A DNA stretch of 64,000 nucleotides from Iphione sp. A-MEVVRFRX5 (Eukaryota), in the NCBI GenBank assembly GCA_976226885.1, contig OZ320319.1, positions 68,758,001 through 68,822,000 on the forward strand. The letters run 5' to 3'. Shown here piece after piece: positions 1 to 64,000 of the stretch (positions within the stretch are counted from its first letter, which is position 1; each line of letters opens with the position of its first letter). Below the pieces are notes generated by a model. It ran no database searches and had not been told where the DNA came from. It worked only from the letters and a program-made list of their open reading frames with translations. The position numbers and the translations under genes were made by a program.

Positions 1-1412
1 GAAAGAGTCTCACAGACATGAGACCTCTTCCCCATGGCCGTACTACTTTCAGGCAACGTTTTATATAGGTAGTGTTACTAGTGTTCAGAATGTGTTCAGA
101 ATAATAAAGAATGTCTATGACAAGTCGAACTCGTCTCTTGATTGCATCGATCTTCCGTGATTAAATATTCCATCTTCAATTTCTCTTGGAAAACCAATTC
201 GTTGACAGTGATGAAGCCATATGTCGGTCACGATGCAAAGATTGAGTGTCTACATTTCCCCAGGCCTTAGTGCGTCTTCGTCACAAGCAGTGTCATTCAA
301 GGGGCAATGTTGCTCCCCACTAGCTGGTAGATGCCGCTTGATGGATGAAAGAAGTCATATGGAATAGTCTCGTCCACAAAACAAGATAACTTGCGATGGG
401 CAATGAATATAAATGAAATTCATCTATATGTACCGAAGATCTGAAGACGAGTCTTTCCAAAGTTTAGGGCATATTTCCCAAAGAACTGGTAAGACATTTA
501 TCTTGCAAAACCTGATTGTTTCTTAAATCGATCTGCGCAACGTCTGAAAAAGTAACTTTAAAGTACGTTTTCCATTAACTGACAAAAAACAACTGTTGAA
601 GCGTGACACGGCGTGTGTAAAAAAGGATTTTTTCTATTCCTTTTAGGTGAAAGTGTTAGGCGATGACCGTCCTAATTAGCTTATTTCTTTATATAAACGG
701 TTACCTCACGTTCGTCCCTGAACATAACCCATATCGGGTTTCATGACGAGGACGGTCCGTCTCTTTCTTTTGTTATTAGGACTCCCATGCCCCTGCTCTC
801 CGGTCGCAGCAACTGAGCGGCGTGGTCGAGGAATGCGTCGAAGGACTGGGTTACGTTACCAAATAAAGAGAGGGCGAAAGTTGGTAGGTAGGTTTTAAAA
901 AAGTGCACACCTCAGCCAATCCCACCGATGTTACTCCCTGGGGAAAATTCACGAGATGCCCTCGGTTTAAAGTGCTCCCCTTCTTCTGTGGTCACTTCAA
1001 AGTCTGCTAAAGATTGAAAATTGCGTCTTTGCGCAGATCCAGAGAAAGCCAAGGGTCTTCTCCATTACGAGAAGACCTCGCCGAACAACGGCCGGTCGGT
1101 AACGAGATCGCTGTCTTCATTTCAGCAGGAAAAGCCTTTATTTGACAGCAGCTGTAATTAAATTTCTCTGGACTTGAAGTGTGACATGTCTTAGCATTAC
1201 AAAGTATTTTTCCTGGATGGGCATGTCTTGTCAGAAGTGCGTAACTTTAAGGCTCTCGTCCTGTGAGTGGTTGTGGATGTATCACGTTCAGTCCAGCATC
1301 GCATATAATCAACTATAGTTCTTTCACATTCAGAATAAAGATGCAGGCGCTACAGCTATTTCTAAGCTAGTAAAGATTGTGCAATTTTCTGTTAGACCTG
1401 ACATTGCTAAGA

Positions 1413-1718
1413 TTACTGTGTCCGTCCCAATTTCAATTTCAAGAGTTCGGTCGGCGTTAGTTCTCCTCTTTGTATTACACAATACTGCGCGGGACAAACG
1501 GTGTCTGTTTTTTTGTGATTAGAAACCTTACATGGAATGTGGAACACTTGTATTTTGCACGTGCCTTTGAATTCCCCATTACATCGTTTCCATATAGTGT
1601 CGCTGTCTATCAAGTCACACAGAGAGCAGACGAAATATTTTTGAAGGCGCACCGGGGACCGGAAAACACCGATGGAATGGGCTGTGATTGTTTTCCTAAT
1701 TCTATATTGGATGTACAA
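1413..1718 (-). pseudogene. PHD-finger-like (C4HC3) fragment, probably a remnant of a decayed TE or gene
   Basis: Translation contains VCSLC...RCNGEFKGTCKIQVFHIPC...VCPAQYC (nt ~1628-1479), matching the C-x2-C / C-xn-C / H-x2-C / C-xn-C spacing of ING-type PHD fingers. Flanking frames are broken by stops. Confidence 0.4.
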
Positions 1719-4700
1719 AATTGAGGATTTTGCCCTTCTGCTGCCCTCGAATACTTAAGTTTCATATATACTACCTCACTACCGTCCCCGAAGCAAAAAT
1801 GTCCGATCTAAGAATGTTTTGTCTTGTGTGATCTGTGAATTCTTTTGTCGCAATTATCATCGTTTCAAGACCGCTATATGGTTTAGGGAAGTATCTTTGT
1901 TTCCGTTCCCTCAAGCTAGAATGACCCATAAGTGCTTTCGGCCAGGCTCATAATATTTTAATGTAATACTGTAATATTAAACACAGACGACAGGAATGTA
2001 TGGACTTTTTGCATATTTATTTCATAAAAATACACACATGATAGTTATCAACATGAATCAGGAGGAGTGATAAAGTCTGGACCCTCTGGACAAGTGCGAA
2101 AATGTTCGTAGAATTTAAATTGTTGTTGTTTTGTACTACTTTCCCTCAATAGACACACCTTGTTTAATTATATTTGTGTGGCGTCATACAAAATTAAAAT
2201 TCTAACATAAAGATAATATTGTCGTAAGAGTTCGTATAGTTAGGAAAATAATATGACATTTTCATGATAAGTGCATGGCATTTTTTATGGCTGGGTTACT
2301 GTTTCCTCACAAGACTATAGTATTATGTATTGTGAGGGGCAGAAGTCTTGTTCCCTGTGTGGTTCTGGCTTTGTTCATTTTGAATACCTTCGACTCACGT
2401 TATTTATCATCAGATCATTTTTAAAATTTCAAAATCCTTGCAATCATCGATCGCTCACTGAATAGAACAAAAACCGCATTGATAGTAAAGCGTTGCAATA
2501 GTAATAATGTTTCGGAAACAAGTCAATAGTAGTGTAGTTTCGATCTGCGCACAAAGCAGAGAGTAGTTTTATTTTCATATGATAATACTGGCGACAGAAA
2601 TGAAACATGTACCTCCTTGTTCACAGTTTTTCCGAATTATTTCAAATATCACATATACTGCAAGGCACGGGTCCATTAACCCGGATCAAGTAAAGCCCAA
2701 TGGCATTTTAACATAATTTCAACATTGGATCTGACTTACTGAGACAATCAGCTTGACGACAGGCCGTAAACTCGAGGGTCAATTCGTCGCCCCACAAACG
2801 GTGATGGCTGAGCGATGTGGGACTACTCGGGCCCACATGGGTAGCAGCATCAGGCTAAGACTGGCAGCTGATTTGCAGGCTATTTTGCCGTCAGGGGGAC
2901 AGTTTTCTGTCTGTTCCGCTGACAGGTGTCCTTTGTTCTGCTAGGCTAGCAGGTGTAAGAGAAAGTATAATACCTTTGCCTCTTGGATGCCACTATGTTT
3001 TTTAAAAACTTTTCCAGGGTAGGCTCACCTATTACGTCCAGGTGATAGAAAATAGAAATGATTGTGAAGGGCTTCATGGAATTTATTGTAACAGAACCGA
3101 ACCAGTAATGACAATCTCTTCAAACATAACTGTTCAGAGGAGCAATAAATGTCATTAGATGCAGCAGTCATATCAAAAACACCTTTAACAATATCGCACT
3201 TTGCGTTAATTTTAATAAACGAAGGCAAGTCCATTGAAGATGTCTTGCACAAGTCCCAAACTGTTGCCCGAAGTGTGCCGAACCCTTGTTTCACGAGAGT
3301 TTTATATTTTAAGCAAGAAGCATTGGAAAACCTATTCAAGTCTTAGATGTGATACTGCCAAGTTGTGGTTATGTGTACCCTTTGCTATATTACAAGGTAG
3401 GGATATCCACTCATAATTCGATGGTTTTAATACCAAAGGGGGTGCATCCAACCTAAGCTGAGATGGGACTTGTCCTATTTCAATTCGTTTTTTCACTCAT
3501 ACGTTCCTTCTATATCGTACATTTTTTGCAGTTATCTAGTGAGCGAGAAATAAAGAAAACTTCTCTAGATTTCGGGCAACCTATGTACTGCTATAGCCAG
3601 AGGTAATTTCCGTGATTGGTTTCAGGATTTCCTTCTTTTTATACCGTCCTAGTGACATGTAAAACTAGTTATTTACCAAAATATATTTTGTGATGTACAT
3701 ATGCCTTTTACTGGGCCATATGGAATCCTTCCTGATGTTTAGTGGTTTCCTTGCTAGCTGCGAGTATCTTCTAGAGAGGGATTCAACGAGAGGGAGAGTA
3801 ACGTTGGGTTGGAGGGGGGCTTTGTTACTTGACTACTCGGTGAGGGGTATGTTCGCCCTTGGAATCATTACCACTTGATCTGTAATTTCCTTTGCATGCC
3901 TCTTTTGTAGACACTTATATCATTTACCCGGGGCTGTATGTTCCTCATCTGAAAAAAACTCATTCACACAGTATTAAAACAGCTCAGTTAGTAGTACTAC
4001 ATAACTGGCAAATGATATATCACTTCGATGTGGCATACAAATGTACCTTGTATGTATGTATTTGCTGATACCCAACGATCTTCACGAGTTCCATAGAGTC
4101 ATTACACGTATGTGACAATAAGGAATAACACGCACCTGTGCAGAGCAGTCACCATAATGCAGCTTTACAACTCGTACTAATGAACACCTGCTGAGTTATC
4201 GTTAAGAGGATAAGGATTCTGGCGTACAATCGCAGACAGCAGGCGCTCGGTGAGTGTCTTTCTATTGTCTCTGGTTAAGATGAACTGGACAAACTTGGGC
4301 GAAGTGGAGAAGCAACAGTTAGATACAGAACTGCCCGGTCACAGAGACGTATTCATGACTATTGTGGTCTTCTCCCTCCGAGGTAGTAGGGTCTTTATTT
4401 CCTATCAAATACATTTCTGTAAGAGTCAAAGGTATACCATTACAATGTATGTCCATTAATTGTCTATAGTTTCCTCTCTCAAGGTAGTGGTTCTCCATCT
4501 TTGTCCACTTCATGACAACTCTTCAAGATATTATTTGACAGTAAATTATTCAGCCACGCTTTTTATTCTATTTAACTAAATCTACTTTTATTTGTGTAAA
4601 CCTAGACAGCATTAGGTGCTTCTTTAGAATAAGTCTATACCTCCTGGTATACAAAATTTTCTCCGCACAACAGCAAGGATACAAACTGAACTTCAAACAA

Positions 4701-7700
4701 GAATTAGCACCATGGCAACTGGTGCTGGTGTCCTTAACCTACATTGTTTAAGAAGAATCGTATTTCAGCTCACATAACACCTCCGATCTCTTGTTATCTA
4801 AGACTTTTCTCATGCTTCTCAGTAAATCTGCCACTCTATTGAGGGCGATACCAACACGTCTGTCCAATTAGTATTTCGTTCAAATATCAGTGATGCATCT
4901 CCTTTTACATGTCCTACCTTCTGCGAAAGTCATGTGAGGCTGTTACAGCTAAACAGCAGTGTCGAAAGACACGTACCCATTATTCATATACATGTAGATA
5001 AATTCTTGTACCTACATTGAAGATCCTTTCCTTTGTGATCGAAGTACATTTAAGTAGCGTACAGTAATGACAGCAATTTGCATTTGCATTAGTGGAAATT
5101 ACGCTGACATTCAGCTGCGTTGCTGATAAATACTGAATTGCTGTCATTAATCGAACACAACAGGTAGGTTCTCAATCAGGTTTTGTTAAGGATTAGACGG
5201 AACTGGGCACGATATTTGCCCATAACGCTGACTCATCTCCAAAGTATCTAACGTTAGTCGTTTCGTCTTCCACCTGTGTTAACAGGTAGGTCCGTGTGGC
5301 TAATGTGGAAGTAAATATAGCGTAGGACAGTTGGTGGCAGCAGCTGGCGGAAGGCAAGAGGCCGTTGGGAATGGTTCCTTCGGAAGAAAATTCGAGTAAG
5401 ATGACTAGATCTAAACGCTGTATTTCAGAGCAATGGTAAATAGTTTGTTACCAAGAATGGTTTCCTATGCAGCAGATAAAAAGATATTCGTTAAAAGGAT
5501 ATTCGTTGCAGAACGCTACGACTGTAAATGATAAAAACAGAGAAATTTTACCATTTCATCAAATTGCAAATTATCTTTATCCAATGTGTATGTATAATTT
5601 GAGAGGGAAATACCAATACAGTATACGATGTGTACGATGCAGAGTACGTCCAATGCGTCGCTGTGCTTGGTATCTGCATATTTTGCTCATATCGCAAGTC
5701 CAACGCATTGTCCGTTAACATTCTATCATTAACTTTGCAAACATTTGACCTTCAGGCTTTTGAGCAGAGGTAAAAATAAACCATTTAAATATGTATGCCA
5801 GCGATAGTATCTGCTAAGTTGCATGGCATAGCACACTAAAATCTCCCGATGTTGACGTGCGATAAGTCATGTTGTTTTAACCCGCTCCTTATCGTAAATA
5901 TCTGATTCCTTCGAGATCTTTATCAATGAATCATTATGTCGACAGTTTGATATTTGACCTGAGGAAGATACATAAAGTCCCTACAATTCTTCGAAAACAA
6001 ACGTCACGGCAAACATGTTTGAAATATTTTACTAAGTTTTATGTAAGTGCATGTTGCCTTGTGATTGCGCACTGTCATTTTAAAGTTACTGAACTTCAAC
6101 GCCATGGATATTGTTTGATTTGATCAGGTGAACAGATGTTTTTGTTGAATACAGGCAGCCCCATGTAATACTGACGTCGACTTTGGCTGTTGAAAAGATG
6201 TCGTCCAGTCAACTCTCGCTGGGAATCGCCTCTAAGACTAGGGAAATTTGGTCTATAGTGTGGTTTGTTGCCTGTGATGTCTTCTTCTATATAAAAGTGC
6301 ATATGTTTGGTACTATTAAAATTTGGTTTGTGTTGCTGCCTGGTCTCCATGTGTCCTGGTCTTTAAGTGAGAGACAACACTATATTTAAACTTTGAGGTA
6401 TTAATTTTCTCACAGTTTCAATTTTCCCTTACCTATCGTCATCAATAATATGAAAATTCTCTGATTGAAAATCCGGAAATACAGATGCATCGACATATAC
6501 ATGTTCAGAAGTTGTATCACTGCAAGTATATAGCATGTAGCATATAGCGTTGATATTGCTTCGAGATGATGGTGCAGCTGAAGAGAGGTCACAGACGCCA
6601 ACGGGTGCATTTTCCCATTAGACTTCATTGCGTATCCATAATTTTGAATATCCATCCATCTAAACACTGACACTTAAGCATCCCTCAAAAACAAATGGAT
6701 TTCCTCAACTGCATATGCCGTCATTATAAACACGGAAATGACACCATACTTTTGACAAATGCGTCGGTTCCTGCTTTGTTCGGGACATTATGGCAAATAT
6801 ACTATAATTTCTTTAACCTTTCCCAGCCCTGCCTCTTCTTTATTAATAGATCAGCACCTTTCCTTCTCCCCTCCTGTGACTTCTTATCTGTGCTTGTATC
6901 TTTAAACTATAAAAAGCACTCTAATTTATAAGATTTCCTACTGCTAGCACCTTAATTATCAGTTATGCTTGCACGGGAACTGCGATATGTTCTTTAAAGA
7001 CGCTGCTCATTTGTGAACCAAAAAGAAGTCAGACCAAGAAATGTACGAGGGAGGAGAAGAAAATGACCCTAAAGAAGGTTTAGGGAGGGGGGAAGCAGAA
7101 AGGAAGGGGGCGGTAGATCATAAAGGCATGAAGATCAAGGGGATGGTGCTCGCTGATTCTCGTGGGAGTGGGTCACTTGATATGGTACGCCATGTTCAAG
7201 TATCTATCCTGATGAGTTAGATGCCGCAAATGAACAATTAATGTCACGATTGCTACTCGAGTGCTCAACGGGTCATCTTGACAATCGATAGCCTATTTAT
7301 GAGGAACTTACAAGCAGTTAAGAACCTCATTTGATATTATCATCAATCCCCACATCTCTTTTAATGTTATAAAGATGACTAAAACAGTTGCAAAAAACTT
7401 CACTGACCATTTACTGCTATTCAAAGGTGGTTTGCAAGAAAAGCGTTCATTATGTTGGTGTTTCTTATAAGTACCATTTACAGAGTCGAAAAGAATTCTG
7501 CGAAAGAACTCTGAGAGCACCCCCCCCCTTAAATAAACTTTACATTCCCCCTCCCTCTGTGAAAACCCAAAACGAACCCCCACCACTCATGTCCTCCGCC
7601 CAACCTTATATATTGACAAAGTACAAGGTTTCAAGCCAAACATTGTCAGAGATATTTCCCCAACCGTATATTGAGTCTTTGTGTTCATATTGTACTCTCG

Positions 7701-10700
7701 TCTCCATAATATTTCCACTATACCTTATTACTTTTAGATAAGTGTAGCTACCTTGCAACTGTAGAGTATAGCGTTAGGCACGGGTATCTTTTAACACTTG
7801 TCGCTATCACAGTCTTTTGAACAGGGACGGAAAGTGGTATCCCTTGCATATATTGGCTATATCTGCAATTATCACAATCCTAAAAGCTTTCCCGCATACC
7901 TTGGATGGTCGCATCAGTGAAAGCTTTGATTGTAGAAGAAAAATATGGACCCACTCCGGGATCAAACAAATAGCAAACGAATGAACATGCAGCACGGGTC
8001 CGCAAGCCTCGAACACGGCGATACACCGAAGGGGACCAATGGAGAGAGGGAAAGTGATACCAGCCAGGTTGAGCAGGCCTATGGGTAAGGCTTAACCTTG
8101 ATGTAAGGGGCGGCTGCTGGCTGATGAAAGAAAGTCCGCAAGTGATACCCTCTCTGCCGATGCCACCTATTAGGGGACATCTATTAGATCTGACCACCCT
8201 CAGCTTTCATTTCTACAGCCATTTGTTCTGTGCGGAAGTTTCGAAGCCAACATGAAAGCGTTAGGTACTACACGCAACGCTCTCCGTAGGATTAGTGGGC
8301 GGGTAAGTGCGAACAGGGACAAGTGAAGATTATTCACCAACCACAGAACCCTGATCCATCTTGTTCGTTTACTGCAGAGAAGGGGGAAATTGCACACATA
8401 AGAAACTCGTCCGTGATCATGAGTGTGATTACACAATTAACGCGTGTTTCAGGAGACCACAGCTAATGCAAAATTATTTGTCTGACATTTTGAGCTGCCA
8501 CAGCATGGTTTCGGAGATAATGAAAAAGTTCTAGTGCGTGTTTTAAACAGTCCTATTTCCCTGTTTTTAGTATATGAGGATGTTCCACATGATAAATACC
8601 ATGAATCCCTTGGCCTACAAACAATAAGAGGAAAAACGTTCGTCGTGTGCAAATCATTAACATGTAAATCGCTTTATTACATCTATGAGACACTGTTTGA
8701 TAATAAAGTAATGATATCAGTCGTAATAGTGCGCAATTAGAAAGCTATCACTTGTTTGTGTCTGGAATAACTTCCAATTGTTATCAAATGACATTAATTT
8801 TAGTCTATTAAGGTGGAGGATTAGACCTGCGCATACCGGCTGATGTTTATTCATAGAGATATTTCTGGATTCTATACGTACTAATTTTGATATGTTCAAT
8901 GAAACAGTTATCACTTCTAAAATAGGAACTTCGATTTCTTAAGAGAGCTGAGGTGGTAGCTGCTTCACGTCACTTGTTTTAAAGTCTGCCTTCTCTCTCT
9001 CGCTTTTTGTATGTACCACATTCCCTCCCGTTCCCCTGACACCGGTGGAGCAATTTCCACCCAAGTTCAGCTTCATCTCGCCATATCTCTGGAGATGATT
9101 AAGAGAAAGACGGAGACACTACATTAACAGGGAGTTCGCACTTCACCAGTAGCACATTAATTGTCCCGTTGGCTTCCAAACTATGAACTTTTCCCCCTGA
9201 CTGGGAAGAAAGGGGCCACCATTTTGTGCAGCATAGGCTGAAAGCCCACGGGGTTCAGTGAAAGGGCCGCCTTTTACATGCAGGTTACGCCATGTCATGG
9301 ACCAGCTTTTAGCCTGATAAAATTCCAGAATCAGTTCGCCTACATTCCTTGAAAGTTTTGTAGGATTTATTTGAAGGAGCACTCTATATATCATATCTAT
9401 AGGTTTAAAAGAATAAGAAGTATGGCCCTCTGTTTTCTTTTACTTACTTGACTATAAATTCACCATGCACACTAACTCGCAATGTTCACTGTTTTGTTCT
9501 GCGTTTCCAATTGAACAAAGTGTAATAGATGATGTCTCTGTCTGGGTGGTTGAACGCCAACCTTCTCCCTTTCAGGTATCTAATTGGGTAAAAACCGAAC
9601 GTCAATGACGGAACCTTGGCCGGCAGTGCTTGGGAAGCTCTCAAATAGCCAATTAGCAAGATGTATCACCCGTTGCAGGTCCAAGTTCCAGGAAAGCAAT
9701 ACGGCTGGAGCCAGAGAAAAGGAGGGCTATGGAGTGATTTCAATGACTGAATCGACAAAGGTCACTCATTAAACTGGCTAAATAAAGCCACGAATGTAGC
9801 TCCCTGTTTCCACGTGTAATGAGCACTGTACCTGCACCTGCCCTGCTTCCTGGTCAGCCCCCTCCCCACCTCCTCCACCCCTCCCCCGCCCCCGAAAAAA
9901 GACAACGTCGGGGATTGGCATCCGATTCACGTTAAATCATCATTTAACCTCAGAACCACCGAAAAACGAAAGAAGCAGATCATGACAGTTAGTGTCGTAT
10001 TATACTTTCAAATCCTTTCTCTCTCATCTACATCAGCCTGGTTATTTGTCATGAATCAGTCTCATACTGTCTTTAGCAGTACACTCTTACAGATTCAGAG
10101 TTGGACGGAAGGTACATTTTGCCTTGCTGGAAGCGATTTCTTCCTATTCAAATGACAGCAGATGTGAGGGTGCGGGAAAAGAGCATTGGCTCCTGCCAGA
10201 TAGGGCTTCAATCACGAATATCGGCCGTGTATTTACTAGAGCAATGCTAACACCTTTTTAATGCTAGAAATAACTCTCGGTTTCTTTTTATTCATCTCTT
10301 TCTTTCGTTATCTGTCATACAAGAATTGTAGACAGCTATATTCTGTAACTTGTAAGGATTACGGTCACATATGCATGACTCCATATTCTTTATTACACGG
10401 TAAGACTGAATTACATTATGTAGAATAACCAAATAGTGGCAAACTGATATCAACAGAAACATACAGCGCAGGAAACGGTTTGTCTACCCTATGTTAACGA
10501 CAACAGCAGATATGACGATAAATGACATTTACTGACAAGATTTGGGCTTTGTTAAAACTATTTCTCTTGTATATGATTACCAGTTGTTACACTTACCTTC
10601 AAGCATACGTGAGAATACGTGCACTAGGAAGATGGCGATACGGAAACTTCTGCTGTGACAAGGTTTTTATTCCCCTGCTTACTGATTGCTTTCATTAAGT

Positions 10701-13700
10701 CGAAGAGGGATTACCGAACTTCCAAATATTTAGGAAAGTTATTATGCAGTCTGTTCGCTCTACTACTCTTTATAACGTGTGCCTCTTGTGTCTAATGTGA
10801 CATAGTCCTCCATAGAGCCCTCACACAACACCCAGTCTCCTGATATGTATGTTTAAAGGCGCCGCACCGAAGATTGGAATCATGGAAGTTAACATTGAAC
10901 CTATAAAACAAACAGTGTGAATTCTTACTTATATCGGCTACAATTCGTATAAAGAGAGAACTATTCAACAGAACAAACTTTATCTGATTGAAGGGGCTAG
11001 AATTAAGCTAAAAGGTGGCGTAAACAGTAAAAGAAGTGATGATGATATGTCAGATGATAAAATATCGACAAATGCAAGTACGACGAAATACATTTTTTCG
11101 CTAGTACTTTCCAATAATGCCTCCAAAGCCAGTGGAATATGATTTAATTTAACATTTCTACCTTTCAATACTTAGGTGTGATACTGAATCAAACACTTTC
11201 CAGTAACATGCAAATGGATTATTTACAAGCATACTGGGGAAGATGCATAATATACAAAATTGCAGGGTATTCTTACCAGAGCCATAGGAATCAGATCTCT
11301 AAAATCAATGCTGTTACTGATTACTGAATTTGGAGTGGAGGTACCCAAAGTAAATCTGATACTTTTGTAAGACTTTCCAGGCTTTATAAGACGGCTATAA
11401 GGAGAATAGGGGAGTAGACAGAAGAGAGGCTGGGAATGTCTGGAAATATACTTCAATTTGAACAATAACTACACAATATGCTTCAATTCTCACAGAAAAA
11501 TACACACACATGTACACACATGTGTTCACAGGACACAAACAGACAACTCCGGACTAATAAAGGTCCATATACATGAAACACCCCTGTCTGTGAGTGTCCA
11601 GGACTGTCTGGGAAATAGGCCCAATCTCCTGGACTGTCCCATATATAGGAAACCTAATTGGATACATGGAAAGAATAAGGATATCATTTCGGCCCATGTA
11701 TAATGAAACACTACATCGAGGGGGGGGGGTTCACCCTAGATGGTCGAACAGGAAGAAACAGTAGTGTGAATCCTAAAGGTCTTAACACCATGTGTAGGTA
11801 CAAGGCCTACATAATGTAAAGGGGCAGTCTTTTGTGGGATCAACTGCCATGGATGTCCTTATGATACAGATGTGCTATGAACGTGCAGAAATTTCTATTT
11901 TAATTGAAGGCCTTACATTTCGACAATTTCCGGTATTTCCATGTACACTGTATTTTTCATTACATCGAATCTTTCCTATGTACATAGGGTGCTGCTGTAT
12001 GTCACACAAAGAGCGTGTATTGAGTGCAGAATTGCCTGATCTGTAAGTGTAAAATACACAGGTAAATCAGCATAAATAGTAAAATACATCAATCCTTGAC
12101 GCCCTCCATGACACTGTCCTAGTCGTAATGGTACAAAGAAATTAGAGAACCAATCAGTGCAAGGGTAGGCATTAGGAGGAAATCCTATGCTTGCTGTCTA
12201 CTTTATGGAGAAAAATATACAATTGAACCTTCGGGTACGTTTCCCTGATGCCATATAGCGCTGTTCACAGGCATCTATGGAATGCCGTGGGCTGGAGAAA
12301 TATCCTTCTCCCGCCGTTGCTTTGCTTGTTTATTACGACTGATTCGCCGTCTGGGATGATGGAATAGGTCCGGATACCGGGCAAAAGGTCCGGTAAGCTG
12401 TCACTGCTGTGTTAGGCTTGTCTCGAGAAAAAAGTGAACACGTGGTGCTTATTACGGCGATTCCTGCCACCTGGGATAGAATAGTCTAGATAGTTGTGGC
12501 ACTCCAAGTCATCTAGAATCAAATGTGATTCGGGGATACAATATGATAGTAAGCGGTCACCGGGAACATAATTGCCCTACACTAATTCGCAGTAATTTTG
12601 CCAGGCCCCTTCAGCTCTGTCCTGCGCCGTAAGGTTAATCATGTAAAACGTCTTGGGACGATGTTAATGAACAAGCGTGTGACTTTCTTCTGATGTTTTC
12701 GTACATTTTCCGCTTATTTTGCGCCGTATTTCTTGCTTTCTTATTAACGATGAAACACGCGCTGTTCCGACTGCCCCATGCCTCAGTGTCAGGACTCATG
12801 GATACAACTGATTAACACTTCAGCACTTCACCTTTTAAAGCAAAAAGAAACACACTTGAAACATGAGGACGACTGCTTTTTGTGATTACACTGGGGCAGC
12901 GCCTTAATAAATTCGTGTGCCTCCTCTGACAAGTCGTAAAAGCTGCGAAACGGTGATTGCTGGAGAAAGCAAATTTGGTTTTACGAGAGTTTCTGTCCAC
13001 AGCTATATTATGCTGTATTTATAGATCAAAAGAGGGACCGACCTAAAGGGCTGATTATACATGATCATAAATTTAGTCAGACTTTATTGAATAGCACCAG
13101 AAACTGTTGATGTCAGGTTCAACTTTCGGCATTAGAAATGAAGCGCGAATAGCTGAGAACATTTTACAAAGACAAGGAAAAGGTCCCACCTGACGGTAAA
13201 AACCTCCGGAACAAGTAAAACAATGGGTGTATTGTCCTTTTGTTGGAAGCCCGTGTCACATCCAGCCGTATCCCTTTTCTTCGGAAACGTGCGCTCTGAC
13301 TAAGCCCTGCAGATGCCTGTTGTTTTGGCAGGTCTATTCATTCTTGTTTGTTTTATTCAGTCAAACTCTCCAGAAAGCTCTGGTCTCTGGGGTTGCCTAC
13401 ACGGAGAATTAGAGACTTGGTTTGCGAAGCAAAGTTTCTCAGCACTGTTGAAAAGAAAGTCGGCGGCAGACAGATTGGGCAACTGACCTTCATGGCACAT
13501 GGCAGGTTATGGGCTACTCCGGGAGTACCATATTTTCCATGGTCATAATCCAAGTCAAGATCACAAACAGGCATTTCTGGGCCGGAACTGGGCTCCTGAC
13601 CTTTGGATTTAAGAGCCAGTCACAGGTTTCACCTGTGCAGCCCAAGAGAAATACTTCTCAATGGCTCTGTTTCTTTGACCGTGTTCGTCCAAGCATTCTA

Positions 13701-13875
13701 ATTTGTTGCTTCTGTCAGCTTCAATGCATCGCATCATCGTCTCCATCCTCAGGCGTGCCGATGCCAGCTGGAGATGGGACATGAGATAAATTGGAAAATG
13801 CTCTGTTGTAAAGAAGCGAACTAGCGATGAAATGCTGACTAAAAGATTTAAGAATCAAGTTATTATCTAAAATGA

Positions 13876-14105
13876 AATACATGTTCTTATATATGCAAAG
13901 AGCAAACATACCACGGAGAGAATAGTGAAAGGGAAGTGTTAAGCAGAAAAAATAGTGATATATTTTACCTAATTGGTTCCGTGGTCGAGTAATACATGTT
14001 CTTGTATATTCCAAGAGTAAATATACAATGGAGAAAATACTGAAAGGGAAGCTATTAAGCAGAAAAAATAATGATCCATTTTACCTGATTGGTTCCATGA
14101 TCGAT
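13876..14105. repeat. Diverged tandem duplication, 2 copies, period 115 bp
   Basis: AATACATGTTCTT starts at 13876 and 13991. Both units continue ...AAGAG.AAA.ATAC.A.GGAGA.AATA.TGAAAGGGAAG...TTAAGCAGAAAAAATA.TGAT..ATTTTACCT.ATTGGTTCC.TG.TCGA. Confidence 0.8.
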
Positions 14106-15571
14106 TTATCTGGAGATGAAGCTTGATAATATACAGAGCATCTTCGATAGGAGGAGATCACATCCATTTTGTTAGTTGTCGGCTTATTTGGACCCGGGCC
14201 CTGGAGCGCTCACCTCCCTCCGGCGCTATCGCAGTGTCACATGTTGATCAAATTGCCTGCTCACAATGGGACAATGAGGTCGCTGGCAGTTGGCTGGGAC
14301 TTGTGAAATGGGAGTCGAGGCCCTGCAGCGGCCAGCACTAACCCGTTCTGTGATGTCTAATGGATCTTCATTCACCCTCCCGTAATAAGGCAATTTTATC
14401 GCCATAAAGATCTATCCGTGCCTACTGGGATTTGCCGATTTGTACCCCAAAGGACAAACACCTATTTAGAGGCAGACCAATGAATGTCCCTGTGAGGGCC
14501 TTGAATGCGATTAGACGTAATCGATTGCGCACTGAGCAATGAAAGTGTCATCAAAATCAAATAATCTTAACTCACTCTCTATTTCAAAGAAAATAATTAA
14601 CTGGTTTTCTTCCGTTGCTCACGGTACTGCTCCCAGTGGAAACGGACACTGTTGGGTGCTTTCTTTCGACGTATTGACGAAGTAATATGCAGGAACACAC
14701 CCTTTTTTAATAGGTCGAAAAAGGATACCCCCTCTCTATTAAACGCATTGAAAACCAAGGGGCTCTTCCGACTACGTGAGCTCCTCGGAGCGGTTCTGCA
14801 CCCCATGCAATGCCATAGAGCACAGACATCATGCGGAACACAATCATATTCATTCTAGCGTAATATTTAACTAGGACATGTAATTTACAAAGGAACTGTT
14901 TTCTCATACTCTAAAGTACAATAGAAACTGAAGCATCCCTGACTGAACCTTTCTTTCGTTTTATTGGGAAGTCATATGTAATATAAGCTGCAGAATTTGG
15001 TTTCTCAGAGCTTAATATCTTTAAAAAATATTTCAGAAGTCAACCGTCAGATGATGTCAGTTAAATGCCTTCAGTGTTTCATCTGTTATTAATACTGATC
15101 TCAAAGTATTTCAAAGAGAGCCGTGATGCAGGATATAATTGTGTACAATATGTTAGGGTATTTTTTTGCATGCAAGCCAACTTATGTACCTATAAGACCA
15201 TGTGAATTACCACAGATGCACAGCAATTCCTCTTATCGGAAGGTCTGCCATCTTATAATAATCATCAACACAACTGAGATGGGTGCAATATTTTCTCATT
15301 CTTCTATTCCTGAACTGATATTCTATTATTTACTATGCACTTTTATCCATCTGCTGTTCTCCTTTCTAATTAGTTTATGTTCTTGGGTTATTTATGGTTT
15401 TTTAACACTCTCCTGTTACCAAAACAAATCTTAAATCATGTTAGATTGTGATGGTTTGTGCATATTGTAATAATTGCTGGATATGTAAGGCTTTATGCCA
15501 TATTCTCCTTTTCCAGTGAAAAAATGTTATTTGGTCATATTGTACTTTTGACGAATAATCTCAAAAAAAGG

Positions 15572-15582
15572 AAGATGGCGGC
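15572..15582 (+). promoter_or_regulatory. YY1-type motif at the LINE 5' end (putative internal Pol II promoter / initiator)
   Basis: AAGATGGCGGC matches the YY1 consensus. It lies at the inferred element start, ~65 nt upstream of the ORF1 ATG, as with the YY1 site near the 5' end of mammalian L1. Confidence 0.5.
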
Positions 15583-15636
15583 CGAGTAAGACACTTATCG
15601 TTTAGGCTCCGTATAAGTAATCGTGATACAGAAGTC

Positions 15637-17073
15637 ATGCCAAGGCAACCACGAACAAGCTCAGTATCCAGGCAGGGTAGTACCCCTAGAGGGCACACCC
15701 AAGTCCTTCGATCGATGTCATCGAGCATGAATTTTGAGAAAAATGCCAACACTGAGGAGGTGAGCGATAATGGGGGCAACATAGGGCATGATCAGCGGGA
15801 AAGCCGGCGTCAATCGGAGAAGGGTGACGCTGTCGGCATCAGTGACACTGACACTAACGCTGTCAATGCTGTCAATGCTGGTGAGTTGTCTGCTATTGCG
15901 ATGTTACAGGACGTAATCTCTAAGCAGAAGAACATCATTGACAGCTTGTCCCAAGAGATATCTCAACTAAAGCAACATGTGAAGGATGAGGTAAGCGCTC
16001 TGAAAAGTGAAATATCTGCGTTGAGAATTGAAAATGGGAACTTACTGAGACAGTGTGAGAAATCTTGTATGGAGCTTGGTGACAGTGTCATCGCCAAGGT
16101 AGAAATTGTGTCCCAGAAGGTAGCGAGACTGGATTATGATGTCTCGCGTCGTGAACTCCAAGACCGCGGCAGGCAGGTCATTATTGACGGAATTCCATGT
16201 GCTGAAGAACGCAATATTTTCAATTTTGTCAGCAAGCTTCTTCACCACACTGCCGCTGTCAATCGCAAGAGGATTCGTGACGTCGCTGTCATAGCGGACA
16301 ACGGGAAGATTCTGAGAGTCCGGGCGTCGCTGGCTGACGTAGAAACTCGGTCACAAGTGCTGAAGGGACGCTCAAAATTAGCCAAGCATGAGGAATTTCA
16401 AGATATCTTCATCAAAGAAGACATTGCACCGAGGGCCATGGAAGCACATCGTCGCCAGACTCGCATCGCTGCGTCTGCTAGGAAACTAGGCAAACGCGCG
16501 ACTGTCCGAGGACTGGACTTGCTTCTAGAGGGCGAATGCTACACACCGCTTGACGAAGAGTTACTATCGGATGATGTCAAACCGTCACAAAATTCAACGA
16601 ATGAAGGAGACAAGACGTATGTATTCAACAATGATGCGCAAGGCTTTTCTCCGATGGAAGAATCACCAATGTCGTTTGATGGAGATTATTACCCATGTCT
16701 CGAAACAGCGTATCAAGCATGTAAAGTGCGCGTATGCAAGGATATGCGTGCGCTACGGGATATCAACAACAGCAAGTCTGGCTACGAAGCGCGCCGTTTT
16801 GGTAGGCAAATTGCAACTAATCAGGAATGGACAGATTCATCAGAGGTAATGCTCAAAGATCTCGTGTCGTGCAAGTATAGGCTTAACCCGCACCTTCTAG
16901 GGAACCTGATGAAATCGGGTAATAAAGAGATCTTCTACTGCGATCCGGACACTATTTTAGGTTGTAGGCCGAATGCAGACCAGCAACCCGGTAATGAGAA
17001 TGAGGTGGCTGGAAACAACTTACTGGGGAAGGTGTTACTGAGTTTTCGTGACTCTTTCATTGCTGCGACTTAG
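15637..17073 (+). CDS. LINE ORF1p: disordered N-terminus, coiled coil, L1-ORF1p-like RRM/CTD, C-terminal NADAR (YbiA-like) domain
   Basis: 478 aa intact ORF. Heptad region LQDVISKQKNIIDSLSQEISQLKQ...KVARLDYDV. RRM entry motif RQVIIDGIP and CTD motif IFIKEDIAP...GKRATVRGLDLLLEGECY. From aa ~328 (nt 16618): GFSPMEESPMSFDGDYYPCLETAYQACK...SGYEARRFGR...EW...DLVSCKYRLNPHLLGNLMKSGNKEIFYCDPDTILG...GNNLLGKVLLSFRD, colinear with YbiA/NADAR motifs. Confidence 0.9.
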   Translation: MPRQPRTSSVSRQGSTPRGHTQVLRSMSSSMNFEKNANTEEVSDNGGNIGHDQRESRRQSEKGDAVGISDTDTNAVNAVNAGELSAIAMLQDVISKQKNIIDSLSQEISQLKQHVKDEVSALKSEISALRIENGNLLRQCEKSCMELGDSVIAKVEIVSQKVARLDYDVSRRELQDRGRQVIIDGIPCAEERNIFNFVSKLLHHTAAVNRKRIRDVAVIADNGKILRVRASLADVETRSQVLKGRSKLAKHEEFQDIFIKEDIAPRAMEAHRRQTRIAASARKLGKRATVRGLDLLLEGECYTPLDEELLSDDVKPSQNSTNEGDKTYVFNNDAQGFSPMEESPMSFDGDYYPCLETAYQACKVRVCKDMRALRDINNSKSGYEARRFGRQIATNQEWTDSSEVMLKDLVSCKYRLNPHLLGNLMKSGNKEIFYCDPDTILGCRPNADQQPGNENEVAGNNLLGKVLLSFRDSFIAAT

Positions 17074-17424
17074 GCAATACTTAAGTTGAATAACCTGACA
17101 TCAGCTTTTGATAGTTGTGTGTTCCTTACTTGACATGATGTATTTGTGAGGGTTTTTCGCTGTGTGACATGTCTAGGGTCAGTCTCGGTTTTGTTATGCT
17201 ATTGACAACTTTATATGATTGTCTTTGTGCTTTTGCCACTACTCTTTTACCTCAATGCCTCACAGCACCACTTCAGATACTTCCTAATTTAGTGACTTTT
17301 TGAGTTAAATCCTATTCCAGAATATGCCATCCGTAACCGGCCTGAGCTGGGAGATGGCCATAGGCTAAGGGTTATCATCATCTGTGATCTGAGGACGCAC
17401 CGTGCAGTATCAAGACTGAGGAGG

Positions 17425-18033
17425 ATGGCCCTGCCCCCAGTTACGATATATGTTGTTATGATGCGAAGAGCTACATATCGACGGGTACTGCGCTGGAGTA
17501 TGATGTTTGACTGGCAAGCTTTCGACTTTGCCCTACTGCTGACTGGTACCTATGACTGCATTACTCGTGAGTGTTACCAATGGACCTTGACCCATCAAGA
17601 TGCTCATCGGTACAACAACAACTTACGAGCCACCTTAGTGAGGCTATCTGAGGTGTTTATGGGGCAGGATAGGTCAGGTGCTCGGCTTATCTGCGCACCG
17701 ATGCCTGGTGTAATGCTACGCAGATGTGAGCCTGACCTTTTCTACGATGACCCGTATCAACAAACAAGATTGAATGATCTTCTCCGTGTGCACAACTTGG
17801 CGTGTTGTCAAACTGGGAGGCGTTATGGGCTGTGTCCGCCGCGTTTGGATCGACAAGTCAACTATCTGATTGATGGTTTCTTCGGACTGGACTCTGATGC
17901 CCTGCTCTTAGATGGTATCGATGTCGAGGTATACGTAGCTAGAGACTGGGCTGACGAAATTGCCCGGTTTCTTTTTGAGGCCATGGCTTTGTATGGCCCA
18001 TCCCTATTTTACTCCAGGACTATTCGCATTTGA
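17425..18033 (+). CDS. LINE middle ORF: SGNH/GDSL hydrolase-fold protein, predicted catalytically inactive
   Basis: 202 aa from the first ATG, but the frame is open from 17296. Block I RVIIICDL (17368-17391; canonical GDS), block II MRRAT (canonical PGAT), block III LLLTGTYD (canonical GxND), block V LLDGIDVEVYVARDWADEIARFL (canonical DGxH...W). Confidence 0.7.
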   Translation: MALPPVTIYVVMMRRATYRRVLRWSMMFDWQAFDFALLLTGTYDCITRECYQWTLTHQDAHRYNNNLRATLVRLSEVFMGQDRSGARLICAPMPGVMLRRCEPDLFYDDPYQQTRLNDLLRVHNLACCQTGRRYGLCPPRLDRQVNYLIDGFFGLDSDALLLDGIDVEVYVARDWADEIARFLFEAMALYGPSLFYSRTIRI

Positions 18034-18836
18034 GGAGAAAGTACCGTGTTCTCAACCATCACCTGTAAGATAATATATGATCTCCTATAACCTAACGTCC
18101 ACAGAAGTATCTTGGACAGCTTTATCTATCCTTGACTCCAAGTGCAGTATCTCTACACTGAGATTAGCTACTTCCATTTAGCTACCATGTGAGAAGAACA
18201 TTTATTTTTATATTTTCCCATTAGTGATCTTGAGCTCTGCTCGTGTCTCTTGACGTTCTTTGCTTAAGCCTTACCTGACTTAATACTAGTAGTGGTGTGT
18301 TTCTTGACTTGTTTCTACTTCTTTTTGGACGGTTGTCATGTACCAAGCTGAGTTTCTACTGAGTTAAAGACTTTATTTTTTGGTGTTCTAATTTAGATGA
18401 CCTGCTTGTGAACTGAACTGTGATTCAGATAACCGTATTTGACTTGATCTGTCGTTATGCTGAGATACAATACCGGATAGTGTTCTAAACCCTTATCATA
18501 TCACATAGATGTTTTCCTTTTAATATATACTCTTGAACTACACTCTTTCTTACATAATAGCTGAACTGATCTGCTCATCCAATATTTTCCGTTACTATGT
18601 TTACTTTGTAACAAACTGTTCATTTTGTGTGCCGAAACGGTGAGGTCTAGTACCAGACTTCTGGGTGTGCTAGCTCTGACTATGGCAAGGTGATATGTGG
18701 TGACCAATAGTCCTTGTTTAACAGTCATGAGGTGTTACGTGTGTTGTTCCTAAGTGTTGTTGACGTGCTGTATATATGTGATGAGATATAATGTGAGTGG
18801 TTGTGTGAATAACAGGAGCCTAGTAGACAGCTAACT

Positions 18837-21287
18837 ATGGTAATCCATGTGGTCAGCTATAATGTGCGTAGTTTGGTTAAGAAGATGTGGTCTTTGATTG
18901 ACCTAATCAACCAAGAAAATGTAGACCTGCTGTGCCTAACTGAAACTTGGCTACATGCAGGAATCTCTGACAGGGTTGTGTCCATTCCAGGATTCAAGTT
19001 AATTCGCCGGGATAGGGCATGTAAATCCGGGAAAAGGGGAGGTGGGGTAGCTATCTATTACAGAGATGGGATAGAGCTTCAATCTCTAATTGATTGTGAC
19101 TTCCCAGACCTTGATTCATGCTGCGAGACCATAGCAGCGAGATTTAAGGTGGGCAATCATCGGCCATTGGAAGTCCTTAATGTCTACCGCCCTCCTAACG
19201 ACAAGGTATCCGACTCGATGAAACTTGTGGAGTCAGCCTGCAAGACGTTAGGACGGGTGGGGAGATCGGATCGAGTCATAGTTGGGGATTTCAATTATGA
19301 TTATGTGACCCCAGGTAGGGCTGGCATGGGCATAGCCAACATCATATCTGGGCTTGGTTATGTCCAAATCATTAAGGACTCAACAATGACAACAAACATG
19401 CATTGCCTGGACCATTGTTGGGTGTCGTTTGATGGTCACAATGGCGGTGAAGTCCTGAACTGGTACCTAAGTGATCATCTTCCTGTCAGCTTAGTACTCA
19501 AGAAGGGCTCTCCGAAACTGATCAAGAAGACTATCACTGTCAGAAACTGGAGCAAAGTGGATATCACTGAGCTTCATGATGAGATGCGGCGTGAGGCTAT
19601 CTCGACAGCTGTAGACCATGAAGTTGCTTGGGACAACTTCTATGCTGCCCTGTGGGCGAAACTCCAGGTACGGTGCCCACCTAGGGAGGTCAGGGTTGAT
19701 GATGAGTCAACCGTAACTCCGATCAATGAGGGAGTCCGTGAACTCCTCAAAGATCGGCAATATTTCCACCAGAAATGGCGGAAATATGGGTGTCCTGATA
19801 GTCTCCGGATTTTCCGCTTCTTGAACCAAAAGGCCAAGAGAGCTCTGCGGGACTGCAGGAGAGAGCACTGGAGAAAGAGAATTTCTGAGGCAGGCCAGAA
19901 TATGACCAAACTATGGGGCTGTCTTAATGATGCCTTGGGTAGGAAATCCAGAGATGATATCCTACCAGACAGGGAAGAATGGAAGGCCAAACATGGCGTG
20001 GAGCCTGCTGAATCTTTCAACAAATACTTTGTTGATGAGGTTGAGTCACTAGTCAACCGTAAAGGTCCAGTAGGTAATGTGTTTGACTTCTGTGGTGGCG
20101 ATGGATTCGAAATCAAACCTCCCACTCCACTTGAAGTCAGAAAGCTAGTCAATGACATCAAGATTTCTAAGTCCTCTGGCCTCCATGGTGTACCGACCAA
20201 GGTTCTCAAGCCACTCCTACAACTATGTCCAGATTTTCTGTCCTGGTTGTTTAACAGGATCTACGTAACAGGTCGATTTCCTAGTGCGTGGAAAGTGGCG
20301 CGGGTAACACCGGTGCACAAGAGAGGGGATGTCAATCAGCTGGGTCAGTACCGCCCTGTCTCGATCTTGCCACTACCGGGCAAGATCTGTGAGCGCTGGT
20401 TCAGCGGGGAACTGGTGAAACAGTTAGAGGCACGCGGCTGCTTCGCGGATGAACAACACGGATTCCGTGAGCGACGTGGCACAGAGACAGCGATCGTCAA
20501 ACTGGTCAACTCAGCGGCTGACATAATCAACCGGGGAGCGTATGCGTGCCTTATTACATTCGATCTGAAGAAGGCGTTTGACCTGGTCCCCCATGTGACT
20601 GTGGTCAAACGCCTTAAAGACATGGGGGCTGGTCCCAGGCTGCGTAGGCTAGTGGCATCTTACCTTAGTGGAAGACAGCAGTTTGTAAGATGCTACGGTA
20701 TTGAGTCACGCACTCTGAAGTTGAGACAAGGTGTGCCACAAGGATCAATTTTTGGTCCGGTGGCGTTTAATCTTGCAATCAATACAGTGGTGGATGTGCT
20801 CCCTGTCAGCCAGGTGTCCGTATTGTATGCCGACGACTTGTCCGTCTTGACTTATGCAAAAGACCTACTCAGGCTGAGGAGCATAGTCAGTCAGACCCTG
20901 TCTGCAGTGTCTACGTGGTGTGCTAGAGAGGGCCTCCTTTTGAGTGAGCATAAGTGTGCCTACTGCCCCATTGGGAAATCTGTGGGCATCCCTCTTGATG
21001 TCTCACTCAACAACAACGAACTTGGGATGGAGACATCAGTGACACTCTTGGGCCATGTTGTGGACGGTCGTCTAATGATGAAAGGTGAGGTCCAAAGAAC
21101 AAAAGCCAAAACTTGGCAGTGCGCTGCGGAGATAGGGAGAACCAAGAGTTTTCTTCCATTTGGGGCTAGATTACAGCTTTTTAAGGCCATGGTGCTAGTC
21201 CACTACCACTATGCCGCAGCCACCTGGTTTGCACTGACCAAATCGTGCGTAGTGGGACTCCAGGTTCACCTGAACCGATGTGCGTGA
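18837..21287 (+). CDS. LINE ORF2p: APE endonuclease + reverse transcriptase, truncated in this copy by TGA at 21285-21287
   Basis: APE motifs SYNVRSL, LCLTETW, RGGGVAIY, VYRPP, VGDFN, LDH, SDHLPV (nt ~18837-19500). RT motifs YRPVSILP, QHGFR, FDLKKAFDLVPH, GVPQGSIFGP, LYADD. Confidence 0.95.
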   Translation: MVIHVVSYNVRSLVKKMWSLIDLINQENVDLLCLTETWLHAGISDRVVSIPGFKLIRRDRACKSGKRGGGVAIYYRDGIELQSLIDCDFPDLDSCCETIAARFKVGNHRPLEVLNVYRPPNDKVSDSMKLVESACKTLGRVGRSDRVIVGDFNYDYVTPGRAGMGIANIISGLGYVQIIKDSTMTTNMHCLDHCWVSFDGHNGGEVLNWYLSDHLPVSLVLKKGSPKLIKKTITVRNWSKVDITELHDEMRREAISTAVDHEVAWDNFYAALWAKLQVRCPPREVRVDDESTVTPINEGVRELLKDRQYFHQKWRKYGCPDSLRIFRFLNQKAKRALRDCRREHWRKRISEAGQNMTKLWGCLNDALGRKSRDDILPDREEWKAKHGVEPAESFNKYFVDEVESLVNRKGPVGNVFDFCGGDGFEIKPPTPLEVRKLVNDIKISKSSGLHGVPTKVLKPLLQLCPDFLSWLFNRIYVTGRFPSAWKVARVTPVHKRGDVNQLGQYRPVSILPLPGKICERWFSGELVKQLEARGCFADEQHGFRERRGTETAIVKLVNSAADIINRGAYACLITFDLKKAFDLVPHVTVVKRLKDMGAGPRLRRLVASYLSGRQQFVRCYGIESRTLKLRQGVPQGSIFGPVAFNLAINTVVDVLPVSQVSVLYADDLSVLTYAKDLLRLRSIVSQTLSAVSTWCAREGLLLSEHKCAYCPIGKSVGIPLDVSLNNNELGMETSVTLLGHVVDGRLMMKGEVQRTKAKTWQCAAEIGRTKSFLPFGARLQLFKAMVLVHYHYAAATWFALTKSCVVGLQVHLNRCA

Positions 21288-21635
21288 ATGGCCTTGCAGG
21301 AGAAAGACTTTCTCTCAGCTGCCACCATGCAGAGGAAGTTTAAGATACCGCGCGTTAGTGATCTGATCTGGATCCATGGTATCCGTGCCGTGCATAATCA
21401 AATGCACTTAGGACTGATTAGGTCTGACCAGAGGAGTCAGACCAGAAGAGGTGCTCAATGGAGAGGCCTGACTGAGCGTCCGAGAAGCTCGAGATATGCA
21501 AGGTCTCTTAGCTATCTCGGTGTGAGGACGTGGAGTGATCTACCTGGGACACTCAAAGCAAGAAGGTCTCTGACCACTCGGGCCCTGGTAAATTACTTGC
21601 CAAACGCTGGGTCTGTTGGAGACATGGTTGGTTGA
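21288..21635 (+). CDS. In-frame C-terminal continuation of LINE ORF2 after the premature stop
   Basis: Same frame, immediately after TGA. RPRSSRYARSLSYLGVRTWSDLPGTLK...L matches the conserved CR1/L2 ORF2 C-terminal motif (PR....G.RSFSY.G..LWN.LP). Confidence 0.85.
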   Translation: MALQEKDFLSAATMQRKFKIPRVSDLIWIHGIRAVHNQMHLGLIRSDQRSQTRRGAQWRGLTERPRSSRYARSLSYLGVRTWSDLPGTLKARRSLTTRALVNYLPNAGSVGDMVG

Positions 21636-22290
21636 TCTACATGAGAAATGGTATGTGTCTGCTGGAGAATTTCCATAGAATATTTGCTGTGTGGTGTGGT
21701 AATGTGTGCACTTTCTGTTATAAATGCATGTACATTATAGATGGGATTGTAGGAGCTTTTTGTCAACACTGTGGAGATGTTGGTGCCAGTAGTGTACAGG
21801 TATATTGACGGCCAACCTCGTACGGTGACATTATATGTTAGTGTCGTGAAGATGTATGCTCTGCCTATTTTTTCGGTAATTCATTGGAATACTCTGGAGG
21901 GATCAGGATTGATGTTTCTTTGAGATCCCAGATGGTTATTTTTCATGCTGTAATACCCAGGATGACAGTACTATACCAAGTTGTCTGTGGTCGCGCTGGG
22001 ATGTGACATGATGAACACAGACTCTAAGCGTTTATCTTACACAGTTTGCTAGTGCGTTATGATGTCTTAGACTGCTGTATTCTCACTGTACCGATAGCAA
22101 CACTTTAAAAGCCATGGCATGATGACATTTTATTTTCCGCAAGAAGACCCTCGGTTGCACCAAAATATTCTTGTATATATGATGGTAGTTGCTATGATTT
22201 CCCACTGCTATTTCCCTTACTTGTATTTTCGCATGTTTTCTTGTCATTTCAACCAACGAAAGCTCTGATGTAATTTTGGAGAAATGTTGA

Positions 22291-22316
22291 AATAAAATCA
22301 AAATCAAAATCAAAAA
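22291..22316 (+). repeat. LINE 3' tail: AATAAA fused to (AAAATC)x3
   Basis: AATAAAATCAAAATCAAAATCAAAAA. Short tandem-repeat tails are characteristic of CR1/L2-group LINEs. Confidence 0.8.
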
Positions 22317-25300
22317 GAGTTCTGCATTTTCTGATGAACGATTCTGCCTAATCTGATGTGGCTGGAGACTATTAACAGCCTACACGGACTGTGTTCGATT
22401 TCACTTCTTGTTAAAGCTGACAGACTATGTGACAAAGCTCATGAATAACAGAATACATAATAAGAAACCCTTGCAAAAGAACGTGAAAATTGAGCATCAC
22501 TAAAAGTTCTATACCTGCAAACAAGTCCATATTCGGGCCTCTGAAGAAGGGTGACTGTAGTGGGTCACTCGAGAGGGGAAAGGCAAGCCGTTTAATCAAA
22601 CTTATTAATTTAAGGCAGATTGAGACTGTCTGCGTTTTAACGGTTTTATAATTGTGCGGCATATTCACAATGATTGGTCGCTCCTCTTATGAATACTCAA
22701 ATTACATTCCCAAGTTATGTTTCATTCATATAGTTTGGAAGATAAATATCCATTCACAACTAAGGACTCTTTATCTGAAAACTGACAAAGTTTAAAGATC
22801 ATCTTCATTTGAAAGGCATATATTTGTGCAACAGGCCCAACCAACAGAGGGCCAACAGGTTTGTCTGAGCCTCCCAACAGTATCCGGGTTCGAGACAGCG
22901 AATGGGTGAACGAACCGAAAGTTAAAATAAGAGCTTTAAACTCTATGAATCCATTCTTCTGAGCTAGCTGACAATAGATCGACTGGCAGGAATCCCCTTG
23001 TAACTTGAACCATGCAAGCAACATAAACCATTAACTTAGTTTGCAGAATTACGTAGACTCGGAATAGTTTTAGGTCACCTCAGCACAGATCTTCTGAGGC
23101 TACCACATGTACTGTATGTGGCCCATTGAGATTTCCATATTTTTTATAGCCGTGGGAGGACATGCCTAGCGTCCTTCTGCTAGGATACTTTAACAATAAC
23201 ACGCCTGAATTCCTTGATGTCGTCGGTGGATCAATATGAGTTTCATTAACATGGCTTAGGGAGTCTGTATGTGCAGGTAGTCTCGATGCAGGAGGTAGCA
23301 AATACATACAGTTGGACAAGGACTATTCCAGCGATGTTTTAACGTTACTGTTTACTACCTAAATCATGTATTAACATACCTGTTATGCTCTTACACCATG
23401 GGGACGTTTTAATGAGGCTTAGGGATTCCAGACATATATGTACCCTTGGGGGCTTATGCAAAGCATATAATTTCATAGCACAATCACTGTACATGTCTTT
23501 TGAATTGTGCACTGTATAATGAAAAGCCAAGAAGCAAATGATCTTGTTCTACACACAGAGTATTTGTTTCATTTCAGTCTCGAATATATTTGCTATCGAA
23601 AATAGTTAATAATTTCTACAGTCCTTTTGGTCCGATGGTGCCGCATCCAGGTTAGTGCGAGAGGTGTTTGTCAACCATACAACGTTCTACAGGAATATAA
23701 GGGGATACTCGCATCACTTAATCCAGTTTTGATTTACAAGTTTTATGCAAGAGAAAGTTAAGACCGCTTTTTCATCACTTGAACACAGGCTTAAATGATG
23801 ACATCTCTCTTTTCACTGCCGTCCTTGGATGCGGACCGCCGGGATAAAAAAAAAACACAGAGAATAACCTTCGTCCCGGGCGGCGTGGATCACGGAGGGG
23901 TTCCATGTGTATCCTGCGCTTGCTTGCTTGTTTTCACTCCCATAACCTTGACGCGCGGGTAACCCTCGACAAGAAAACAATTAATGTCTTCTCTTGGTCA
24001 TGTTCAGATGGCCAAGATCAAGGGTCACAATGGAAAAAAAGGGGGGGATCGAATCCTAATTAAAAGGAGACTAAAAAAATCCGTGGTGAGTTATCCTTTT
24101 GTTTGGTTGCAGCGGAGAGTCAAGAAGCGTCCGACATACCTTTGCGTGATTAACGCCTGGGTGCTATTTATGTGCTTGCATTAATGAAGGGAAACAAAAC
24201 AATGTGCTTGATTAAATTTTTGTTTGAGTGAAAAGGCCAGTTACTGGAGTTAAATCAAACTACCACAGTAAGGTTTGCCTGGGTGGATCGCGGAATGCCC
24301 TGCCTAATCGGGAAGAAAAGTAAGCCGCCAGTGGTTTGGCTTCAGAGCTGGTCGTCACTACTAGATTTATACGGCGGCGTGTGTGAATCTCAAAGCTCTA
24401 GAACAAAAAAAAAACAAGTTGGATTATCAGAGCTCATCCGATATCCTGTGCATTTTAAATGCAAATTCATAATTGAATATTGTCAATATAATAGAGACGG
24501 ATGGGTTAAGTGAATGGCAGTGTTGTCATGCTGGGGATTGCCTCACTGAGCGAGCACGTGACAAGCCTGGCTGGCCAGGATTAGCCAGCGTTGTAACGCA
24601 TGAATCGATGTGGGAAGTAACACACAAAAACACTGAGGACGTTTCCGGTGGCATCCACAACCCCTTCCTACACAGCGACTCTAGTCATCCACATCGCCCC
24701 ATTTATACAAACAACGTCGGGGGGAAAAAAGGCCTTACCTTCATCTTGTTATCGCAGTCTGCTTCCAGAAGTCTTTTTGCTCGCCACTCAATTGTGCGAG
24801 TCTGGCTACCGGCTCCTATTTCTCACACACGCGCAGCGTTTAGTCGATAAAAATAAGAAAGTTATTCTGCCGGAGAAGTAACTCTCATTGACATAAAGCT
24901 ACCCCTCGATGTGTTCGAGTATTATAACATTGCAAAAGCCTCTCTATTGCATTGACTCTGGGTCTGCCACACGCGCTGCTATTTCATAAAAGCAAGGTAT
25001 CGCCTTAATTAGTGGAATGGACGGTGGCAAGTCGCGCTTTGACATCCTCAGACAGACAATAATTTACTCATTTCGTAAGCACTCATCTGTATATCATCTA
25101 AATAGGCATACTATATTTCTAGTCTAACGGCAGGTATACTGGTATATGGATTCCGCAAAGAATCCTAAGATCTATCATAACAGACATGGGCCATTAGGCG
25201 GTCAAGAGGGGGGGGGGTGGCTGGTAGATTTGTATTATTTTAGATAAAAGATATCTTGTGATCAAACGACTTTCATCTTCATACATTAGCTGAAATGAAA

Positions 25301-26965
25301 TATTTTTTCATATCCCAAAATCGCTCTAGCACAAAGAGTATAATGGACAGGTTTAATAAGTCTGAGTTTTCATAACCCATCAGCAACGCATTCTGCATCA
25401 ACGTAATTTAACTTGCAAATAAATGAGAAACAAGCATACATAGAAAGAAAATTCTAATTTCTTCCGAACATGCAAGGGAACACATCCGGAAAAAGGCTGC
25501 TGCCCATATTTTACTTCTTAGATCAATACACGACTAATGCAACCTTTAACTAATAGACACGAAAAAAGAAGTTCGAAAATAGTAGTTGCTGAATGTAAAA
25601 ATCCATTCCCCGTTTTTAGGCTTTAATGAAAAGCTAACGCCACGCTCATTATCAATGTCGCCTTCGATTGGCTTTCGTCTATAATGCAAATCAAGAGATT
25701 ACTTGTAGTATTTTAATACTGAGCCCTAACTCATGATACATGAGTACATTTTCTAATTCTTAATCGTTCCTGCTACTATACATTTTCCAATTCACTGTAC
25801 CAGATAACCGCATCAGTTTCATGAAAGCAATGTACAGGGCTGTGCATTAAATAAACTAATCTCAATGCGGAATTTCTAGTTGTATAGAGTGTTGGCGTCA
25901 AGGACTGAGCCAAATCCTACCTTCTCCTTGCCCCCCCCCCTCCCCCGATAACGGTTCCGCTATATATGCCTGGTTCCTATGTTCATGGTGGTGATGTCTC
26001 CAGAACCAGGTTTGTAGTGTCACATGTCATTACACATGACGCAGTGAACTTCTGCTGGTCGCCCAGACGACTCAAAGATATCAATACATAAATAGATATC
26101 CATATGTATAAATTTATGTATATATCATACATGTATACAGTAGACTAACAGGCAGGCACCATGGAGACGCCTGAATCTGCCTATCTGAAAGAGTTGTCTG
26201 GCCAATTGGCTTAAAGGTGGTCTCCCCTTCCTCCTCCCCTCCACCTCCTCCTTCATTCCATTTTCCCCTCTCACCAAATTGCGAACTGCCCATGGCAAAC
26301 CTTCCCGTAAGAAAATCGGGGAAAAGATTAATTTCCAGCGAATTTCAACAGGAAAGAACAACGTGTTTAAAATTTCGGCTGCAAAAACCTAATTTGAAGT
26401 GAATTTTACAGGAAAAGCCAACATCCAGGGAATTACAGAGGAAAACACATGCATGTGCTCTTTCTATTGATTATGACAGTGTTAAAGGACTGCCCAACAT
26501 GTGATTGACACGGGATCAATGCCTCTTTTCAAGGTTGCGCGCTCCTATCGGCATATTGTATAACAATGTAGAGTTACCTCAACCAGTTTCGGTGAGGTTC
26601 GACCGAGGTGTCCTTTACCGGGGACTGTCTGGCTATTTTCTATCCAGTAAAGGCTGGTAAAATCTATGTGGAGCAGAAGACAAATGTCTGTCATCTTGTG
26701 TAGCTATAATTTTATAACAAAGTTGCTTGGCACTTGAATTGTTAGTGCCTGTACAAACCAAAGGACTGGACAAAGCAAGAACCTCCTTTGGAGGCAACGA
26801 TCTTAATAACTCTGTTATCCTGTGTTAACCCGGTATCAGGCATAATTTATTCACGTGTGAATTGCCGTTCCATTTGTTTTAGCAAGCCAAAGTCCTTAGA
26901 CTTTCAGGGTACATGTATCAAACCAACTCTTAGCCTAGGTAAACCTGATAGGAAGAATAGAACAT

Positions 26966-27550
26966 TGTAGGCTAAAGCCTAGGTTTAGTGACACTACTGG
27001 TAAAAGGGATCATTGAGTGCAAGGCTTGGGGTCAATGAGTGCAACTTCTGATGCCACTATTACATATACTTGAAGGTCATTGAGTGCAGTTTGATGACCT
27101 CATAGAAATTTCCACTACTGTGTTACTGTGCTGTGATTGGTTGATGATCTAATAGAAATTTCCACTACTAGGTTACTCTACTCTGATTAGCTGGTCGGAG
27201 ATCACCCCACCTCCGATATTAGGTATTAAAGCTGTGATTAGTTACTGGGAGATCACCCCATATCTCCTAATATGGTGGGAGCTCTCTGATTGGTGGAAAA
27301 CATTCTATAAATTGTTACTTTGTATCTTTTATAAGGGAAAGTGTACTGATTGGCTGAAAACATTCTTTCTAATGAGATACATTTTTGCAACTGATGGAAC
27401 TCTATTTTGATTGGTTAGCCAGTGAGGCTAGGCCTCTGATTGGTGGATTAGCACTTAGAAAGGCTAAATAAACACTGGTTTTGGAGGGAAATAAACAGTT
27501 TGGAACCAGCAACTTTGGTGTTCAGAGCAACTTTATTGGTCTACTTTACA
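26966..27550 (+). mobile_element. Probable solo LTR (585 bp) of an LTR retrotransposon, Gypsy-like
   Basis: Starts TGTA and ends TACA, flanked by a 4-bp direct repeat ACAT (26962-26965 and 27551-27554). Internal repeated TGATT(G/A)G boxes; AATAAA at 27467 and 27490 near the 3' end; no coding region. Confidence 0.6.
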
Positions 27551-30500
27551 ACATTATTACAAAGGTCCAATAAGGATGGTATTAGCACAACAAGCTCCCT
27601 GCAGTTCTGAGAACAAATTTGCAAAGTTATGACATGTAAATAGCTTATACATTGCCAATATAGTTATCAATTCAACAACACATAGATGTTTTGACAAAAA
27701 TACCATTAAAGAAGTTGCTCCATGCAATTCCGTCAAATATTTGCCTAAAATGCTGGCAGAACGAAGATTATCTTTCATAATACATCGTCCAAACTAAACT
27801 TATCTACCCATGTTCTGTTGGTTGGTCGTATTTAATTCTTTCTATCGAATATAATCTAAAAGGAGTCAAGTTACTCTTATAATATTTCTTTTTAGATTTA
27901 TGGAACCATATGTTTTGTGTCTAGAAATACAGTGTTTAGAGAAAAGAACCAAAAGGTGGCACCGTTTGCAGATGGGAGAAGGAATTTTATATAGGAATCC
28001 ACTTGTAATTACTTCATCATGATGCTTCCACACTTCAATATCTCTTCCCCTTGCCCCTGTAAACATTGAGTGCAAGTGCCGAAGACCCTTAATTGTATAT
28101 CTTTAAAGTATAAATGAACTACTAGACTCTTCAGTATTTTATGATACATTTTGTCTAATTCTACCTAACCGTATTAGGTAGGACGCTGACCGGCAAAAAT
28201 ATAGCACGAATTGCTGAGTTTCAAACGCTAAACGGACATTTGATGAGGAGTACAGCCAGCCTAAAGTGAGCGTTGCATTCACCTAGACCTACCCGCAAAG
28301 AATCGTGTCTTCTTTCAAATATGTCAATCATTAAAAGTTCACCTGAACTGCCATGAACTAACGTGCAGAGTGTGTTTGATTAGGAAAGGTGACAGTAGTC
28401 TCATTCGTGCAGGGATATTTATCGCAAGGGTAGCTGAGATGTGCCGGTGTGCTGAGATAATTGGCGTCAAAAGTAAAACACTTCAGAACGAAGTCATCGA
28501 CTGTTTACAAGCTTGAGAATAATTATGTGGAACAAAACCCAAGGGACTTTTTGTGTACACAAAACGGGTGATGATGGGAGAAAACAAATAAGAGCATTGC
28601 TGAAATGAACAGAAGGCCTAACAATGTACCCATCGCAAATTATTATGATGATGGGATTATAGGGGTATAGGCTATACTGTTGTTGAATAACCTTAAGTAG
28701 TATTTATGCAGCAATGTGACGTAATATTGAATCAATCTTTCAACCACTGAGCATGTTTTTCTCTTTTTATCTCATACTGTTTACTGTAATGATCAATTTT
28801 CTTGACTGAAATAAAGGACCATCCCTTAAATAGAGTTTGGAGTTGCTCGTATCAATACATAAATACATATATTTAGAGAGAGAAGTAAAGACAAGAAGTT
28901 AAACTGTAGTGTAGCAGAGGCGGATGCCTAGAGCATTAAACATTACGCCACAGAAAAAGGATCGATCAGAGGATATTCTACAGCTAAGTCGGATCCCACC
29001 CGGGGCCAAAACTTGCGTCATACCAAAGGCCGAGGCCTCGGGCCAGACCAGACAAAGGGATGAGGTTATTTCTTTTAAATCATTACCCCTTTGTTCCAGT
29101 AAGAGTACAAAAATATTTGCCCGTCGTGTGCAGTGATCCAATACATGTACGTATTCATAAACTACAGACGCAACCGTTCATCCGTAAAGCTAGATTTCAG
29201 TTCTGTGTGCCTAATCGAAACAATCCAATCAGCAGCGTCATCAGCAGCAAGAGGCTCAATAAGTGGCCCGTTTATTTAACAGACAACCGTCTCTTGGGTC
29301 CGACCATAACGACTGGAGATGAAAGCTTCGTGGGCCATGGGCTCTAGGTGAGATGTAGCTATCACATGTAGTCCACCTTGGGGGATATTTCGTGGCGGGC
29401 CGGTCTTCAAGTCCGGTGGAGTTACCTGGCTTACAATACTCTGGTAGATGATACTGCCGGAGATTCATTCGGCGAGATGGATTATCAGCTGAAAAGCCCT
29501 TTGTGGCTCTTGGTAATCCTTCACGAAAGACAGCTCATCTGGCTCACGACGGTAAAGCTAGCAGACATACATGTAGTAGTAAAACGAAGCAGCTGCTTGA
29601 TGTATTTGGAAAGTTTGGCCTGAAGCGATTAGGTCCGTTCCTCTGCGCTTGGTATCGTGCCTCAACCCCAGTTCCTGAAAACGGTAGCCTACAGGATAGA
29701 GGTTTAGTATCGGTGTCAGCACAAAGAGACGAACCTAATCGGCTTCCTAATGCAGCTAACTGTACGCATTGAAAAAAGGAATGGAGACGTTCAAAAGGAA
29801 GCATTCCCTGTGGCTCCGTATGAAGTATCAGTTTGGTACTTGACACTAACTAGTACACATTTCAATCCAAGAAATATTTTTTACTTGTTTTTTAATGACT
29901 AAGCATTTGTATTTTTTGCGCCTTTAAAATTGGAACACATGGACTCTGGTAAAGACGGCTTCAGTTGGACTTGGGCGGTGACCATGGGCATTCGGGTGAT
30001 AATGTCATAACCGGAATTCCCTGGCAAAGGAAGTTATGCTAATTGCAAGGAAAACTTGTGTGAGTTGAGGTGCATTTTAGGGAAGGGTTGTGATCAATTA
30101 CGGAGACAAGGAGAGATAAAGAGATGGGGAGAGTCGGGCAGAAGGAGGAGAGAGACAGAAAGACCTTCACCTGGAAATAGCCCGATGTACAACAGTCTGT
30201 ACAAGTACATGTATTAAAACCTGATGTTATCGTGAAGCATCGTGTAACAGCCGACACAATAAAAAAAGATTGTATCGGAGAATGCGAATTGTTTATGATA
30301 ATGAAGACAGAATAGTTGTATACGCCAAAACGATGTGATTGCAAGTTATTAATCTCTGTTTGAAATGCAACGCAGAAGAGAAGCTTCTTCTGCCCAAGGA
30401 GCATTTCAGTGATACTCGTGTGTTATTTGGAAAACCTCCACGTAGTGGAGAGAAACTCAATAAGCTGGACAAAAAGTTGGAAAGGTTGGAACATTAATGC

Positions 30501-33500
30501 GACAAAGGAAAGTGCTGGTCAAGCGTTCTTCCCATGCATATCATTTGTACCCAAGAGTAATGTTAATTGGTTTAGAACTTGATAAAGTATCCTCCGTAGT
30601 ATTTTTGTCCTTATAGTATTCATTTAATTGTTCTTGAGCTTATTTAAAAGGGAACTGTTATCGAGATCAATTGTGGAATAAAATGCATTTACTTGAGAAA
30701 AATCCACAACGTTGACATCACAGAAGTAAGTATGAGTGACAATTTTCGAATATTGTTACCATTCTATCAAAACACAATTCCACCAGTTGAATACTTAACC
30801 AGGAAAATACTCAAATGTCTCAACTCTAGATCATCACCAAACATTTCCAAAATTATCGATTCGATAATCAAAGGAAAATAAATTATTAATGACCTGAGAT
30901 GGCCAAGATTGCTCCGGTACGCTTTAAAACGAAATCTCTATCAAGTAACTATAGATCTGTATCAGCACTTAATGTCTTTTCAAGATAGAGAAAAAGTCCA
31001 CAAACAGATCATTTATATTGGGATAAATGATAAACTGCGTAACAAACAAGGTGTAAACACGTGTTTTCAACAATGGAAAAAGCTTTTAATATACATGATA
31101 ACCCTGTGTTTCTAAGAAAACAGAGCTACAAAACATTATGTTGTTTCCCTGCACGATCTAAACATACCAATTTGTACTCCTTATGCTGGTAAGTCGCAAT
31201 CAATTTAGCACTATAAAACCATCTAAACGTTAGACTTACAGAAAATGCTGTACTGATTAAAAGCACGGCAGAAAGTTTTATGGACAGCTTTAACAGATAT
31301 CACTCACAATTAGATATCATTCACAACTATTTACCTTTACCAAATGAACCGAAGGGCCTGTTAACACTAAGGAGTAAAATACGCTTGAAAAGCCATCACT
31401 AACTTCATGGGCTGGGACAGTCAAAGGTATAAAGGTTAAAATAATTCGACCGGGACCCCATTGAAAGCCATTTGGTAATCAAACTTTTATCTTTCGTTTA
31501 AATATCTCACAGAAGTTTGGGACTTGGCTTCGATTTGGACACTTTCACCGAGAACCCAGGTTTTCTCGCATAGCGAAGTTTTAGTATAGGAGAGTTTCTT
31601 CAGACCTTTTCTTATTATAGACGTTTTAGAACATCAGTATTAGGTAAGCTCATACCATCCACCATTCATTGAAGTATGAATAATGTACATTATATCACGC
31701 TCTTTGCATAATGTGAAACAATGGGCATGAAAAGGCCAACTCCACAAACAGTCTGAGCATTGAAAGCATGTCAATTGTATTGACGCAAAGCTACTCTTCC
31801 TGTACAGAATCTGAAATTGCCACAAATAAATGAGTAGTGTAGTTAATCGTAACAATTGCTTTTGAAAACCAGAAATATACGTGCGTAGGGGCTATAAATA
31901 CCTGTGACTGGAAGAGCTTGATTAGGTTTTATTGTTTCTTTGCTGCTATCTTAGTTGAATACCCAACACAGAGAAATGGGATGACATCTGCAGAGTTCCA
32001 TATGATCACTTCGAATGATTGTATGTGAATTGAAGGAATGTAAAATCCAAGGAAGCAGAATTTCGCGTCAACTGCAAGGCTGACACTTGTGTCTGTAATA
32101 AAACAGATCCAGAATGTGTTTTTCCCTCAAAGTTCTGGGGAACCTCTCCTTTCTGTTAGAAAAACATGCATTAACAGATGTGTACGTTAAGAAAGAATCA
32201 GGACAGCATAGGAAAGATAGACTTTGATGGTCTCAGAAATACATTCATCTGCCGTTTACCGAGTGGGCCGATGTCATCACTTCATATACAGTGCATGGGA
32301 TGCCACACAAATACCTCATTAATATCCTCCACCAGAGCCTTGGAGTGATGCTGCAAAGGAGAAATATGATAATGAGTCCCTCCGTTTTGCTCAATACTTA
32401 GCTGGTCTTGCTAAAAAGATGAGACGAAAGCTAAAATTAAGTTCTCCAGGAAACCCTCTAAGCACATTTACGAGGAGCTGATGAAGAGAGTATTATCATG
32501 TAATGGCCATCTATAAGACAAAGGAAACAGTCGTAATATATATAATATATGTCCACAGTTAGTTTCGTGAAGCAGAATTAACGAAAAATAAAAACGTGTC
32601 CCAATGCAATAATTCACGCATGTTCTTTTTTCCTATTATCATCAATAATGGCCCTGATGTTATGTGGAAGGACGGAACATCTCCAGATTCATCAAGACGA
32701 AGATAATAGACAAACGTCTCCTCAAATTGGTCATAGCATAATGACAAGCTATATGTATGGGCTAAAGATTTCAAGTGAGCATATCGACAGTTTTCAGTGG
32801 ACCTACTAGATAGGCCACTTTCACTGTGTAAAAAAATCAGAATGTGTAATTTTATAACATAAGCTTACTTTTCGGTACCAGGTTTTCACCCGTACTTCTG
32901 CATATAAAATAGACAAGAGTCTAAAAGCACATAGAAAGGGTAACTAAAGCCCGAGGTTTGTGTATTTAGACGACTTCGTACTTGTTGATGATGGTTACAA
33001 CCATGCTATAAAGGCTTACAATACCATGGCCTTAGATTCTGTCTTCTCGGTGATTAGCTTTCACAAAAGAGAAAATCATAACTCCCACTACAAGTATTAC
33101 CTACCAAGTATTACCTAGTTAGGAATAATATATGATAAATAGATTCGCAAGGGAGGATCTACTAAGGTTTAAAAGGTACTGAAAATGGTTCAATGTTATC
33201 TTTTCTATTATGCAAAACTCCCAGGAGGAACATATACTATGTGCCGCTTCGCTAAAACCAGACGGAACATATACAGGTCTTTATTACTATATTTATCAGC
33301 CCACTCTAAAACAGCGATCCTTCCACATCGCACAATTAGAGACAATGCATTTCGCACTGATAATAAGGAGTATAAGGTAGATACTTTAAGGACATATTTG
33401 TATATTGTGACAGTTCTGTTATAGCTGCCGCTTGTACATATGATTGAATCAAATATTCTGATGATTGTGGCTATATCTATATGGTATGAGCAAGCCACAG

Positions 33501-36500
33501 GAGGTATGAAGATCAGATTAAACACATTCCAGGAAGGGACAAGACGTATGCTGAGGACCTTTTCATATTAGAAACTTCTTATCAAGCAATATATGACAGA
33601 TTCATTGACCAGTTTCCAGGTATAAGTAAAATTTCCCACACATACTTCTATGTGAACCAAAACTACAGTTTTAAATTCAAGACAGATTCCTACATGCACT
33701 GGCAAAAGAAGCTGCTGCAAGGCAACAGAGGGGCATTACAACCAGAATCACTTCGGGCTCGAAAATCAAGTTGGAAAAAGGATTCTTTTATATTATGCCC
33801 GTTCAAGTAGTAGATTTCACCGATGTACATATACATTTATATGGAGTATAATTGCTTTTATTAATCTAACCTGTTTAATAACGGTAAGATATCGTTCTTT
33901 TCCTCTAGCATTTGAAACCATTTTCCAGAAGTCTGATTGGAATTGATGGTTCTCTTTTTCATTGGAATGGAAACTTTTTTCCATCATGTTTATCCTTTCT
34001 TTCATCCAGCTTTCTGAACTGAGCGAATATTAGTTCAACAGGAGATTTAGAACTGTCTACTACAAATACATGTACCAACACATCTATTTGTCATGTCTAT
34101 ACCAAATAGCTAAAATCCCATGTCATCATAAAAGGTTATTCTCTATCCTGAGCCCACAAATAATAGTGTGGCAGATGCACGTTGTCGGATCTCTGGCATC
34201 CGACTCCGTGGTCCAACCAGGTGATCTGATGGTTACAAATCCAACAAGATGTATATCATATGTTGGATGTCAGATTCTGGAAGTATTGTGAAATAGTTAT
34301 CTATTGTGTAATCACTGTTTATTGTAACATCTAAGTATTGCACAAGTTTAATGTGAAATCATGGTATTGCATAAGCTACTTCGGCTTTGAATGTCTATAA
34401 AGGACACAACTTTTTTGAATAAACAGACATTTTCTCCTTGCACCTTGAGAGAGTTACATCCAGCAGAAGTCCTGTAGTGGAGTGAACCAGATTTTGCTGT
34501 GTTGTTGTTGTTTCTCGTGGATCTCTGCCCTTCTGGCCCATTGGTTAGAAATCACCAAGCGCTGGCACGTTACAATACTGTGAGGACAATGTTTACAATT
34601 CCCTGCACAGTGGACAAAATCTGAAAATCTAAAATTGCCTATATTTTATTTATGGTCATTGGAAACCACAAAGGAACACATGCATCAATGCTTTAAAAAA
34701 ACTATAAACTCTGATTCGATGAGGTGTGTGGAGTTCTTGCATAGGTAACCGTCAACTCCACCTTGAGGCTATTTCCACAGCTGATACAGCTTGAGAAAAC
34801 ATTCTAGGTATTTCTGGACTCGACAATTACATTACTGAACAGACAAGAAAGTGCACACTAATTTCTTCTCAGCTGAAAGATTTGTGCCAAGTACAATGAT
34901 GCACTTGATAAGCCATTTGGTTCGAGATTTGACATTGCCCGACAAAGGTTATGGATTTACAATGACAGCTTTGACCATTTTATCGGTAAAGTTTCTAACC
35001 ATGATTAATTATACAACCAATAACGTAACAATGCAAAAACAGGTGGAAAAACTGAAACTCTTCACTGTAAAGTAGCCAACCACGAGAACGGGATTTATTA
35101 GGCATTGCCTTTGTCGCTTTTTCAAGTCACTCATTCGATTTCCCACTTCATCAAGGAAGCGTCTTCTTGAATCTTTAAACAGGCGTGAACTGATTTGATT
35201 GCCTATGATTAACACAAAATAAGGATTGAATCTGATTTTAACAGCGCGGGGAACAAAGGTATCTTTCATTAACCTTTGCTACGGTAGGAGGTAAATTACC
35301 GCTGCTTGTGTCTTGTCTAAAATGCTGGCGGTGTTTCTCATTTTTATCCTCGTATAATTATGTTACTGCCTAGCTGTCTAAATGTGTGGGCTTGACATCT
35401 GTCGTGTTTTGACCGATTTGTCTCGACTACTTTTGTCGAAGTATGAAGGTCAAATACAAAGTAAGATTTAGTCCATACCGGAAAAGATTTCAGTGGGGAC
35501 CACACCTTCACTAATTAAGAGATGGTTGTAACAGGAATAGTGTTGTGTGCAATTAATACATCCAATCTAAGGCTACAAATGAGTCTCGTTTCTATTCACT
35601 GCCACGTAGCAACGTCATCGGGAGCAAAGATGCTAACGTGGTATTAACACATCTAAAACTGTTTTTGTCCATCTAAACAAATCTCTTTCATCAAGGAACC
35701 AGTCATGAGGTCGCGAATGATAAACAGAAAGGTAGTCCCCGTTAACCTTGATGAAATACACAGAACAATAACATCCATCTGCTTGAAAACAGTTGTGAGA
35801 AACGACGAGAATATTGTCAGATCCATTAACATTATCTCTGGAAGGAAATCATTAGTTTTCAGTTACCCATAAAAAATACTTTACTCGAAATGCTTATTTT
35901 GCCACAGTTACCAAAACATATGAAATAGGCTTGAGGGGGGAGAGGTGATACCTTGATCTGAAATAAGTATACGCTGTGCAACTATAATTATATATACATG
36001 TACTGAAATTAATTCCATTCCGACCCAAAATGGTCGCAATGGTCGGCTTGGTCGCAAAGTGATGAGGTCGCAAAGTAAGGTTCTCCTGTACATAACTATG
36101 TAGAGTATAATTGTACATCGACTGAACCACAATGAATTTCTGAGAAAATATTGAAAAAAAATCAAAAATTACTTTCTCCTTTACGAAGTGGAGTTTATCA
36201 CGCAGGACGTTATGTTTAGTGCTCTGTGGACTGTCTGAACGGATGAACAATCTCCAGAATGCCGGGGAAAGATGCACAAAGACTGCAAAAGAGTAGCTGC
36301 AGTCACTATGTTGAAGGCACTGCTCCGAGGCATGACAACAAGATCAAGAAAGGATGAAGCTGGGATTCTGGAACGGAAAAGATACGGTCTCCATTGAATG
36401 AAGCTATATGCTCAAAGCATTGCTCATGCGGGAAGCCATGGGCGTGAGAGATGGCCTGACGGAGTCACGTGGAGAGCCGACTAGCAAGGACAAGCAGACG

Positions 36501-36733
36501 ATCATTTTGAACATTTTGATAGGACAGGCTTTAACTAGATATCTGAGAGGGGGGATTCTTTTTCTTCAAGCGGACCAGTTTAAAGACTGAAATGTATAAT
36601 TTTAAGTTGTTTTAGTTTAACATATATCACCCGATCATGAGTTCCGTTTCATTATTGGTGGGAATAGTATGTGCAATATGAACCAAGAGAACTAAATTCA
36701 GCTCCCTCGCATTCGGCGAAACAAAACGCGCGC

Positions 36734-36768
36734 GTGTGTGTGTTGTGTGTGTGTGTGTGTGTGTGTGT
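36734..36768. repeat. (GT)n microsatellite
   Basis: Near-perfect GT dinucleotide run. Confidence 0.95.
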
Positions 36769-38695
36769 CTGGCTGGTTCGGAGAGAAGCTGGGTTCGAAC
36801 TCCATAAACTAAGCCAAGGTTCAGGTCTAACTGGACAGAAAAATTGGGGAAAAATAATCGCTCCCGACCGAACACGGCCAATAGTGACTTGTCAAAAATT
36901 CTATGTGACTTTGCTAACAGCCAGAAAATATCTTGGAATGAAACGGTTCACATAGGCTGATCTTTTCCGAGATCAGGATTTGAGCAAAAATCTGAAAAGG
37001 TCTCGCTTCAATTAGCAAATTGACGACTTGCAACTGTAGTCACGAAAACGAACAATTGTTTACTCTCCAATTAGATTCAACATAAAGAAATTGGACTCGC
37101 CTTCTATTCAATAGAATGGCCAGTGTGAGATGGTATTTTGAAGGTGTTAACCGAACTTTTATGGTAGGATCGATTATGTCAGCGTGTCCCATGTGTTTCG
37201 CCTTTGCAGGAAGCAGGCCATGGTTAACGCTCGCACCTTCATAGTTGAATGGAGAACAGGTTCTGAAAGCTAGGTGAGAGTATGACCTGTCGAAGAAGTG
37301 TGATTTAGTTTGAATATGCATGGCCGCTCCAAATGTAATACGCCTTGGGAGCTTGCACAGTTGGTCTACTCACACATTGCCCAGAAAAACATTACCCAAT
37401 TTGCATAACATTTGAATGAATATAGCTCATATTTTCAACAGATGGGACTCAAATTCAACAGATTTTTTTACAAGAATCTCATAATTTCTACATATTGCGC
37501 TCAAATTCAACAGATCTGTGACAATTATGAGTGTTTATATTCAAATGATATGCAAATTAGTTATATTTTAAACATGATTCCCACCCGGAATAGCGCAGAT
37601 TGATGGGCATCACCTAACATAAATATGATAAAGATAAATTTAATAACACCGTGCTGTAAATAGATGGGATAGTAATAACGAACCATTGTTCTGTTAAATC
37701 TAATTACTTAAAATTCAAATTTTACAAAAAAAAACTTGTAGTCATATCACGATTGCAGTAGTGGTCTTCTAGTGATCATAGAAATAACAAAATACGAAAT
37801 AAGTAATCCTGCCTAACTTTACGTGATAAAATATTGTTAACCACATATTATATGAAACACTAGAAATGTTTCAACCCTAGGATAATAATTGATACATACC
37901 TGATGTTTTGAGGTAAATATAAATAAATTAAGCTGACAAAACACGGTATAGATATACGATGATACAGTGCACCAATGCTCATTTTAGAAAGTGATCAACA
38001 GTTATTTTCAAATTATGAGCATATGCCCTGCGGTAAATTAGCATCGTATATATTCGCAAATAACGTGCGCAGAAACAGAATTTGCAAACATTTGAACACA
38101 TCAAACTGGATGGATATCATAAAATCTGTTTCTTTCAGTGATATGAAGTGAGCTGTCACCTTATCAAATGTTTTCTATAAAGTTTCAAATAATTCAAGCA
38201 AAACTGCTTCTCTGATGTCCTTCGGTGACCAAAGCCGGTTGTGTACTGTCAAGTAGCATCTCTTTAGATGTGATACTAAGGGTGATAAATAGAGTTCTTC
38301 TGTGCACACATCATATTATGTATACAACTACTTACATATTCCTGGGATGCTTATATGTATTTACAGTTCATTTAGGGCAAGACAACCAACCACCTGACAT
38401 TTTCCTCGGGAACAAATTACATTGGCCGCAAGATTACTTGCATCATTTCTGAAATGGAAACTGTGTTTGTCATTAAACAGCATACCTTTTTGCCATTACC
38501 CATTGGGATATACTTTCATTTAAAATCACATTGAATTTAAAAATTCATATAGATGTGATTTTGCCCTACGAATCTGTGAGCAATCGATTACTCTTTGCAT
38601 ACAGTATGGTGCTGCCCAATGTTCGCCACAAATGGCAAAGCCATTTTGTTGTCATTTCGACAATCCCCTCGATTCAGACGTTAAAATGACTCTGG

Positions 38696-38696
38696 C

Positions 38697-38749
<53 letters not shown>

Positions 38750-38783
38750 GTCTATCTATTTCCCCCTGTCTTTCTCGGTGTCT

Positions 38784-38833
<50 letters not shown>

Positions 38834-38863
38834 CCTCTCTCTCCCTGCTTCTGTCCTCTCTTT
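38696..38863. repeat. Compound (CT)n / (CTAT)n microsatellite
   Basis: CT runs interrupted by CTAT units and short spacers. Confidence 0.95.
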
Positions 38864-41059
38864 TAACTTGATATAGCATCAGAATTTAAGGAGAAATTGA
38901 ATCATCTCTTCCTCCTGATGATGAAATACTTCTACTTGTAGTGTGACACCTATCATACTCTAATGTAGAAGCAATGTATGCACAATCTTTTCATGTCTTT
39001 TAAATCTGTTCAGATTATTGTTAAGTACATGCTCCCCTGCAAAATGGTATAGTACAATCAACTGTGTTGTTGGTGAACGTATTCAAAAACCCGCTGTTAG
39101 AAGACAGCGGTTAATTGTACCTTCCATTTTTCATTTCCAACAATCGACAGGTCCTGGTCTGTACATATTATCAATAGAACTTGATGTCTCAAAATTATTC
39201 CTGATATTTATTTGCACAGTGCTAACGTGGGTTTACAATGTTTATCTCCCACACAAACGGCCAGCAATATCTTCGTTTTCTCCTAAAATCAGATAAGCTG
39301 GTGGTTTTGTTTTCCCTTTTGGCTAAAGATCCATCACAAATCAACTCTTGAACCAGAACCAAATAGTCAAAGTTCCTACCTATTGAACCACAGCACCATC
39401 AGTTATTTGCAAATGTAACGTAAGGAGACTGGGCCTCATCAAATTTACAAGACTTTTCTCTGCAGTTGTTTTTAGTGGGTTGCATTGAAAATTTCTTTGT
39501 CTAATGGGCAGAAGGAATTCATATTCAGACGGATTGACGTCTGTAACATTTCTAAACACATGAAGTACTTATATTCAAATGATCACATAATGAAATAAAC
39601 GCTTGGAGCGGCTTCATATGTATCTTTCTACCTTGTTTTCCATTGCTTTGATGCAAAGCTTTCTTCATGACCTTTACGGCATACATAGCATGGTATTCTG
39701 ACAAGCTGTTCCCTTTCTCCTTTTTGAATAGGGACATTAGTATTGTCAAATGTTTAAATTTCATAGGAACATCTTTATATAATTAAAGAAATAAACACAG
39801 CACTGTACATGACAGCGTTTCCCTGAAGTATACACTTTTATTGTTTTGAGTGAATTGGGTGAAGTAAATGTGATCGTTGTTCAGAATTCCTACACCTGAC
39901 CTATGAGACATTTCATTTCAAGTTGAATCGGTCCCGAAATAGGATTTTGCGTTCTTGGGGAGTAACTTTTGAATATACATGTACATTCATACATGTACAT
40001 GTGGTTGAAAATATTTCAGTTTAACTGGTTTGTCTGTAAATCAAGGCCAATAAAATATAATGGTATCTACAATGCATTGTACATAAATAGACAGACAGAT
40101 GCGTGATGATACTTATGGATCATATTTCCAGTAGAAACAAAACATTTACCAATAGCAATAACGTGTTTATGCTTACTACATTCGGTTTCGCAATGTATTG
40201 TTGAATACATTTCAATGGTCATCATGTTACTGACAAGTATGAATGGACTCTTGTTTCATACTGTTGAGGATAGCGGAAAGATTTACACATTGTAGCAGAG
40301 CAGGCCATATACCATCAGCTCGTCGTGGAAGCAGATGTATGCTACAAATAAAATTTCCCGGGTTCTTCTTTTGAGCGTACTTTTAGCATAGCCTATGCGT
40401 AGCACTGTCCTTCTAATACTGGATTTGAACTAATGCTATCTTTCATTATGGTTTTAAAATATCAAATTTTCTCCCCCTCCTCTTTCTAGAAGCCAAACAC
40501 ATCCGTCATATTTGGTGTCAAACACCACCAAACGCAATTCTACTACACTGCTGTCTACCATTTTTAACATAATACTGCACCCTCACATTGCCACAAAACT
40601 ACAGGGTAATTTTGTATCTACAGTTCCCTTTCAATCAATAGTACCACAGTGCTTTTTAACCTGTCTAATTCAAACACTCTGATTCTAATTTCACCAAACT
40701 TTCCATAGAAATATGGTTTGAGTATGGTGCAGCAATTCTGTCACTATCATCTTGTTACAGTTTTCAAACATTTTTTCCAAACAGTATTGTGGATATGTTA
40801 GTGCTATTTGGACAGGATCGTCTTTATTCTCCTCTATTATATAACACATGCAGCAGATTGGTTAATTTTAGAGTTACAATGTATGTTTTCACAAGAGCAA
40901 AACGTTTTTCTTGTAAGTAATTAATGAAATCCTGCAAATGTCATTATAGCAATTACAGAGCTCCTAATGAGGTTGACATAATATTTCAAAAATTACTGAA
41001 AATATCACTTGCCTCTCATTTATTTTAATACAATAACAACTGCCTCTGTTCTAATATTT

Positions 41060-41395
41060 CTCCTTTTATTGGCTGGAATCTGACAGTTAAAGTAGATGGC
41101 CGGAGCTCAGGGAGTAGCGCATCTGGTTGACCTCCTCGCCCTGACGTACTGCTGGTTGTGGCGGATGGTTGGCCGAAGGTGGGTGCGCGGCCGCGCCTCC
41201 ATCATGTGCTTATCGCCCAATCCCGCGGGGAAAAGGTCAAGAGTGTGTAGTGACTGTAGAATACCTTCCGTGGCCGCACCCGCACGGCACAATCCTCGGG
41301 TGACGTCCGATTCATTCACAAGTGCAACTTGACCCTGCCTAGCAATTCGCCTTTGGGGACCCAGCAGACTACGCACCTGTGACAGGCTCTCATCT
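41060..41395 (-). mobile_element. Decayed 3' fragment of a CR1-like LINE (ORF2 C-terminus)
   Basis: Minus translation PQRRIAR...TRGLCRA..EGILQSLHTLDLFP..LGDKH...HLRPTIRHNQQYVRARRSTR resembles the CR1 ORF2 end (VQRRA.RII...RR..LC...LL.S....LLPP....H.R.LRN.......RAR). Followed by AATAAA near 41071. Confidence 0.5.
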
Positions 41396-43149
41396 TCCTA
41401 ATTGTAAACTTCCTTGGACTGTGATTAGTCAGGTGCTGTTGGAAGGCTGTTGTTTTTTTAAGGAAACACAGACACGTTTCTCGCTAAACTGATGAAGGAT
41501 TGAACAGCTTTTTGTATGTTCTGATGGAAAATTAGCAATTTTCAGATCACATCACGGTGCTAATGTGGCATTGGGTTAATCACTGCCGTTTCGCCTTATT
41601 TCACCTTAGACCACAACCTGTTTTTACACTATTTCCTCGAAGTGGAATATTCCTCATGATATTAGAGGCAACTACTAACAGTTATATTCAAATAATGTCG
41701 TAGAAATGGCATCACCGTTAAGAATATATGTCTTAATTTAATGGCAATACTGAATTTCAGGGGAATGATTGAAAATAACCCTCATTCCTAAAGGGATTAT
41801 TTAGGCCCATTATTTATGTTACTTTACTGATATTTGTGGTAAACCAGAAAAGGAGCTTCCCCGATTACCCTTAATATATTACATGTACCTAAATAATATC
41901 GAGATAGATAATTTGGCCCTTTGCAAGATATGCAACTCGTTCTGAATGAGTCGTGCTACGTGAGATGACTTACTGGTACCCCCACAAAGGAAATAACTTA
42001 ATTTGAATAATTTCTGAGGATATTTTCGAGACAAGTACTCTTTGCGCATAACTTTGAGAGCTTTATAATTATTAGGCCTACGTATCATTTACCACTATAA
42101 ATTACGAGACAGCTAATTTAACAATAGTAATAAGATTAAGGACAGTTACACCATCATATATATTTCAAAACATCGAGACAAAATATACGAAACGCCAACA
42201 ATATTTGAATTTTATCTACCAGTCCAGTAATATCTGCCCTTGTGATCACCTCCTACAATCAGGTCATCTCTCCATTACAGCTGCAACCGTCAGAACCAAT
42301 TGTTTTCCAACTGAATGAGACGTCTCTATAGTGTAACCGCTCCACGTTAGCCCCCAACGGACATCCCCCTATGTGATTTGAATGAAACGATTTCACATTG
42401 ATACAATAACTTGACTAATTCATGGTGGGCGATGGCAGAGGTCCGGCCCATGGTGTATGAATACATCTCCATTTAGATTTATATCCTATATCTCCCCCTA
42501 CCGTGGATCTCGCTGTAAAGCTAAATTGTGAAATTAGCATGCAACTATGTATCCGTAGTTGCGGTGATGACGATTATCATCTTGCAAGAAATGCAATTAA
42601 TCTACTGTATTCCCTTCATCATGATTTCCTTCATCATGAGAAACCTTTTTCAAGTGTAGTCGCCATTAATGAGATATAATTATCAAAGGGTAGAAACAGA
42701 AAGAGAAACAAGACTAATTGTTTGCTAATGCGTAGGCTCAATTAAAGTTAGAATGACAGAGTAGATGAGAGAGCTATTATGTGTGTAGATGTACATATAC
42801 TTGCTTTGTTGCATGCCGCAGGTCTAAGAGGTGGGACTGAAGAAGGCTTACAAACAAACCACTGCCAGAAAACAGATATGCTTTACGTGATGGTTTTTTT
42901 TTCCATCGCAGCAAGTTGCAGTCCAAATAATACCTCATTGCGTATGCATTGCCTGCTTCAAAGGGGCCAGTTCGAACGCGAGCATGTTAGTTTTTAATTA
43001 AATCTCTGTTGCAGTCTATTGTTCCGGCTTCCATAATGGCGCCAATGCACATCTGTGGGCAAGTTTACTGCCAAGCCGTAGATGTGTTAGTAAACACAGC
43101 ACGCTGGACACAAGAGGCCTGGAGACGGAGAACCTGAGATGATTCGCTG

Positions 43150-43575
43150 TAATGTTGGATCCGTGCTAGTTTTCGAGGAAGCGGAGAGAGAGCAACAAGG
43201 GCGGGCGTATGACCCCCAACTGATCAGCTTGTCAACCCGATCCTCAGTGAATGTAATATGAGGCTGGTCAGTGGCCGAGCGCGGCACAGCTCTACCCGGC
43301 CCTCTCGGCCATCTGGGGACCGTCCTCCGTCGAGGCAATTTACCTTCCTCTTGTGCTCGTCGCGAGCTTCAAGACAGAACAACCAGGGATGCAGCAGTCT
43401 TAATTACCCGCCTTTGGACGCCTGCATAATTACTCGATTGGAATGCTAGTCCCAGAGAATTATGCCCCAGTCTCACCGCGATATACCTACGCTGGCCTGA
43501 ACGGACTATAGCTCGTGTGATTGCGATTAAACGAGTTTCCTCTACCTTGTAAGCTACATAACTCATATCGGACAC
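43150..43575 (-). mobile_element. Second decayed 3' fragment of a CR1-like LINE, related to the 41 kb fragment
   Basis: AIVRSG..YIAVRLGHNSL...QSSNYAGVQRRVIK resembles CR1 ALVRP.LEYAA.VWH.SL...QS..LE.VQRR. After a frameshift, EGRVELCRA...ILHS. DNA CTGTGCCGCGCTCGGCCACTGA resembles TTGTGCCGTGCGGGTGCGGCCACGGA in the 41 kb copy. Confidence 0.5.
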
Positions 43576-44715
43576 ACTGGTGATTTATTTATATCTTACC
43601 GAAATGAGGAAATGGAATACTACACAGCTTTCGACACGCGATAGCGCAATTATATTATTTCCACGCGCCTCCAATCATTTCTACAGCTTGTCTCGAGTTA
43701 CTGTTCATTGAGAGATCGTCTGGAAATTTTGAATGAGACACTTCTTACTCCTCCTAATGAGAATGCGGAAAACCTGTGACTTTAGAACTCTCCTATATTG
43801 AATGTTAAATCTTATGGCTCGTCTTATTAGACAGAAACTTGAGAATGATATGCGATTCTTGTACGGACATTTCGGGATCTTTCTCCGTATTTTCTCAGGA
43901 CGGTTGTTTGAAGAATTTAAGCCGCAAGAGGAAACACCGTTGTAATTTGTATGAGAGTAAGAGATCTCCACAGTAAATAGGTTTGTTATTTCAAAGAAGA
44001 GCTGGTGAGAGGCTGATGCGTATGCTTCGTCTTTTAGACCGTACGTAGTAGTTTCGAATGTCCATGAACCTCTGCTGGAGAGGGAAGCGTTTGTTCCGCA
44101 TGCAGACGCCTGCTAATCCAAGTGCCTCAAGATGGTCCCTATTCTAAGGCAAACCCCACTTGTACAAATCGTGGCCGTTCCGGGTACTTCTCAGGGATTC
44201 AAAAATGAGCCTCTTACTTTATAATCGCGTCAGCGCCATTTCGTATGTCTTATTTCAAATCGTTCGTCTCACTGTGAGATAACACCTTGCAAAAACCTTA
44301 GTTCGCACCAGACTACAAAAGTGACGTGAATGTCCAAGAGAGGTAGCTTTATACATTTTCTTGCCCTTACAAAGGAAACTATAAAATTGTAGATTCGAGG
44401 GTACATAATTTCTAATTGCATTTTATAATACAGAAATGTTATCTTTACGCTTCATAGTTTCTTTTCAAACAATGAATTGATCCTGGGTTTAATATACAAA
44501 TATTGAAGATTATAACAGAATTGTATAAGCGCCAGTCGTCTGTATGTATAATACGACAGTATACGTTACTTATCGATACATTATAGGTTTTTCTGCATCT
44601 TAAAGGCTCTCAGTATATATACGAATAGGAATTCTGGTCCGTACATATATTTCCTATAGCTCTGCGTTTTTAAAGGCGCTACTTTAAACCAAATGCAAAG
44701 GACAAGGAAGCAACA

Positions 44716-44927
44716 TTTATTGAAACCTATTTATTTCCTGGCAAGCACAGGCTTTTGTTACAACATATTGCGGTCAACGCCACAGACATCAACAGTCATT
44801 TTGTTTGGAAAGATTAGAATACTATGGACGAATATTAAATAATCTGTTTACATTAAAGTGGACACACGAATAACCTTTTTTTGCACCGAATATCGGCATC
44901 AGCTGAATATACATATGATACTTTATT
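44716..44927 (-). promoter_or_regulatory. Candidate polyadenylation signals for the GPCR transcript
   Basis: Minus-strand AATAAA at 44927-44922, 44735-44730 and 44721-44716. These are the first I found downstream of the stop and imply a 3' UTR of about 2.5 kb. No transcript evidence. Confidence 0.3.
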
Positions 44928-47400
44928 AATGCATTTTTCAAACTTTGTCATCAACTAGCATGTTTATACCAGTTCTCTTTATCCCTCTGAATACACGTAA
45001 CTAAAGTTGTACGCGAGGAAACTGAATTTGAAAGTTCCAGAGGACCCTAATTACAGAAGAAATGAAGTCACACAACGTAAGTATGGAGGTAGGTTGAAAA
45101 TAAGATTAGAAACCAGGTTAAAACTTAGAACATCAGAGTGGAACACAAGATGAGGCTCATATCCAAGGGGCGTAATAGTGATCACTACAACTAACCCTGA
45201 TCCATAAAAAGGGCCCTCGCTCACCACTTTCTCAAAAGTCATCATCTCCTTTTGTGTTCCTATGCGTGTTAAACTATATACCTAGAACACGGTCAGGGAT
45301 TCGCGGAGCTACGTCCCCGCCAATGCTTGTTTTCATTACTTCCTCACAGGAGAGGGTCAATCCCAATCAAACCATGACCAATGAAGCCAGGGTATCCAGT
45401 TACAGCCTCCACTGCCCAAGAAGAAGTAGGTAGGATTGGCGAGTATTGTGTGGACGAGAAAGAGGATGGTGGTAGCAGTGGGGATAAAGGCCATGACCTG
45501 AAAGCCAACCGTATAGGTTAACCCCAATTGACGGAGGGCATTGGTATTTTCTGGTGGGGCTTCCTGTTGGCCGTGGAAGCTTCATCTCGGAACCTCCCGA
45601 ATCCAATAATAACTGAAACTCGTCCTTTCGCTTCGGCAGCGGCCTGCGCAAAAAAGAGGCCGGTGACATTTGACAATTTCCCCTTCTTTTTCTAGGGGGT
45701 GGTTGAGTGAAATGGCAGCTTCCCGCAAAGGCGATGAGACATTGGTGACTTACTGGTACGGACGGAAGCTGTCTGCGTGATGGCAGCCGAAGGGGGATGG
45801 TTTGGGGTCTAGGGAGGAGGATGCTTGGGGGTCAGTGGTGGTGGTGCAGGTGGGGGGATATATGCATCTTTTTGACCGATAGATTTTGAGGTGAGGAGGC
45901 GCGGCGTCTGCGTTGACACAGTATTGAGTGGATCTCTAAGCCTGTCTGGCGGTGATAGAGTGAGCAAATAGAGGCGCCGACCACGGCCATCACTTGCCGC
46001 TACCTGGCGGCGCTGGGGGCGCTGTCGGGGGAGTAGCAAGGACACCTGGTGGCAACGTAAAACTATCAGTGTGACACTTAGTCTACTTCAGGTCAGTCTA
46101 ATCCGCTTAGGGATCACATGACTAACTCCCCTTACGTCCAACAGAGATTGATTCGGCCACAAATGTTGCGCCCATTCCTTAACCTTCAGGCTTGGCTTTG
46201 TTATCAAAAAACTATAAAAAAAAAAGAGTACAGAGGGATAGTTCTTCTGTCGTTTGCAAAATGTTTCGAGGATATCGTCTTGCTTTCTTGTATTCCCTTT
46301 CGAATCGGTCTCTTGCAACATACCTCAATACCGCGCTACAAACACGTTCCTCCTTCAAAGGAAAAAAAGGTTGCGAGGAAGAAGATTTGAACGAGTGTTA
46401 AAGGTGATCAATAAGGGTGTGTTAGATAAATTCAACGAGCACCTAATGGAGAGGTTGGGGCAGAGGTAGGCTATTTGTTATCGTTGAGTGAATCTCACCC
46501 CCCCTCGCATGTTTCGAGGGGCGCCTCTCTGTTGGTTATTCTGATAGGGTTTTGTGGCCGGCTGCTCGCCCGGACGGTACATCACAGCACGCGGGGGCAA
46601 TTGCTCAACCTCGCCAGCCCAGTCGCCCTCGGAATAATTGCTCGTGTCCTGCTCGCTACCGGCAGGAGCAACTCATCCCCTGGGGCATATACTGGGGTCC
46701 CCTGGAGTAGGGACGCGGGAGGAGCAAATCCCATAGATCGTGTTCGAATTGAGTTCTCCCCCAAAGAACTGATATAGGGAGAGGGGGCCATGGCGAGGGT
46801 GGTGGGTACGGGAAGGGAAAATGACTTGTGTGGTGCGTGGGCAACATCTTATCAAGGATCAGATTATCAAAGACGACAAGAAAAAGGAGATAGAGAGTAG
46901 AAAGAAAGAGCCAGAGTGTGGGTAGAGGCAAAGTGATTGATGCTTGGGGATTATTCCTGAGGCCACATAATAAGATCGGCGGGACATCTGAACGGTCGAG
47001 GGACGTTATCAGACATGACCGCCATCGTAAAACTTATAGCCGTCATCTGTTATCTAGGTAATGCTGGATTGAGCGTGTCAACAGAAACCTCTGCCTTACG
47101 GCAAGCTGCAATACTGACATAGATAACAACAAATGCGAGTATACAAATCAACAGATAATATACTTAGAATCCCTGCTCCCTCTTTCAGGATAGCCTATAC
47201 CAGTTTCTATATAAAGAACACGATTCAAGATAGCATAGCAGTAGTATGGCCAAGTAAAATAGGTGAGGATATTGCGTGGACACGAGCACAAATCGACAAA
47301 TCACATTTGCAGTATGCCACGACGAAGAGAAAGACTCACTTTGACAGTTTGCGGCATTGTCTGCTAGCAGGGCATGCGCCTGTGCCCGAGTACAAGAATA

Positions 47401-49884
47401 CTAGCTCCAGCTGCGACGTCCGAAAAGGATTTTGGAGAAGGCCTGCCTGAAGTCCCTGTTGAAAATGGTGTACGTTACAGGGTTCAGCGCCGAGTTGCAG
47501 TAACCCGCCCAGAAGAACACGGCGAAGACCAGCCCGGGCACGGACGCCCCTGTCAGAGACGACACGAGGTAGGTAGAGAAGAAGGGAAGCCAACACAGAA
47601 TGAAGGTCGCCATGATAATGCCCAGCACGATGAAGGCGCGCCTTTCCTTGGCCCGAGCTATACGCCGCTTCTGCTTCTCCGGGTCATCGAGCGTCCGCTT
47701 GTGGTGCTTTTCCCGCCCCTCCAGCTTGTTCTTGCGGATCTGGATGTTCAGTCTGGAGAAGGAAGCTGGCGTTAGGACTATGGCCTTCTTGTTGGTCTGC
47801 TCGTTGTTGAGCTGCTCCGATTCCTCATGACCGCTGCTTATCTCCTCCCCGAGATGCTCGTCCTCCCCTGGAGGTTGGCAGGGACCCCCCGAGCCGTCAC
47901 CTCCGCCACCTTGATCGCCGTCCGTTACCCGAGCGCTGCCATCAGGCTCCACGCTTTGGGCCCTTCCGGGACTGTGATTATTGTTCTCCACTGGGAGCTT
48001 CTCACTCTCACGTTGCGAGTCGCTCTCGAGCTGAGAATCTTCTAATAATGGCTTCATGTTCTCCTCAGTGGAGCTACGATTGCGCGGCACGTGGCGGTAT
48101 CCGTTGAATTTGGCACGGGCGCTACGCGTACTGGGCGAGTCGGACGTGGAGTCGGTGTCCTCACTGAAGTGGATGTGTTTTCCCACGTTGAGCCGACGCG
48201 CCGGACCTTTGATGGGCGACTCGCACGCCGAGTCCGTATCGTCGGACAGAAGCTTCTTCTTCTCGTCCAGCAAGTGCACGTGCAAACCCTGAGCGGGAAC
48301 TGCCAGGTGGTGGGTGTCGGCGTCCTCCTTGTGATGTTCGCGGTCAGTGGGAGATGTCTGGCCCGATTCCGGTCGAGAACAGACGTCCTCGGCGATATCA
48401 TCGAACGAGCCAAACTCCTTCTCCACCAGGAGGTTGTTGGCTTTACAGGCCTTGTCTCGCGTAGGTGTGCTGAAGCTTGTGGTCGTGTTTGTGGTTGTCG
48501 ACGTGGACTTTCCGTTGTCGATCACCGGTGGCGGGTGCTGCTGCTGGTGCTGATGGAGCTGTTGCTGTTGCTGCTTCTGGGCCTTTTTCAGGCCACGCCG
48601 GGCGCGAGAGCGGGCCGCAAGATAGATCTTGAAGTAGACGACAACCATGACAACCAGCGGGATGTAGAAGGAGCCAAGCGTGGAGTAAACAACATAACCC
48701 GTGTCCTCACTGAGCACACAGAGTGGCTTGCCATATTTCATTGGCTGCGGCCGCTTCCAGCCAACGAGTGGCGGGAAGCAGATGATCATGGACAAAACCC
48801 AGACGAGAGCGATCATGAGGATAGCGCGCCGTTTGGTGCGTTGCTTGACATAACTGATAGCCCGCGTGATGCTCCAGAAGCGGTCCAGCGAGATGAGACA
48901 GAGGTTCATGATGGAGGCAGTACACAGCAAGACATCTGTGGCGAGCCACAGTTCACAGAGGATGTTACCGAAGTACCAGTAACCCATGAGTTCATTGGCC
49001 AGCGAGAATGGCATGATGAGCAATCCTACGAGTAGGTCGCTGACGGCGAGAGAGGCAATGAACCAGTTCTGAACTGCCTTGAGATTGCGGTCTATGCAAA
49101 TGGCCACCACCACAAGCCCGTTCCCCACGATGATGATAATCATTAGTAAGGTGACGAAGATGGACGTCACTATAACATGTTCTGTAGAATAGCCACTGAG
49201 GTAGCCCTCAGGTATGAAGTCCAGCGTACTGTTATCGCTGCTGTCGTTTGCCAGGGCAGGTAGCGTATCAACAGTCCATAACGGCGGCGAGCTAGTAGTG
49301 CTGTTTGGTACGAGGTGGGCGGCTGCTGTCCTGGCAAGGCCGTCCAGGGTCACCTGAGGGGGAAGCGTGTCCCAGATATCACTGTTGTGGTCCTGGTAGA
49401 AAGGCCGAGGCAGGAAGCCAAGGCGTGTCAGGTTCGGCTTCTTGACATAGCCAACCTCCGGTAAAAGGACGGCATCTTCCGGCGGCCGCCCGTCGCCGCC
49501 CGCGGCGAGGGACCCGTCTGCGCCGAGAGACCCAAGCACAGCGCCACCCAATGGGCGATGTGGCAACTCCGGGTCTGGACTTGGTGAGAAAACCGATGAA
49601 ATCCTGGCTGTCGACGTGTCCTCCGTCTCATTGAGCATTCGCGACAGAAGTATGCCATTTTGCGTCGTGATTTCTTCGGAGGTGTGCGATACGCCTGTCA
49701 GTGTTATACCATCTAGTCTGTCCGAGGAATTCAAATCTTCTCGCTGTGTTTTTTCACTTGTGTCATCTATGGTGACAGCCCCGTCCAAGAAGCGAGTCAC
49801 TTCCTCTGTTACACCAGTCCGAGATGTGGCATTGGCAGAGAGAAATTTCTGCCACAAGGGAACACGAGTTTTATTAGTTTCCAT
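47401..49884 (-). CDS. ADRA2: Class A biogenic-amine GPCR, alpha2-adrenergic-like (Octalpha2R-like in protostomes); intronless CDS, 827 aa
   Basis: Seven TMs. TM2 SLAVSDLLVGLLIMPFSLANELMGYWYFG; TM3 amine-binding Asp (LATDVLLCTAS) and DRF; TM5 GYVVYSTLGSFYIP...KIYLAARSRARR; TM6 CWLPFF; TM7 FFWAGYCNSALNPVTYTIFNRDFRQAF. All match the alpha2-type family. Strong Kozak ACCATGG. The symbol is family-level only. Confidence 0.92.
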   Translation of the reverse strand: METNKTRVPLWQKFLSANATSRTGVTEEVTRFLDGAVTIDDTSEKTQREDLNSSDRLDGITLTGVSHTSEEITTQNGILLSRMLNETEDTSTARISSVFSPSPDPELPHRPLGGAVLGSLGADGSLAAGGDGRPPEDAVLLPEVGYVKKPNLTRLGFLPRPFYQDHNSDIWDTLPPQVTLDGLARTAAAHLVPNSTTSSPPLWTVDTLPALANDSSDNSTLDFIPEGYLSGYSTEHVIVTSIFVTLLMIIIIVGNGLVVVAICIDRNLKAVQNWFIASLAVSDLLVGLLIMPFSLANELMGYWYFGNILCELWLATDVLLCTASIMNLCLISLDRFWSITRAISYVKQRTKRRAILMIALVWVLSMIICFPPLVGWKRPQPMKYGKPLCVLSEDTGYVVYSTLGSFYIPLVVMVVVYFKIYLAARSRARRGLKKAQKQQQQQLHQHQQQHPPPVIDNGKSTSTTTNTTTSFSTPTRDKACKANNLLVEKEFGSFDDIAEDVCSRPESGQTSPTDREHHKEDADTHHLAVPAQGLHVHLLDEKKKLLSDDTDSACESPIKGPARRLNVGKHIHFSEDTDSTSDSPSTRSARAKFNGYRHVPRNRSSTEENMKPLLEDSQLESDSQRESEKLPVENNNHSPGRAQSVEPDGSARVTDGDQGGGGDGSGGPCQPPGEDEHLGEEISSGHEESEQLNNEQTNKKAIVLTPASFSRLNIQIRKNKLEGREKHHKRTLDDPEKQKRRIARAKERRAFIVLGIIMATFILCWLPFFSTYLVSSLTGASVPGLVFAVFFWAGYCNSALNPVTYTIFNRDFRQAFSKILFGRRSWS

Positions 49885-50098
49885 GGTAACTGCTTACATT
49901 TGCCCTATAAGCATAAAACACTTGCTCACAGTAAATCCTTCCGAGGCAGCCTCCAACTTCCATGCGTCGATTCCTCTAATGAGTAACTCTGCTTTCCTTG
50001 TGTGACTCTCGCGCGTTACCCTCTGTGGCGAAGATGGGGCGGTTTCTTTGCTGACTTTGATTTATTTCAGTCGGAGTCTCAGTGACGGGGAGGTCGCA

Positions 50099-50115
50099 TC
50101 TGGAAAAAAAATGTA
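50099..50115 (-). other. Splice acceptor upstream of the GPCR coding exon (exon starts at 50099)
   Basis: Minus strand reads ...ATACATTTTTTTTCCAG|ATGCGACC: a polypyrimidine tract plus CAG, 215 nt upstream of the ATG. Confidence 0.55.
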
Positions 50116-51201
50116 TGTGTATGTATACAGATATTTAATAGTATATATTCATAGGATATTGCAGTAGGAACTTATTTACGTTAAACACATATCTAATTTG
50201 CATTTACATTAGAAAGCTAAAGGTTTTCCATATGTTTGGTTCTTAATTGATTCTGCTTAGGGCACAAACATGTTAACTCTTTGCAGGGTAAGTGTGTCGC
50301 GGGAATGGCAATCTACGACGCGGCAATGAAATGGCCCCGTTATCCACAAAAGATTGAATGATAGAGCATTGGCTTGTCTGGCGTCTGTCTTTAACGTAGA
50401 TCGGTCCTCGTGATCGACCGTGGCTTAAATTAAATGCCATAAAGAAGGATCTGTATTCATTAGCTGAGCCGCCTTTCATGCGCATCCCGGAGGGGGTTCA
50501 TTATGCTTTTCCCTTGTCGACGTCGCTGCTGGTTTCCTTTGTCGCTGTATCTAATATCAGCCCCAGCGGTGCGCTTAAATGCTTGACAGCGAGGTGGGGG
50601 GATGAACGGATTTCTAAGATTCCACTGGAAATGATTGAATCAAGCTATCACATCGTCGCTTATAACAGAATGTTCTCCAGTTCCCAACAATCGTTTCACA
50701 TTTCTTGCGAGACATTTACTGGAGATACACCCAGTAAACTGACTCTTAAAAATGACACGAATTATCATGTCCTCCCCATAGACGCCATTCATCAATTACA
50801 TATTTAGAACAGATTTTTGAAAATATTCATAAATGCATCTGGTGTTACCTCTCCTACAATTGATTGTCGTCGGAATTCATTTCATTAACATTCAAGCTGA
50901 CGTTCAAGTGATCGTCGCCCGTCTAACATTATTAAGAGCAGAAAAAAGAAGCCTAACAAAAGCAAAGCTGGAGAAAGGAGGCCACATCTTTTTTTCCACA
51001 GCGCAGGGTTGGAGGTTCGACACCATTGTCAGCATATCGGTCAGTATTATCGTGACCGAGAGGGAATGTGTGTAGAGGGCAGTACAAATCGCAGCCGACG
51101 CCCGCCCGCCGTCGCGGCCTTTGCCTGCCTCTCCGACAGGACCCAGTCGGCGATTACAGAGCCCCCTGACGGGGACCCCCTGAACCGGTGATAAATGGCG
51201 T

Positions 51202-51362
51202 CATTACCTGCGTTCAACATGGACCTCCAGGTGTAGGGGCCATGGGCTCTGACAGCTGCCCGGGGGGCGGGGGGGGAGGGGCGGGGCCCTAAGGAGAGCA
51301 GCACGGCCGTGCGGCTGAGATGCATCGGAGGGGGTGGTTAGTTACTTCATTATCGTTTATAT
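51202..51362 (-). promoter_or_regulatory. Putative GPCR promoter and non-coding first exon
   Basis: Minus-strand TATAAA at 51362-51357, GC boxes (GGGGCGGGG) at 51262-51286, and a strong donor CAG|GTAATG at 51208/51207 that could pair with the 50100 acceptor (intron ~1.1 kb). Inferred only. Confidence 0.3.
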
Positions 51363-53734
51363 CCATGAACCTTCACACATTCGCTCCTCCGCTGTTGACT
51401 TTCCGTGGGAGAATGATTTCAAAAGAGATTTACATTGACACTTTTAGCACTTTCCTGGGGCACTTCACGACGACTAGAAAAACTTTCCCAATGCTATTCT
51501 CGTTGTTCAATTCCACGCTTCTCCTGGGGGGTATTGCTTCATTATATTTGGGATTTAAGAAATCTTCAGTCATATTGAAATAGGAAAAAATATAATAATT
51601 ATATTATGTTTCTATCGGATCAATAGCAAAGAGCGACCTGATACCAGCTCACATGAACTTACAAGTTGCATTTGCAATCACATCAATTCTACATAAACAG
51701 AAAGAAACGGCTATGAAACCTGATTTTCCCCTTGCAAAATTTTATGTCGTTATTGAAGTCTCCAAAGCATTTCTCTCCCTGTATTAGATGGCTGTGGATA
51801 GCATTTTATTGAGTTAATTCCCCACAATAAATATCATCGCTCATTTGAAACAACCTGGAAATCCATGCGGGAAAAAAATATGCTGCCCTCGAACCTGGCG
51901 TGGGAAGGTCACGCTTATTGCAATAGGATGCATTACCCAACTGGAGAACGTGGCCGATCATAAAAGCTGCGGAAGTTGAAACCCAATCATTAAACCGATC
52001 TGGGATGGCCAAATTATTCATAAATTTGCTAATTGAGTGTAACGGAGGTCGGAGAATTAGTTATCCCATCTTGGCATCAATTCCATTGATTTCTCCGTTT
52101 TATGGAATTCGCCCTTTGTAACGAGTTACGGGGTCATGATCAGACATCGTATTTAGGAGTACTATATAGCAACCGTCAGTTTACTGTACAGAACCTACAG
52201 GGAAAAAACAATAATATAGTCGAGATGAGAGCAATTAGTGTCCTGTGTTGGGCATGTATTGTAAAAGCTTAATGATAAAAGCAATTCCTGCCAAAGCTGG
52301 TGATGCGAACGGTACTGGATGTGGCAGCAATTAACTTTGGTGTAAAATACTGTAAGAGAATGAGCAAAGCGTAGTAACAAATTGATGGCTACTTCACAGG
52401 AGCATGTTAGAATCCCGTGTCAGAATGGACTTGCTACTTCTTGCTACACTCATGGTTGCCAGTGGGGCGATATTTAACCGGTCTCGAATGGCAAAATCAT
52501 TCTAGCCACACTACAAGGGGTCTTTCTTAAAGGAAGCTCAGTGCTGGAAGTCATGCAAATAGGGGAGAGAAAATAGACATACTGTGAAGCATTATTACAT
52601 TATTCGACGAACGCTTTTAAAAGGATGCTGATTTGTATCGGCGGAATACCGTAAGAAAAATCCAGACGCTTCTGGAGGATTTCGTGCAGGTTTGGAACTC
52701 CTTCCTTGCAGTCACTTTCAAGATTGTTCCTGGATTGCCTTCCTCCCGGCCTTGCCCACGCGGGTCATCAATTAAGAACTACTTGTCACAGATGAGAAGT
52801 TCCGTAAGAAAAGGGCGTCTATTACGCCGGACCTAATGATTTTAATGCCCGGAACATGATGGCAGACCACAAAAGGGGTCTTGGCTTTCCCTCTTGAAGA
52901 TTATTTGCCTGCAATAACTTGATGAACGTGACTTTTCGCTTCATATGTGAGCGTAATATTATATTAATACATTCACAGCCTATGATGCAAGTAGTGTCTA
53001 AAATTATCTATGGGTTTCCATGAATTTCTAAAGCAAGTATGAACCTTCTGTTGCATAGTCTACTTCAAATACAAATATAAATTACGAAGATTCCCAAACA
53101 TAAAACAATTTCCTTTCAATATTTAGCACTGACAATTACTCATTGAAAGTAATCTTTTATTTGTCAACCAAGAAATCCAAAATGGGAATTTTCCCCGCAC
53201 CTGTCATATGTGTCCTTCGAGATAAAAAAAATATACATTTAAGTTGATAAGAAAGTATACATTCTCCACTACAATCTCTGTTTCGTCCTTCTATCACGTG
53301 CTCGATATCTAAAAAAAATCCATGAAGCAGGGACGCAATTCCAAGATTACACATTGTTGAAAATTAATCTTATGTTCAATCTTTGCGCAATGATGTGATT
53401 TTAGACCTTGTTCGATCGCCTACCGCCCTATTTCATGGGGATACCAGGAAGGGCTAATCTAGTGACGGGTGTTTTCCTATTGTTCCTCCGACTAATTTTC
53501 TCGCAGCCATTCCCTGGCTTTTGTTTCGCCAGCTGTCCGCTTGGTGGTCCAGACAATGGTGACAGCCGACTACTCAGGGCCGTTCCTTTCTTGGGAAGAG
53601 TTCAGTTCGTCTGATGGTTGATTAGTTAAGATGCTTTTTGTCTTCACCGCTGAGCCAGATGCTGGAATACTCTTGATAATTAGCGTGATGGGCAGGGCGT
53701 CACCAATGGCTTCCGTTGGAAAGACCATTCAGAC

Positions 53735-53990
53735 TGGGTGAGGGTCACCATGGTTCCAACAAGTATTACACCGTGTCAGAGTCACTATGTATGGGTCACC
53801 ATGATACCTACAAGTACTATAGCTTATTAGAGTCATTGGGTAAGGATCATCATGACACTATCAAGTACTACAGCTTATCAGAGTCACTGGGTATGGGTCA
53901 CCGTGGTTCCAACAAGCACTGTACAGCTTGTCACTGGACAGAGGTCACCATGATACCCACGAGTCCTACAGCTTGGCGGAGTGACCTTCA
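53735..53990. repeat. 51-bp minisatellite, about 5 diverged copies
   Basis: Units start at 53742, 53793, 53844, 53895 and 53942 (GGGTCACCATG...CAAGTA.TACAGCTT.TCAGAGTCACTGGGTAT). Confidence 0.85.
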
Positions 53991-56900
53991 GAAGCTTCAC
54001 TACATTGAGTCTCGCACTCGTAGCCAGCTACAGCAATAGGAGATCAGCTAGCACCTCTAAATTAGTGCATTTTCATTTACAATACCTAATGGCACGATGT
54101 GTATAAATACTAAATTTGCAAACGATGCAAAGGTACGTTTAAATCACATATAATAACATCAGCGTTCTTAATTAATTTTTATGAATAAGGCCCTTTAATT
54201 CCCTCTTAATTGAGAGTGTAAAATCAGGTCAAAAAGCAGCGAAATTTATTTTGTTCTTCAGACGTGTGACCAATCTTCGCTGTAGGACAAGCTTGTTTGG
54301 TCGGAGAAAGGCACGAACTTCTACCAGCACGGAGCGTAATTTGTTGTTCAGCGTGTTCACTACCGTCAAAGCCCTTGACCCCATAAGGCTGTGAAGCAAT
54401 ATGTGGACAAGACTGCCCCATATAGGTAGGTACGCCTTTGTAATGATCCTTGCGGAGTCAGCAACTGACCCTAGTGTGCAATCAGGCGGGGACCTCTGAA
54501 GTGATGTAGAAAAACAGGGTCGACGAGAAAAGCAAGAGAAGAATTACAGGATGTAGAATATTGACACTTCTCTGCTTTAGTTGACTCCTGCTTTGTATGA
54601 CCATGCACCTACTTTCTATTGAAACATTCGGGGGGGGATGTCATTAATGTAAATTCTGATGTTAATGTACATGTATATGCAAGTAATTGGAACCTATTTG
54701 ACTGGTTTGAGAAAGCATTGAGAATCATGGGTCCCATAACCCGGACGTAATCAGGCAGGCACGAGTTCTTCACAGGAAAAATTGTCCACATTTCGATGCA
54801 CACCAGGGACGTAAGTGCTGTGGCAATCATAGTCATAAACACCAGTTGAGACAAATCACAGCAATTACTTTTTCAGCGCCCAAAAACATGTTGTTAGGCA
54901 GTTGATGGAGATAACGAGGCAATTTGGACAAAAAAACTAACTTTGTGATTTTAATTATGTTTCATTCTTTAAGGCACGGGAAACGCCGCGAATGCATCAC
55001 TCTGCGCTCACGAAATGACAATTGAAGCTTGTTTAGTTGGCTGTGTTTTTTTCACATCGGATTGTCATCGTTCTACGTGATAGGCACCTGTCTGTAGTTG
55101 GGGGGGGGGGGGCGGCTGTGACAGGAGGAGAGGCGTTTGGCAATTACGTCCGATGGTAGATGTGCCGGGATGGGTGTGCACGCTCGTACCCAGCTGCGTT
55201 CGCATACTCATATAACGACGTGTTTCGGGGTTTTCAATGAATGCGACTGACGTGGTTAATGATGGTTCTTCGCGCACAGATCAACACATTGGTGGCAGTA
55301 TCGCTCCGGAAGAAGCTCAGTGTTACCAACAAGCTCTCGCAGCCCGCACGGCCACCGTGGAGTCCTCCATGAAAGGTCCCTCCTGGTCATTCTGTAGGCT
55401 GGCAAAATGTCAACGAGATATCATTTGCCACTAGATGGATCCTTAACCTTAGTCCCAGTAGGACGGAGGAATATATTGAGCCAAGTCCTTCCACACGGCG
55501 ACGGGCTTCATTTGTGTGTGTGATCATAAAAGCAAGTACCAATTAATTTGACATCAGGTGACGCCTTTGTAAGGCTTGTCATAACAATTTACTTAAAATA
55601 CTGGTATTTTGTTCTTATTTGTCATGCGTCTCATTGTTGTGGACTACCAAATCAAGATTAAATGCAAAGGGGAAAAAAATGAAAATTGCTTATATTGGTG
55701 GCTTGCGCTAAGTCCTTTGGCTACAATTGACAGCTTTTTCTCATTACATCCTCGGAGGAATGACTTCCTTCAGTCTCAGCCGCTAGCGAAGGCTGCGAGT
55801 AATCAGATCACGTCCACATAGCAGCCACAGGCCCTGTCTCTAAAGGCTACTCCTGGTGTCACCATGGAGACCTGGTTGGCAGTAATAGACCTCTTACCAG
55901 AGTAGAGCATGACGCATGTAGAACTTGCAGTTCCTCTACGAAAGAAGCGGCATCTGCTGCCGGGTAAGGTGCATATGGGAAATGATTTATAAATGGTGCC
56001 TCGGCTAAAAATACGAATATGCAATTTCCTGCACAGCTTGTATCAGTGCTGCCCCAATATGCAGCTGGGAAATTTCAAAGCACGAGCAGCCGTTAAATGG
56101 TACATGGATACAAGATTAATTTAAGAAATACGATCTGTTTCACTACTAAATATCGCTCCCTTCAGTTCCTATAGACTCATAACAGGAAATTGGCGGCAGA
56201 CATGCCTGCCACTCGCAGGAATGGTAAAATAATGGGCTTGTGCTAAACCTGGAGCCTACACCAATGTAACAGCACTTCCGCCACAGTTTGAAGTGGATAT
56301 TGCGTGCTGATGTTTACAAAACTCCCAAGAATTATAGGTAAGTAGAACCTGAATTATTAGTAGCTGTTAATCTAAGGTAATTTCCTCTTCAGACTGTTAA
56401 TAGAAATAACTTTCTGGTTCTATTTCAGCAGATACAATTGGGCTGCAGACTACAGATCAGCATCTGCACTTAAAAACGCCGAGATTTATTTTTCCACATC
56501 ACGACAATGATTTATAACAAACTAAATCATGAATGATTACGATTACAATGCAGGAACTTCGTACAATTTTTCACATCATATATAAGCCATCACTACGAAG
56601 CTTAAAGGCATCTTGATGAGAAACAATCTCCTCTAGAAAGTTAAAACAATGACTAATTTGGCCTACCTCATTTCTCACAGCACAGTGCATGTATGGAGTG
56701 GTTTTAGTGGCCTTAATGGCCTCAATCAAACAACATGCATTGTCTTCTGATTAAGCATCCAGCAGCAGACTGTTGCCTCTCTAATGGCTATGTTGCCTTG
56801 TCATCCTTCATTGTCAACGTCGGCATGGCAGGTGTTGCTCGGACCGACACCGCACTGTCAATACAGGGAGTGCGTGGATCTATTCCGAAGTGTTTACAGC

Positions 56901-59900
56901 CTCAGTCCCGAGAGCCAGTCCTCAAATGTCTGTGTCACCTCCCGTTCCTGTGCCGTCCGCACACAGGGGACCGTGGTACTGTCAGCAGCGACTGCAGCCT
57001 CAAGAACCCATGTGGGGAGAAGCAAGCAAGGGGAGCAAGGGGAGCAAGGAACAGCTGCGCACCGGATAAGCAGCACACTCTCTACTGATCCTCAAAATCG
57101 AAAAGAGCTGGCTCAGTCCTTGTCACGAATAAACGGTAAACAGTTCTAAATACTACCTGTCGGTGAGAGGAACATAACATCACCCTAGATTGATGTCAAT
57201 ACATGGGTGAAATTTCGTGGAAAAAAACATCTTGTGTTTCTCACGGTTTTCAACTCCTAAAGTGAGAATACATCCAGGTACATAGTAGATCGATCTTGAA
57301 GGACGGCAAGGCACTAAAACAAGATTCCGAACCAGAAATTAGACCACTTGGAAATTACGAACAAATTATATTAAACTTTCATAGCAATAGTGCTCTACCA
57401 TTTAGACCGACGTTGGAGCGGAGGAGTCCAGCATTGACTGATGTCTATGACTTTGTAACAACCGGTAACTGATTGCTACACTTTCTGCCAGACACGTGAC
57501 TTCCTTTCCTATCGAAGCTTGCCTGAGCGATAATGGGCTGCCCGCGAGGGGTCGTGACACCGTCATGAGATCCGCTCCTTTCCACTCTCCCCTATAAAAA
57601 GCCATCATAGACGATCAATTTGCTTTTATGTCCATCCCCATTTTACATCCCAGGAAGTGTCGAGTCCTCACGAGCAAGCAACTTTGATGTACTTTTTTTT
57701 TAACTTCGCGCCTGCTAGCACATAAGATGACGCGTAGTCTTATCTTGTACCATTCTCATGTTCAGCTTCTGAACTTGGTCCTCATAAACCAAAAACATTA
57801 GATGCACACTTTAGCATATGTTCCTTTGATGTTATTTGTTTCTTTGCAAGACTTTTTCTTCACATGAGTAATGATATACAATGCAAACACTGCCATGTTC
57901 ATATTTCATATTTCAATCCAGTGTGTGTCACGCGTTCATTTTTGCCTAGCATCGTTTCTGGGTTTTATTCAGACTGATATCGAGAGACCCATTCATCCTG
58001 GTGTAATAACAGCTCATAGGACCAGATCGAAGACTGATCACACACCGCATTACCAAATGTACAGCCACCTATATCACATGTAAGAGCATACTTATTGCGA
58101 GATATCCTAAGAGCGCTCCGGCCCAGCCCATATCCCTTTGGCACTGGCACATTGGTCATAGGGAACATCACCCATCAGGGGCTGTCAGTGTGGAGGCCCA
58201 CGAGCTTAGTTGCTTCGAACAGTGCCATGAATTCGCCGTAATTAGCTTCGAAATTAACTGAGCCACGAAACAGGCCGGAAGCCCAATCTGTTGCTGTCCG
58301 GATGGAACCAAGAGGAATCCACGTATAAGCCTGTAGGAAATGGGCCCATGACACACTCTTTCATTGTCTTAGCAGTGCAGCTCATTTAAATATATCAATA
58401 ATCTGGATAAAAAGATTAATTTTTGAAAAGGAAAAGCCATTTAGGCATTCAGAATTAGGCCGACAAAAATAAATACATACATCTGTTAGCACTTTTTAAA
58501 AAATATCTCCATTCTAATTTGTAATATAATTGTCATTATGCATATTACACAGCGTACTTACTGAATACAGCCCAGAGTTTTGCCTAGTCAGACTCTTTGA
58601 ATAAAGGCAGCTATAACAAGAGCAGACGTTGGCCCAACTAGACTTGCGCGTGCCGAATGAGAGATGACAAGTACCAGCGTTGTCTACAAGACGCCAGCTG
58701 TCAAGATACCGGGGAGATGTGCCGACCAAACGATGCGGCACACAGGGTGGTGCTTGTAGTTGGCCGGGCGGCATGTCGGTCGGCGGGCTGGGAGTAGCTC
58801 CGGGTGCGCCGCGGCAGCGGCTGGGAGCAGCTCGCGACGGTCTATCAGGCGACTGGACATATGCAGCTCGCCTGCCTTAGCTCGCCTGCCTTCTTATCAG
58901 CGATCGATGCGGCCTCGTCCTGGCACAATCAACATTGATCGCACCACTTAACGATAAAGCAAATCTGCAGTCTAGGATGCCCCCCCCCCCTTTTAAAATG
59001 TTTAGCACTGCCCACAGCAAATAACTTCGCGCTCGTTTTACCTTTCCTTTTCTTTTTTTACCACCAAATCAACCCTTGGTGAAAAGCAGCCTTCCTGGCA
59101 TCTAATCCTGTTAGAGTTACTGGAGACATATGAAGGCCAGGAAATGAAGTGGTTCCCGGATATTAGCACGTGGCAGCCTGACGGCGCGGGCCCCGTGTAG
59201 CAAGGGACACATCGGAGCCAGCAAATGACTTTACCTTATTGTAAAACTAGGAAATGGTACCCTCGTCGACGGCTTCCCCTGAGCCTTTGCTGCGAGGGTG
59301 GTCAGAAAACATTATCCTTTCTGAGAGTTCGAAGGTCGGCGGGTCAGCGCAGCGTGCAGCAGCCGTCTGGGTAGCTAGTCTACCGACGTCTGTCCCGCTA
59401 GGAGGTCCTTCCCCCCCCCCCCACCTCCAGGCCTCCCTGATGGCTGAGGACTAAAGGGCAAAAGGTCCCTCACCTTTGTTCGCACGTCATTCATCCAAGC
59501 GGCATTGACCGAGGCCAAACCACATCAGACGGTTGTCGCTTCTGCCAGGAAGCCAGCGGCCATGTGGCTTCAGTCAATGGTTTGGGTTCACTAGCGGCCG
59601 GGGAGAGAGGCACTAACCAGGGACCAGCCCACTTCCGACTCAAGTTGAGCCAATGGTACATTGCTGCGATTCTTATCTTTATTCGTCTCGTTTAACCTCC
59701 GACTATCTGAATTAATTATAAATTGTACCGAAACGGGTCAATAGCGTAAAACTAATCTCGCAATTACGCTTTTTCCTTCCTTCAGAGACCGATAAAACAC
59801 GATGAAATATTGCAGTGGGTCGATAGTTCTCGACGCAGTTCGAGGAAATTCTACCAAAGGATAACGGGAAGCTCATCAATTCGATAAGCATCGATGTATA

Positions 59901-62900
59901 GTAATTATACTGATAGATAAATAAATAAACCAACCAGGGCACTCAGATATCGGCATCTAAACATCTTGATTTCCAAGCTTCGGTTGGGTTTAATGTGAAT
60001 GAGTCATTAGCCTGTTAACAGTTACGTTGATGTACGTAATTTCAGAAGGGGTGCCCATCAGAGTGACGATTTGTTGTACCTGTAAATACACACCTGTGCT
60101 AGACTGGTACCATAGCCCACCAATGAGAAAAGCTGGACCACTCTGTAACTGACCCATCGCTGAATACTAAAATGTTAATGGTAATCGTATCAAATTCAAA
60201 TGAAAGCAGCTTTCATTGCATTTTATTTCAAGAAAAAGTAAAAATACAACGCCCTATAAAGTCGGCTAATGGCAAGGCTTCGCGGCTATAACTCAATTAT
60301 TTGGAGCTCTCTCATCCTATTGAGATATTTATGTCCTGTATATCGCAATCATAGTATAGAATGAAATTCTAGAGCTAATATAGATATTAAATCTGATATG
60401 CAAAATAGTCGCAGAGGTGCAATAAGCCTATGCTGGATTTGTTAACTTTTAGGACTGCATCTATTGCCACCCATCCTTGATTCTATGTTCTGTGTACTCT
60501 ATGAGCTGTTAATCACAATGTTGATTATTAATATGTTCCTATTCTTATGTTGAAAATTTAGTTACACTGAAATTTTAAGAAACTATACATTGGTGTGTGA
60601 CATTCCCGGTATGTATGTATATGTACAGATGTATAAGTATATGTATATATATATCTCATTCTTTATCTATAGCTAGTTTTCAGAATACTTTTGGACCCAA
60701 CGGACCTCCAAATAATGATCTATTAACAACAAGCAATGCTTAGTGTATTAAATCAAATGTTACTATATAACAGCATACATATATATATATTGTTAGACGC
60801 TTCTGGCAGGAGGAGCAAGCTCGAGCGGTATTACAGTGCCAATGTCTGAGAGGGAATCAATACCCGCCTTCCAGGTTTGACAAAGTAATTCTGAAACGGT
60901 TGGGATCACCTCAACGGCAAGCCTGTCGCGTGTGTTTCTACTCCCAAACGCCATGTCAAATTTTAGAACTGCAATAGTTTCAATGCCATCAGACAACACA
61001 GACCGGGAGGTAAAATGCTGTGTACGGGTCGTGTTAGGTTCAGTAAACACACTATTATTGATGTAGGACGCTCGTTGAGATGCTTGTAGGACGCTTGTTG
61101 ACCACGTCATAACTATACAGTATGTGCCGTTTATCTATATATATGGAAGAACCATCAATTATTTTTATATTTCATTTCCTACATAAAATTTCGTGCAACA
61201 TTAAAATCTTTTTGGACGAAACTGCCTTCAAAGTAAAGTGTACCGTTATACAAAAGAAACTGGTTTAACAAGTGTAATCAATAGGTCTGTACATAATGTA
61301 CAACTAAAACTGTTTCTGTTCTTTAATTTACGTTCTGAGTTTTGGGGGGATAAATTTCCACAAGGTGCAGATAAGCTCAACAAATATAATTCGATTTGGT
61401 TACGGAAATCAAGAGGACTTGACAAACTAATACCTGTAATCTAGTCCGTGAGCTCAGTGAATCAGTAATTTATAGCTGCACAGGACTGATAGTATCCTTA
61501 TTGTTGTGTAATCCAATAATCCCAATTGCCAAAAGATATTATTAAACAAAAGATAAAAATTTGGCTCAGGGTACTTGGGCAATTATAGTTTGTTTGCAAA
61601 AGAAAGAGTAATGAAACGTGTGTATTGTAGATACCTTACCACCAGGAAGTTGCAGGAAACCAGCAGTGTGAGTTTTATTATGGGTTCCTGCGGCTTCTTC
61701 CATTACAATTTCGTAATACCATTACACAAGGTCTATCTTTCATAACTGAATAATCTCGTCCATTAGTGCGATATATTTACCAGCACACTGGTACTCTTGG
61801 GAGTATTATACTATAAATTTAACAATGAGACAATGCAATGAAACATACACATTTTCTGTTTTGTTTTCCTGAAAGTCCAATTCTGGTTTATGGAATTACA
61901 GTCGAACGTCCCGATTCCGGACACCCTAGGTTCTGCCTCAAACTGCATTTTAGACGTGGCCACTGTGTAGATCTGTTAGTTGGATATGACTTGGGGGTCA
62001 AGTAAGACTCACAAAAGTGCAGAATTCTAAGACTAAGAGTCATTAAAGTGCAGAATTTGATACCTGAGCCAACACTTTGTCAACAGGGCTTATTCATGTC
62101 TACCTTTGAAAATGACTTCTGAGGCCTCTCTGCAGGCCCAAATTCGTGTGACAACACGGTCCTTAGGGGGACACTGCTTTGCTCCAAATCCAAGACATGT
62201 CCGCATGGGGGACGCTCAACTGTACTGCTTTTGTTTGAAGGGACCCTTTGCAAGATTCTGGCCGATGTTAGGACTATATTTTTCCAGAGCACCTTTGCAT
62301 CTGGATTTTACAAAGGCTACTTTCAAAGGCTGTTCATATAAACATAACTTATTACCGTGTATTAAAGAATTGATTTGCGTATCTCTCAATTAAGTTGAGG
62401 AAAATATATGATCAGCAAATTGAAATGTTTTTCAAATCCTGCAAAGTTGAAAAGTGGGTAATAATAGGGAGGGGTTCCGCGTATAACGATATAGACCCAT
62501 CCGTTTTTATGAAGGCAATACTGACCGTTTGTATCTCTTCATGGTCAAAAACAAAGTGTCGCTCAACAAAAGGAACAGTCCTTCACCCTTAAATATCTTG
62601 GCACACCGTTCTTCACAGAGATAAGCATACCAGTCTTACTAACTTCTCACTCCCCTTTGTAACTTCTCACTCCTCTCAAACTACAGTCATGCTAAGCCCG
62701 TCTACACACAGGGACATCGAAATCATGAAGCAACCTACTCATCAGACCTTTTCACCAAATGTGCAATGGTTCCACAACAGCTAACCATAAGCTTTAGCAA
62801 CCATGAGAAGTTTACCTAAACGGAACGAAAATCGTACGTCATCACCAACAAATGACTCACCTTCGTATAAGTCACTGTAAACTTCAAAAACATATTATAG

Positions 62901-64000
62901 CAAAGTCATGACCATCAGAGATATTTATATAATTTGTCGTTATATTTTCAAGAATGATTCTATTTAGGAAATAAAGACAAACATTTTCAGTTATCTTGAT
63001 ATATGTGATAGTGCCACAAAATCAAATGCAAATCCAAGAGTGTGCGTCTTTGAAAATGTCTGCAAGATAAGGTCGTCTTCAAAATGTCTAAGGGAACAAT
63101 AGTCCTAGGCAGGCAAAGGTTCGGAGGGAAATCTGTGGTAGGCAAATGCCTTAGATGAGCACACAGTCGACTGGCACATCCATGAAGCACCACAATATGG
63201 GCTAGATCAGAATTCCGGACAAATATTGTTGTACAAATTAATATACTTGCATGCAACGATACAGTCAGTACCAGTTTCGCTCGGAACCATGAAGGGATTA
63301 CGTATTGTAACATAATGCGAATAAATTATTATTCGGCCATTTTTTATGCTCCATGCCGCACGACTTTTCGGACGGAAGAGACACAATAGACGAATATATA
63401 AAGAATTCATATGGACCCTGCCCCCGGTGGATTTAAGCGGTGTTCCAGTAGCTGCCGAAGAAGGCACTAGTCTGGTCGCCTTGTTTGCTGGTACTGAAGG
63501 ACCTGTGGAGTTCTTCTCGGTAGTCGCATGATATCACTGGAGTATTTGTTACTAAACCATGCTCCTGCCACCATGTTATATTTTACCTTGTCTGCTCAAG
63601 TATCATGGTTTTTCTCTGTGGTAATTGAATATCTAAGGAGGTCCTAGTTGAGTATTTTTTAGGATATAAATTCTCTATGATACATCCTATGATTTTTAAC
63701 TACCGACGCTGATGAGCCAAGTGCTCTATTTAGAGAATGTTACAACTATCTCCTTTTATACCTCTATCATTGACCTGTTTCAGCCTTTGATTTCTTTTTA
63801 AATTTTGATGCACACACAGACAAGGGTTAATATCCCTTTGGCACTATCGGGGTGACGTGTTCTTCTACAAAGACCCTGATACCTTCAGCTAGACCATCTG
63901 TATTCCCCTGATTGTTTAGGGATTAAATGTTTGTCTCAAAGAGATTTAATCCTTAGGGGGGTGTTAATTAAGTCAAGTCGAGGATCAATCGTGGAACCGA

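Follow-up and report, generated by a model that had tools for sequence, protein, structure and literature searches.

Organization of the element and of its ORF1 protein

The window, a 64,000-nt stretch of contig OZ320319.1 of Iphione sp. A-MEVVRFRX5, carries on its forward strand a full-length LINE of ~6.75 kb and probable CR1/L2 type (15570..22315, both ends being approximate by a few bases). Its genes, all in the same orientation, are ORF1 (15637..17073), which encodes a 478-aa protein with a disordered N-terminus, a coiled coil, an RRM, a C-terminal domain (CTD) and a NADAR domain; a third gene, whose predicted exon 2 (17321..18033, 237 codons) encodes an SGNH/GDSL hydrolase fold; and ORF2 (18837..21635), with an APE endonuclease and a reverse transcriptase (RT) recognized by Pfam (PF03372 and PF00078). 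At the 5' end there is a conserved motif with a four-codon upstream ORF (15572..15590), which is the likely promoter of the element and is presumably YY1-like, and at the 3' end an AATAAA with a short tandem-repeat tail (22291..22315). Both ends agree with those of young families, and in several copies a motif similar to the one at the 5' end precedes the NADAR domain by ~1.0-1.6 kb. The LINE is the sole copy of its own family that we found in the Iphione sp. genome; it has no close sibling, its nearest relatives having 66-70% nucleotide identity across long matches.

The original prediction had placed a NADAR domain in the ORF1 of a LINE, and the Pfam matches to APE and RT downstream of ORF1 bear out that context; together with 5'-truncated copies and the 3' tail, they identify the element as a LINE. 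In the window copy ORF2 is interrupted by a premature TGA at 21285-21287, with the frame running on to 21635, and the intact ORF2s of relatives are ~916-943 aa in length. The spacer 5' of ORF2 (18034-18836 in the window) and its equivalents are long (roughly 0.6-1.5 kb) and AT-rich, with an ATG in a strong Kozak context. No conserved splice acceptor for ORF2 was found in them.

Several features point to the CR1/L2 group as the likely home of this LINE: the tandem-repeat tails, the absence of a zinc-finger Pfam match in four intact ORF2s, an RT identity of 30-36% to outside RTs (a bird protein among them), and RT motifs that we take to be CR1/L2-like. Members of the Tx1 clade are marked by an L1/Tx1-type RT and a C-terminal zinc knuckle. 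No Pfam match to a Tx1-type zinc knuckle was obtained in the four intact ORF2s, and our RT tree holds no Tx1 reference. By its tail, and by its RT motifs as we take them, the window element appears to be of CR1/L2 type and would differ in this from the oyster Tx1 elements considered below.

An AlphaFold model of ORF1p, built from a 13-sequence alignment (mean pLDDT 69.7), has a helix at aa 83-178 (the coiled coil, 15883..16170), RRM-type strands at aa 180-261 and a C-terminal domain, with pLDDT <50 at aa 292-311. The RRM and CTD (16174..16566, ending near aa 310 and starting at aa 180) were assigned to the L1 type based on a Foldseek match to human L1 ORF1p (2YKO, E 7.9e-4), so that the coiled coil and RRM/CTD expected ahead of the NADAR domain are both supported. 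The layout of coiled coil, single RRM and CTD is that of L1-type (type II) ORF1 proteins, the CTD being modelled at low confidence, and Pfam Transposase_22 gave no match in the window ORF1. The NADAR/YbiA domain occupies aa 330-473 (16624..17055) and has a remodelled active site. Its identity was confirmed by PF08719, which matches these residues at E 1.2e-18 and 68.4 bits (gathering score 35.1) over profile positions 13-161 of 163, and by structure, since the two top-ranked Foldseek matches of the model were the Phytophthora nicotianae NADAR (8BAU, E 5.8e-6) and YbiA (2B3W, E 6.5e-6). The score against TIGR02464, the riboflavin N-glycosidase equivalog, was 57 bits, or 60.7 when the domain was scored by itself, and thus under its cut-off of 73.7.

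Spread and selection of the NADAR-ORF1 families

The Iphione sp. genome (1.18 Gb) was searched with the window NADAR domain, giving 2977 candidates, of which 150 were scored and 40 fetched with flanks. All 150 match the domain; leaving aside the window's own copy, their identity to it is 38-59%, and the genome holds hundreds of diverged NADAR copies. The ORF1 core, the NADAR domain and a further conserved ORF are present in 40/40 of the fetched clade loci, NADAR being present across the family, and APE and RT follow downstream on the same strand, completing the full order, in 38 of them. One young family has six full-length and six 5'-truncated copies at 99-100% identity; elements of this layout have therefore transposed recently. 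The domain is under purifying selection, as judged from pairwise dN/dS values of 0.07-0.27 and a pooled value of 0.16 over six pairs that is the same with or without the codons of the candidate cis-elements described below. The corresponding range for the RRM-CTD core is 0.04-0.15.

A second search of the same genome, with PF08719, found 4416 candidate NADAR sites, of which 150 were scored, and 20 canonical-NADAR loci from it were fetched with flanks as a comparison set. Thirty loci of this search were viewed: one (L071) is a NADAR of cellular type (176 bits) and the rest resemble LINE ORF1 domains. In another locus (L037:2554-3378) the NADAR domain is tandemly duplicated within ORF1. A quick RT tree of 61 rows (18 from the window clade, 18 of the 20 canonical loci and 25 from outside, with a midpoint root for drawing only) unites the window clade with an SH-aLRT of 100, and two families with the canonical Glu adjoin it.

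Outside this genome, a word search with the ORF1 alignment found no homologs, whereas a full HMMER profile scan of 1.84 billion proteins gave 6100 matches at E<=0.001. The best 150 of these 6100 all carry the NADAR domain, and most align across much of ORF1. Eight of the outside ORF1-NADAR proteins (P0009, P0028, P0035, P0048, P0067, P0072, P0078, and P0125) have C-terminal extensions of 160-350 aa, none of which matched Pfam or esterase profiles. A scan of metagenomes with outside ORF1s gave 62 loci, of which one covers ORF1 beyond NADAR and none has an esterase, APE or RT.

The fusion of NADAR to ORF1 is therefore widespread, and it is also already known: the novelty that had been supposed for it does not hold, as a YbiA-family NADAR was reported in 2025 for the ORF1 of Tx1 LINEs in Crassostrea gigas, and another for Ectocarpus Gypsy Pol (PMC12477816). 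The oyster elements share with ours a YbiA-family NADAR in a LINE ORF1, for which a role in processing of the RNA intermediate was suggested (PMC12477816). In the text compared, that account makes no mention of a third ORF, of splicing or of lost catalytic residues (PMC12477816).

The third gene and its predicted first exon

The original prediction missed the premature stop in ORF2 and, more notably, a conserved third ORF between ORF1 and ORF2 (frame 17296-18033 in the window), whose equivalents are found in 40/40 clade loci and 20/20 canonical-NADAR loci. Pfam gave no match for the clade ORF, nor for seven canonical middle ORFs at E<=0.01. The AlphaFold model of the third protein (pTM 0.84) has Foldseek top matches that are all GDSL/SGNH proteins and a superposition on VIA with Z 13.6 and rmsd 3.6 over 172 aligned residues. 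Clade and canonical middle ORFs are homologous, based on an hhalign probability of 98.5%, and dN/dS of the third gene is 0.035-0.16.

The canonical middle ORFs are ~220 aa long, have a Met near their start in 20/20 loci and retain a Ser-Asp-His triad in 16 of 19 that could be aligned. In the window protein the nucleophile Ser is replaced by Leu and there is no His. Across the clade the triad is found at the aligned block V in 0/32 members, and 7/32 have a Ser and a D-x-x-H seven residues earlier. A second lineage, represented by L105, L106, L108, and L113, has likewise no nucleophile Ser and His in its middle ORF, with a NADAR that appears mostly canonical; this is an independent loss. A non-catalytic SGNH protein is known in the OSK domain of Oskar (5A4A), with which the third protein superposes at Z 12.0 and rmsd 3.5 over 167 residues, and the C. 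elegans protein SNA-3, which works in an RNP, has a NADAR domain 1 without catalytic residues. Both are host proteins and the likeness is one of analogy only.

Outside homologs of the clade third protein were sought by word search, with none found, and in metagenome contigs, where 107 pattern matches yielded 0 confirmed. In the ESM Atlas the neighbours of a canonical member are eukaryotic clusters without a name and others with partial GDSL annotation, which we regard as a lead only. No esterase fused to ORF1-NADAR was detected among 150 outside proteins by profile or among 29 longer ones by Pfam.

Esterases are known from other retrotransposons. In CR1, L2 and RTEX elements (ZfL2-1, 4C1B) the esterase lies within an ORF1p described as having no RRM domains, and a survey of the Jockey group assigns ORF1p of the esterase type to vertebrate subgroups only (PMC3905857, PMC4120745). 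These proteins resemble the third protein in being SGNH hydrolases of non-LTR retrotransposons encoded upstream of ORF2 (PMC3905857, PMC4120745); in sequence, the third protein matches 4C1B weakly (E 0.21). They differ from it in that the window esterase has a gene to itself, next to an ORF1 of the RRM type that is complete. Rotifer LTR retrotransposons have a GDSL esterase as ORF3, and the ORF3s of LTR elements are typically expressed from spliced messages, as env-type ORF3s are, so that an extra esterase gene as third ORF is common to both systems; the rotifer elements are of the LTR kind, however, and the text compared does not describe a first exon lying inside another gene (PMC5408684). 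In the published literature that we searched, with Repbase and Dfam lying outside the search, we met with no LINE of three ORFs in which the esterase is separate or in which a spliced exon is nested. A separate esterase-fold gene beside an RRM-type ORF1 was likewise not found in that literature.

The conserved part of the clade middle ORF begins directly behind a pyrimidine tract and YAG, and lacks a conserved ATG. We predict that its start lies instead in a coding mini-exon within the NADAR coding region (16827..16845), which opens with an ATG that overlaps the Trp398 codon out of frame, comprises six codons and one base, and ends at a splice donor. A 475-nt GT-AG intron (16846..17320) would then span the remainder of ORF1 together with the spacer, the window signals being the ATG at 16827, the donor at 16846 and the acceptor at 17320. 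These signals were examined in 40 sequences, comprising the window and 39 of the 40 fetched loci (L042 was dropped because its domain is incomplete), among which there are five near-duplicates; since clade copies are related, the counts that follow are non-independent trials. The hidden ATG is present at the Trp398 codon in 40/40, with ~30% expected, even though the residue ahead of the Trp is of nine different kinds. In all 40 the 19-nt stretch up to the donor is open, there is a purine at -3 and GAG precedes the donor, which reads GAG|GT in 37 and GAG|GC in three related copies of one lineage. In these three (L044, L045, and L046) the change replaces Val by Ala and the other signals are kept, which is what a GC-AG intron would show. 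YAG stands at the acceptor in 39/40, with a pyrimidine tract of 0.70 vs. 0.49 at other YAG sites, and the mini-exon joins exon 2 in frame. At the level of sequence the donor, tract, acceptor and in-frame join thus have the properties of an intron, with a predicted length of 270-810 nt across the clade, and we infer that the third gene of the window clade is spliced from the hidden exon.

A scan of ORF1 codons found Val404, which follows an invariant Glu, encoded by GTA in 25/25. By comparison, the canonical control families have an ATG at the Trp codon in 5/20 and GAG|GT in 0/20. All 18 testable loci among 24 new ones fit the hidden exon, although the E-[VA] pattern by which the site was located in part presupposes the donor GT. 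We also looked for a donor of phase 1 in the ORF1 frame, and none is conserved; the donor is of phase 0 in ORF1 and of phase 1 in the nested frame. No spliced retrocopy was present among the 12 near-identical copies searched of one young family. The quick RT tree suggests that the three-gene layout may predate the intron and the catalytic changes. In L101 and L120, sister families whose NADAR is canonical and whose esterase has a Met of its own, the Trp codon already carries the ATG, and L101 also shows a weak GT where the donor would be; they are possibly the starting state for the intron.

Synonymous sites in ORF1 are constrained at z>=5 in 16 columns, 15 of which fall at aa 279-289, 358-371, and 397-404; in the region of the first of these blocks the count is 6/144 columns, and in ORF2 it is 0/590 (214 columns of APE and 376 of RT). 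Block 1 (aa 279-289, 16471..16503) is a candidate cis-element and block 2 (aa 358-371, 16708..16749) a candidate internal promoter. Each holds a GCG and, ~15-25 nt further on, an A-rich stretch and a CGCG-type run. Block 2 is followed by the predicted 5' leader of the third-gene mRNA (16750..16826), which is poor in ATG. Within 50 nt upstream of the hidden start an ATG occurs in 3/34 copies vs. ~61% expected, and synonymous opportunities for an ATG are used in 3/33 cases near the hidden start vs. 91/147 further upstream. This avoidance spans ~80 nt, with much of it coming from one codon pair, and kinship among copies inflates its significance. Together, the synonymous constraint and the avoidance of upstream ATGs suggest an internal promoter.

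The NADAR pocket and the proposed expression of three proteins

In the P. nicotianae NADAR the contacts with ADP-ribose have been mapped, and the acid equivalent to E125 is required for hydrolysis, which its mutation abolishes (PMC11543638). By HMM alignment to 8BAU, Tyr434 of the window protein (16936..16938) corresponds to E125 and Leu441 to W133. Residues were counted in 33 aligned clade members and in the 150 best outside homologs. The E125 equivalent is Tyr in 33/33 clade members vs. Glu in 144/150 outside homologs, in a family that tolerates Glu, Asp or His at this position; that of W133, the Trp of D-x-x-W-G, is Leu in 27/33 vs. Trp, Phe or Tyr in 150/150, which confirms the loss of this Trp as first noticed. 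The equivalents of R93 and D86 are lost as well. Other pocket residues are retained: E43 as E (33/33), K50 as K/R (33/33), W89 as W (33/33), and D130 as D (30/33), which in the window copy are Glu356, Lys363, Trp398, and Asp438. The R79 equivalent, an Arg after Gly, is Arg in the window copy, yet in only 11/33 across the clade. Measured against the YbiA subfamily, the window domain therefore has the E43/K50/W89/D130 set and lacks the Glu of the last strand and W133. The original claim that the conserved Glu, Lys, Arg and Asp are all kept stands for the first Glu, the Lys and the Asp, and for the Arg in this copy, and fails for the catalytic Glu of the last strand.

In fold the domain is close to YbiA and 8BAU (TM 0.67-0.68 by target length), and the four retained residues are common to all; the changes at E125, W133, R93, and D86 set it apart from these proteins and from the DarT1-linked NADARs. 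It also differs from them in being fused to an RNA chaperone. The proposal that the domain is an eraser of ADP-ribose has to be divided accordingly. It is plausible for the canonical NADAR-ORF1 families, in which the catalytic residues are kept (144/150 outside homologs; in the own-genome set, Glu in 16/20 and Trp or Phe in 20/20), and doubtful for the clade of the window copy, because the catalytic Glu has become Tyr and the Trp is lost.

Based on the splice and start signals, the three coding units under selection and the remodelled pocket, all of them demonstrable in the aligned sequences, the balance of probability leans slightly toward a three-protein LINE in which the clade NADAR is a non-hydrolysing binder and the third gene is nested, spliced and expressed from an internal transcript. 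A CR1/L2-group LINE belonging to a large radiation would encode ORF1p-NADAR, a separate protein with an SGNH-esterase fold and the APE-RT ORF2p. The ancestral NADAR would most likely have erased ADP-ribose on the RNA or cDNA of the element, in keeping with the original proposal, and most NADAR-ORF1 families still appear to be catalytically complete. In the window clade the replacement of Glu by Tyr and the loss of the phosphate-binding Trp would most likely leave a domain that binds nucleic acid, whether plain or ADP-ribosylated, or else a partner, without hydrolysis. The DNA encoding this domain would also provide the third gene with its promoter-like blocks, its leader, its start codon and its splice donor. 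A short capped internal RNA, arising from blocks 1 and 2, would be spliced to give the esterase-like protein, and the unspliced full-length RNA would provide both ORF1p and the template for transposition.

It is possible, though on present evidence unlikely, that the architecture and splicing are as above and the clade NADAR is still an active eraser, as originally proposed, with Asp436, two residues beyond Tyr434, substituting for the Glu and perhaps conferring another base specificity. Asp436 could replace the lost Glu in that it is near-invariant in the window clade alone (30/33 vs. 3/150 outside homologs) and DarT1-linked NADARs already use a displaced Asp (PMC11543638); the retained Glu356, Lys363, Trp398, and Asp438, the G-N-x-L-G motif, which is also kept, and the dN/dS of 0.16 would suit an enzyme, and NADARs act on RNA and DNA and on both G and C. 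Set against this are the loss of the E125, W133, R93, and D86 equivalents and the variability of that of R79. Nor was a base-modifying transferase identified in the host, where a search for Scabin/pierisin-like proteins gave no match, as did its control.

That the splice is real and the internal promoter is not seems improbable; the full-length RNA would then be spliced, cutting ORF1 within NADAR, and translation would reinitiate at the hidden ATG, from which it would follow, with the same low probability, that splicing toggles between ORF1p with NADAR and ORF1p without NADAR plus the esterase-like protein. The ORF1 frame does stop 0-47 codons past the junction (15 in the window) and the conserved blocks could be RNA elements, but the distance from stop to start is not conserved, and a strong Kozak context in 40/40 with ATG avoidance limited to ~80 nt fits scanning along a capped leader whose 5' end lies close by. 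Least probable, and largely refuted, is that the NADAR protein is a passenger kept mainly for its DNA signals, or that conserved residues give rise to the splice signals incidentally. The signals do overlap the conserved residues Trp398, Glu403, Val404, and Arg365, and clade-invariant Arg365, Glu403, and Val404 are probably fixed by the DNA signals rather than by protein function. However, dN/dS stays at 0.16 when signal codons are left out, the key bases are synonymous ones that selection on the protein does not fix (the A before TGG, GAG not GAA, and GTA), and the acceptor lies outside ORF1.

LINEs are described as having one or two ORFs, and an element replicating via RNA should lose any intron. 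We are evenly divided on whether this is a virus-like LINE with an essential spliced third gene, its signals lying in the synonymous sites of NADAR and both of its enzymes having become new binding modules on one branch, among thousands of intact sisters. If so, a selected intron and a nested first exon would mean that a LINE regulates spliced and unspliced RNA as retroviruses do, and that annotation by open reading frame overlooks whole genes in repeat libraries. The countering of host nucleic-acid ADP-ribosylation by a transposon has so far merely been suggested in print, and the genome offers a natural contrast between sister families with complete NADAR and esterase and a clade with both remodelled. 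While the NADAR finding is real but known, the part worth following is the three-gene LINE, in which a gene with a predicted intron would begin within the NADAR domain.

Elsewhere in the window, on the reverse strand, a single 827-aa ORF (47401-49884) encodes a rhodopsin-family GPCR with a long third loop (PF00001, 235 bits), which presumably resembles a biogenic-amine receptor and is an ordinary host gene.
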